Below are positions 1 to 64,000 of a stretch of DNA of 64,000 bases, piece by piece (the stretch's first letter is position 1; the number at the start of each line of letters is the position of its first letter). This stretch comes from Setoptus koraiensis. Lineage: Eukaryota > Animalia > Arthropoda. The stretch covers positions 21,886,001-21,950,000 of the forward strand of contig CM106586.1 in NCBI GenBank assembly GCA_048013815.1, written 5' to 3'. A program made the position numbers and the translations under genes. A model generated the notes under the pieces. That model ran no database searches, was not told the origin of the DNA, and saw nothing but the letters and a program-made list of their open reading frames with translations.

Positions 1-2065
1 CCGGCTCACGGGCCGCTCGGCGGGCCGGCCAATGTCATGTAATATCGCGGCTCACGTCAGGGACAATGTCGCGCTAATGTCAGGGCTGCTGATAGCGCCA
101 GCGACATGGAATGTGCCGGCCCGAGCAACCCATAATGAGCGGCAAGAGCTCTGTTCGGGCAGTGTCCGGCCCACTCCGACGCATTCTCGGGCCGCTCATT
201 ATCGGGCGGATCGGGCGCGGCTAGCGACATGAGACGGCCGATATTGCCGGTAAGATGGCTGTGGCATGACGCTGCCCGGCGACGACACAAACACAATCAA
301 CAACAACAACAACAACCGAGAAAGATGTCGTGCCAAACAATAACAATCGAGCCGATGCACACAAGCAATACACGCCAATGGCCGGCCGATAGTCGCCGCT
401 GGCCGGCATATCATGCCGAGCCGGGCGAGACTAGAGACTGGACACTGAAGACTGGACACTGGACACTGGAGACGATGCGAATCATATCATCATTGTCAAC
501 AATGTCCACTGCCATTATCGTGGCACTCATCTCTGGCCATCGCTGGTCATTGTCGCAGTGTCGTGTCATGACGCAACAACACCCACCCCCGAGCCGGCGT
601 TGTTGTCGCTGTTGTTGTTGTCGCTGTCGCTGGCGTCGCAACAACAGCAACAGCAACAACAGAGACAGCGACAGCAACAACAGCGACAGCCTCGATAGCG
701 ACATCGGGGACAGCGCGCCGACGGCCAAGACGCCGATCAAGACGCATCACGGATGTGAACAACAACAACGACAACAGCAACAACAACGACAACGACAACA
801 ACGACGACGACCTGTTTGCGCAGGCTGCGTCAACCTGTTTGTGTGCGCCCGTCGTGGTCGCCGGTCAGTGTCGTCGCACACTGGACACAGGTTAGCATGG
901 TCAACATTGTCAGTTGACGTTGAGTGACATCATCGGCCGCATTCTTGCTTGTGTCATGCGCACACTGTTGCGACCGACCGACACACACACCGACCACCGC
1001 CATGGAATCTGGCGTGGATGTTCCCACTGTTCGGCTGCCCCCAATAGCCCGACGGGCGGACAGGCGGACAAGCGGACGGCCCGACAGCGCGACGGCCCGA
1101 CCGCCCGACAGCGGCACAATGGCGCGTCCGGCTATTTTGTCATCGTGGTCGCCAGGACGACGTCACATATAGACGGACGACGACAATTATGCGCCGTCTG
1201 TCGGTTGTCGCGGCACGACAAGTCGCACACTGGCCGCTGGCGGCCTCAATTCGGCACTGCAAATTCAAATTCCGACGGCACATTCTTCGGCTGTCAATAT
1301 CATTTACGCGCACGCACAGCCTCTCGAGAATCCCTTTCTTTCGGCGAGCGGCCAGCGGCGAGACTCTGGCGAAACGGCCGGCGAAATTCTCGCCGACGCT
1401 TGCTTTCTTTTCTGGCCGAGCGCCGCATCGCTACATTGTCGCTGCTCGGTCGCCCGGTCGCTCGGTCGCTGCGACTGGCCGGCCGGCCGGCCAATTTGCA
1501 CAATACGCCGCCGCCAATACAATTGACGTCCAGTGCCCACCGGCAGCCATTTTATTTGGCCGGCTCATGCAACGACGCAACGCCAATGCAGCGTCTAATG
1601 TCCAGTTGTGTCCAGTGTCGTCGCCGTTCGAGAGCCGCTTGTGTCCAGTTGTGTCCAGTTGCGTCCAGTTGTGTCCAGTTGCGTCCAGTTGCGCAATGAC
1701 AACAACAATCGCTAATGTTGTTTTCGTGTCGCAGCAATCACAGCGGCGCAGTCTATATTTACTCGCTGCAACGACGAGACGAGACCAGATGATTTAATAG
1801 TGCATGCGACGATTTGTTGTCGCCGGACTCTCTTGTCCTGTGTCATCTTGCGTCATCTTGTCATTATGTGCGGCCCACAGCACACGACAAACGTCGACTG
1901 GGTGAGAGAGGAGCCAATGACACTTTGACAGAGAGCGCTCGCCCGGCCAAATCGGCCCATCGGCCGATCAGCTGACCAATTGAGCACGACGGCGATCACC
2001 GAGTCAACCTTGAATAGCTGACAGCGGCACGGCGCGCCTGACAGCGCGATCACAGTGGACACTGC

Positions 2066-2090
2066 ACAACAGCAACAACGGCAACAACGA

Positions 2091-2154
<64 letters not shown>

Positions 2155-2196
2155 GACGACAACAGCAACGACGACAACGGCAACCACGCCACAACA
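2066..2196 (+). repeat. (CAACAG)n microsatellite within a CAA/CGA triplet tract
   Basis: About 10 perfect hexamers at 2,091-2,153. Confidence 0.95.
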
Positions 2197-2968
2197 AACC
2201 TGTGTGTGGCTAATGACGACCAACAGGGGGCCGCTGACCGGAAACGGGGCGCGGGCCGTCAGGTGCGCGCGTTATGGGCACATGAGCGATTGACTTTGCA
2301 TACTTTGATTTATACATGACGGCGATAATCTCGAGTGGACACACGCACAGAGATTATTATCAGATCGATCGGACGGTGAGTTGCGCATGCGACGGTATCA
2401 TACGATGGCACCATGTCGATGATAAACGACAGTGACACAAAGTGATGATGGCACCACCAATAATCACCTGTTGTGCGCTTGTCAAGCCACCACTGGCCGC
2501 GACCGGCCGCCGCTGACCACAACCGGCCGCCACTGGCCACGGACACATGAAATATGGACGGCGCAAAGCGAGCCACATTGACAAGTGACCAATATGGCGT
2601 GGCTCGGGCATATATTACGCCGCGGGGATTGCGCCGGCGTCGCACGCTCGCGCCTCCAGTCTCGCAAGCCGGCATCGCAAGCTGACATCGCAAGCCAATA
2701 TCGCAAGCTGATATTAGCGGCGACAAGCCGCGTCGGTTGGCGCGACCGTGAGTGCGCCGGGCGGATGTCGCAGTGACATCGCGCGCACGCCCGGCCAGCC
2801 CGAGCTGGCGGCCGGGGACGGCGCTGACACTCGCGCGAGCGGCCCGAGCTCGGCCGGCAGCGACACTCGCCGGGCCCGCGGCCGGCCCGTCGGCGAACGC
2901 ACGGCAGCCTCGCACACACGACAGAGCGACCCGTGCGGACGCGAGCGACGGCGTCTGGCGGGCGAGCG

Positions 2969-2992
2969 CAAACTTAATCTAGATTAAGTTTG
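2969..2992. repeat. Perfect 24-bp palindrome CAAACTTAATCTAGATTAAGTTTG
   Basis: Read directly; it contains inverted TAATCT/AGATTA homeodomain-type half sites. Confidence 0.9.
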
Positions 2993-5900
2993 AGATTACC
3001 AGCGACGGTCGGTTAGCTAATCTGTTACTGCGGTTGCTGGTGCCCGCGTGACATTGAACAGGGTCGCGCGGTGGCTAATCTGGTGCGCGCACGGCCGATC
3101 GGCCGGCCAGACGATGTGATCGATCGAGCAAACACGGTCTCTGGAACGCTTCTCGGGTCGCTTCTCGGGTCGCTTGTCGGGTCGCCTCTCGGGACGGCAG
3201 CGCGGCCATCGCTGGCGCGTCTGAAGCGCGGACCAGCGACGCACGGGGCGGCCCGAAGTGGAGCGAGATTTGAGCCAGAGCACACACTCTTGCGCGATAA
3301 TGAGCGATATGTTGCATAATAGTGGCCATGGCACCGATAATGACAACACGACCAGCGATGGCCTTCGGCCAGCGGCCAGCGAACGAGCGATGCGGCCGCT
3401 GGCGCAACGTTCGCGGCGGCAGCGGCGCAACGTTCGGGCCGGTGGCGCAACGTTCGGTCGGGTGGCGCAAGTGGCTTGCCGGCGGCCGGCCCGTCGGCGC
3501 CAACCGCCGACTGTGCACATAAAACGAAAGTGCGCTGTTGCTCGTGTTCACACAGTGTCCGCGCCGGGCGATATCGCGGCCGCGGCTGGACACGCCGGGC
3601 ATAAATGTAAATATCCATATAAAGCAGAGAGTAATGGCTTGTCGCTTGTAATCGGCGCTCGTTTGTGCCAGTTGTTTATATATCTGGCCGGTTGTTTGTG
3701 TGATATCACACGCAAACAACAACGATTATCAACAACACGCGCGCGTCATATTACACGATTTGTAATGCGCTCGCATCGCGGCCGGCCGCTGTCCAGTGGT
3801 CAGTCCGAGCCACGCTGACCACTCCTGCGCGGGGCCTCAAACAGACTCGACCCAGTCGAGTCCACCGACCAATTGTGCGAGTCAAGTGGACAACTGTGCG
3901 CTCATTCGCGATTTATGCGACAATAATAGGCGACTTTTATCTCCTCTTTCTCATGCCCCTCGTTCTCGGCGCAGCGCAACGATTGGGCAACCAGTGGCCA
4001 GACGCGCTACAAGTTGCGGCCACTGCGGCCACTGCGGCCACTTCGGCCGCTGCGAGCGTCTGTGAGCGGCTGTGAGAGTGGCGGCGAACTTGTCGCCCGT
4101 CTCGCAGTCACAATCGCGGTGGCAGTGGCGCTCGCAATCACGGTCGCGGCGCGTCCCGCAGAACGGCCGTGTGGCGGTGTGTCGCTGCCAGTGGCGGCCA
4201 GTTGTTGTTGTTTGACAATAAAAATCAAGACAAACACGACAAACATTGACACTGATGGCGCGCACAAACAACGCGAACGTGTTTTTTGTTTGATTCGCGC
4301 GTGTTGTCCGAGTTGCGGCCGAACGCTGGCCGGAGGGCGCATTCCACTGTCGCCGACAACTTGTGGAATACTCTCTGTGCAGGGCACACACTCGACTGGC
4401 ACTCTCGGCGCATAGTCTCGCGGCATGCACACCCCAGTAATGTGTTTATATTTATATGTGTGGGACCGCGACATGCGAGCCCCGTCTCACCTGTCGTTGT
4501 CGTTGTTGTCGTTGCTGTCGTTGCTGTCGTTGTTGGCACGACAACAACGACAGCAACGACAGCAACCACAACAACCTCAGCAACCCCAGGAAAGCAACAG
4601 CAACAGCAGCGCCAACAACCACGGCAACCGCCGGCCGGCGCATAATGTGGCGGCCATAAAAAGCCGATTACGAGCGACAAGGCGAGTGGCTGATTTGAAT
4701 CAATCCTACGCTCATTTTTGACACAATCGGCTGCTGCTGCTGCTGTTACGTAACCAGCCAGTTGTCGTATGAGGCTGCCGCTTATGACTTATAGTCGCGC
4801 CATGACATGCGCCTGTTAATGCGGCTGTCGCAGCCGCCAATTTATAGCGAGCGCCGGCCGGCACACAATTTATAATATAATAATGCCCGCCTGACAACGA
4901 CCACTGCAACAACGACAACCACCGAGCCAACAACCACCGAGCCAACAGCGACAACAACGACGGCAACGACAGCGACGGCAACGACAGCGACGGCAACGAC
5001 AGCCACGGCAACAACAGGCGCCGCATCACGCCGCCTAATAATAATACCCCAAAAAAGAGTCATGTCCAAACATGTAAAAACAATGAGACAGTCATAACTT
5101 CTATAATTAGATTGGCATGATTGGATTGTTTTAATGCAAGCAACTTTTTATGCTGAATAGCAGCAGCAGCAGCAGCAGCCGCACAATAATAATCATAATA
5201 ATAATATTATGTAATATCACACAGGTGCATTCGCGCAACTTGATAATCGCAGCATGCCCAAGCTGATGAATGGAATGTGGCCATGCAAACACAATTCACC
5301 TGATTTATACAATCCATGCGGCTCTCGTCGGTGGCTTGCAGCGAGCGATAACTCAGGATGCGCTCCTGTCGCTGTTGTTGCGACAACAACCGGTCAATAT
5401 AACACACGGCCGACGCAGCCCGACGTCCGGCGGCCCGACTGTCCGGCAGCCCGACTGTCCGACGGCCCGACTGTCTGACTGTCCGGCGGCTCGAGTGTCC
5501 GACAGGCCGACGGTCGCCCCAATCGTCGCCGAATTAAACAGATTGCGGCGCGCCGAACGCACGCCGACGGACGGCGTTGCGTATTGGATCCTAAAATCCT
5601 ATAATCTGCTTATGGCTCCTGCATGCAAATCGCGCCCGTTTGGTCTCGATAAAGTGGCCGGCAAAGTTTTTAATGGACTTGCGGCCTGATGCCCGAGCGG
5701 CAGCCGCACCGGCACCGGCGGCCAGCATCAATTTAATCAAGTCACCTCAGGTCGGACAGCAATAAAACGCTTTGGCGTACGGTACTGCCAAGGTACTGCC
5801 AAAGCGCCAAACTAAACAAGTGCTCACAACATTTGGCACACTTACTCAACGGCTAAACGACCGGATAAACTTGGTTCGTTTTTTCTTCTTCTTCATTTTA

Positions 5901-7757
5901 TCATTTGCGCACATTGCTCAAGCAAACAATTGTTGTTTGCTGTTGCTGTTAGTTAGCTCGATAGTTGAACGCAACAACTAATACATCACAACCGGACATG
6001 ACAACAAATATCGCTAATTTATTTGAACCCTCGCCAGCCCAATCTGCTTATCGTCGCCACCGGTCGCCCTGGCCGCCCGCTCGAATGGGCACACCGCCGC
6101 TGATTGAGCCAACAAATTGAGCCAATCTCACCTGTGCCCATTCAAATCAATGCTGCCGACAAGTTGTGTGACGCAACATGCCATATAACAACATGCTATT
6201 ATTATTATTACATAATATGCTTTGACATAATAACGCATTATGACGCAATGCGCTCGCAACGTCATCGGCCCCATACCGCTCGTTGGTGCAACCGGCCACA
6301 ACCGGCCGCAATAGTGGCTAGACGATAGTAATTGGAGCTGTTGGGGCCCGCGCGTCGCTTGCGCCACCTCTCGGTCGGCCCACCATCGGGCTCGGTGCTG
6401 TGTTGGTGCACGCTGGTGCTGTGTTTATGCACGCTGATGCTGTGTTGGTGCACGCTGGTGCACGCTGGTGCATGCTGGTGCATGCCGGTGCACATTTGCA
6501 GCAGCATGCAGCGGTGCCAGCGCACCGGTGGTGGCGTGGTCAGCGTGAGCACTGTCAATAGGTGCTGCTGGCAGATTGCCCACAGTGCCCACTTGTACTG
6601 TGCCGCGCAGGATGGTGCTGGTGGCGCAGAGCGCGCAAATGATCGCAGTGCTGTATGGCACAATGAGACGGCTCGATTATTTTCTATCGTGCGTCGCGTA
6701 ACTTTAAGCGAAATTATCTCGCTGTTGTGGTTGTTGTTGTCGTCGTTGTTGCTGCTGTTGTTGCTGTTGTTGCTGCGTGGTTGCTGCTGTTGTTGCGTGG
6801 TTGATGCGTGGTTGCGTGGTTGTTGCTGCGAGATTGCTGTTGCTGACTTGGCGACCACGACCGTGATGCAAAACACATGCACCACTGCAGCGGCGAATGC
6901 AGATGAAGCGTTCCTTGCACTTGTCCAGCAACAACAACCGCAACAACAACAACAGCTTTGGCAACAACAACAACAACTGCAACAACCGCAACAACAACAA
7001 CAGCTTTGGCAACAACAACAAGCGGCTGTGGTGTTTCGCGCCAAGTCAGCGCAGTCGTGTGCTGGCGATGCGATGCGTCGGCAACATGAAGATGCGCCGA
7101 TAATTGCAATCGTCTGTGCAGATCTGTGAATATAAATATGGGCCAATTATTATTATTTTTCCATTTTGCCCCCCTCCCCCCCCCCCGATCGCTCGGCGGC
7201 CGGCAGCGTCGCTGGCGCACGTTGAGGACTAAATCTGCGGGGCTGGGTCTTGTCGCTGCTGTCGCCGGCAATGTTGATGTTGGCCGGCGGCGTGGTTGCC
7301 GTCGCTGTTGTTGTTGTTGTCGCTGTTGTTGTTGTTGTTGTTGCTGCTGTTGTCGCTGTTGTTGCCGTAGATGCTGTTGCGGCTCGGAGCGGCGCGACCG
7401 CGACATTTGACAGCTCACTCGTTGCGCGGTGGCGCGCAGAGGGCGAAGAATCGATCATCGGGTGCCCAGATGCGGCCGGGCCGGGCCCGCAACAGGTAGC
7501 AGCGACGGTGATTGAGTCAATTTTTATTTTCATGCCCAGATTCACACGGCGCCACACTTAATTGACACACACACACACAACAGGGACAATTAAGCATTAT
7601 AGAGGCATTATTAGGCAGCGTTGCAGTGGCTGTTGGCTGGCAGCGCCACTCGATAATGTCAGTGGTCGTTGATTAAGTTGTTACATCATCAAGTAGCGTA
7701 GCCAGTGGCGTGCACAGGTGCCAATTTGTTTGCGTTATTTGCTCTGTTGGGCACATT

Positions 7758-7847
7758 GTGACTAGTTGTTGTGCAATTGCAACTAGTTGTGCGATGCCAA
7801 CTAGTTGTGCAATTGTGACTAGTTGTGCAATTGTGCAAACTAGTCAC
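7758..7847. repeat. Minisatellite built from palindromes (CAACTAGTTG, TGCAATTG) with inverted ends
   Basis: Begins GTGACTAGTT and ends AACTAGTCAC. Confidence 0.8.
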
Positions 7848-9109
7848 TAGCAACATAATGACGCGCCGACTCACCTGTGCCGGTCGCCCCCTCGCGTTCG
7901 ATTGTTGTGGCAAAAAGTGCAAAAATTTGCAAATCACACACACACGACAGATGAAAAATTCCTCATTTGACTGGCAATCATTTGAGTCAAATTTGTTACG
8001 AGCAGCCAGTCGAAAGGTCGAACGCCGATCGATCGAAGCCCGACAACAACACGCTGCACACACACACTGCAAACAAATCACGCCCGTCAGCTGTTACGGC
8101 GACAGGTGGCTGGTGGTGGCAGCCACTTAAGAGCCCCATCGATCGACTGGATCGATTGCGTGCATAATGAGCACACAGCGGCGACAATGCCAACAAACGA
8201 CGCGGCGACATAGCTGCAAATTGTCACGCGACCACTCACCTGTGCCTGGTGACGGCGGCGGGTGTCGCGCCACGCTGCGGCCAGGTAGCGCGATTTGTTG
8301 TGGCGGCACCAGAGCCTGGCAGCACAAATTATCGCGTTGCTCATCGCGCGTATACAAATTGAAGCGGCGTATACAATTCGAAGCGGCGTCTACAAATTGA
8401 AGCGGCGGCGGCGCAATGCCGCTTGTGCGGTGGCCGAGGTGCCAAGTGACCGTTGAGAGAGTGCAAAAACAACAAATTGTGTCAGCCGAAAAAGTGACAG
8501 CCGGCCCGCCGAGACCCGGCCAGCTGACTGACAAAGGTGAGCGCAAATGTCAGCGCAAATACCGGCGCGACTAGCAGCCAAAAGTCATCTGTTCTCAAAA
8601 AGTCATCATTTGACGCTGACACTGTACAACTTGTTGTTGTTGTTGCTGTTGTTGTTGTTGCTGTTGTTGTTCTCGTTCTCGAAATTATCTCCTGCGCTGC
8701 GTTGGCTTCTTTGTGTCGAGCTTTGTCGGTGCACAAAGCCAACACTGACATTGCGACTTGCACTGTTTAGGGAAGCGGGCGAGGAATTCGCGCCAGTTCG
8801 CCTAACAGGCGCAACTATTGCGCTGCATCGTAATGATTGTAATCGTCTATTAGTTAAAGATTATCACTTGTGTGTGTGCTAGTCAAATAGAGGACACAAA
8901 AATAAAGGAGCTTCTCGTAGCTTTGTTTGTTCTTGAATAAACACACATGACGACTACTTATTGAAGTATTCGGCGAATCAGGGCGCGAACCGGCCGCCGG
9001 CGGCCGAGGAACCTGCGCCTCGGCCATGCAAATCGCGCTTGCAACTGGCCGCCGCGAACCGCCGACTTGGAATCGCGAGCCTTCGACGGCCAACTGCGAG
9101 CCAACCTCG

Positions 9110-9203
9110 AATCGCCACTGGAATGGCGACGCTCTCGGCGCCGTCGATTCCAGTGGCGATTCCAGTGGCGATTCCAGTGGCGATTCCAGTGGCGATTCCA
9201 GTG
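9110..9203. repeat. 12-bp tandem array (ATTCCAGTGGCG, about 4.75 copies) preceded by one inverted copy
   Basis: 9,110-9,124 is the reverse complement of 9,147-9,161. Confidence 0.9.
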
Positions 9204-12012
9204 ACAGTGCGCCGTGGCGAGCCGCACAAGTGGCGCGGCCAGAACTGGCACAAGTCGACAAGAACACAAAAAACAACAGTGTGTGGTCGGAATGCCGCTG
9301 CCCACCAGAAGCCGGCGCATCGAGTGTCATTTTGCAATTATTGCTATTGAATAATACAAACTGTTTAATCAGTAACATACACACAATGAGCAAATAGTCG
9401 CAACTCGCCAGCGGGCCAGCCAACGTTCGACAGTGACATTCGGCCGTTCGAAACATCTTCAACTGGCCGCGGCGGACAGCTCAATTGTCGCTCACTTGTT
9501 GCCCGTTCGCGCCGCGAACGTTGGCGCAGTGGGCCGCCCAATGTCAATAGTGTCAATCAATTGCCTAGACTCACCTGCACTTGTGCTGCCTGTGCGTCGC
9601 TGTTTGTCGTCGTGCCAGACCCGTCGATGGGCAACCAGGTCAAATATTTGACTTTACGCTGCGCCTTGCGCAGCGCACCACAGATGACTTTTGATCATGC
9701 TGACCAATCTGACAATTCTGACCAGTCCGACCATTCTGACCAGTCCGACCATTCTGACCAGTCCGACAATTTTGTCCAGTTGCAGTTCGCAGCAATCGCG
9801 CCAAACATGACACCTAGTTGTCGGGCCGGCAACCAGCGCGCTCTGTGCCGAATGGGCACAAGAGGGCCGGCCGGCGGCACAGAGCGCCGGCCAAGGTCAG
9901 CGCAAACGGAGTGTGTGAAAGCGATAGCAACTCAATCACAAACGAAACCACGCTTGTCGCTATGGCAACGAGACGGCTAATTACAAAAAGAAGCAACAAT
10001 GATAATTATGATTAGTGGCGCAGCCGAACAATGTGCCCACAAGCGGCCGCGCGAAGCCATACGATTCCGACGGTGCGGCTCGGACGATGCCGCTCGGGCG
10101 ATGCCGCTCGGACGACGCGCAGAATTAGAGCAACGTTTGCGAGCCAAAGAATTTAATTTTAATCATAATAATCACCGACACTGTCCGGGCTCGCAGTGGC
10201 CGTCACACAAGCGACAGACGGATCGGCGTGCCGCTGCCGGCACACTAATGATAATCAACTGCCCATCGTGGATATATCATGCAGCCGATGCATTCCTGTG
10301 CTCAGGTGATCAGTATCATTTCGAGCATGATTGCAGCTCGGAATGAGAATTAGAATTTTAATTTCGATTCTCATTCTAATTCCAATTTTGCGTCATGATG
10401 CCGGCCATTCGCCAGTGACTTCAGGCCGCCTGATTCTGGCGAGATGCGCCTGTGACTGTGTCGCTCGCGCGCCAATCTCACAAGTTGCTGTTGTCAGCGG
10501 CCCGACCGAGCCGGCCGAGACTGTTATGCATTGTTGTTGCCGATTCGAACAGTTCGCAACCAGTCGTAATGAGCGACTCATTTTCGCGCCAATCGCAATC
10601 TCTCGGCGAACAATCTCGCGGCGAACAATCTCGCGGCGAACAATCTCTCGGCGAGAAGTTGTCGGTTTGTGTCGGACGAGCGACACACCGCAACCTCAAA
10701 GCGTCTAAGCGGCTCCGTTTCGCTTTGGTCGCCGACCTAACGATGCGCCAATACCAATAGATCAATTATTATCATTATGTTGCATGTATCGTAGGCACTG
10801 TCGGCACATTCAATTATTGCGGCATCGTCGAGCCTCGCAACACTGCAATCGGCCGTCCCGAGACTCGACCGCTCCGAGACTCGACCGTCCCGGGACGCGC
10901 AGACCCGAATCGCAATTTTCTGTTGGCCGGGCTCTAATTGGCGGCCTGCGAAAGAACGCCGAGAATGCCGCACCGGCACGTGAGAGGGCTGGCCGGCCCA
11001 CAAGCGATCGGTGGGCCCACATCGCGACCACTGTCCACTGTTTCGCTGCGCGCAGCGCTCGTCGCTTGTCCACTGTGGCGCGCAGCATTTTTGGCACAGA
11101 AATGTGACCAAAATACGGCGCCCAAAATAGGGCACCCGAGATAGGGCGCCCGAGATACGGTGCCCAAGATACGGTGCCCATTATACGGCGCACACAGGTA
11201 CGGTGGCAATTAGCGAGGGGCCATCAATTATTATCTCACAAAACCATCTAATGCCAAACAATGTGCGTATGAGACAGTAATTGGGCATGTCGATGACCAG
11301 TGGCCAGCGAGCGTGTGTTGAGAGCAGCCTAACGAGACGCAATGTGTCCCATGGTGACGCGACGTGTCCACTTGAAGTTGCTCGGGGCCTGGCTGCGCAG
11401 GCAACTGACTAGGCCAACTTTTAACAGTGTGCTGTGCGGATAAAATCATCATGCGCAGACTATAATTAGCGAGCAAACAGCATTAGCGAGTCAGTTCCCT
11501 GTTAATTGCACACTTGGCGGCACATTTCAGGTTCACTACCACTGACCGCTGCTGGTTGGCGTGCGGGTTTGTGTGCGGGTTGCCACTGGCCAGCTCGACT
11601 CGAGCTGCCCGAGCTGCTCGAGCTGTTCGAGCTGCTCGAGTGGCACGAAACGAGACAGCGACACGGACAGAGACGGAGAAATGGAAATTGAAATTCATAT
11701 CATCATTGATTGTCAGCGCCACTTGCGACCAGTGCGTGGCCAAGTGGCAGCCCGACAATGCAAACAAGGCCAGCATTTTATGCAAATTACGCTCTCGAAG
11801 TGCGCAATCACGGCGCGGACAAATTGTCGCGCACCCGAGGCCAGCCGCATTCCTGGCATAATCATTATGACCAATTATCCCCCTATCGTTGGCAATATAT
11901 TTTGCTGCCAACTCGCTGTCTATATAACCGCTGCCGATACACCGATCAGCCCGCAGTGAGCGTGGGACTGGCGCGCCAGCAGCGCAGAGCGTGAGCAACC
12001 GACACTATAAGT

Positions 12013-12140
12013 GGCACAGTGGTGGCGACACTCAACGCAAAGTCCTGCTCCTTGCGCGCTACGATGAGCGTATGCCGCCGTATGAGCCACAGTGACCATA
12101 AGGAGCAGGACTTTGCGTTGAGTGTCGCCACCACTGTGCC
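12013..12140. repeat. Perfect 41-bp inverted repeat with a 46-nt spacer
   Basis: 12,013-12,053 is the exact reverse complement of 12,100-12,140. Confidence 0.95.
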
Positions 12141-12248
12141 AATATCACTTGTGTCGCCAATCGCTGTGTGCCGATAATTGGCGCTCGCAGCGCCCCTCTG
12201 TCGGCAGCGAGCAATTATTGTTGTGAATTATCGCGGCCACATTTCATA

Positions 12249-12289
12249 CTCACACTCCGAGTCTCAGACTCTGAGTCTCGGAGTGTGAG
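12249..12289. repeat. Near-perfect palindrome/hairpin (13 bp, T/T mismatch, 5 bp, 3-nt loop)
   Basis: CTCACACTCCGAG T CTCAG ACT CTGAG T CTCGGAGTGTGAG. Confidence 0.9.
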
Positions 12290-15200
12290 GCCATATTCGA
12301 TACTCAGAGGCCATATTCGAAGGCGATACTCGACGGCGATACTCAGAGAATTGGCGACCAAAACAAGCGACAACACCAACGTCAATTATGCAAGACGCAC
12401 AGCAAGATATTGGAGAATAAATATTGTTACAACATGCATGATATACTAATAATTGCGTCAATAATTGCATCATGGGCCTGTGACGGCGGCCTTGTGCGCC
12501 CCCTATGCGCGACAATGTGCATCGCTCATGGTGTGTCGCCTATAACATGCGAGTGGATATGAGTAAGTGGTGCCAGTGGAACACATGGCGCGGTGGCCAT
12601 TAATGGATGGTTGCTGCTGCGAGTTGCTGATTAATCTTGTTATCGTCGTGTTAATGACGCGACAAAAAGAGGGGAGCGAAAACATCATTAAATGTGTCTG
12701 TAAGTTGCTGTTAAAAAACACAAAATTACACACTTGACTATGTCAGTTAGCACTGTGTGCGAATCGCAAACTAAACAACTTGGTTCGCGTCTCGTCCGAT
12801 TGCTGCTGCCGCCGCTTTTATTTGCAAATCCGTTTGCATCAGCAACAACGTCAACTGCGCCATCTAATCTGCATCCCCAATCAGCTTCTTTTGGCACAGC
12901 TTGCTGTGTGGACGAAAAAATCAAATCAGCGCAGTGCAGATTTAATCGCGCTTTTTACTACTATTTGCTACCAGCGAGCCGCTTGCTCTTTGCGAGCGGC
13001 CAGTTTATCTGGCCGCTCGCAAAGATGATCTGCGCCGATAAGCTCGCCGCTGACACACAAGCTTGTCGGCTGTGCCCGATCACATTTGCGGGCCGCGCGC
13101 GGAGCCGGCGAGCGCCATCGCGCGGCCGCATCCGCAACCGGCGCCGGACAGCGCCGAACAGTGGACAGCGCCGAGCGCCGGACAGTGGACAGCGCCGAGC
13201 GCCCGACAGTGGACAGCGCCGAACGGCGACCGCGGTGGCGTTGCTGTCGTGCCAACAAACAAATTGACACTCTCGCCATCATGTGTCATACGGGCGCGTT
13301 ATCTATCGAAATCTGCTTGTTATCGGCTGACCGCTGGTCAGCTCCGGCGCGGACGACGGCCAGCGATCGCGCGACAGCCAGCGATCGCGCGACGGCTCTG
13401 GGTCGGACGACGGCGGTCGGCGCACGAGGGCGCACGACAGCCAGGAATGCCGCTGTGGCGAGTGGCACGACACAGGCGCTGCAACGGTCGCCCGCCGGAC
13501 CCAGCGAACAGGTGAAGTGGCCAGCGAGAGTGACCGTTGGCTCGCTCAACTGTCAACCTGTTTTGTTCAACGTGAACTCGGCCGCTTGAAAGCCGCCGGC
13601 CCATGGATGCCCGTCGAACAATGACGCTCGACAGGGTCGTTCGCGGACGGGCGCATTGTTGCGCCCGTCGGACAGCGCCGCGGCCGCATTGCCGTGGCGG
13701 CACGGGCGACGCACCAACGCAGCCAGCACGAGAATATCCGCGCCAGGTAAACGTCGCCCGGTGTCACGCCCCCGACCATTCTCTGTTGTCTGTGGCACGA
13801 TAATGAACTCAAGTGGACATTGTGCCAAACGGGGCCACTCTGGCCACCGCGCGACGCTGGACACCGCTCGACGCTGGCCACCGCTCGATGCTGGCCAGTG
13901 CGCGTCGCACGGGCCGGCCAAACGAATATTAAATAAAAGATAAACGCGCCACGGGCACACAATTGACGGCGGCCCGGAATGCCGGCCGCCGCTAACCGGC
14001 GCAGCGGCAGCGCCAGTGTTCGGGCAAATGTCACGGGCCAGCAAAACACAGTTTAAAAAACATAAGTGGAGCACGCAATTTTTCACTTTCTCATTACTGC
14101 GCACTGATTGATAGGAGGCAGCTCCCATCGCTGGAATCCCGGCCGTGCCCTCGCTCGCGTCCAACACGCCGGACAGTTGAATAGCGGGCTCGAGTGCGCG
14201 CAAACGGCACAGATCTGGGGCACATTCCTTTGTTGTGCACCTGACGTGCACAAGTTGCTGCACATCCGATACGCGCTGCACAAAACAGAAATGGTTTTAT
14301 CACAAAAGTTTTATCATGAAAGTCTCACAAAAGTGCTCAAGTGTCGCCTGGCGGCCACAATGAGCAGCCAACAATTCATTATCTTCGACAACAACAAACC
14401 GGGCCTGGAATTTTGTCCACTAGAGCGCGTTACGCCCACTGGCGATCATCAAGCGGTCATGGGGCAGCGCGCAAAGAGTGGATATGGTCGCCATGGCGAC
14501 TTGCGCTATTTGCGCTATTTGCGGGCTGCTACGTGCCGAACGGCGCACAAATGTGCCACTTGTTAAGCGTGCCGTTGAGGGTGCGCTATCGCAGCGCCAC
14601 ATACACGTTGAGCATGTGCATCAAATGTATGTATTAAATGTATGCATTGAGTGTATGCATTAAACGGCCGAATGGGTACCTAGCGACCGATTTGCAAAAC
14701 CGGCGCAAACCTGCCGCCTGTGCGCGCCATCGCACCGGCGCGCAGGCACAACAAACTAGCCACAACGGACGAGCCACAACAAACGAGCAGCACACGACAG
14801 CCAGGTAGCGACCAGGTAAATGGGCCAAGGTGATTGAACCAGAGCGAGTGTGTGACCAAAGGAATGGGGCGGGCCGACGCCGGGTTCGCGAGCCGGTGTG
14901 GCTCGCAAGAGCGCCAAAACCCAGTCTGCGGCCGGTTCGCGAGGCTCCGGCCGTAGCGGCCACATGAACGCTGACCGGCCGCAGACGGCACCGGTCAGCG
15001 CTCGTATTGATGAGATGTGCATGTCGCTTGATTGATGATAGCTCCGTTTGTGCGCTCTCGCTGGCCTCGCCGGCCGCCGAGGGGCGGTAAATTAATATTC
15101 GATATTGGCCCATTAGCAGCCATCTTCGGTGTTACTGTTCGCGTATGGCAACATGGAAATATGTTGTCGAAGCGGCCAATATCGGCCATTTCGACAGCGC

Positions 15201-16412
15201 TTCTCGACGACGTGTTTCGACGAGGCATTTCGATACGTTTTGCAGCGACTAAAAATGATCGACGCACAATTATCAGAGCGACTGTGCCAACTGACCGGTG
15301 GTCAGCGAGCACAGGTGAGCTGCTTAACCCCCTCGTTGCCACGAAACTAATCGATCGAGTGACCGCCACTCTCGCTTCTTTTTGTCCACTGGGCGTGCCA
15401 GACGGGCCCTCATGGCACTGGCCGGCATCTCGCCGCCGGGTCGCGAGAGACGCGACCCGGCGGCCACTCGAGAGTGCGCGAAATGCTCGGGCCCGCAGAT
15501 CCTGGTCGGCGGTGGCTCACCTGTGCAGTTCGTGCGCCGGCATTGTTTTACCCGACCGCCGCGTTATATTATAGCCGCGTTATATTATCGCCGCGTTATA
15601 TTATGGCCGCATCATATTATAACTGGCGTGTTTTCTAACGAGAGCCGGCCCTGTAATGCGCGCAAAATGTGTGTGACCATCCAACGGACACCGAGAGCCA
15701 TAACGAATCAATCAAACAGAATGGCGATAAAAAGTTGGCCAAAAAGGCAAAACCTGCAGCCCACTTGCAGCCTAATCTCGCACTTGTATCTCGGCCGCTG
15801 CCGCCTAGTCGAAACGGGATAAATTGGTCAAAACTGGTGCTGGCCAGAGAGCGTTCGCCCGAGAGTGTTCGCCCGAAAGTGTTCGCCGCCGGCCCGCAAC
15901 GCCACGAGTGACCTCTAGCGCCGATGGACGATTAATTGGAGTTGACAGGGGCCCTTTGTTGTCGGCGCGCCAATGTCAATTTGGGCCGGTGTTGCGCCGC
16001 TATCGCGCCACGTTATCGCTATCCGTTATCGCGGGCCGTTATCGCCATCCGCCATTCGGGTTTCTTGTCCGCTCGGGCACAACACGCAACATTACACTAA
16101 TATTCAATATCTGTGCCGCAAATATCGGGCCAGTGTGCACAATGTGCGCCCGACTCGACACAAAATGAATCCAGTATGGCACAGATATAGGCGCCCGAGT
16201 CACCTGAGCCGGCACTTAAGTGGTCGAGTGCACTTGTTCCAATTGATTGCCGCCGGTGATTGGCGCGTCGGTGGCAGTCGGCAGCAACGACGGCCGGCAC
16301 GACGAGCGTTACGACAAGCGCCGGCCACTTGTCGCTAGATCGTCAGAGGTGACGCGCATTGTGACGGACGGTGGCCGGAGCGCAGCGAGTGACAGCGGCG
16401 GCTCCTCGCGAA

Positions 16413-16518
16413 GCCATTCGGCCATTCGAACGTTCGGCCATTCGAACGTTCGAACATTCGAACGCTCGAACATTTGAATGCCCGAACGTTCGAATGGCCG
16501 AACGGCCGAACGTTCGAA
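16413..16518. repeat. Self-complementary 8-bp (TTCGAACG-like) tandem array containing a perfect 21-bp inverted repeat
   Basis: 16,417-16,437 is the reverse complement of 16,482-16,502; 44-nt spacer. Confidence 0.9.
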
Positions 16519-19500
16519 GAGCGGCGACAAGCGAGAGCCAAGAAAGCGAGTCACCGAAGCGCGAAGAGCGCCGTTATCGGCGGCTCCAATCATCTCTTTG
16601 CGCCATTCAAATCGCTGGCCGCTTCGGCGCTGACTCGCCGGCCAGCCAGCCGCTCATTTGAATGCGGCAAAATGTTGCCGGCCGACAGTGTTCAGTTTGC
16701 ATAATTCCCATAATTCAAATTTCTGTGGCCTTTTGTGTGCGGCGAGTTTTGCAATTTGCGCAAATGCCATTAGAGCCAGCGCGGCACAGCGGCCTCGAGA
16801 TGACACATCGCATCACATCACAGCGCCAGTGGCCTGACATCGCCATCGCGGCTAACAAGTGTCCACCCGCTCAAGTGTCAGAATTGTTGTGTCGTGTGTC
16901 ATGTCATGTCGGCGTCAGTTGTTGCGTCAACTGCCGCCGAATGACAAGTGCTCAATGGTCAGCGGCGCAACAACGACAACAACGGCGCAACAACAGCAGC
17001 AGCAACCACGACAACAACAACAACAGCGGCCGAAATCTGCATAGTGGCTTGTTTTAGCGGCAACGCTCGCCGCCAAAATACAGCAAAGTGCCAGCAAGAG
17101 TCATTATCATCTCTTGTCATCTTTGTGCATGTCACTGTTGTCACTTGTTACTGTCGTTGCGCCTCGAGTGACAGCGCCGCAACACCGTCAGCTGATGTTG
17201 TTACTGTCGCTGCACACAAGTGACAGCGCCGCCGATCAGCTGATTGGCCCACTTGCCACTTGTGACTCACAAGTTGTGAGTCTTGTCACTTGTTATGCAA
17301 ATCGCGAATCTTTGCTGCTGTCGTTGCTCCTGTCGCCCGAATCGCCCTATTCGGCCCGTCAGCTGTGAGCCTCTCGAAGCGGCTCAAAATTGCGCCACTG
17401 ACCAGCGCGAGCCGACATTTTGTCGGCCGTTGGCTGTGTCAAGTGTCAGCTGTTGCCTTTGACACATCCGCTGACACTTGCCGCTGCCTTGGCGCAGGCC
17501 GTTGGTGTGCACAAATTGATCGCAAGCGCAACACACACACAATTGGTGGCACAACAATGGCGCCTAATTAGCGCGCTCGGTCGCCCCAACGGGCGCCGCT
17601 CAACAGCCGCGGCTCGGCCAGCCAGCGGGCGTCGGGCAGCGCTCAACGAGCACTGGTCACTCCTATAATGTGCGCAATGTGCATAATGTGATTATTGGGC
17701 CGCTGCCGGGCTCGTTAGCAGCGCTAACGACCGGCCACCATTGACAATCGGCAATTGGCAATTGACAATTGACAACTGCCCACTGACCGCTCACCGCTCA
17801 CCAGTGACCAATGTCCAGTGACCACTGTCCAGTGACCACTGACGGCCAGCGACCTCTAGCCTGTGACCGCGGGCAGGCCGCGCTGCGGCCACTCAAGCTA
17901 ATTTGCATAAGCAGTGAGCCGGCACCATCAGTGGCGGCACAATCGGCAAACGCAACAGCGGACGCAACGGCAAACGCAACAACACATGCGAACGGGCCGG
18001 ACAGTTCGGGTTTCGCGCTGGCCAACTCGGTTTAGAGCGGCCAGTTTTAATTCAATGCCCGCGCCCAATGACATATATTGAAAAAGTCAGTGAGGCGCGA
18101 AGTGGCCCGCAGAGTGCGCCCTTCATGCAAATGTGACGCGCAAACGGGCCGGCGAGCGGACATAAATTAGGCGTCGCTCTATTTGTTTGTTTGCAACAAA
18201 CAGAGTTTGGCCGCTCGTGCCCAAAGGCTACGAGCGGCCTTTGGGCCGGCCGCCAATTGGCCGCCGGGTCGGCCATTTGGAGCGTTTAGACGGGCGCACA
18301 CATTGAGACATTTGCACATTTAGACATTTAGACATTTGAACATTTGCACATTTGCACGTTTGCGCATTAAGACTTGTGTGCATTTAGACTTGTGCACATT
18401 TGCACAATGTGGGCGCAAATCGGCGCGACAATTGCACTTGAGTCGCGCCGAGTGCGTAATTCAATTCAAACCATGGGCGATCGTTGTCCGGCGGGCCGGC
18501 CCAGCACAGCAAGCGCCACAACGGGGGCACAGTGACACCAAGCGCAAATTGTAATGACAACGCGGTGTGCAGCTCGTAAATTAAACTGGCCACTCCGACG
18601 TGTCGCGGCGCGGCGCGTTTGCGGTTGGCCGAAATGGCAATTGTCGGGTTGCGCCCAACGATGAGCCAATTACAAGCCAGCGAGTGTTTGATTCATGACG
18701 GCGGTGTCACGACGACGCTTGTTTGTCTTGTTGTGCCGTTACATTTATTTATGTCGTTGCGGCCACTTGCTACAACCGGCTCACTACAACACGACCGCTG
18801 GTGCTATATGGCTCGGTTTGCAGTGGCAACTATGCAAATTAGCGGCGCCTCGTCGGCGAAAGCTGTGCGCCACATTAGCCACATTGGCCACATTGGCCAC
18901 ATTGGCGCGTAAGCCACAGCGGCGCATAGGCCACTTCGGCACATAAGCCACACGGGGCACACAGGCTGAATCGGCACAGCGGCGCACGGTCCATTTGTGT
19001 TGGGCGCCGGGCGGCGCCCATCGACACCAGCCCGCCGAAATGTTTATCTGGGCCAGGGGACACATATCATATACCAAACATACATGCGCCCGTGTGCTGC
19101 CCGAGTGCACGCGAATGACACCGGTGGCGCGAGCGAGCGCCCCACGGGCGACCGTCGGTCAATCCGGGCCGCCGCCGGTCATTGCGGCCAGTCCGGCGAG
19201 TCGGGCCGCCGCCGGTCAATGCGGCCGGTCCGGCGAGTCGGGCCAATGTGCCCACCGCGGCCACTGGCCAATATCGCGCCAATTTGTGGCACGCAAGAAA
19301 TTGCAAGCTCGACATTTGGCGAGCGGCGACTCGGCGAGCCGGCGATCTGGAGAGCCGGCGATAATGAACCGTGCCGGCAATCATATCATCATCATATTAT
19401 TGTTATCATTATCATGTTGTGGCGGGCCGGTTTGGCGCGCGCGCGTGGCGCCACCTGGCGTCTTGGCGGCGCTCGGGTGTGACAGGTGAGCGCTGGGCAG

Positions 19501-22500
19501 CAAGTGTCGGCAGCGGCACTATAATAAGTAAATACAAGGTTGTAAAACCAATTGAAATGTTCAGACGGGAAATAAATTAAAATAAAATGAAACGAAACGA
19601 AATAAAACTGACTGCCAGCCATAATATATTATTATATATTAGGCCATTCGCATACACACACAAACAGGGCCAACGGGGGCATATCGGACACACGATGACG
19701 CAACCGGTCGCGACTCGGCAAGCTCGATTGTGTGTCGTATCGCAACATTGTGTGTGTGTGTCGTATTCCAACATTGTGAGTGTGTGTGTGTGTGTGTTGC
19801 AACAGTGACTGTTGAACAGTGACTGTTGAACAGTGAGTGTGTGCTGATTAGCTGACACAAAGACGCTCGCTATCGCAACAATTCAATTCGTTTCGATTCA
19901 ATTTTATTCATTCCATTCATTTGTTGCCACTGGTCAGCTTGCGACGCCTCCCAGAGGAACGGCGGCGGCGGCACCAACGGCAGCACCGACAGCGGCAACA
20001 GCAACAACGACAACACCAACAACAAAATCAACAACAACACCAACAACAGCAGCACAACATCAGCAGCGGCAGCAACAACAACAGCAGCAACAACAGCAGC
20101 AGCAGCAACAACAGACGACGGCTCGCAATGCATTAAATGTTAATTACATTGCACATGACAGCTGATGAGTTGTATCTAAATGAGCTCTCTATTTAGCTCT
20201 GGCAACAATGAATGTAACGATAATTTAAAAGTCTCTCTATTTGTTGCCGTCTGTGAGTTGTTGTTGTTGCTGCTGCTGTTGTTGTTGTTGCTGTTGTTGT
20301 TGCTGCTGCTGTTGTTGCTGTCGTTGTTGCTGCTGCCGCTGCTGCTGTTGCCGCTGCTGTCGTTGAGTCTCAATTTGCTCGCCGAGTCTCAATGGATGGG
20401 AGGCATTGATTTATTGTTATTGGCTTCTTTGCTCGACAGTGTCGTCGTCGCAAACAAGCCAATGGTTGTGTGTTTGTTCTTGTCGTGTCGTGTCGCTGCT
20501 GGCTCGATGATTAACAGCAATGATCTCACTCATCCAACAACAGCCAACAACAATGCAAGCGCCCGCAACCCAATTGCAAGCGTGCCTGTGTGTCCAATCG
20601 GTGCCGTTTCGAATCAAATCGAAGCAAATTACTCATTTTAGATTGGTAATTTCGGCAACAACCGAAATTTCCTCGGCAGCCCAAATTTCGTCGGCACAGA
20701 AATGAGAAATTCTCAATTCGTCAGCGAGCCAGCGACACACAACAAACACAACAGACACGACACACAGCAAACAAGTGCAACAAATAATAATGACCAACGA
20801 ATGTGATTAGTTTTTTGAGTAGTGGCTGTTGCAGTTGATTGTTGCACTGACTGATTTGCATATAATCGTCACCATCATGAAAACAGCAGCGAACGATGCC
20901 CGCCTCAGTGTGCGATCAGTGGACGTCGCGGCACCGGCCGCCAGGGGCTCACGGTCACATGACGGGCCGCTGTCTTTCATCTTGGGCAATTATTCACAAT
21001 TATTCAAAAGAAAATAAAAGTCGATTGGCCGAGTTTATTGGATCGCGCGCCACCTATCAACTGGCCGCTATCGACTGGCCGCTATCAACTCGCAAGCGAC
21101 CAATGTCCACCGGACAGCCGCATTAGCGACAGCGCCATTAATCGGCCGCCTAATTAACTTGACCGTCATCGAGCGGCCACTTTGATATACGAGCACCGAC
21201 TGCATATAAGCGGCAGCAGCTTATATAAAGTCAACAATTGCATAACAGCGCCAACTCAGCGCACACTCAATTACAGGACAACTCAATTACAGGTGACCAA
21301 TTCGCGGCTAGACGCCGACCGGCCGGCCGAGCTGCTATTTTTGCAGCAACCATTTCAAACGTTAATTGCGTTACGCCGGCCATTACAGGTAGCGTGCCCG
21401 AATCACCTGTAATCTCAGTCGATACAATCGCGGCACAGTGAATCGGCGGCATTCGCTCACAGAGGCCAATGCCGCCGATAAGCTGTCTACGGGCTAATTA
21501 ATGTTTGCTGCGCGCGCGCGCTCATTTCAAACGGCTACCTATTAGCTAATTAATTAACTGCCGCTTGCGCTGCTCGTCATTAAATCACGCCCGATTCCCA
21601 ATTGGCTCACTGCAAATCGCCGCACCGTGCGCCCGATCGATGCAAATCGCGGCACAGTGCGCCCGAGTGATGCAAATTGCGCGCGCGCGCGCGCGCCCGC
21701 AAATTCCAACTAAATCGATAAAAATCGCCATCCATCGTCATGCCTCAAAAAGTGGCTCGCTGACCGGAAGTGGCCCATCGGCTCGCTGTGCCCGTCACTG
21801 TGCACTACATGCATGCTGTTATATGTGCTATCATGTGGCGCATATAGTGTGTGTGTGTGTGTGTGTGGCGTAAATAGTATATGCAGCTGACGTTTAGTTT
21901 GTACAGTACGAATGGTCGAGATGGACGGACGATCATTCATGTGTGATCGTGATCGATTATTGAATCGGCCGCCCGAATCACGGTCACATGCGCAGATTGT
22001 GACCATGAGACAACTTGTGGCGCTGTCAGCGGATGACGGACGCCGGGATTAGCCGGCTCGGGCAAGCGCGATGCCCGGCGAGCCGGGACACCCAGCTAAA
22101 GCCAGATAGACGCTGGCTGTGACACGGGCAAGACGCTTGACGTTTGCGTTTGAGCGATGATCGGGCCGTCGCGGCGACCGTCGCATTGAGCGACCATTGA
22201 GCGATATGCGAGCGATATGTGAGCGACACAGCGGCACAGGGGGAGAGGCTTAAAATTGCTGACGTGGCGCGGTCATCGGTATCATCGCGGGCGACCGTGA
22301 TGATCCGATCTCGGTGTGCGCGGCCGGGCCGCGAGCGGCCGGCCGGCCGGGCAGCGTCTCGGGGCGACAGGTGCACTTTATAATGGTATGCGCGTATTAG
22401 TGGCGCTTGCTGTTGTTGGCGCTGTTGTTGTTGTTGGCGCTGTTGATGTTGTTGTTGTTGTTGTCGTGGAGCGAGCATTGTCGAGCCGGCTCATGAGCGT

Positions 22501-23455
22501 GCACTCATGAGCCGGCTTGATATGCCAACGACGGCAGCCAACGACGAGATGAGCCGAAATGATGAAATGAAATGGCATGAATGATGCACCGATGCAGTGG
22601 TGCAATGGTGCAATGAGATGGGATGAGATGACGCAATTGATTGATGATGCTGCTGTTGTTTGTGCAACAGCAACGTTGCCGGCAAAGGTGAGCTCAACAA
22701 CAGACTGTTGTTGTGAGCCTATCTAGGGACAACAACAGCAGCAGCAGCAACAGCAGCAGCAACAACGACAGCAACAACAACAGCTGGCCGAGCTGGAGAA
22801 AAGAGAGCGCACAGCAACACTGTTGTTGCATCACAACAACAGCACGGCCAATTTGGCAAATTTGGTTGTTGTTGTTGCTGTTGCTTTGGTTGTTGTTGTT
22901 GTTGTTCTGCGGAATGTGCGCCGCATTCATGTGTCTCGGCGGCAATTGTTGTGCTGGCAAAATGATAATCAATGTCAGAGGCAATGTTCGTTAAGAAGAA
23001 CAAATTAGCCCGAATCATGCCATTGAGCCGGTGTGGGCAGTTCGGCCGAACTGGCCACTCACGGCCAACACGAACGACGCTGCTCGGCCGATTCGGGGAT
23101 GGCCCCGAATCAGCAAGCCAGATATCACCTGATCATGCGCCTCGAGCTCTGGCAGTGGCAACATTGTTGTGCCCACTCGCACTGCGCCGGCCGATAGGCA
23201 TTGTGGCGCAGATCAGCGCTGCAAAAGAACGCACATCTCAGGTGCAAGCGAAGCCACATCTCCGGCCGAACAGGCGATTGGCAATGGCAACGTTGGCGAC
23301 TTGAAATTGATTCAAGTCGCAAAGTCGCGGCGCTCGCAACTCGTCGGCAATCAGCAAGGGCAAATGTTTGCGCAAACGTCTGGCGAAATACGGCGAAATG
23401 CAGCCAGATGCAGCGATAAATTGACGCCGACGACGGCCGAGTGATGACGATCAAA

Positions 23456-23488
<33 letters not shown>

Positions 23489-25882
23489 TGAAATGATAAA
23501 TTGACGAAATGAGCAATCTCGCAGCCGAATCGCAATCTCCGCATCGGCGATCTCGGCGATCGACGCTGATGGCGCTCATGTATCACACAAACACGACGTT
23601 GTTTCTATTTCTGATTCGGTATGTTTCGGCGGGCTTCGGCGCTTCGGCGCTGCGGAGCTCGGTTTCAGTTTCAGCCCGAAAAGGGCAACCACTTGTTGGC
23701 ATGCGAGCGCGCATGTATAAATGTTGCGCAACAACTTGCAGCACAGTGCCACTGGTGGACGATTTTCAGGGCGAGAGTGGCCGCAATTGCGAGTCACAAT
23801 GGGCGACTCGCACACGATGCGCTGGCACTGGCAACAATCGTACGATTGCGATCATATAGAGTAGCCATTGATTCGCGGCGAGCGCCGGCGAGCGCCGAAG
23901 AACGCCGAGGAACGCCGGAGAGCGCCGAGGAACGCCGAGGAACGCCGCTGCAGGCCGGAGAATAGCGAGAGCGAACAGCAAACAACTTGATTGATGGCTG
24001 CTCCCACTTTGCAGCCGCTGCGAGCTCAGCTGAGCCGGCTCACCTGAGCTCGCTGCTGGCGGAGCCCGAGCTCGCTGCGAGCGGCTCAGGTGAGCCGAAG
24101 GCGGCCGAAACTGGCCGAAACTGGCGCAGCTCGGTCGCGTCACTGTCCGCTCGGTCAGCCGGCGCTGCGGCGCCCTCGGCCCGCCCCCGCTCTGTCCGGC
24201 CAACGGCGGGCTTGTTCGCACTGAGTGCACTATATCGGTGGCGACACTGGCCTATACCGGCCAGTGACAAACGACAATGACGGCCACGCTGACAGTGACA
24301 CCAATTGTGCTGCAAAACTCGCCAAAAGTGCGCCCTTTATAGGCCGCCAACACTGACCAACACTGACCAACACTGACCAACACTGACCACTGACCACGCG
24401 GACACTGTCCATAAAATCTGTTGTAAATGTCGCTGTTGGCATGCCAGCGGACATGAATGGAATTGCGCAACGCAGAGGCACACGTCGCTAGTGTGAGACG
24501 GCGATCGGTGTGACCGTCGCCGCACTCTGACGGATTGGCGAGAGCCATCGACGGCACTGATTAATGGCGGGCGACGCAGTGGCCCTAGTCGCATCATTAC
24601 AGGTCATTATTATTTACAACTCCGAGCTGGCTCAGTAACGAGCTGGCCGATGGCCGCCAGTCTCATTAAGTGCGACTTTTTAAATTATCGGCTAATGCGG
24701 CCGTTTCGCGTATCAGTCAATCACACACACACTCAATTGCGCAATTGGCGCATCGATCGGCCGCTCGACGCAATACCCGGCCGGCCGTTGTGATTGCGTA
24801 ACATGTTGAGCGGCGACCGCAATCGTAGTGGCGCTGTTAGTGCGCAGCCAGTTGAAATTTATTTATTTTCGTTCGTGCCGGCGTAGCGATGACTTTTTGA
24901 TTTATCACAAATTTGGCTCGTCGTCACCTGAGGCTAGTGGCGCCATTTGCTGCCCGTCTGCTCATTATAATTATTGCCGGTAGTCGGCTATTCAGCCGTG
25001 AATGGCCACCACGCCGGTGAATCGCCGCCTGGCGGATGGATCCATCGGAGCGAATCTCAGAGTGAATCCGGCGCAGTGAATCGCTCGCGGTGAATCGCTC
25101 GCAGTGGATCGCTCAGAGCGACCCATCGCGAGCGAATGCCGCGGCCGCCGGCCGCAGCGACCCTTTCGCCGGCGCAACCCGGCCGCCGCCGCTGCCGCAC
25201 TGACCGACGGCTGCGCGCCGATGTGCGGCATGGCACCGACCGGCGGCCATTACCGCTGTCAGCCAATAACTCACCTGGATCGCGTCGACAACAACAACAA
25301 ACAACAACAAGTGCTGCCCAGTGTGGCTCCATTTCGGCCCGTTTCGCGCCAACTGTGTGCGCGGTGCGGCTCAACTGGCCGCGCTGTCGGCGCTGCTGGC
25401 CGACGGGCCAACGCTGCTCGTTGTCGGCCGACGGGCCGGCGCTGATCGCTGCTGCCGACGGGCCGGTGAGTCGGCCGACGAGCATGCGAGCCCCGCGCGG
25501 AGCACGGCCGAGCGCGGAGGAGCAGTCACAATTATGGTCGTGTCATTTCTGGCCGACGCCATGTGTGATTAAGGTTGTCAAATGTGAGCAATGGCATCGA
25601 TTCCGAGATTCGCGGCCGCCGCTCGGGTCTGGGCCGGCGACCAGTGGCGCTCATTGAGAAAGCGAGCGCCATTCACGGACTCATCGCCGCGGTGAGCCGG
25701 CCCGACAGTTGATTTGACGAGGCTGCGCTCCGACGGAACTGGTGCCATGGCCGACAAGTGGCCGACGATCGCCCGACAACTGGCCACTTGTCGGCGTGCT
25801 GGCCGTCGGCCGGGCCGGTCGTGACTGTCGTACTGGGCAGCGTCGTGTCGCAGCGGCTCGACCGCTCACTGGCAGCCGCGAA

Positions 25883-25928
<46 letters not shown>

Positions 25929-26467
25929 ATATATATCAATAATCGCATATCGCTGCCATATTTGCGATGACCATTGTGCGCAACTCATTGTGCTGTGGGC
26001 ATCGCACACATAAAATATATAAAATACATTATTGCATAAGTTATATAAGTTATGCGAACTATGGCACGGCGACCGTGCCACGCCGACTGCGCCACTAATC
26101 ACGGCGCAGCCACTGACCACGGCGCAGCCACTGACCGCTAGCTCGACGACGACTCACCTGGCGAGCGACGCTGCTTAGCGTGCTGGCCGGGTGAGCCGCG
26201 AACGAGGTGCCGATTGTTGGCTAAATGAGCCGCTTGGAGCTCGCCCGTCGGCTGCGGTTGGCGCATGATCGCAGCGCTGCAGCACGCTCTTTCGGACCCG
26301 AAATTTGCGGCCCGCTGGCCGGCCGCTGGCCGGCCCAGCCCGAGATGCGACCGAGCGGCCGTCGAGCAGCGACAGAGCCAAGCGGAGACAGAAGCGGCGA
26401 CAGAGGAGCGGAGACGGGCGAGCGACGCTCGAGTGCGGCCACTCGCCGTCCGGCGCGCACCGAGCCA

Positions 26468-26570
26468 GCGAGCCATTGAGCCAGCGGGCCGGCGAGCCAT
26501 TGAGCCGACGGGCCGGCGAGCCATTGAGCCGACGGGCCGGCGAGCCATTGAGCCGACGGGCCGGCGAGCC
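26468..26570 (+). repeat. 24-bp tandem array (GAGCCATTGAGCCGACGGGCCGGC), about 4 copies
   Basis: Read directly; no unique spacers. Confidence 0.9.
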
Positions 26571-29500
26571 GGCAGCTCATTATCATAAACAATCGACTCA
26601 TTGACGATGCGCTGGCACCGAGCGCACGGTCGCTCATTAATGAACTTGCCCGGCGCACACTGCGGCCGTGGCCGGCGCACAAAAAACCGGCCAACATTCC
26701 AGCGAATCTCCTTTGTTTGTTATTCGAATTGGAAGGCATCGCTTCTCTCGGCGCTATCGGTTGTTTCGCGCCACCAGTTCGATGGCCTTCTGCCTGAGCC
26801 ACTGGCGGCCAGTCTGCGGCCGACAACAGCCAGAGAAACGGCCAGAGAAACGGCCAGAGAGACGGCCAGAGAGACGGCCAAACGGAGAGACGGCCGAACG
26901 GAGAGACAACGGCCAGAGAAGGCAACAGAGCCGAGAAAAGAATGAATGAATTGCTCGCAGCGCGACCTTATTACCTGGCGCTATTATTGATGACGCCGGG
27001 CTGCGTCATGCGACTTGTTAGGGGCGTCCATTCGCGGCCGCTCTAATGTATCCACTGGCCGGCTCATTATCATCAAAATTCAATTTGTTTCCTATATCGG
27101 CCGCCGCTGCAGAGCGTCGCCGCATTATCGCCGGGCACAACAATGGCCAATGCAATTACACATCGGCCCTCACATCCCTCTGCCGGCGACACAAGACAAC
27201 TGGTGGCTGTCGCCGATTGCGTAATGGCTGCGACCATTCGTTGCGTCATTCACTTTTATCAATGCTGCTCTTATCAATCTCAATGAGATCATGACAGCGC
27301 CCACTGAGTCACTGAGTCACTGGCCACTGAGTCGGCCGGAGCGCCATCTACTCGCCGTTGGCCGGCACCAAGTGACCACTGTCAGTGGTAAGCTCGCCGT
27401 GACAAGCCTATAATTGTCATGCAGGTCACTTTGCACAGGCACTTACGTTGGCACAGTCGGCGTGTTGCTCGCTCGCTCGCTCCTCGTTGGCGCCCACAAC
27501 TGGCGCACACACTGTGTGCCGGACACCAGATCACAATTACAAATTACAGGTTTGCGCCAGCGCGCACAGTGTCAATCACCTGTGTGCCCTATGTCACATG
27601 TGTCCATCACAGGCGCACAGCACATGTCACATTTTGGGCCGACTTGACAATGTGACAGGCGGCACACAGCCGGTTTGTGGGCCGCTTTGAGCGCCGTCTA
27701 GGGCTCGTTTGACATCGATAACAGCGACCGATGATAACAGCGACGGATGGGCGATAATAGCATTTGCGGCCATCACACTTTGTGTAATACACATTGTGGC
27801 CTCTGCTCGCCACTGTGACGTAACTGCCGCAAACTGGGCTGCTCCCATTGCGCATTCTTTCAATGGCTCACCTGTGACAGGTACAGGCCGAAGTGGCGCC
27901 GGGCAACGGCGAGCGGCGGCGAGGGCGCGACCGGCGCGTGCCAGCCGCGCACAGTTCGGGCTGTGCGGCCCAATCGGTCAGGCGACAAGTGCGCCGAATT
28001 CCGCACCGATTTCGCTTGTCGGGCGCTTGTCGGGCGCTTCGCGAGCATTCAGAAAGAGAAAATTCCTCGCTCGCGATCGGCGCATCAATGGAACGCGCCG
28101 GGGCGCGCGCCCGATCGCAACAACAAGTGCCGCCCAGCACAACATGCACAAACGAGCGCGAGATGATGACATGTTACAAATAGTGGTTAGTGTCAATCAG
28201 TGCATATCGGTGAACGCCTCTGCCGGCCGCTCGCAACGGGCCGACATGCGATATTATCCCGGCCACTTGTTATAGACGCTGCGACGGCCAGTTCCGTTGC
28301 GCAACTGGCCAACGCAATTCACTTTTGGCGACTCGGGCGTGCGCGCCCTACCGGCCGCAGGCCGCAACCGGCCAGCGCTAGACTTGTACAGCAACTCGCC
28401 GTTTTGTGCGCGCAGCGCCGCCTGTGTCCCGGCGGCGAGCTCGGTGGGCCTGAGCGGCGGCTCGACCGGTCGGCTCGCCCGGTCGGCGTCTCGGGCGCGT
28501 CTTGACGCCGGCCGCATCGGCCCGTCCGACCGCAAAAATGTCCGACGCAAACACGGAGCGGCGGGTAGCCCGGGGCACAATGCTCCGGCACCGGCACCGA
28601 AACCGCAACAGCAACACGCAATGTCAACACGCCGCCGCACGAGATTGGGGCCAGTTGTGCGGCGGACGTGTCGCCCGGGACCCGGCCACAAACCGGCCAA
28701 CACTGACCACTGCCGGCCACAACTGACATGTGACGACCGCTGACATACGACGACTGCTGGCACAAATTGACAACTATTGATTGGGTGCGCGCGCGCGCGC
28801 TGCCAATTACTCGGCACCGCAAACAGCCGCCCAACAGCCCTGGGCCCCAGCGACGGCCCCGTCCGCCGCAAATCCGCCCGCCGCACGCCCGTCAAACTGA
28901 CCATCAAATCAGTGGCCCGTCGAGGCGCCGCTCGGGCCAATCGGGACCCAGAGGCCGGCGAACGGGCCCCGATAACACAAGCTGTAAGCTCATTAGCGCA
29001 TGCATCGTTGCGCTCAATGTCAATGCGTTGCTGGCGCTGGACTGTTTTTTGCTCATCTGCCAATTACTTTTTTTCCTCCACTGACAACTCGCCCCCCACG
29101 AGTTGTCAGTGCAGACGTCACGTTAATACACAACACGTTAATACATGTTACGTAATACACATGCACGAGCAGATTAATAGCCGCATGCACGCTTGTTTCA
29201 CTTTGGCCCATTCTGCTCCAAATTTGTGCGCAACTTCCTGTGTGTCGCCACTGCCAATTGCGCGTTTATCGATGGCTGTTGTGCCAATAAATGTGCAATT
29301 GTGTGCACGCCATTTGCATAAGTGGCTCGAGTGGCACACTTATGTAATTAGTTGACACACGGGCGTTGCGGTGGGTGTCGCTGCTGGTGTGCAAACAAAC
29401 CAGACCGAACCGAATAACAGTGGCACAGTAAATACAGTGCGCTTATAAACACGTACTCACACACGCACGCACGCACGCACACACACACACACCACAAATC

Positions 29501-29669
29501 ATTTGCATACGTAATGAGCTTATCGTGTGCGTCTGTGCCACGTGTGCTGCGAGATTGCACGTACTATCGTTGATTCGCCGATGCGCTACCATTTCGCGCC
29601 GTTGATTGGCGCGAAAGGCGCGAAAAAATATTGAGCTGCCGCCTCAACAAAACACTGTCTACTGGCTAC

Positions 29670-29670
<1 letters not shown>

Positions 29671-29700
<30 letters not shown>
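29671..29700 (+). repeat. (TG)15 microsatellite
   Basis: Read directly. Confidence 0.95.
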
Positions 29701-29702
<2 letters not shown>

Positions 29703-32700
29703 GGCCTTGCAATAAAATTGTCATTACTGTCATAACAGCGGCGCCATTACGTCATCGTGGGCGCTGCTGCGAATAATTGGCAAGACCGGCTCTATACGGC
29801 GCGCGTGTGACGCCGGTATAGGTTTGCTGACAACAGTTTGTGAGCGATTCATGCGGCACAGCGGTCATATTGCACAACTGGGCGCATGGCGACATTGCGC
29901 AACAGCTCCAGTGGCACAACTTGGGTTTTGGGTCAGTTTGCTGCGGGCCGGTTCGGGTCAGCTGACACACGGGCAAACAGTGCGGCTGGCGCTTGATCGC
30001 GGGTCGATCGCCAATCAGTGGGCGGCTGTCACTCGTGTGTGTGTGTGTAATACATAGCGGCGGGCTTAAATTAAGTGACGGTTGGGCCCACATCAGCTGA
30101 CATGAGCCGCTGGCTGGCTGTTGGTCGTTAGCCGAACTAACATTGGTGGGCGAAATAGGCAAACAAATGCCAATTACATAATCAATCAAGTTTATTATCA
30201 TTGATAATGAACAGAGACTCGTCATCGGCGCCGTCATCCGTTCAATGAACTGCCACCGCTGGCTGCTTCTTCTTCTTGTTCTTGTTCTGGCTTGTCGCTG
30301 TTTGACAGCGAGCGGCAGCAACAACAACAACCACGGCAACAACCGCGGCAACAACCACGGCAACAGCGGCAACAACCACGGCAACAGCGGCAACAACGAC
30401 GGCAACAACGACAGCGACAACAAGGTTAGCCAGAACTGGAAATGGAAGCTCCAAATTGATGCGCGCCGCCAGTGATATATAATGGCCGAATGGCACAAAT
30501 GGCGCCCCCTTCGTGCGCGGCAATCACAACGTCGGCCGACCAATCAGTAGACAGTAGATAATCAGCAGAGGAATACATTACGTCAGACGATCGCGGCCGA
30601 TGCCTCTCGGCTACAATTGGGACATTATGTAATTTTTGCTTTAGTTTCATTGTCTCTCGTTGCCTCTCCATTACTAACCAATCGATGTGCGGCTGGCTGT
30701 GCGGCAAGCCAAACATTGCGTAATACAAACAGTGCCAGTAGCAACAACAACAACAACGACAACTACTACACATGACGCAATGCCATTACTTACTCATACC
30801 GTTACCACTGCTGCTGGCTGCTGGCTGCATCAACTACTCTGACCACTGTTATGTAACCACTGCTGACACTTGCTGCTGCCGCTGCTGCTGCTGTGCACAC
30901 TGTTACGTAATGTTGCGTAATTTGCACAGCGCAAACTGCCAATAACACTGCTGCTGGTTGCAGTGTTATGGGGCAGTATTGGCAATATTGTTGTTGTGCT
31001 GGCTGCTGCAACATACACTGTAACACGGGATAATACAAGCCATGATTTGATTAGCCAGTTGATCATGATTCAGTCGGTGATGGGCTCCACTCGTAGCGAC
31101 ATGACCGGCCCGGGTGGCGCATGTGCCGCGCACAAACACTACGCGACCACAATGTTGCGCTTACAATCGAGCAGCCAGTTATCGTTATGTAACTTATGTT
31201 GTGTGCCGCCGCCGCCGCCGCACTTGCTCTTGCTCGCCCGCGGCAATTTGAGGCCGACCAGCCCGCTCAAACAGCGTCTGGCGGCGGGCCGCTTCACACA
31301 GACAGTGAGCGCCCCCCGAAGTCCCGAGCGGCCAGATGTTGCGTAATGAGCTGCATGTGTGTCGCTGCACGTGAGCGACAACAAACACTGCTTCGTGGCG
31401 CAAAAAGAGGCCCCGGCCTTGCTCGCTCGTGCACTGCTCAAACGGATCGCCCGTGCGCCGCTCGTTCGCTGCTCGTGCATGATGACGGCAAATCGGTGGC
31501 ATATTGATTGTCGATATCGATCACCGGCCATCGCGTCGGCCGAGCGGAGCCCCAGCGCACCAACAATTGCGAGTTAGCGGACGACGCTGGCAAGACTGTG
31601 CCGGCGCCGGCACAGCTCGCCAGAGTGGGCCCATTGTGGACTATGGCCACCATAGCCACAGTGTAGTCGTATGCGACTAAATTGTGTCCAAGTGTCCTAT
31701 AAACAACTACGCGCAACACGAGCGGGCCGCGACCCTGGCAAGCTAGCTGTAATGTGGCCTATAATGTGTCGCGCTCGTGTAGCCAACGATTATGTTGTTG
31801 TTTGGTGTGTGTTCCGGCAAACAAGCGGGGGCCAGCGGAATGACACACAACATTTGTCGGTCATGTAACGCGCGCGGGGCCAGTGGGCCAATTGAAAAAT
31901 GATGATCAAATGTTGTCATTATATATCAGTTGGCGCCATCTACTCGCCGTGTTTGTGTTATGGTGCTGTTATTGGCTCGCGCGGCGCCGGAATTAGCCGC
32001 TAGCCTGGCCGGTGTTACGTAATAAAGCGAGCGTTGTGTGATAAAGCGAGCGTCGCGATAAGGCGAGCCTTGCGATGAAGCGAGCCTTGCGATAAAACGA
32101 GCGGTGTGAGCGATAAACAGTTGGCTGGCGCAAATAATGATGAGAGAGAGAGATTATATTCTGGAATGAGGGGGATAAAAACACCAGCCAGTTGTAGCTG
32201 GCGGACGATAAAAGCGGCCGCCAGTCGGCCGTTTTATCGGGTTTTATCCGTTTGCAGCTCGGTCGGCAGCAGCCGACTGGCAGTCGGCGACGGGCCCCAA
32301 CAAGCGGCGGCTATGATGAATTGTGGCGAGAACAGGGCCAATTCTTTTCAATTCTTCACTTTGTATTATTGTTGTTGTGCGCGTTGCGTTGCGACACGAG
32401 TGAGGCCAACTGTGCGGGCCAACTGGCGAGAAGTTGCCACAACTGAAACCGAAACTGGAGCACAAACTCAACAACTGGCGCCCCCTTACACGACCAGCGT
32501 TACGACACCAAACAGTCACACTAACTGTTTGCTGTCGCGGCCATTACGCAACATAACAAGTCGCTGTTGCGTAACGCGGCCGCTGTTGCTGGCGACACGA
32601 GCCCCGCCAACAAATTCGTTGTTGTTGTTGCTGTTGTTGCTGTTGCCGCTGTTGTTGTTGCCGGTCGCTGTTGTTGCTGCCAGTTGCTGTTGTCGCTTGT

Positions 32701-35700
32701 CGTGCTCGATGAGCAAACAATGATGATGAGCAACAACAGCAGCGCCGCCAAATGACCACCACTTAATACCTATACAATTACGTAATGGCCACCGGTGCAC
32801 TGTTCACATATGTAACATGCCATATATCTAGCAAGTTACATTTACACACATAACAGGCGATATGAGGCGCGGATATGTTTCGGGTCGGCATGCCGGGGCC
32901 CGTTGTGCCCATTTCGCCGGCCGTCCATATCCACCGGGCGGCGATATCCACTGAGCGGCGATATCCAGTGCCCGGCGATATCCAGTGCCCGGCGATATCC
33001 ACTTGGCAACGGTGTCCGCTGTAACACGGTGGCGCTTTGTTGCAAAATGGCCAGCAGCGCGCGCTAATAAATAATAACACCGCCGCCAGATAATAGCACG
33101 TAACATAATTGAATTCAATTGAATATGACCCGCTTCCACGTGCTCGTGAGTGTTGCGCAACCGTTGCGCACGACATGCCCGCTATCTATGTGAGCCATCT
33201 TGCGTCATGTTGCGTCAGACATTTATAGTTATGTTTATATTTTCTTCTGTGCCACCGCCGCTGTTGCGATGTTGATCTCGCGCACAAAGTGGCACAAATT
33301 GCGCCAATTGTTTATAAAGTGAACGCACACAACAAACACAGTTGAGCTAGTTACCGGCACAGCGAAAGTGTGCCGGTTGCGTAATCGTAATTGCATCGCA
33401 TCCATCTAATCACTGTGCAGTTGACGCTGGCCGAAATGCGCCTGTTTCGGCGCAGGGGCCCCCCAAACAAGCACGACAAACAACGACGACGAGACAAATG
33501 ATCGGCGGCCCTTAGATCGCCGCTTAGATCGCGTGAACGGGCGCACGCGCCGCGCGCCCCCTGCACGTGCAACTATCGCTCGCTTGCTACAAACAAACGA
33601 TTTGGGCCGAATGGGCCAACTCTGCCAGCACGGGTACCAAAGCGGGTACCCGTGGGTGTGAGTGTGTGGGGCCCGCGCGAGTGGCCAGTTGTCGCTGTGC
33701 GGCAGCGGCGCGCGAGCAGATTAAGATTAGCATCGCAAAACGCGAACGAGAAAAAACAGCGCCGAACAGAACAGAAAACAATCGATGGTGGGATATAAAC
33801 AACGCTAATGGCCACTGACAAACGGCCAGGCGCACTTACAAATTGGATGATTTACTAGCTGACCATTTGGGTCGTTTCGCGGCCGGCCCGGCGCAACTGG
33901 GCGCGCTGTGACGGGCCGCCGATGGCCGCCAAGTGGGCCCGCGCCGCACAAACGCAAACAACACGGCACGGCACGGGCCAGGCAAGTCAAAAATCGACAA
34001 CAAACATTAAAAAGATCATTTTTCATGGGGCGCCCCTCACTGGCGGCGGCCACTTCGGCGGGCCCACTTTTCGCTGGCGCCGCGGCCAGTCGACAGCGGC
34101 ACAAATGCGCAGCGGCGCACGGGCGCAGAGGTGCGGAGGTGGCGCGGTGGTGCCATGGTGCGGTGGTGCGGCCGAGGGCCAAAAAGTGAGCCGGCAAAGG
34201 GGCACCGGGCGGCGGAAGGAAGAGGACACTTCATTAATTGGACACGGGCGCGCGGGCCGGCGCCGCTCAATTTGAGTGCGCTCACACTTAAATTATCACC
34301 CATTGAGTGCGGTGCCCAAAAAATAATGATTCTCACTTTATCTGGCCAATCGGGCCGCGCCGGTGGCCGGGCCGCACAACAATGCGCCGAGATGGCCGCT
34401 TGATTAATGCTCTTGTTTTGCGCGGCCGGGCCGCTTTTTTGCTGGTTGCGGCGTCGCGCGTACCGGCGCCAATATCGGCATCGCCGGGCACACCCGTTGG
34501 GGCGCCGCACATGCCACCATAACGGCATTATGATAACGCTGCACATGTTAGGCGTTCGCCGAGTGTCCACCCGCGCGACACCCAGCCAATCAATTTATAC
34601 GTTCGCTCGCGCCTCGAGATTCTTATCTGCCACGTAAGCTGCCCAACGCGTGACGTAATGTTGTTATTTGGAGAAATCGCTATGCAATTGCAACTGGCCA
34701 GCCTGCGCACGACCGCGCAATCGATCGCATTTCGCTGCACACTCTCTGCGCCGATCCGTCGCGGAACTTCCGCTCTCCCGGTCGCGCCCCCGCCGCACAA
34801 TGCACTAATCTAATGATTGCCAGCAAATTGTGGGCCCGCAACAGGGTGTGTCAGTTCAGCGGGTCGCTCGTGTTGGCGTTGGCGCCGGAAACGAGCGGTT
34901 GGCCTCACCTTATGGTGTCCAGACTAGAGACTCCAGTTGAGAAATTGTTGTGTTTGTTGTGATTGCGCAAGCGGCTAATGATCGCACGACACGGCCTGTG
35001 TGTGGCGCGACAAGCGAGCGCCCCCTGTCCCCCGTTTCGGATTGGGCCCGTCGACAGGTGCCGACAGGTTCGGCCGGGCGCCGCTCGGGTCGTGGGCGGC
35101 ACAAGCAAACAAAGTGAAAACAATCGAGCTGTGCACGATAAGGCACATCACAAACTGTGCCATCAAACAACAATTGCTGGCACAATCAAGCGAGCTAGCC
35201 GCCCGTTAAGATTGAAACAGTTTCAACAGTCGAACAGTTAAGTCGCCCGCTAAAAGCGCCCCCTTTCCTGTTTAACTTAAATTAAATTGTTAAACGATTT
35301 CTTCGTTGCGCCCATTTCTGTGGCGCCCTCGCTGGCTGCCAGATCCGCCGCCGGCCCCAGCGACTACGCCGAAGTAACGGCATGATTGTTTAAATTATTT
35401 TATTTGCGCGCCTCTGTTGGCTGCGCCCTTTGCGTATTATCTGGCTCGGCCGAGTATTAGCGGCCGACGATGAGATGCCAGCCTGATGATGTTGTTATTG
35501 TTGTTGGCTGTTGCTTGTCGCTGGCTGCTGCTGGCTGCTGCCGGGGCCCCAAGAAACGAGACATGATTTTGGGCGTCGCGATCGTTTGGTTGTTAAACCA
35601 AACGACGCGCTGCCGGCGCCAACGAACCAACCGGCGAATAATAACCGAACGGCCCCACAAAATGGCCATTACGCGCCACGTTGCACCAACTTGGTTGCGT

Positions 35701-38406
35701 GTTTTAGCACGTAACCAAGAGAGAGAGAGAGCGAGTTTAATTTTGACAACAATTTGTCGTATCGCACACTCCGATTGGCTGCAACCGGGCCAAATTGAGT
35801 CTGCGGCAAATTGGTTGCAGGTTGGCGCGGATAAAAAGAAGGAACGGCTTACCTCGCGAGTCGCGAGCCGCGCCACTGCCGACCGTGGCCACCGCTGGCG
35901 CCGCCGCCCCCGACCGAAGCAATAACGGCGAGCTCCGGCAAAACTTTTCACAATTTCGCTTTTCACAATTTGCTTTTCACAACTTTGCCTCGCACAACTT
36001 TGCCTCTCACAAGTTTGCCCCTCACAATTGAAGCAACGCTGCGGCTCACGGTGCGACCCAGTGGGCCAAATTGACTCTGTGTGCAGCTCTTATCGCGTCG
36101 CTGCAATCTAATCTCAGTAAATAACGAGAATGCAACAACGGATTTGGCGCCCGTTCGATCGGGCCCACGGAGCGCGCCGGCGAGCCGAACGGAGGAACGG
36201 GCCCGAGAAGGGCGAGCGTTCGGCACACAAAACAACGACGCCGATGACGTGGGGGCGGCCCGAAAGAGTTTAATGGTTTTTTGTGGCGCAAACATTTATT
36301 GCATCAGCGGGCCGCGATGACACGACGCGTCTCATTTGATTACGCACCAATGGATCTATATCATCGCGGGCGCACAACTCGTGCCGTCAAACTATCACAC
36401 CATCATCGCACTATCACTGCACTATCGCCAGCAAAGCCAGCCGAGCCAGCAACGCAACAACAACGACGCAACAACAACACGGCAACAATGCAACAACAAT
36501 ACAAAGTTGCCCATTTGCATAATGATGATGATTGTTGTTGTTGTTGTTGTTGTGCCGACCGTTATTTTGTGATTTATCTGCAACACTGCTGTGCACTTGT
36601 GTGCACGCGCGCAAACCGTTGCGTAACGGCGGACAAAACTGTTACGCGCGCGAGCGAGACAAATTGAATTGCTCTGACAAGAGCTCTCCGTCGGTCGTTT
36701 GGAAATAAAATTAAAAATAAAATAAATCGCTCAACTGTGCGCGCACAATTTATCGCCGAGCAACCGCGGCCGGCCCGAACAGGTAGCGCGGGTTCGCGTT
36801 TTGCAGCCCGCGAATCGAGGGGCTCTCCTCGAATGTCGCGCCATCGGGTATACCCCCTGCGATGTGTGCGATGGCGAGACCGCCAAAGAGCTAGACGCGC
36901 AGTTGACACTTTTCTCGCACAATCCGCGCCCGCACGATTCGCGCCCGCGACGACATTCTGTTGAAGTTTACATGAGTCAGGAATAACATAACAAGAACTC
37001 GAACTAACTAGATTTCAATTATTTATTTTTAAATTGTTTAGTTGTTTTTGTTTAAATCCAACAATCTTTATAAATAAAATACTTTATAATCTACAGGCTT
37101 CAAAAATCTTTTTGATCTCCTTAGTTCTAAACATGTGGATTTAGCAATGAGTTCATATGAGAATCCATATATGTGTATTTAAACTAATTACTATCTGAAA
37201 AATAGATGTAATTAGATTCTATTGTAGGTACAACTGTTACGTTATACAGACTATTGATCAAAATATTTGAACCAGTAATACTGATGTTATATTGATTTCC
37301 ATTCAATTCCATACAATTCGACCGATTATAGCCTTCATTTGTAATGAATCTTATCGCATATTTAATTATCTTGACAGCTTGATATTATACATGGTTGTGA
37401 TTATATGTTTTTCATTGATGTTGATAGTACTAATGATAAGGATTAATTATGATTGTTTTGAAATGGTAAGTTCTTATTTCCAATTTGTAAATTATTCAGG
37501 AGTTTGGTCAAACTGTTATTTGTTTATATGTTCTTTGTTTAACGAACACTGTGTAACGAAACACTTTTGATTGTACAACCTGAGCTTTTAGTTATATATA
37601 ATGCTTAATCTGATACAAGTTATCCAATACTCATTTTATCGTTCTATGTGTAACTTGAATGTTCAAAATCATTTGTTATTTTTGATATTATGCTGAATTC
37701 TATTCTGATAACCTAAATTCTTCTTGTAACAGCGTATACGGTAATCTCATCTTACTGTTTGGGCGACTGTTTTTCACTTATTGTTTGGTTATATTAAGTA
37801 AGATGCAACAATAATAATAAGGCAACTAAATGCAACTTTGATTCGAAAATATTAATAATTAGTGTATATATATTGTCGTATACTAGTATGACTTTATCAT
37901 TAATCACTATGTGTTTGCATCTGGAGGTAACTATGACAGTTGGCATACGATTATATTTGTGATGATAAACAATGATGAATGATCGTATGAATGAACGATA
38001 GTTTTGCTTCCTTATTCCTCTATTAGATTCATCATTATCCATTAAAGTTGTCAACCAATATTTAACTTGATGCAACGAACTGTTTCAAAACTTGCAATTT
38101 GTCCTTCTATAATTTCAATGGTTCCGTGCTTTTCTAATATAGAAGCCTTTTAGTTGAGAACTGTATCTGAATATTTCAACCAATGATAGTAAGTATTTAT
38201 CAAATGCTGACTTCAAAAGGAAAAATGACGCACTATATCATAAATGAATGAACATTGCCAAGATCATTGTTGCTAGCTTGCAGATAATCTCTCACAGATC
38301 TAACTATTCAAGTATATATACTGTCGCTGTTGTTCGGATCACTTAAAACAGTTTGTTCGATTATTATTATATCACAATTCAGAATGGATAACTTTTCTAA
38401 CTCTTA

Positions 38407-38802
38407 TTATCTAATAATAATTTTGTTATTATTGCGAATCACTACTATTATTCTTTGGACATTAAACAAAAACAAAAATGTATCAGCAATAATTCTTGAA
38501 CTGTGAGTAGATTTTGATAGTAGATTGTGCTGAAATAAATTAACGCTGACACATTGTGTTTCTTTAGATATTCTAATAATTTGTCTACGTATTATGGTAG
38601 CTCTTACTAATTGTTCTTGTGTGCTAATTATGTGCGCAACAATGTTGTCAACGAACGAACTTTCTCTCGAATGCTCGGGAGCCTCAAAAATTATCTTGTG
38701 AATAATTCTCTGTGGTAGTACAGGATATTGTTTGGCTTGCCACTTGACACTTGTTGGCTGAAAATATGGATGATCGTCTTTATCCCAACTTTCCATATCC
38801 AT
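38407..38802 (-). pseudogene. Largest remnant (131 aa) of a decayed ORF in the insert (MDMESWDKDDHPYFQPTSVKWQAKQYPVLPQ...)
   Basis: High-complexity protein-like ORF with an ATG about 80 nt after a TATA/Inr promoter. Further same-strand fragments (e.g. 37,794-38,075) are broken by stops and frameshifts. Confidence 0.5.
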
Positions 38803-38850
38803 TTTAGTTCGAATTCTATGAGGTTCTAAAACTAAACTTTAATTTCTATT

Positions 38851-38887
38851 GTAGGTAACTACGCGTGGGTTCGAATCCACTGACGCA
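38851..38887 (+). pseudogene. tRNA 3'-half fragment (type II, Ser/Leu-like: variable arm plus T arm/B box)
   Basis: GTAG-GTAA-CTAC stem-loop followed by GCGTGGGTTCGAATCCAC. The T stem is one C short, and there is no D arm, anticodon arm or A box upstream. Confidence 0.4.
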
Positions 38888-38907
38888 AATTGCTGCTGGT
38901 ATTTATA
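38879..38907 (-). promoter_or_regulatory. TATA box (TATAAATA) plus arthropod-type initiator TCAGT
   Basis: TATAAATA at 38,907-38,900 and TCAGT at 38,883-38,879; the Inr A is 26 nt from the TATA T. The promoter points into the insert ORF. Confidence 0.5.
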
Positions 38908-38927
38908 CCAAACGATCAACCTAGTCT

Positions 38928-38961
38928 CGTATGAATGCAATTTATTAATTGCATCCATACG
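38928..38961. repeat. Hairpin with 15-bp arms (14/15) and a 4-nt loop
   Basis: CGTATGAATGCAATT-TATT-AATTGCATCCATACG. Confidence 0.85.
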
Positions 38962-41900
38962 TAACATTGTTTATTCATAAAGATTGTTGGTTTTATCATT
39001 GTTCAACACATTCAGCCGCACGGACATTTGCCCGCGACGACACTAACAAGCCGCGCCGGTCTAAGCGCCGGGTGTGCCGGCCGTCCGCCGGTCGGGCCGT
39101 CCGGCGGCCGGTCGCGGCCGGTATCTGGCCAGCGGCGACCGCTGCCAAGAGCGAATGCAATTATCTCTTTGTTGTGGAAATTATTGTCCTCTCACAACAA
39201 TAATCACACGATTATCACTGTGCGAATGCGCTTGTGTGTGCGTGTCGACGACAGGGCCGAATCTCGGTGTCAGACTGTCAGTTGAACAAGTTACCTGTGC
39301 GCTGTGGTTGCCGTTGTTGTTGTCAAATATGCTTAATTCTTTGGTTTCGAACGCGGCCAGTCGGACAATTCGCACAATTAGGGCCCGAGACGGGCGATAG
39401 GGTTGCTGTGGTGCATCAATCATGCGGTGGGCGGGTCGCCAGTTCGAAGCGAGCGCCCGAGCACAACAATGCACGGCGACGCATGCAAACGAGCCTCGTT
39501 GGCCGGTTCGCGGTTCGCAGTTCGCGGTTGGCAGCGCGCGGCCCGCCAACCCGCGCTCGACCGTGCGCGTTCGACGCCGACCAGACGAGCCGACGAGACG
39601 AGGAGACGGCCAAAAAGACAACAGACAAAACAGTTGCAATCACGCACCGACCGACCGCTCACCGTTGGCGGCGCCCGAAATGAGCCACTCAATAGATTGG
39701 ATTTTTTAGCGCGGCCGATCATGTCGCTAATCACTTTTCGACGGTCACTCTCGAATCGATTACATTGTGTGGCACCGCGAATCAGCGCACCATTTTACCT
39801 GACAATTGTGAGATGCTCGCTTTCGGCCGATTGTGGGCCGAATTTTCGTTGTTGCCCCAACATTTGCCGTGATTTTGTGTGCAGATTCGCCGTGATTTTG
39901 TTTGCGGATTCGTCGTGATTTTGTGTGCAGTCGCGAGCTTATCGCAAGCAACCATCTCGAACAGCAACAGTTGCCTGTGCACCGTGCGCTCATGTGCCGC
40001 AACTCGATGATTTATTGCCACAAGTATGGCAGCGCTTGGGGCTCCCCATTCGCACAGTGCAAGTTGCACTGGGCCATGTTCCGATGTTCGCGCTGCGCCC
40101 GCGACAAATGATGAATGGGCTCAGTTCGGGTGACATTTTTTCGTTTGTTCTGGTCGATTGTACACAGTGTACAATTTGTGAGAAAAGAGTTGTGTTTGCG
40201 CGCAAATCTCATTAGAGAAAATCATTTCGGAGATGTGGCCAGATAAGCTCTCACTCTTGTCAGTTGGCGGATCGGATCACACCGGCACAGGTAGTGTCGC
40301 CGAGCGGTGACAGCCACAACAAACGAGCACGCACGACACAAACAAAAGAGCACAACGACGACAACGACAACAACGACAGCGACAACAACGACAACAAGTT
40401 TTGTTGTTGTCGTCGTCAACAAAACTCATATTTGGTCGCCTCAGGTGAGTCGCGCTGTTGTCACCAACGGCAGCGACGGCAGCGCCAACAGCGACCACAA
40501 CGACAACACGACAGCAACGACAACAACGACAACGACAACAACGGCAACGACAACAAGTAGCGCCGAAAGCGATTAAGCTGACCGCCAGCACGAGCCGATA
40601 AAGGCTCGTCGAGCGACAACAAAGCAGCAGCAGCTCGACAAAGAAGCCAGAAAAGAATAATGGACAAATGGACAAATGGATAAATGGATAAATGGATAAA
40701 TGGAGAATAAAAAGTCAATTCGGTGCTTCTTTTGCGCCGCCGAATGCGCAAAAGAAGCTCCTTTCAAATGTCGACGCTCGTTTGTTCGGGCCGTCGCCGG
40801 GCCAGACGGGCCAAGAATCGTGATACCGCTTGCGATGCCGCTTGCGACTTGTGACCGGCAAAGGCCAGGGCGACACAAAAGGGAGCACACAAAAGACTTG
40901 CAACTTGTAGGTTACAAGTGGCAACTTCTGGGGGCCACTTGCCAGCCACATGACTCATGACCCGGCTCGGCGCGGCGCGGCTGTCCGCGCGCCCGTCTCC
41001 CGAACGCCGCCCGTTGCCGGCGCGTCATTCGCGCCGCCGAGACAGCCGATGGGAGTCACAATTGCGCGGCGCAATCGCGGCGCACAATTGGAGCTATTCA
41101 TTAATGGCCGCTGCTGCTGATTAACAGCCTGTTGGCCAGTGTTTTTCTGGCGGCCGTCGTGGCGATCGTTTGCATCGGAATAGTCGGCACTCGGCCGGGC
41201 CGGGCCGGCCGACCAGCCGATCGGGCGAGCGGCCGGCCGTCCAGCCGATTGGGCGAGCGGCAACGCCTCTGAGTGTGGCGATCGAGCGGCGCTCGGAATT
41301 GGCCGAATCCAATTGCGGCGAGCATCGCCGACCGATTATCATCTGCTCGCGAGTTGGCTGGCCGCGACCGGCCAATTGCCGGCCAATTGCGAGACACACA
41401 AACTAAACTAATCAATGATAAACCTGTTGTAGCTATTATTGTTGCATCACCACTGTGTCGTCGCCTTTTGCCGTTGGCCAACAACAACAACAGCGGCAAC
41501 AACAACGGCAACAACAACGGCAACAACAACGACAACAACAGCGACAACAACAGCGGCAACAACAACGACAACAACAGCGACAACAACAACAGCAACAGCA
41601 GCGACAACAACGACGCCGGCCAAAAGTCGGTTAGTGTCAGTTGTGTAATTATTGTTGATGTGCGACACGCAATAGCTATTATGGCCAGTGAGGGGCCACT
41701 CGTGTGACGTCTTCCATTTAACAAGTTGTTGTTGTTGTTGTTGCTGTTGTTGTCGCTGTTGTTGCGGCAACGGCAACACCGACTGACACACAAATGCTTG
41801 TGCGCCGCCCAATGGCCGACTCGCAAATGATTGCTCTCTCCTCACCTTGATAATTTAACACATGCGCCTTGTAATTCCAATCGAGTAATTATTTGAATAA

Positions 41901-44900
41901 CAACAGCGCAGTTCGGACAGCTCGAATGGCTTTTAATGTTATCGTCACATTCATATATTGTGTCGAAATTACAATCTGTCTGTATTGAAGCACGAAGGCG
42001 ACCATTGAGTCGCAACAACCAGCAAACAAACAAACTCGCCAGCAGACAGCAAGCACTAACGACACTCGAGAGGTGCGTGTGTGCCCGCAAATTCCAGCCT
42101 TGCGTTGCCATACCTGGCCGCCAGTTGGCCGCTTAAAAGCTGTGTGTTAATACCTGTGCCTATAAGCGAGCCTGTTGCCTGCCCGACAGGTGAGTTAGAG
42201 TTTAAATTTAGCTCAGGTGAGCGGCGGCTCATTTGTTTGAATGGTGGCGCTGTGGCGACCACGCGAGAGCCTCGCTAATGAGCTAATTGGCGCCAAACAA
42301 CCAATTTTGCGTTTGCGTTTGCCTGTCTGGCCACAACTACGGCACGCAGTATTGCGCAATAATATCGCCATTATTGCCCAACGATGGCGTTGCCTCGATA
42401 GTGGCGCGTCGATAGCGGCGCGCTGATACTGGCGCGCTGCTGATACTGGCACGTCCTTGTAGCACGTGGCGATAAACTATCGCCAGCCCGGCGTGTTGCG
42501 CCATTGTTGCTCAATGGTTCCATTGACCGGCCATTGACCAATCGGACACAGTCGGGCAACAGCGGCCGGCGGCGCCCGAGACAGCGGACACCCGGCGGCC
42601 GGCCAAACAAGTGCGCACCGGCCGCACAATGGCAACGCAATAACAGTGCCATCACAGCGTAATCACAATGCGCTCGCAACGCAATCGCCGACAAATCGCC
42701 CAGCAATCACAACACATTCACAATGGCACACCGGGCCGGCAGTATCACAAATATCCGATAATTATCCGTCGTGAGCGCGGCAGTATCGTCGGCCGGCCGG
42801 CGAGTCGCAATTATGCAACACGCGCGCGCTCAACATTCGACAATCTCAAGTTGAGATGATGGCCCGAGCAAAAGTTAACAACAAGTCAGTCGACATCGCA
42901 CCAGATGCGGGCGCCCCTGGCGGCGGGCCCTCAAAGTTGGGCAGCGGGGCGGAGGTTCGTGGCGCCAGCATCGCCGCTGGTGGCTGCCGCCAGCAAACTC
43001 TGTCAAACTGGCGAACTTGTCAGCGGGCGCCACGGTTGGTCCGCTGGCGGCTGCCACGAGTGGCCGGTAATTTTACCTGTTGGCCCGAGCGGTGCGCTGC
43101 CGCTGGCGCGGTTATTTGCGCCGGCCAAGCGGCCGACGGGCATGTAAACATGGCACGGTTGCCGCTGACACTGCCATGATATTGTGAGGCGGCGATGATA
43201 TTGTGATAGTTGTGCGTCGATGCCAAAATTAGAATAGATTATTGTTGCCATAATCTATTCTGACTCGCGAGGTCGTGTCGTCGGTGTCGCCGTTGTTTCG
43301 GCTGCTGTTGCCGTTGTTGTTGCCGTTGTTGTTGTTGTCGCCGCTCGCCTGTCAGGCGGCGCTGATTTCGCGCCAACCGGGCCGACGCGGCCACGAGCGG
43401 CGGTCACGAGCCGACCGGGGCCCGACTGAGCCGCCGAACCACTGGGCACGGACCGACCGACCGGCCGATCGACTGGGCGACTGGGCGACCCAGAGGCCGG
43501 GCGACTCAGAGACCGGCCGACCCAGAGACCGGCCGACCCAGAGACCGGGCGGCAGTGGAACAATGGCGATGATTGATTCGGGCACTTGCCACTGTCAGCG
43601 GGCCGCTCGCCGGTCACCTGGCCGGCCCGTGGCGGGCGCAGTTAGTGTCAACCGCTCGTTGTCAGTACCACTTGCTGCTCCACTTGTGATTGGCGCCCTT
43701 TGGCGGTTGTCGCGACTCTCATTTCGTGGCCCATTTTTGTGTCGCCCGCACGGACAACGGTCAACAGTCAATCGATGCCAGTATGAATATGATTATGGCC
43801 GCCACCGTGGCGACAACTATCAATACAACGGTGCAAACTATATGCACCCTCACTATAATACCAGCGTCTGAGCTGTCGGTGCAACGGGCGCCACAACGGC
43901 GCGCACACGACCGTTTTGTCCGTTTTGTGGCCTCTCTTCTTCTCTGGCACCGTCTGGCACCGTCTGGCACCGTCCGGCACCGTCCGGCACCGGCTCGCAC
44001 CGACTCGCACCGACTCGCGCCAAGTCGCACCGGCATGCACCAACTCGAAACCAACTCGAAACCCGGTCGCACCGACCGGCACCGAATTGATAAAAGCGCC
44101 ATTGAAAGCAGCGAGCCGAGTGAACAGGTAAATTGGCTTCGCTCGGGCTGGGCCGACTTTGCCGGTGACTTTGTGGCGCACGATTGTTGCTCGATTGTTC
44201 GGCTCGACCGCGAACAGCGGAAAAGAATCACAATAATGGAATAATGGACAAGTGAGCGAGAACATGCATCATTTCTCGGCGTCGCCCGTAGCCATTAGCG
44301 GGCGCGGCAAGTGCTGGCGCAATTGACACGTCAGCCGCTTCGATTGGGCCCAGTTCTCGACCAGTTCGGCCGACCGATCGGCCGACTGCAAATCTTTTGT
44401 CATTGGCCAACAACAACAGCGCCAACAACAGCAACCACAGCAGCAACAACAGCGGCACCAACGACGACAACAGCGACAACAACAGCGACGACAACAACAG
44501 CAACGACAACGACAACAACAGCATCAACGGCAACACGCTCATTTGCATTCGTTCACCTTGATCGGGCGCCGGAGAAGCGCGCACAAAGGGCGCTCGGCCG
44601 GCATCATTATTCGGTCAGTCTATTAAATCATCATGATGGAAAACTTATTAATTGTCGGCCCGGTTCCTTTGAACCGCACACCGACGAGCGGGCCGCTTGC
44701 CCGCGCCGCGCGCTCACCTGTGCCGTCGGGAGCGCCTGTTATGCCGGCGCGGCCCGATACTATATCAACGGTATACATTGCGATGGCGCCGCCTGGCGGC
44801 CGGTGCAATCTAAATCGAGCCATGTATGTGCGATGTATGTGCGATGTATGTGCGGGCCCACCGCTGGCTAGCTCGGCAATTTGTCTCTGCTGACGGCGCC

Positions 44901-46013
44901 CGGCCCGGCGCGAACACAACAATAACTGACGCAGTGCAATATCTGACCGGGCTAATTATCGGTGGCGCGCCGCTGGCCGGCCCGAATAAGCTAATGAGCG
45001 GTCTCATTAGCTCGCGTTGGCTCGGTCGCGCTCTTGCATGGCGGCCGCGTTTTCGCATGGAGGCCGCGTTTTTGCGTGGCGGCCGCGTTTCTCGCCCGAG
45101 CGGCCGGTCGCGAATTTGTGAAACTTTGTGAAATTATGCGGGCGCGCTCACAAGTTGCTCAGTGGCCCGTTCGCAGTTGCTGTCGCTGCTCGTTGGTCGC
45201 TGGTCGCGGCTCTGGCGGCTGGCCGCGACTCGTTCGGGCCGGCGGCAGCCAGCGCAAACGCGATAGGCCGAGCGATGCCAGCAACAACCGCCGACGATTA
45301 GCCGGCCCGGCCCGGCGCGCGCGAGACACCGCCGCGGATAAACAAGAATCCCATAAAATCATCTAAATCATGTTGCGATATTGGCCATGATTATGACTGT
45401 TTGTTGGCACCATTCCGCTGGCCAACGGTCGGCCGCGAGAACGCGCACCGGGCGGCGAGAGTGAATCAATTATTTAACAATTACAAGAGATGCACGGTAG
45501 TTCTCATCGCGTATGCGTAATTGTAGCCGCTGCCGGCGCTGCTGTCAGCCCGTCTGGTCACCTGGGCAGCTGCATCTGCCGGCGAACTGGCGGATCGGAC
45601 TCGGCGCGAACTCGCCGCCGATTGGGCAACGGCCCGCTTCGAATTCGAATTCGAAGCCGAACTCGCAGCCGAAGCGAGCGGCAGCTAATCATGCGTGCAC
45701 CGTTCACACAATGAGACACCGATGAGACACTATGTAATGAGCGCCGCGATGATGAAATATCGCCAATAATTATCATTGTTGTTGCCCGATCAGCGGCACG
45801 CTGGCTGTCAGGCGCGATGGCTGCCGGCCGGCCGGCCGACCGGGCCACTTTGGCCGGCCCGTAGCTGCGCCGATCGGCCCGATGAATGATGACGGCGCTC
45901 GCAACGACGCCGCCTTTCCATCATCATGATGCAATCGCGCCGGTATCACACACGCATCGCATTATGTCGGCAATAACAACTGAATTGCAACCAAAATATA
46001 TATTTTGAGTGTG

Positions 46014-46114
46014 TATTTTGTGAATCGCCAGCCCCGACGATGATGATTCACAAAATATACACAAAATATACACAAAATATACTGAAATATACGCAAAATA
46101 TACGCAAAATATAC
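46014..46114. repeat. 11-bp tandem array (CACAAAATATA-like, about 6 copies) preceded by a 13-bp inverted copy
   Basis: 46,014-46,026 pairs with 46,045-46,057. A separate 16-bp palindrome lies at 45,992-46,007. Confidence 0.85.
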
Positions 46115-46613
46115 GGCAACGGTGCACAAAATATACACGAAATTTACAGCAGCGACGCAAAACATTTACGCAAAAATATTCACACAATGCATCGCTGCGA
46201 GCAGAGCGGCGCCCTCTCGAGGACACTCGGCGCAACACGATTGGCGAGGGCACGACAAAACGCTGAGCAGGTGAGCAGCGGTGAACAGTGCTGGTGGTGA
46301 CACGATATAGGACATTTTACACAAGGTGCCCTATATTGACACATGGGTGGTTGCTGTGTTGCTGTTGTTGAGTGGACATTGTTGTTGTCATTAGCGCAAT
46401 TGTTTGTTGTAAAAACAAACCGACGACCAGCGAGCCAGCAAGCTCACAACTCACGCCACTGGCTGGCCACTTGTAACTGTTATGCAATAATAATAACGGT
46501 CAGCGCCACAACATATTGCGTCACAACAGCGGTCAGTCATGGCAGTCATGGCAGAGAAATGCCAGTTGCGACCCTATAAGTGACACTAGTGACAAGTGGC
46601 CCTATAACTGTCA

Positions 46614-46698
46614 GTTGCTGTTGTTGCTGTTGTTGCTGTTGTTGCTGTTGTTGCTGTTGTTGCTGTTGTTGCTGTTGTTGCTGTTGTTGCTGTTGTTG
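46614..46698 (+). repeat. Perfect (TTGTTGCTG)n array, about 9 copies
   Basis: Read directly. Confidence 0.95.
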
Positions 46699-49600
46699 TG
46701 TTGACCCGCTCTGCTAGCTAGGTGATTGTTGGCTGATTAAGCAGCAGCACTATTGACACACACTGGCCAGCGTATTGCGTCACACCGCGGTGTGCTCACA
46801 ACACGTGCTGGCACGTCGCGCGCGTGCTGGACACACAGACATGCCAATGACATGTGCGTGTGTCCAGCCACAACTAACAAGCCACGACAACAGAGACAAA
46901 AACGCAATTGGGTCGAGTTGCCCAACAGCAGCCAACAACCGGCAACAACCGGCAACAACCGACAGCAACCGACCACGACCGACAACAATCGACAACCAAC
47001 AACGACAACAACCAACAACAAGCCGCTACTCGTAACGATGACCACAGCCAGTGACGTAACTGGCGCCATTGTGTGCCTGTTCGCTGTGTCACGTAATTAG
47101 GACGGCCAGTAACGCCAGTCGATAATATTGGGCAACGATATTAGGCGGCAGTGTTGCCCAACAATGTTACGCAACGAAATTGCGCACACAATATTTTGCA
47201 GTATTATCCGGTATTATGCGAATGTTATGCAATATTATGTGGACGTTGCGTAATGTTTGCTCGCTGCTTTTTACCCACGAACAAACACACCAATTCTCGC
47301 TCTAGATCGGCGATGGCCTGAGCTTGGCGCGAGCGGGCAGGGAGTGATTTACATTGCAAATGGATGATTGTGAGCCACTGTTCACTGTAAACAACAATTT
47401 TTACTTTGCACGCTCGCCAGCACGCCGGCCCGACCAGCGCCACGCAGCGGATAGCGGTCGACATGGGGCGGCCAGCGGAACCCGCAACGGAGCGGCGCCA
47501 ACACGCGCCGCACAAACGAGATGCAAACCTGATTAGATTAGTGGCGCGCATCGAGGATAAAATTATGCTAATATTGCCCGCAATGCCAAGTGTGCCCCAA
47601 TATGAAGTTGATATTATCGAGTGCGCGACCGTGTGTTTGCAACTAAATACCACGGCTCGGGCCAAGCCGGGCGCGCCAGTCGGGCCACTAGCGCCAAATA
47701 GCGCAAAATAGCGCAAAATAGCGCCAAGTAGCGCGAAATAGCGGGCGCGGCGGACGCGGCGGACACGACGGGCACGACGGGCAAACATTTATGGCAGACT
47801 GGCTGTTTGCACGTGCTGCTCGTTTGTTTAATTTGCCCGTTTGCTGCCCATTGGCACCATTGTCCGCTGCACAGCAAGCGCACGCGTTAGGCCCCCTAGG
47901 TGTCAGTTTGTGCAACCGGCAGTCTGGACGCCGGCACGAGCTGGCCGTTCGCTCATGTCCGGTTGCCGGCGTTCGGCCGGGCTCGTTGGCGGCCCGACGA
48001 GCGGCCCGCGTCGGGCCGGGTACCGCCGGCGAGTCGAGCGAGAAGGTATCATGGGCCGCGATACTGCACGACAAGTGGATCATCCGCGGACGAAGAAATG
48101 CGCGGACGGTGAAATCCGCAGACGGTGAAACCGGCTCGCAAGTTGCACAACGAGCCGGCGGTTCAGTTTCGGGCCGGCGTGACCGTGCAAATTTCAAGTT
48201 TGAACAGAGTGGATGTCATTTGCACGACCAACACCATTAGCAGCGGCAATTGTTTTTGTTTATTTGTGTCGTGGCGGTTGTTGTTGCTGTCGTTGTTGTT
48301 GTTGCTGTCGTTGTTGCTGTCGTTGTTGCTGTCGTTGTTGTTGTTGTCGTTGTTGTTGCTGTCGCTGTTGTTGTTGGCGCTGTCATGATCCTGTTGCGAG
48401 TCACAACTTGCCACTCGAGCGCGGCCATGTGAAGCAATCAATTCAATCTCGAGTGATACGCCACCAGGTGAACGAAACTAATTAATTCTGTGCTTGCGGC
48501 AATGACGCCGGCTTCATTACGGCATCGCCGGCGCTCCACATTGATGCGGCCGATGCCGCCGGAGCGGCCGTTTGCATGCGCTTGTTTGTAGCCATGTCGC
48601 TGTTGTGTCCATGGGCCGGCCAGTCGTGACGATGACGCACATGACGCGTATAACAACAACCGAGCAACAACAACCGAGCAACAACAACCAACAACAACGA
48701 CCAACAACAACAACGAACGGCCGGTCGAGACACATAATTTACAAAGTTGTTGCTGTTGTTTATGGACATTGCAAGTCGGCCGTGATTGACCGGCCCGGTC
48801 GTGATTCTTTTATGCCTTTGATTTGGCTGTCGCTGTTGTCGCTGTGGTCGTTGTCGTCGTCTCCCTCGCGCCGTCCTCTGTCGCCGTGTCTGTTGGAGCG
48901 CGTGGGTCATGCCGCAAACAGCGCCGACGAGCCGCGGAGCCGCAGCGCCGCAGCGCCGCAGAGCCTTAGAGCCGTAGAGCCGGAGGTCAGAGGCGACCGG
49001 AGGAGACAGGGGAGACCGGAAAAACCAAGGGAGACCGGGAGACCAGGGGAGACGGGCAGATAGCGAAGGTAGCAGAGATAGCAGAGATGGCAAAGATGGC
49101 AAAGGTGGCCTTGATTGCGCCCGGCAAAGCGGCTCAAATGAAATTGACGCCATTGACCGGACATGAATCGTGCACAGGTGATCGCGGGCCGGATTGTTGT
49201 TGTCGACAGTTGCATGGCACAACACGGTGATACGTTTAATTTGATGGGCAACGCGTGCTCGCTGATGGCCCGTCAGCGCGGCTCAGCTCCGCTCAGCCGG
49301 CCAGCGAAACCAAAATTAAGTTGGGGCGCAATTTGTTGTGTCGGTCAAACTTGAAGAGCGCCTCTCGTTTTAAAGTCGCAACACTCGCCCGGCGAGCAGC
49401 TTTGCCCGTGCTCGTTTGGCTCGCTTCGTTTTCGCTTGTTTCGCTCTGGCCACCGATTGGTCAGTTTGGGCCGGTGCGAGCGACCGTTAAATTGGAAATG
49501 ACATGACAGCCAAACAAGGTCGCTGCCATGCATTATACACATGATAATGCAGCGCCGGCCATGACAGCCCGTTTGTGGCGCATACGTGCAACTTGTCAAT

Positions 49601-51220
49601 CAATTGCACATCATGTCGCCTATAAACGAGTGCCAATACACGAGTATTGCCACTCGACAATCGTCCGCTCAGCTTGCGCCACTGACCACTGGTCATCGTT
49701 CGACACGATGAGCACTGTTGAACGAAGTGAGCTGGCTCATCTTGTGTTTTTTGCGCAGCGCACAGTATAATTATTTAATTATTGATTGGATTAGCCGCTG
49801 GCTCGTGCTCATCGGGTTTCTGCGGCCCCGGCCCGCCCAAGCGAACCCGACGCCTGCTCTTGGGCCGCTTCGAGTCAGCGGGTCGGCGGGTCGGCGGCCC
49901 GACCAACCGGCAATTGGTTCGGGCCAGCTGGCGTGGCACGCTAGTTAGCACGATTAATTATATGCGGCCATTGTTGTATTATATCGATGAGTCGATATAA
50001 TACAACAATCGCCCTCGATTTGTGCGATGGCTGCGATAAACTGACTCGGCCGCGAACCGACGCGCCGACGCACCGAGCGATAATTTCAATTGGCAACAAT
50101 GGAAATTTTCACCGCGAAATTCCAAGAATTCGAGCGAGCCCCGCGAGCCCAACGCTGCCCATCAGCTGCCACGAGCCAGGGTGGGCGTGCCGACTGTGAA
50201 CGGACGGCCAACATCGGGCCGGTCCGATAATTCAAAATGATCCGATCGCTTATAGATTGTCTATAGACACATAACTGTCATATCTGCGCTCGATGGCAGG
50301 CTCGTCAGTCTCGTCAATCTGTGTCACGTGTTCGCGGCCAATCGAAGCGATCGTCGCCATTGGGACGGGCCGTTCGAAATCATTCGCAGTCGGGACGATC
50401 GTTGGCAGCGATCGTTGGAATCGTCATTCCCAATCCGACTGCGAGTTCGACTGCGAACGCGACTGCGAATCCGAAGCCGAACGCGAATCCGAAGCCGAAC
50501 GCGAATCGATTGTCAATCAACGCTTGCGTCGCTGCTCGCGAAGCGGACACAGTCTCAATGGCGAATGTTTGTGCAACTAAACTGGTCGCCCGAAACTGAC
50601 AAGCCAGCTACGCCCCGCGCTGGTTTATTTTTGATTTTTCGCTGCTATTCACAATTTTTCGCTGCTTTTCGAAATTTTTCGCTACTTTTCGTTGTTTTCC
50701 GTCACTTTTCGCCACTTTGGCCGATTTCGCCAGGTTGGCCAGTTGCGCCGGTTTCGCTGAAACTGTTTTATCCACTATCGGGCATTCCGTCAGCAGCGAC
50801 GCGACGGCAAGTGAAAGTTGCACGCCAGCAGCGACCGTAATCGGAAATTGTCAGCTGTGTCGCACCCACGTTCTCGCTCTATTATTAGATTGCCAGCTCA
50901 CTTGCTGGGCCGGCCCACTGGCCAACGGCCAAAAGCAAACTGACCATCCAACCAAGACCAACCGGCCTCCGCTGACCAGTGACTGACCAGTGGCCAGTGA
51001 CTGACCATTGACCAGTGGCCAGCAAACAGCTCGTGAATGGCCATGATTTTTTGACATACGCTCATGTTATACGCGGCTATGTTGGTCGGCTCAGCAATTT
51101 CGAGACGGCTCATTCATGGGCAAACTTATTATCACGACACCCAAATGATAACCTACTCGACTCGCCTCACTCGCCTGACAAGCTCGTCGGGCCGGCTAAT
51201 TGGCACCCTCGCTCCCTGCA

Positions 51221-51276
51221 TATAAATACGCATCTCTGCCCGTATATAAATACCCGTCTCTCCTCGTATATAAATA
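51221..51276 (+). promoter_or_regulatory. Three TATAAATA boxes at an exact 24-bp period
   Basis: Boxes start at 51,221, 51,245 and 51,269, from a tandem triplication. Promoter function is unproven. Confidence 0.35.
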
Positions 51277-51824
51277 CCCGTCTCTCCCTATGTGATCATG
51301 TGCACGCTCGGGCCAGCTGCCGGCCGCTCGAGCGACTCAATTGAGACTCTTTCGAGCCGGCTCATGTCATGTGTCACCTGAGGCGCTCAAGTGTCACTTT
51401 GTTTGTTTGTTTGTTTAGCCTTTGACACTGGCTGCTTGATTGAATTGCAACCGCGCTCTCGAGCGAGCGCCGCCAAAACATAACAATTATATTGTCACAC
51501 GTCCCACGCGTCAATCGCTACAAAAACTGCGGTGTCAAAGTGGCTCGGCATGATGGCACAATTGGCACAACATGCCAAGTGTGCTTTCGAATGCCAAGTT
51601 CGGACACAATCGGACCGAATCGGACCGAATCAACAGAATCGGACGGAATCAACAGAGTCGGCGAGAAGCGTGGCGCCACCTCGCGCCCGAGCCTCGGATG
51701 AGTCGGGGATAAGTTGTGGGGCCTCATGGCATGATGCTCGTCGAAGCACAGTCACAGCGTTGGAGTGAGCGTCCAATCAATATACGGTTATTATTTATGG
51801 ATGTGCCTGAGTAACTGATTGCCA

Positions 51825-51965
51825 AACAGCTGATTGCCAAATGGGCCGTTCGCCTCACAAGTTGTGAGTCACAAGTTGTCAGCCGTCAATTGGCATTTGG
51901 CAATCAGCTGTTGTGTCTTGCAATGGCAATCAGCTGTTGTGTCTTGCAATGGCAATCAGCTGTTG
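51825..51965. repeat. 19-bp perfect inverted repeat enclosing a palindrome, followed by about 2.6 copies of a 26-bp CAGCTG-containing tandem unit
   Basis: 51,825-51,843 pairs with 51,894-51,912. Inner CTCACAA-G-TTGTGAG. Unit GGCAATCAGCTGTTGTGTCTTGCAAT from 51,899. Confidence 0.9.
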
Positions 51966-53268
51966 CGCTGGAGGATTGGGCCAATTGGCAAGCAGCAAAT
52001 AGCGATATAGCCATGCAAGCGGCCGCAGACTGTGCTAGAGTGTCCACGGCGAAGTGCACTTGTTGTTGATTAAATTTGATTCATGACTCATGGCTCAAAT
52101 GGACGCTATCTGTTGTTGCTGTCGTTGTTGCTGTTGCTGTCGTTGTTGCTGTTGCTGTCGTTGTTGGCGTTGTTGTTGGCGTCGCCAGCGCAGTTGTGGC
52201 CGATCGCAGCAACAACAGGCAGCAACAACAGGCAGCAACAACAGGCAACAACAACTGGCAGCAACAACTGGCGGCGAATAGGTAGCGCCGCGATAAACAA
52301 CAGGATCCATATCCGCATTCATTAGCGGCCGGTTGCAGTTTTTAGCAAATTGCAAGCGCCGGCCAGCGCTGCCAATGGCCCAATGGCCCAATGGCTCAAT
52401 GGCTCAATGGCTCAATGGCGCATCCAATGATGCATCCAACGATGCGTCCAATGATGCATTCGCTGGTGCCATTGAGTGACTTTGCAGCACAACGGCAACA
52501 ACAACAACAACGGCAACAACAACACGCCAAAACAAGGACACAGCTCAGGTGGGTTTGGTCGTGCTTTGTTTCTGGCCGGAGTTGAATGGACAAATATGGC
52601 CAGTCTACCTGAGCGACGCTATGAGTCGCCGTCGTTATGAGTCGCATGGGTCGCATGAGCGTGAACGTGAACGCTTAAAACAAGAGCAACAACATCATCA
52701 ACGTCATGCCAGTGCGTCCATTAAAATTAATAGTCATTTATAGCAAAATGGTCGCCTTTGTTATCTAGTTATTTGTTGTTGTGCTCTCGTTGTTTGCTCG
52801 CTGTTATTTATTTGTTGTTGCTCTCTTTTCGCAGCAAATGCAAATCGCTGCTCGCTCGCTGTCTCGTCGCAACACTGCCGCTGTCCAGCGCCACCATCTG
52901 GACGTTGGCTGGACGTCGGCTGGACGTTGGCTGGACGTCGGCTGGACGTCGGCTGGACGTTGGCTGGCCACTGGCTGGCCACTGGCCGGACACTTGCGGC
53001 ATCAGCAACGTTCAGCCAGTATTGGCCGGTGAGCCAGTTGGCGCCCGGTGGCGCCATCTCGCAGCCGAAACTTGTCGACGGGTGGTGGTCAAGTGTAGCC
53101 CGGAGATGGCCCGATGTGTCCGGACGGCCGGCCGGCCGGCACCACAAATAACCGCCCACACACGCGCGCGGGCCTGACAGACGGCGACGGTCGGACGGTC
53201 GGCGGCGCAGTTTGTCGGTCTTGTGAGCCTCGTAACAGTCGGGCGAACGCGCTCGATTCGAGCCACTC

Positions 53269-53361
53269 GAACAGACGCAAAACGGACGCAAACGGACGCA
53301 AACGGACGCAAACGGACGCAAACGGACGCAAACGGACGCAAACAGACGCAAACAGACGCAA
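53269..53361 (+). repeat. 10-bp tandem array (AAACGGACGC), about 9 copies, 6 perfect
   Basis: Read directly. Confidence 0.95.
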
Positions 53362-56300
53362 AATAGACGAATGGACACGGGATAAGGGCATAACGGCACA
53401 GATGAGGCGAGGGATAAAGCCGCCATCGCAAAGGGTACGGCGAGCCGGAGATTTGATTCGAGTTGTCATGGCGATGACGGCGCCGAGACGCCGCGCCACG
53501 GTCGCCGGCAACAGGCGGCTGCAATCTGCGCGCAAATCTATACATTTATTTATCTAATCATCCGTTCATCTGTTTGCCGTTCACCTGTCGCTGTTGTTGC
53601 CGCTGTCGCTGTTGTTGCCGCTGTCGTTGTTGTTGCCGCTGTCGTTGTTGTTGTTGCTGTTGTTGCGTCAGAAATAGGATTTCTTTGTGTCTGCGTATGC
53701 GCGATCAGATTATTGCCGTCATTAGATGGCCCTTTGCCCTATGACACACACACACACTTCGAAGTTGGAAGTTGCAACAGACACACTTGTAACGCAAACG
53801 GCGTATCAATGGCCATTGGCTTGGGGACGATGTCCAAATGGCGAGACATCTCTGCGTCCATTCATCTATGCAAACATCATCGGGCATCTGTTGCCGTTGT
53901 TGCTGTTGCCGTTGTTGCTGTTGTTGCTGTCGTTGCCGCTGTTGTTGGTGGCATGCGATAAGCTCGACGCGATGATAGTTGCTGTTGTTGTTGTGTGACC
54001 TGCAACAACGGCACTGTCTGCGCAAAGAATGATCGATGATGATGACGGCAACAAATCGATTCTTCTTTTCTTTTCAATCGAGCCGTCCAACCAGAAGCCT
54101 GCTCACACACACACACTCGCTCGCCAGCCAGCCAATTCGCAAGCTTGCCGACCGAATGGCCCACTGGCATTGCGCAACAGATTTCGATCTATACTCACAA
54201 CTTGCCTAATTTTTGTGCACACAGCTCATGGTGTTTGCTGCATATAGACGCCACTATAATACGGCCACTATACGCCAACATGTGCTGCTGGTAATGGCAC
54301 ACAGCGGCGACACAAGCGCCAACCTGTTGCCGTCGCCGCTGTTGTTGTTGTTGCTGCTGTTGCCGTCGCCGCTGTTGTTGTTGTTGCTGCTGTTGCCGTC
54401 GCCGCTGTTGTTGTTGTTGCTGTTGCTACAATCGGCGGTTGTCGCTGTCGACGGCGACCATGATGACGCAACCGAGGCCGGCCAAGTGCAGCGAATGGCA
54501 CAACACAATTGAGACTGCGCAATCACAAGAGTGCATCGAGAGGCGTCATCATTAATTACGCCGAGATAATCAGCCGATGCCGCTCTTTTGTTGTTGATTG
54601 ATGCCCGCTGCCGCGGCTGTTGCTGTTGTTGTTGATGTTGCTGTTGCTGTTGTTGTTGCTGATGTTGTTGTTGTATTGTTGCCATTATTGTTGTTATCAT
54701 TATCATTATTAACAGACCGTATGTGCAGCAGCTGAGGCGCTCTCGGCACAACAAGAGCCAAAAAGAGAAAGGCACACCTCGCCGAGAGCGGCCGGCCGGC
54801 TTGTATCAAGTTTGCATTAAGTTTGCGTTAAGTTTGTATTAATAGTCATCGTTTTAATCAACTTTTGCCACTCATCTGCCGCTCATCATCACATGACGCA
54901 AGGATAATCGACAACACACAACATAACATGACATAACACAACATAATGCGGCTCAGGTGAGCCAATACAGCCACTGCAGACAGTACAGAGGATACAGAGA
55001 GTAAAGAGAGTGCAGACAGTGTAAACGTCATGCAAACATCAACTCCGATCGGTCTGGTCAGTCGGTGGCCATCAAAGACGACGCGATGATGCAAAGCGAT
55101 GGTGCAAGGCGATGGTGCAAAGCGATGACGCAATGCGACGATGCAAGGCGACGATGCGAGGCGATGATGCAAGCACCAACAATGGCCCTATTGACATCGT
55201 TGTGCGCCTGTCTCGCATACCTGGCCACATATAGATAAGTATCTCTCTCTCTCGCTGTCTGGTGTGATCGTTTCTTTATTTATAGTTTACATAGTTTGTA
55301 CCTGTTGTCGGCCGGCTCAGCTCACTCACCTTGTCTCACCTGATGCTGCGGCGTTTCAATGATGCAACGTCGCATGTTGCAACACTGCCCCAGTGAACTG
55401 GATGATTAATGCTCGCATTCCTCTTGCTCAGCGTCGCTGGTCAGCGTCGTTGGTCAGCGTCGTTGGTCAGCGTCGTTGGTCAACTTGCTCAACACCTCGC
55501 GCGGCCCGACGCTGGCTGCCGCTGTTGTCGGCGCTCGCAACTGTTGGCAATCATGACGCTGACCAGTTACAGTTATGATTGCGGCCGCAACTGTTGAGCG
55601 CCCGTTGTTATCGATACATGTCGTTGTCGCTTGTTGCGTCGTCGCCGTCGCCGCATGTAATAACGCATCCAATGATGCGTCCAATGATGCGTCCAATAAT
55701 GCGTCCGATAATGATGGAGCACGCGACCCGGCTACCGTGCCGCCGTCTGGCGTGATTGTGCACTTGCCGGCTCGAGCGCTTGCCCTTTGGCAGGTATTTC
55801 TGGCGGCCAAGCCGCCAGAAAAGCCCGCCGAGAGACGCACGTAATTTGCGGCGCGCAGTGGCGAGCAATTCGCGCCGGACTCAACGCAAGCGCAGCGGCC
55901 AGAGATTTGTTTTTATCGATGATCTCTGCTGGCTGTCAGCTCAACATGACACAACAACAACAACAACAACATCAGACCGATATCATCGCTGCAAATCGGT
56001 CAGAAATAGATTAATTATCCGTGTCCCTGTGCAGCGGACTCGACGAGCCGTTGTTGTTGTTGCTGCTGCGGTTGTTGTTGTTGTTGTTGCTGCTGTTGTA
56101 GCTGTTGTTGCTGTAGCTGTTGTAGCTGTTGTTGCTGCGGTTGTTGTTGTCGTTGCAGTTGGGCTGCCGGCGCGAAGGTGAGGTATCACTTACGCTGATC
56201 AGAGGGAGATCATCCATTGTCTGCAGCAGACCATGCCAGACTGGGCCGCACTGCGCCAGGTAGATGGACTCGTTTTGCATACAACGGCCCATATCATTAC

Positions 56301-58337
56301 TGCTGGTCACAACAACGGTCGTCATAATCGCAATCAGCACAATTGGCTGTCGCTGTTGGTGACTCGAGCGGCCATAACTTTGCCCACTTGCGATGCTGCT
56401 GATCTCGTTTAGAGCGCACTACATGAGCCTGCCACTTGATGATGATAATATTTCGCACTGGCCAACATGATATATATTACATATATTGGCTGCATGGCAA
56501 TATAAATCGGCAGCCATTTCGCGCTGCTGGGCTCAGCGCCGCCGCCGCCGCCGCCAGCAGCAACAACGACAGCAGCAACAACAACGACAGCAGCAACAAC
56601 AACGACAGCAGCAACAACAACAACAGCGACAGCAACAACAACAGCGACAGCAGCAACAACAGCAACAACAACAGCGACAGCAACAACAACAACAACGACG
56701 CCAACAACGGCTAACAGGCACAAGAATGTTGATTAACTCGACGCACTTGCACCGGTGTGTCATGATATGCACCACACGAGACCTGTTACTGTTGGCCGGC
56801 CTATCCAGAGATGCTAGTGATATGGACAAAAATGATCAATGATGATAAACTGCCGACCATTGTCTTGCGCTCGCAGTTATTCACCTGTCGTCGCCCTAAA
56901 TTAGTTGTGCGTTGTGCACAATCTGTTGTTTTTGCTTGTTGGCCGCTTGTTCGCTAATGCCATTGGCACTGTTATTGATGCTGTCGCTGTTGTTGTCTCG
57001 CCAGCAGCGGCCGTTGTCGCTGGCATTGGCGGTTGCAGCACGCGCACTGTTGTTGTTGTGTGTTGTTGTTGTTGTTGTGTGTTGTTGTTGTTGTTGTGTG
57101 TTGTTGTTGTTGTTGTTGTGTGTTGTTGTAGTTGTGTGCTGTTGTAGTTGTGTGCTGTTGTGCTGTTGGTGTCGGGTATTTGGAGCGACGCCGCCGCCGC
57201 CGCCGTTGTTGTTGTTGTCGTTGTCATAACTTGCCAGATGACTGATGGAGACCCGCAACGGCAACAGCACCGCCAACAACAGCGACACCGACAGCAACAA
57301 CAGCGACAGCAACAACGACAGCAGCAACATCAACAGAAGCAGCATGAACATGATGCAAATTAGTTTCGCATTTGCATCATGTCTCTGGTCGGCCGGCCGA
57401 CTGTTGCAAACTGTTGTTATTGGCCTGTCGCTAGTCGTTGGCCTCGCTCTCGTTGTCTCGTTGCTGTCGCTGCTCGCGCGCCCACAAACCTCCGCAACGG
57501 CCACAACAACAGCGACAACAACAACAACGACATGGACCCGCACATATTTCATGTTCATGTTGTTATTTAATAGATTTTATAGATAGCAGCAACACTTACC
57601 GCCACTCTTACGGCTTATAGGGCACAGCACATTTTACAACCTGTTTGATGGCGATGATGAAAATTGATCTCAGTTGGAGGTCGCGCACACACATTATATA
57701 TTACATGCTATGTACACGGCTCACCTGTGCCCTGGTTGCCTTACGACACTGCGTTACAGGTGAGACGGGCACCACTTGTGAGACTGCACCACTTGTGAGA
57801 CTGTATCCCTTATGAGACTGCATCACGGTGCGACTGCACCGTCATGGGCACGGTGCGCAGGTAGACGCAATGCCCGGCCGAATGATATAATTGATATAAT
57901 GGCGACCGCGATGACCAACATGCTAACCTAATGAACATAATAAACCTAATGAACGTAATGAATGCGGCCGGCCACCGGCTGCCAGTGTTGATTGGTTCCA
58001 TGTTGCATCAGCATTATTATTTATGTTGTTGTTGTTGCTCGCATGTTGCAATTGTGTCCGCTGTGATTTGACTTGATTTGATTTGTTGTTTTGTTCTGCT
58101 CTCCTCTACGTCTGCCGCTTTGTTTGCATATTTCAACGCCGTATCATATCTGCTGCACCGTTTATACGCCATCTCTGCACCGTTGGCCAGACGCATGCCG
58201 TGTCTCGCCGCCCGATTACACAAAACCAATTGGATCGCATCGCATGCATGCCTCCAGATCTAGATAACAATGGACCCACTCACAACACTGTCGCCATACC
58301 TGTCGGTGGCGCCGCCACACTTGCAACTCAACTATTT

Positions 58338-58369
<32 letters not shown>

Positions 58370-60841
58370 TACACACAATGCTAATGACCAGTATGGCGGC
58401 ATACTATCGTCATCAGTGCAATGTATGTACTCGGTGGATACAAATGGTGTAATTCAAACTCGATTCAATTGCGCCATCTAGTGTGCGGTGCCAGTTTCGC
58501 CAGGGTGACAGGTGGTGGTCTGGTTGTGCGATGAGATCAAGCGTCGGCCATTAGTGATCATTAGCGACTGCGAGCACCATCTATCTGTGACCGTCTGTTA
58601 CTGTTCGGATCAAAATCATTGCAACATGCTACTGGATAAATCTTACAACTTGCCACGCTCAATCAGAGCAAAACTGCAACCCAAAAACACGCTCACCCAC
58701 CAAAACTCAGCCTGAGTGTGTGTGTGTGTATCGAGCAAATGGCTAATTTAGTTAGTTGAGGGGCCCGGCGCGATCACGAGCAAACATCCGGCGCCAACTC
58801 GTAACCAGTTGGCCGGCACTGACAATCAAAACAATGAATCTGCAATGAGTTTCGTCGGCGACCATGAGTGCCGCCAGTCTCTCGTGATTGGCGACTCTTG
58901 GCGCTGGTCAACTGCAACGCGCCAACAAGGTTATAGGCCCACGAGTGGTCACTTCCTCTCCCTGTCTCTGTCTCTCGCCGCATATATATCCGCATGTATA
59001 TCCACATATATATCCACGGTATATATCTGGCGTCGGCCGGCGAACATGAGCTCAAAAACGCAAGTGTGCTGTCGGTTAAGTGATTGCCGGTCACTGGACA
59101 AATTAGATTGGTCGGTGCCGTCAACACATAGGCGTTGCGCACAGGAAGTGATCATCAGCGAATGAGTATCATCATCGTCGTCAATTTGTACACCACACAT
59201 TTGTATAATCACAGTACAGCGAAACACAATATAAATCATATCAACACGACCGTGATATCTCAGACATGGCCCAATACTGCCAATGTCCAAAATATACTGC
59301 TGTCGACACATAAACAACAACAACAGCAATTTGCCGGTATCAGGTAACCAATGGCACCAAGTGAGAGGCGGCCGACCAATTGAGGCTCGAGCGCTGTATC
59401 ATGACTCAGATCATCAATCATCACTTTGTGTTCATCATCAACTAATGAGTGCTGGTCACACAAACACAACGGTAGTAATAACAACAGCAACAGCAACAGT
59501 GACAACAACAATAGATAACCTAGACCACTAATCTTCTAATGTGATTATCATGGTCACTGCCACTATTTGAGCGTCGTCGCTTCCTTTGACCAAACGAGTT
59601 GCTGTAAAGCGCACAAAACCGAGAAAGAGGATCCCATACACTTGGACCAATCTGATGTGTCCAATTGTTCAATTTATTAGCTTCAACGGCAATAACACGC
59701 ACTGGAACATAGTGTCAAATAGTGGACACAAAGAGAGAATAGGCCCCATAAAACGTGTACCCTCAATGACCAACAACAACAATAACAACCACATGAAATT
59801 TGCCACCATATTATACACCATGATCGCCACCTGACACCACAGCCTAACACACAACATGACGAGCATGATGATGATGATGATGATGAAGCGAATCTGATGA
59901 CAAAGAGGTCGCCTTTGTCAATTAATAATAATAATGGTAATAGTAATAGTGATAATAGTGACGAACCAAAACGATAATATTCTGTGGTAAATAAATCATT
60001 TTTTCATCATACTTATATGTCCATTTATGTACTATATGTTTAGGTTCGCCACTCTATCACACTGTAACTCTTTGGGATAGATGGCATCATTACTCCATTG
60101 CTCCATTTATACATTTATCAAGTGTCTCTTGTGAGCGACACTCTTACTCTCTTGATTAATGGTTAACACACGAGTCTGTCAGTTATATTTCATTTCCTCT
60201 TGTCCGCATACATATCGACCCATAGCCAATGGTCAACCCCATGCACAAGCAATAGCCACGGTTGACCATTGCCCACTCATCATCACCACCATCGGACACC
60301 AAATCATCATTAGTGTTGATAATGATTCTCTTTTGCTCTGTGTGGAGATTTTAACAAGTTTAACAAGGTAACAAGCGGCAGCGTCAACAAACAACAAGCA
60401 TGAAGTAGCATCATTTTAATCCAATCAAGTAGCAATCATGACAAACGGTAGTAGCGATTTTGTATGTGCACCCATAATGATAACTGTTGGTTGTCTGATC
60501 GGTTTTTGATTATGGGATATCACCACTTCCACAACATTCATTGCTACTGGTGCTGCTGTAATCTATTGTCGATTATGTGACCAGGTTCAACTTGGTGAAG
60601 AAAATAAGAGGGTAGGGCGAACAAAGGCAGCGATGGAGTGTGGAGTGTTCTGATAATAATAATAATAATAGTAATAACAGTCTCCCTCTTTCCCTGCCTA
60701 TCCTCACTGGCAAGTTCGAGGTTGTGGGATGGGGCACAAAAGGGAGAGCTAACAGAGGCAGCGTTAGCTACAAAATGGCTTTGTGTGGACACACTGTCCG
60801 AAGGCTATAACCTCATTTAAGATAATGATGAGGCAATTTGT

Positions 60842-60847
60842 TTTATT
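60842..60847 (-). terminator. Polyadenylation signal AATAAA of eIF5A
   Basis: TTTATT on the + strand, about 20 nt past the eIF5A stop. Confidence 0.6.
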
Positions 60848-60866
60848 TATATATAGATTGATCTAT

Positions 60867-61340
60867 TTAGTTGGATGCTTTCTTGAAATCAATAATTGCT
60901 TCCTCACCAACGGCCGAAATAACGCTAACTACAACCGTGTTACTTTCTTTAGAAAATTCATCTTTGATTTTAGTGGCCAATTCTTGGTCATTGGGCAACT
61001 TCAAATCATCCCTAGTTTCGCCTTTCTCTGTCAACAATGTTACAAAACCATCATCACTTATGTCAATCAACTCGAGGTCGAAACGGGTTACTAGCGGCAC
61101 ATCAATGTTGTGTGTTGATGGACACAAATCTTCATACTTCTTACCATTAAATATGTCTATTCCTACTAAATGTACTTTAGCGTGACCGTGTTTACCTGTC
61201 TTAGAAGTGGACATTTCAACAATTTTGCATGGCTTCTGTTTGATCATGACGTAACCGTTTTTTCTCAAAGCCGAACATTGCATAGGATAGGTATGCGAAG
61301 CATTAGAGGCTGATCCTTGGAATTCAACTTCATCTTCCAT
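60867..61340 (-). CDS. eIF5A: Eukaryotic translation initiation factor 5A, intronless, 157 aa
   Basis: The ORF carries the invariant hypusination motif STSKTGKHGHAK, the N-terminal TYPMQCSALRKNGYV and the C-terminal DDLKLP...VGEEA. ATG start, TAA stop, AATAAA about 20 nt downstream. Confidence 0.98.
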   Translation of the reverse strand: MEDEVEFQGSASNASHTYPMQCSALRKNGYVMIKQKPCKIVEMSTSKTGKHGHAKVHLVGIDIFNGKKYEDLCPSTHNIDVPLVTRFDLELIDISDDGFVTLLTEKGETRDDLKLPNDQELATKIKDEFSKESNTVVVSVISAVGEEAIIDFKKASN

Positions 61341-61902
61341 TGTTTATTCTTTGTTTTTGTTGATTCGAGATTAAATATGATATATTGGTAAATAATGGGT
61401 CTAATGATGAAGGATTTTGATAATAATAGAATGTTGTCCGATGTCTAGCTAATAAATGGTCTTGGTCCTTAAGAGTATTTGTTTAGAAACGATACGAAGA
61501 TATTTATAATAATAATTTGCCGATTATCTAGAAAACTAAAGAAGCATTGGCAACTCATGACGGAAGTTTTTCACACCGACAAACAGTGCGCATGCTCTCT
61601 GACCTGGCTGGCGCCAAATTTGAAGCGATATTTTTTCTTTTTTTTTTATGAGAGATGCCTCTGTCATCGTTAGCTTTCACAAACAATGGAGAATTGTTTG
61701 CCGGGAATGCCCTCCAGTAAGAACCGCGACAACAACAACAACAACAAGTTACGACATGGGCACGCGTTCTCCAATCGCGCCCAAACACGAACGCGAAACA
61801 AAAAAATACTCATCCCATACATAGGACATCATCATTGCTCTCACCAAACAACATTTTCGATTAGAGAATTATTATATCGCTACTCCAAATATAAATTTTA
61901 AT
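61341..61902. promoter_or_regulatory. Divergent (bidirectional) promoter interval between eIF5A and MSH2
   Basis: Head-to-head ATGs separated by 562 bp of AT-rich sequence. No core motif assigned. Confidence 0.6.
61686..61901 (+). other. 71-aa ORF ending 1 nt before the MSH2 ATG; either a uORF or a frameshifted MSH2 N-terminal remnant
   Basis: ATG...AAA TTT TAA T ATG junction. Weak motif echoes of MSH2 domain I (GMP, HG...IxYxG, LLxR). Confidence 0.35.
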
Positions 61903-63762
61903 ATGGACACCTCCTTTGTGAGCAAAGAAAATCAAGCTGCTGCATCCTTCTACGACGCAGACTTGAGTGTCACCCTTGGTCCCCGGGAATGCTTCGAATT
62001 AGACTCTAGGGCCTCCAGAAGTTTAGACATTTTACCAGATCCGAAGCTACAGACAAGTAGGAAATATGCCTCCGTTTATTCGGTTCTCAATCAATGCCGC
62101 ACATTGTGCGGCCAAAAACTTCTCATGTACTGGATCAAGAGGCCATTGATTGATCGGGTCCGAATAGAGAAACGACAAAATATAGTACAGTACCTCATAG
62201 AAGATTCGGCTATCCGCCAATCTTGTCATGAAAATTTTCTCAGAAAGATGCCCGATCTACTAAAGATAGCCCATAACTTTGAAAAGCTAAAGGCCACCCT
62301 CACGGATATGGTCAAAGTGGACAGAGCACGCACAATGATGCTCAGCGTAATAGAACGACTGGAAGAAAACTCCGACAATCTACCAGTGGATGTTCAAGAG
62401 CTTTTGAACGCTATGAAAATATGCGTGAATAACCTGCAGAGTTTTTCCGAGCTTGTTGAGACCACCATCGATGCAGACAAGCTAGATCCAAACGGAAATT
62501 TTATGATCAAGTCAGACTTTGATGAGGATATAGCCAGAATATCAATTGAAATCAATGCCAAAGAAACCGAAGCCAAATCTATTCTGAAAAACGCCGCTAG
62601 AGATCTTGATCTAGAATATGATAAATCTATCAAACTAGAAACCGACCTATCGGTGGGATTCGCTCTTAAGGTCACCAGGAAGCAAGAGCAGGTATTAAGA
62701 GGAAGAGAAGATGATTATCACCCCCTGTCAAATGCAAAAAAAGATGGCGTCCGATTTACCTGCAAAGCATTGAGCCGCTTAAGCGATGACTATATAAATC
62801 TCCACAGAGAGTACAACAAAGCTTCCGAAGAAATCGTATTACAGATTCTCGAAACTGCTGCAGGTCACAAAGAACCAATCAGGAGTTTCGGTGTCACGGT
62901 GGCAATCTTGGATGTTTTCGTTTCTATGGCTGTCGTATCTTTCCAGAATGACTACGTTAGACCGAAAATTTTAGACAAAGGCGCTGGAAAAATAGTGATT
63001 GAAAGAATGAGACATCCCTGTCTAGAGAATCAACCAGATATAGAAAATTTTGTAGCTAACGATATCATGTTCAACAAAGACGATAAGAAATTCTTCATTA
63101 TCACCGGCCCCAACATGGGTGGGAAATCGACCTTCATAAAGTCGGTGGCGGTTTGTGTGCTCATGGCACAACTAGGTTGCCATGTGCCAGCCAAAGAAGC
63201 CGAGATATCCATAGTGGACAGTATACTAACACGAATTGGAGCGGGTGATAGACAGCTACAGGGTATTTCTACTTTTATGGACGAAATGTTGGATATGGCC
63301 GAAATACTCAAGAATGCAACAAGTGATTCCCTTGTGATAATAGACGAGCTGGGCAGAGGTACTTCTACTTTCGAGGGTTTCGGTTTGGCTTGGAGTATAT
63401 CAGAGCGTTTGGCCAAAGAGATCAATAGTTACACTTTGTTTGCCACTCATTTTCACGAGTTGACAGAACTGGAGAACGAGATAAAGTCGGTAGGTAATTT
63501 GAACATATTGGCTCATTGTGACCAGGACAAGCTAGTGATGTTGTATTCAGTTGAACCGGGTGTCTGCAAAGAAAGTTACGGTATCAACGTGGCCAAATAT
63601 ACTAACTTCCCAGAGCATGTTGTTAACGCCGCTCAAGAAAAGCTACAACAGTTTGAGGAGATAGCGGGTTTCAAGTCGAAGGAGGATGTACGAAGTTGCG
63701 TAAAGAGGATCGCCAAGATGCATCTAGAGAAACAGGAACAGGTTAGCGCGAAAGTCATTTAG
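61903..63762 (+). CDS. MSH2: MutS homolog 2 (mismatch repair), single 619-aa ORF; N-terminal domains I-II largely absent
   Basis: Walker A ITGPNMGGKST, DELGRGTSTFEGFGLAWSISE, FATHFHELT, and lever-domain LD..A...L..L / LNQCRT..GQ.LL..WIK.PL are all MSH2-type. The true start or upstream exons are unresolved; the frame is open back to 61,825. Confidence 0.95.
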   Translation: MDTSFVSKENQAAASFYDADLSVTLGPRECFELDSRASRSLDILPDPKLQTSRKYASVYSVLNQCRTLCGQKLLMYWIKRPLIDRVRIEKRQNIVQYLIEDSAIRQSCHENFLRKMPDLLKIAHNFEKLKATLTDMVKVDRARTMMLSVIERLEENSDNLPVDVQELLNAMKICVNNLQSFSELVETTIDADKLDPNGNFMIKSDFDEDIARISIEINAKETEAKSILKNAARDLDLEYDKSIKLETDLSVGFALKVTRKQEQVLRGREDDYHPLSNAKKDGVRFTCKALSRLSDDYINLHREYNKASEEIVLQILETAAGHKEPIRSFGVTVAILDVFVSMAVVSFQNDYVRPKILDKGAGKIVIERMRHPCLENQPDIENFVANDIMFNKDDKKFFIITGPNMGGKSTFIKSVAVCVLMAQLGCHVPAKEAEISIVDSILTRIGAGDRQLQGISTFMDEMLDMAEILKNATSDSLVIIDELGRGTSTFEGFGLAWSISERLAKEINSYTLFATHFHELTELENEIKSVGNLNILAHCDQDKLVMLYSVEPGVCKESYGINVAKYTNFPEHVVNAAQEKLQQFEEIAGFKSKEDVRSCVKRIAKMHLEKQEQVSAKVI

Positions 63763-63838
63763 GTCTATCAAGAGAGAAAGAAAATGGTTAAATGCTCTCA
63801 GAGGTTTGTTTGTGCCTTTGCTATGGATCTCTGCCACT

Positions 63839-63844
63839 AATAAA
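63839..63844 (+). terminator. Polyadenylation signal AATAAA of MSH2
   Basis: First AATAAA, 76 nt after the MSH2 stop. Confidence 0.55.
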
Positions 63845-63862
63845 GAACATCTGAGTGGTTAT

Positions 63863-63868
63863 TTTATT
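63863..63868 (-). terminator. Polyadenylation signal AATAAA of the Emc/Id-like gene
   Basis: Directly abuts the TAA stop on the - strand. Confidence 0.5.
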
Positions 63869-64000
63869 TTAAAGATTTATTTGAAAATCCTGTTCATTAG
63901 TGTCACAACTATTACTATTATTATTATCAATCACATTTGCCAAATATTTAATATACTCTATAACGCCTCTGATAACCTTGAGTTTGGTTAGCTTCTTGTC
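63869..64000 (-). CDS. emc: Partial (3' end) Emc/Id-family HLH protein: DKKLTKLKVIRGVIEYIKYLANVIDNNNSNSCDTNEQDFQINL*
   Basis: Manual translation from the window edge. The loop/helix-2 matches the Emc/Id pattern KLTKL.(I/V)I..VI(D/E)YI..L (Drosophila Emc NRKLTKLEIIQHVIDYICDL, recalled). TAA at 63,871-63,869 is followed immediately by AATAAA. The 5' part lies outside the window. Confidence 0.7.
   Translation of the reverse strand, partial: DKKLTKLKVIRGVIEYIKYLANVIDNNNSNSCDTNEQDFQINL

Follow-up and report, generated by a model that had tools for sequence, protein, structure and literature searches.

MSH2 is the subunit common to both eukaryotic mismatch-recognition complexes. Among its relatives, MSH4 and MSH5 (MutS-gamma) naturally lack domain I and keep domain II, and they work as clamps that do not recognize mismatches. 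Judging by the titles of studies by Lee, Surtees & Alani (2007) and Kumar et al. (2011), Msh2-Msh6 is reportedly insulated from defects in domain I of Msh2, while the requirement of Msh2-Msh3 is said to differ; the yeast msh2 alleles in which domain I is deleted were engineered, and retain the connector (domain II). Bacterial MutS2 is composed of core, clamp and ATPase without domains I and II, and carries in addition an Smr endonuclease domain. In yeast, the Msh2 connector is the only connector of a MutS homologue that contacts Mlh1-Pms1 (PMC9639671, introduction). Compared with these systems, the MSH2 of the mite Setoptus koraiensis lacks domain I, as do the yeast alleles and MSH4/MSH5, but its short form is natural and has lost the connector as well; its composition is that of MutS2, but without an Smr domain detectable by Pfam.

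The protein is encoded in the window, by which we mean the whole stretch of 64,000 nucleotides that was analyzed. The coding features are:

61903..63762, plus strand: short MSH2 coding sequence, intronless and complete, ATG start, 619 amino acids and a TAA stop (ORF list, Pfam)
61903..61998, plus strand: residues 1-32, the methionine and a remnant of the last connector helix and linker strand, about human 256-302 (alignment, AF2)
62014..62931, plus strand: MutS domain III (core/lever), residues 38-343 (PF05192, E 2.1e-26; dN/dS 0.10)
62515-62808, plus strand: MutS domain IV (clamp), residues 205-302, inserted in domain III (PF05190, E 3e-10)
63097..63657, plus strand: MutS domain V (ABC ATPase), residues 399-585 (PF00488, E 3.5e-79, profile positions 2-188 of 188; dN/dS 0.054)
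63106-63132, plus strand: Walker A, GPNMGGKST, residues 402-410 (alignment)
63343-63366, plus strand: Walker B, DELGRGTS, residues 481-488 (alignment)
63658..63759, plus strand: C-terminal helical tail, residues 586-619 (human alignment stops at 877 of 934; predicted helices at 571-585 and 593-618)

This open reading frame clearly reads as the MSH2 orthologue of the mite. In a phmmer search against the PDB, human MSH2 was matched with an E-value of 1.5e-147 and 495.8 bits, residues 29-610 of the query aligning with human residues 298-877 of 934, while other members of the MutS family scored lower (MSH3 219 bits, MSH6 187, Taq MutS 232, and MutS2 105.6). Moreover, the named matches among the best 120 listed were MSH2 throughout, with 42-47% identity across 89-97% of the query. 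Judged from that list rather than from direct comparison, no orthology to MSH4 or MSH5 was found. A partial match from Porites covered 63% of the query. In the phylogenetic tree the mite protein was placed among animal MSH2, and the best Foldseek matches of its AF2 monomer model (pLDDT 86.9, pTM 0.83) were human MSH2 chains (TMq 0.72-0.76). With canonical MSH2 (human, 934 amino acids; PDB 2O8B and 8AG6, chain A) it shares the lever, clamp, ATPase and helix-turn-helix fold and both Walker motifs, at 41-47% identity over domains III-V. It differs in two respects, namely the absence of the equivalent of human residues 1 to about 265, and a C-terminus that is about 50 residues shorter.

The absent N-terminal portion comprises domain I as a whole and the connector nearly as a whole, as the original prediction had held for the mismatch-binding and connector domains. 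Pfam detected only MutS_III, MutS_IV and MutS_V in the 619-residue protein, with no match to domain I (PF01624) or to the connector (PF05188), of which just the last helix and linker remain. As residue 29 of the query corresponds to human residue 298, domain III, which opens with L-D...A...L, begins after approximately 28-32 residues. Within residues 1-32, NQAAASF stands opposite AALAAVIKY and TLGPRECFEL opposite TFDLxQYMxL, and a helix is predicted at residues 8-24 (pLDDT 81-89, AF2); with a dN/dS of 0.38, this segment is less constrained than the rest. The prediction had also seen scraps of connector motifs here, LGPREC among them. A derivation of LGPREC from the connector motif LGPKEC (about residue 190) did not hold, because LGPREC is not conserved even in the closest relative, which is 83% identical and has TVDPEHC at this place; the resemblance is a chance match. 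In the alignment, the consensus of the family, TLDxxxYFxL, is matched to TFDLxQYMxL, immediately ahead of domain III (about human 294-303).

From the last connector helix onwards, lever, clamp, ABC-ATPase and helix-turn-helix are all kept. The ATPase motifs, described at the outset as intact, are so: Walker A, Walker B and FATHFHEL show no variation in the alignment, the motif residues being invariant across 63 sequences, and the full PF00488 profile is covered. The helix-turn-helix after the ATPase is also present (FPEHVV...A..KL..FEE). As to the C-terminal tail, it stops near the equivalent of human residue 880-885, some 50 residues short of the human C-terminus, so that the shortening noted originally stands relative to human MSH2, but it is not special to the mite, as tick MSH2 proteins (859-861 amino acids) end near the same point.

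The short form is found well beyond this window. At least 45 database relatives, of 605-670 amino acids, have domains III, IV and V only, one of them from the eriophyoid mite Aceria tosichella, and in the tree the short forms make up a single clade (SH-aLRT 100), in which the window protein and P0001 branch as the sister group of the remaining 44, including A. tosichella. The stem branch of this clade is very long, with 1.08 changes per column. In the alignment, the start methionine lies in the column of the window's methionine in 39 of 42 short proteins, 36-45 residues ahead of the invariant L41, the remaining three being longer calls or shifted in the alignment. In addition, an in-frame stop is located 3-60 codons upstream in eight species (the window and seven relatives), a purine occupies position -3 in all five species checked, and the start is unchanged while the upstream neighbors vary by species (eIF5A; a PAX gene and an unknown ORF; Rab11-FIP3). 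Between the window and the orthologue of its closest relative (contig L007), dN/dS was 0.09 overall, with a dS of 0.98. With at least 45 relatives in one clade, a shared methionine and this dN/dS, the proposal of a naturally minimized MSH2 is borne out, and sequence comparison supports a truncation that is natural, ancient and maintained by selection. Tree and alignment show that the common ancestor of the mite clade with A. tosichella lost the coding sequence of domain I and of nearly all of domain II, which left a protein of 605-632 amino acids. A decaying pseudogene fragment, which the absence of a large portion of the protein might suggest, is refuted by a reading frame intact in about 45 sequences, by invariant catalytic motifs and by the dN/dS of 0.09.

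It could also be argued that the short gene is a truncated extra copy beside a full-length MSH2 elsewhere in the genome, given that there are cases of truncated paralogues among repair genes and that one window was examined. Nevertheless, in two protein searches the short form was the sole MSH2-like protein for A. tosichella and for all mite contigs. Unnamed full-length matches shared 70-99% identity with proteins of molluscs, echinoderms or ticks, with a single exception (P0063) that comes from unrelated samples. A redundant copy, moreover, would not be expected to hold a dN/dS of 0.09 clade-wide, and we regard this explanation as very improbable.

Another possibility is that the gene model is incomplete, with domains I and II encoded in unseen 5' exons or in a separate gene (a split MSH2). 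In its favor, eriophyoids preferentially retain 5' introns (PMC7738191), AG dinucleotides are present in the stretch from the upstream stop to the ATG, and the genome was examined over one 64-kb window; furthermore, splicing is not visible in the database proteins, which were called as ORFs on contigs. The features upstream of the start are:

60867..61340, minus strand: eIF5A gene, 157 amino acids, divergent neighbor (Pfam PF21485, IF5A-like_N, and PF01287, eIF-5a)
61341..61902, no strand assigned: shared head-to-head intergenic region, 562 bp, no MutS-like coding potential (MSH2 1-300 profile, six-frame)
61442..61620, no strand assigned: conserved non-coding block, 179 bp, 91.6% identity to L007 1838-2016
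61822..61824, plus strand: TAG, nearest in-frame stop 5' of the ATG, at a distance of 26 codons

Since eIF5A lies on the minus strand at 60867-61340, the intergenic stretch to the MSH2 ATG measures 562 bp (ORF list, Pfam), in agreement with the figure first given. The search for an arthropod MSH2 N-terminus upstream of eIF5A, which had been put forward as a check, found none within the window with either a profile HMM or tblastn. The profile, built from MSH2 residues 1-300, scores ticks at 369-386 bits even though they were left out of its training, yet it detected nothing in the 62 kb upstream on both strands (best E 15 in the window and contigs L001-L007) and nothing in L008-L010 (best E 2.6), 7.8-10 kb upstream being covered in other species. 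As the retained domains III-IV are readily recognized, an N-terminal part would not have escaped notice through divergence alone. With tblastn, 40 MSH2 N-termini gave weak matches at 15194-14889 on the minus strand (E 0.026-0.56), which were treated as multiple-testing noise; the region is GC-rich, with open reading frames in every frame, and the profile gives it an E of 24 over about 20 positions. One of the sequences used, the 2258-nt Logan contig L008, was considered as a possible mRNA, but has no poly(A) tail that would mark it as one.

Additional evidence comes from the start itself and from other databases. The aligned methionine is conserved family-wide, while the region just 5' of the ATG is unalignable between close relatives, 61623-61902 having 30-70% identity with L007, in which the stop lies 3 codons upstream. 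A scan of JGI metagenomes with an N-terminal alignment returned seven loci, none from the two metagenomes that carry mite contigs, a weak negative, since a locus was returned only if it matched two exact peptide patterns. Similarly, when the tick N-terminus was used in a word-based search, no acariform or eriophyoid full-length MSH2 appeared among the 148 proteins passing, a number so small that the search says little about other Acariformes. Taking both sides into account, an incomplete gene model appears quite improbable to us.

The head-to-head arrangement of eIF5A and MSH2 is also present in L007, and the 179-bp block between them stands out from aligned flanks of 30-50% identity and from genes with a dS of about 1. 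It is probably a shared bidirectional promoter, carrying CGGAAGT, GCGCATGC and, on the minus strand, CCAAT, which we take to be putative ETS, NRF1 and NF-Y sites. An upstream MSH2 exon was ruled out by the lack of coding signal, and a structured RNA by the lack of an Rfam match and by fold z-scores of 0.09 and 0.47.

Overall, we consider it probable that an ancestral loss of domains I and II left MSH2 as a non-recognizing MutS subunit, with MutL recruitment rewired or weakened. The loss probably arose through deletion of 5' exons, or because a 5'-truncated retrocopy took the place of the gene, in a lineage that had shed most of its introns; in Aculops lycopersici, 83.7% of genes are intronless and the median intron measures 170 bp, and RT-mediated intron loss is proposed by the authors (PMC7738191). 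The short MSH2 would still be the non-recognizing subunit of a MutS heterodimer, closing the clamp and cycling ATP, and its partner, presumably MSH6, would supply every mismatch contact. With the MSH2 connector, the canonical interface between it and Mlh1 would be gone, and therefore recruitment of the MutL homologue would have to be rewired or would be weakened. The simplest rewiring would be a mirror image, in which the partner's connector acts together with the MSH2 core/ATPase. Such mirror-image symmetry still exists in bacteria and was given up by yeast and human MutS-alpha. That MLH1 docks in this way in what are apparently eriophyoids, or else that their mismatch repair is attenuated, is a tentative proposal, to which we give rather less than even weight. 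The original prediction of a MutS-alpha-only or weakened MSH2 is plausible. Its reasoning from domain I understates the loss, as the Mlh1-docking connector has also disappeared; with the connector missing too, and not just domain I, a usual MutS-alpha that simply does without a dispensable domain is unlikely to explain everything.

It is also conceivable that canonical mismatch repair was lost or crippled, and that the lever-clamp-ATPase core was kept for a role independent of it, e.g., as a recombination or damage-signaling clamp. The sole known Mlh1-binding connector is lost, the stem after the truncation is very long, fast sequence evolution is general in these mites, and MSH4-MSH5, likewise without domain I, provide a precedent. 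Nevertheless, conservation of the ATPase and clamp residues matches that of working MSH2 proteins; the dN/dS of 0.05-0.10 reveals strong constraint, but does not indicate on which function. We consider such a role unlikely, and retain the reading of a non-recognizing MutS subunit with rewired or weakened MutL recruitment.

Two eriophyoid genome papers (PMC7738191 and bioRxiv 10.64898/2026.08.24.746826) mention neither MSH genes nor mismatch repair. The short MSH2 matters because the lost connector is the normal docking site of MLH1, the next repair factor. A natural, connector-deleted MSH2 under strong purifying selection is in effect an experiment of evolution, which bears on how MutL is recruited and on what MutS-alpha really cannot do without. 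Moreover, if mismatch repair is attenuated, this would help to explain the very fast sequence evolution and the extreme genome streamlining; the short MSH2 also offers a concrete molecular lead for the elevated evolutionary rate of these mites.

The MSH2 gene is a single 619-codon open reading frame, head to head with the eIF5A gene at a distance of 562 bp, as the original prediction had described. The features discussed here are:

56896-57558, minus strand: 220-aa ORF with a match to PF02932, neurotransmitter-gated ion-channel transmembrane region (E 8.6e-4, 20.1 bits, below the gathering score of 28.1)
60867-61340, minus strand: eIF5A (ORF list and Pfam)
61903-63762, plus strand: MSH2
MSH2 residues 38-343, plus strand: MutS_III (Pfam E 2.1e-26)
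MSH2 residues 205-302, plus strand: MutS_IV (Pfam E 3e-10)
MSH2 residues 399-585, plus strand: MutS_V (Pfam E 3.5e-79, whole profile length covered)

Pfam gave no match to MutS_I (mismatch-binding domain I) or MutS_II (connector domain II) in the 619-aa frame, again in line with that prediction. Among all PDB chains, human MSH2 was the top match (E 1.5e-147, 495.8 bits), with residues 29-610 aligning colinearly with human residues 298-877; scores were lower for bacterial MutS (~230 bits), MSH3 (219 bits), MSH6 (187 bits) and MutS2 (105.6 bits).

In an alignment of short and full-length MSH2 proteins, residues ~10-32 correspond to the last connector helix and linker of the full-length proteins (...AALAAVIKYLE...TFDLxQYMxL). 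Moreover, an AlphaFold2 model based on a 63-sequence alignment (pLDDT 86.9, pTM 0.83) contains a confident helix at residues 8-24, and its top Foldseek matches are human MSH2 chains from both MutS-alpha and MutS-beta structures (TMq 0.72-0.76). These results place the start of the protein at the equivalent of approximately human MSH2 residue 256-270. The human exon 4/5 junction (codon 264/265) is near this position, and such proximity would fit a loss of 5' exons. The LGPREC string, previously regarded as a scrap of the connector motif found at about residue 190, is a chance likeness, as the closest relative reads TVDPEHC there. The C-terminal tail is indeed short, but this is nothing particular to the mite, since ticks have a short C-tail as well.

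Several independent lines of sequence evidence argue against a gene-model artefact as the cause of the short form. Of the 42 short proteins in one alignment, 39 begin at a Met in one common column, 36-45 residues ahead of the invariant Leu of an L-D-x-x-P motif; of the three exceptions, one is an alignment-shifted sequence and two are extended ORF calls, the common Met still being present in at least one of the two. An in-frame stop lies 3-60 codons 5' of this Met in eight species whose DNA was examined, and a purine occupies position -3 in all five species checked. The same start is kept although the upstream neighbours vary by species: eIF5A in the window and in L007 (the locus of the closest relative), an unknown ORF plus a PAX gene in relatives' loci L003-5, and Rab11-FIP3 in L010. 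Therefore, either the short gene was relocated or its surroundings were reshuffled. The eIF5A/MSH2 order is common only to the window and its closest relative (L007 1247-4224; compare L003 6169-11875 and L010 3090-9698).

Between the two genes, a 179-bp non-coding block (61442-61620) matches L007 1838-2016 with 91.6% identity, compared with 30-50% in the flanks aligned beside it and with synonymous sites close to saturation. The block gave no Rfam match and no fold signal. CGGAAGT and GCGCATGC occur in it, as does CCAAT on the minus strand; a bidirectional housekeeping promoter common to both genes is therefore probable. Further away, positions 58000-60800 have intermediate GC and low-complexity ORFs with many poly-N, poly-Q and poly-T stretches; they separate the gene pair from a ~56-kb expanse (1-56000) of 52-61% GC. 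In this expanse, which has an AT-rich dip at 36-40 kb, ORFs overlap in all frames and none of the ten longest ORFs scanned was recognized by Pfam. Such an expanse is unusual beside compact genes of ~37-43% GC. The sub-threshold Pfam match suggests that the 220-aa ORF could belong to a Cys-loop receptor gene as one of its exons.

When 5.8 billion proteins were searched by a word-based method, 45 relatives of 605-670 aa were retrieved, every one with domains III/IV/V only and all outranking any full-length MSH2. One of them, from the eriophyoid mite Aceria tosichella, is UniRef A0A6G1SEJ7, annotated as 'DNA mismatch repair protein Msh2'; it presumably derives from the transcriptome assembly of that species (Gupta et al. 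2019, as cited in PMC7738191). Maximum-likelihood analysis groups the 46 short proteins in a single clade (SH-aLRT 100), and the stem leading to it is long (1.08 changes per column). As the window protein and its closest relative, P0001 (83-84% identical), are sister to the other 44, including A. tosichella, the truncation is older than the deepest sampled split, which places the loss of the N-terminus in the ancestor of the sampled clade at the latest. Two mollusc 'Msh2-like' entries, P0061 (Ylistrum balloti, 666 aa) and P0067 (Ruditapes philippinarum, 634 aa), also have domains III-V only; their close relatives are full length, and both are probably partial gene models, illustrating that a short annotation by itself is no proof of truncation.

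Compared with its L007 orthologue (dS 0.98), the window gene has an overall dN/dS of 0.09; the ratio is lowest in the ATPase domain (0.054), intermediate in domains III/IV (0.10) and highest in codons 1-32 (0.38). The ATPase motifs are intact, as had been stated: Walker A, Walker B and the FATHFHEL loop do not vary across 63 aligned sequences. Judged by these substitution patterns, the short MSH2 is functional rather than a relic.

A further line of evidence against an artefact comes from a profile search. A profile HMM trained on residues 1-300 of 61 full-length MSH2 proteins scored 369-386 bits on two tick proteins kept out of training, and found nothing in six-frame translations of the whole 64-kb window and L001-L007 (best E = 15) or in L008-L010 (best E = 2.6). 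The N-terminal part of MSH2 is conserved to about the same degree as the remainder (45-53% between ticks and other phyla), and in the mite protein domains III-IV can still be readily recognized, so a retained N-terminal part should have been detected. Domains I-II could still be encoded by a separate gene, or be kept in a full-length paralogue, elsewhere in the genome, but nothing points to either. Two protein searches (word-based, and with a tick N-terminus as query) gave no mite-like full-length MSH2; the unnamed full-length matches either share 70-99% identity with proteins of molluscs, echinoderms or ticks or stem from unrelated samples. A pattern scan of JGI metagenomes, a weak line of evidence, also yielded no N-terminal MSH2 locus from the two with mite contigs.

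On comparative evidence, then, the truncated architecture is real and rather surprising for an MSH2. Two eriophyoid genome papers (PMC7738191 and bioRxiv 10.64898/2026.08.24.746826) mention neither MSH, DNA repair nor mismatch in the repair sense, nor, in PMC7738191, MutS, and another paper, which names both MSH2 and eriophyoids, gives only a T. urticae MSH2 identifier. As to the origin of the short MSH2, PMC7738191 reports 83.7% of A. lycopersici genes as intronless and proposes reverse-transcriptase-mediated loss; such extreme intron loss in eriophyoids could have offered a route for a 5'-truncated copy to replace the ancestral gene.

Altogether, these comparisons show a conserved MSH2 orthologue, under constraint, of which lever, clamp, ATPase and HTH are left; it would still pair with a mismatch-recognizing partner. 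In MutS-alpha, the mispair is contacted by MSH6 only, and yeast Msh2 domain I reportedly matters for Msh2-Msh3 and far less for Msh2-Msh6. Loss of domain II would be the harder problem for the function of the mite protein. In yeast, as described by DuPrie et al. (PMC9639671), Mlh1-Pms1 is contacted by the connector of Msh2 only, with the Msh6 ATPase/core as second interface, whereas the mite MSH2 has no connector. An attenuated or repurposed function is an alternative to continued repair; for the latter, the simplest mechanistic guess is that MutL recruitment would occur in mirror image, through the connector of the partner and the core/ATPase of MSH2.
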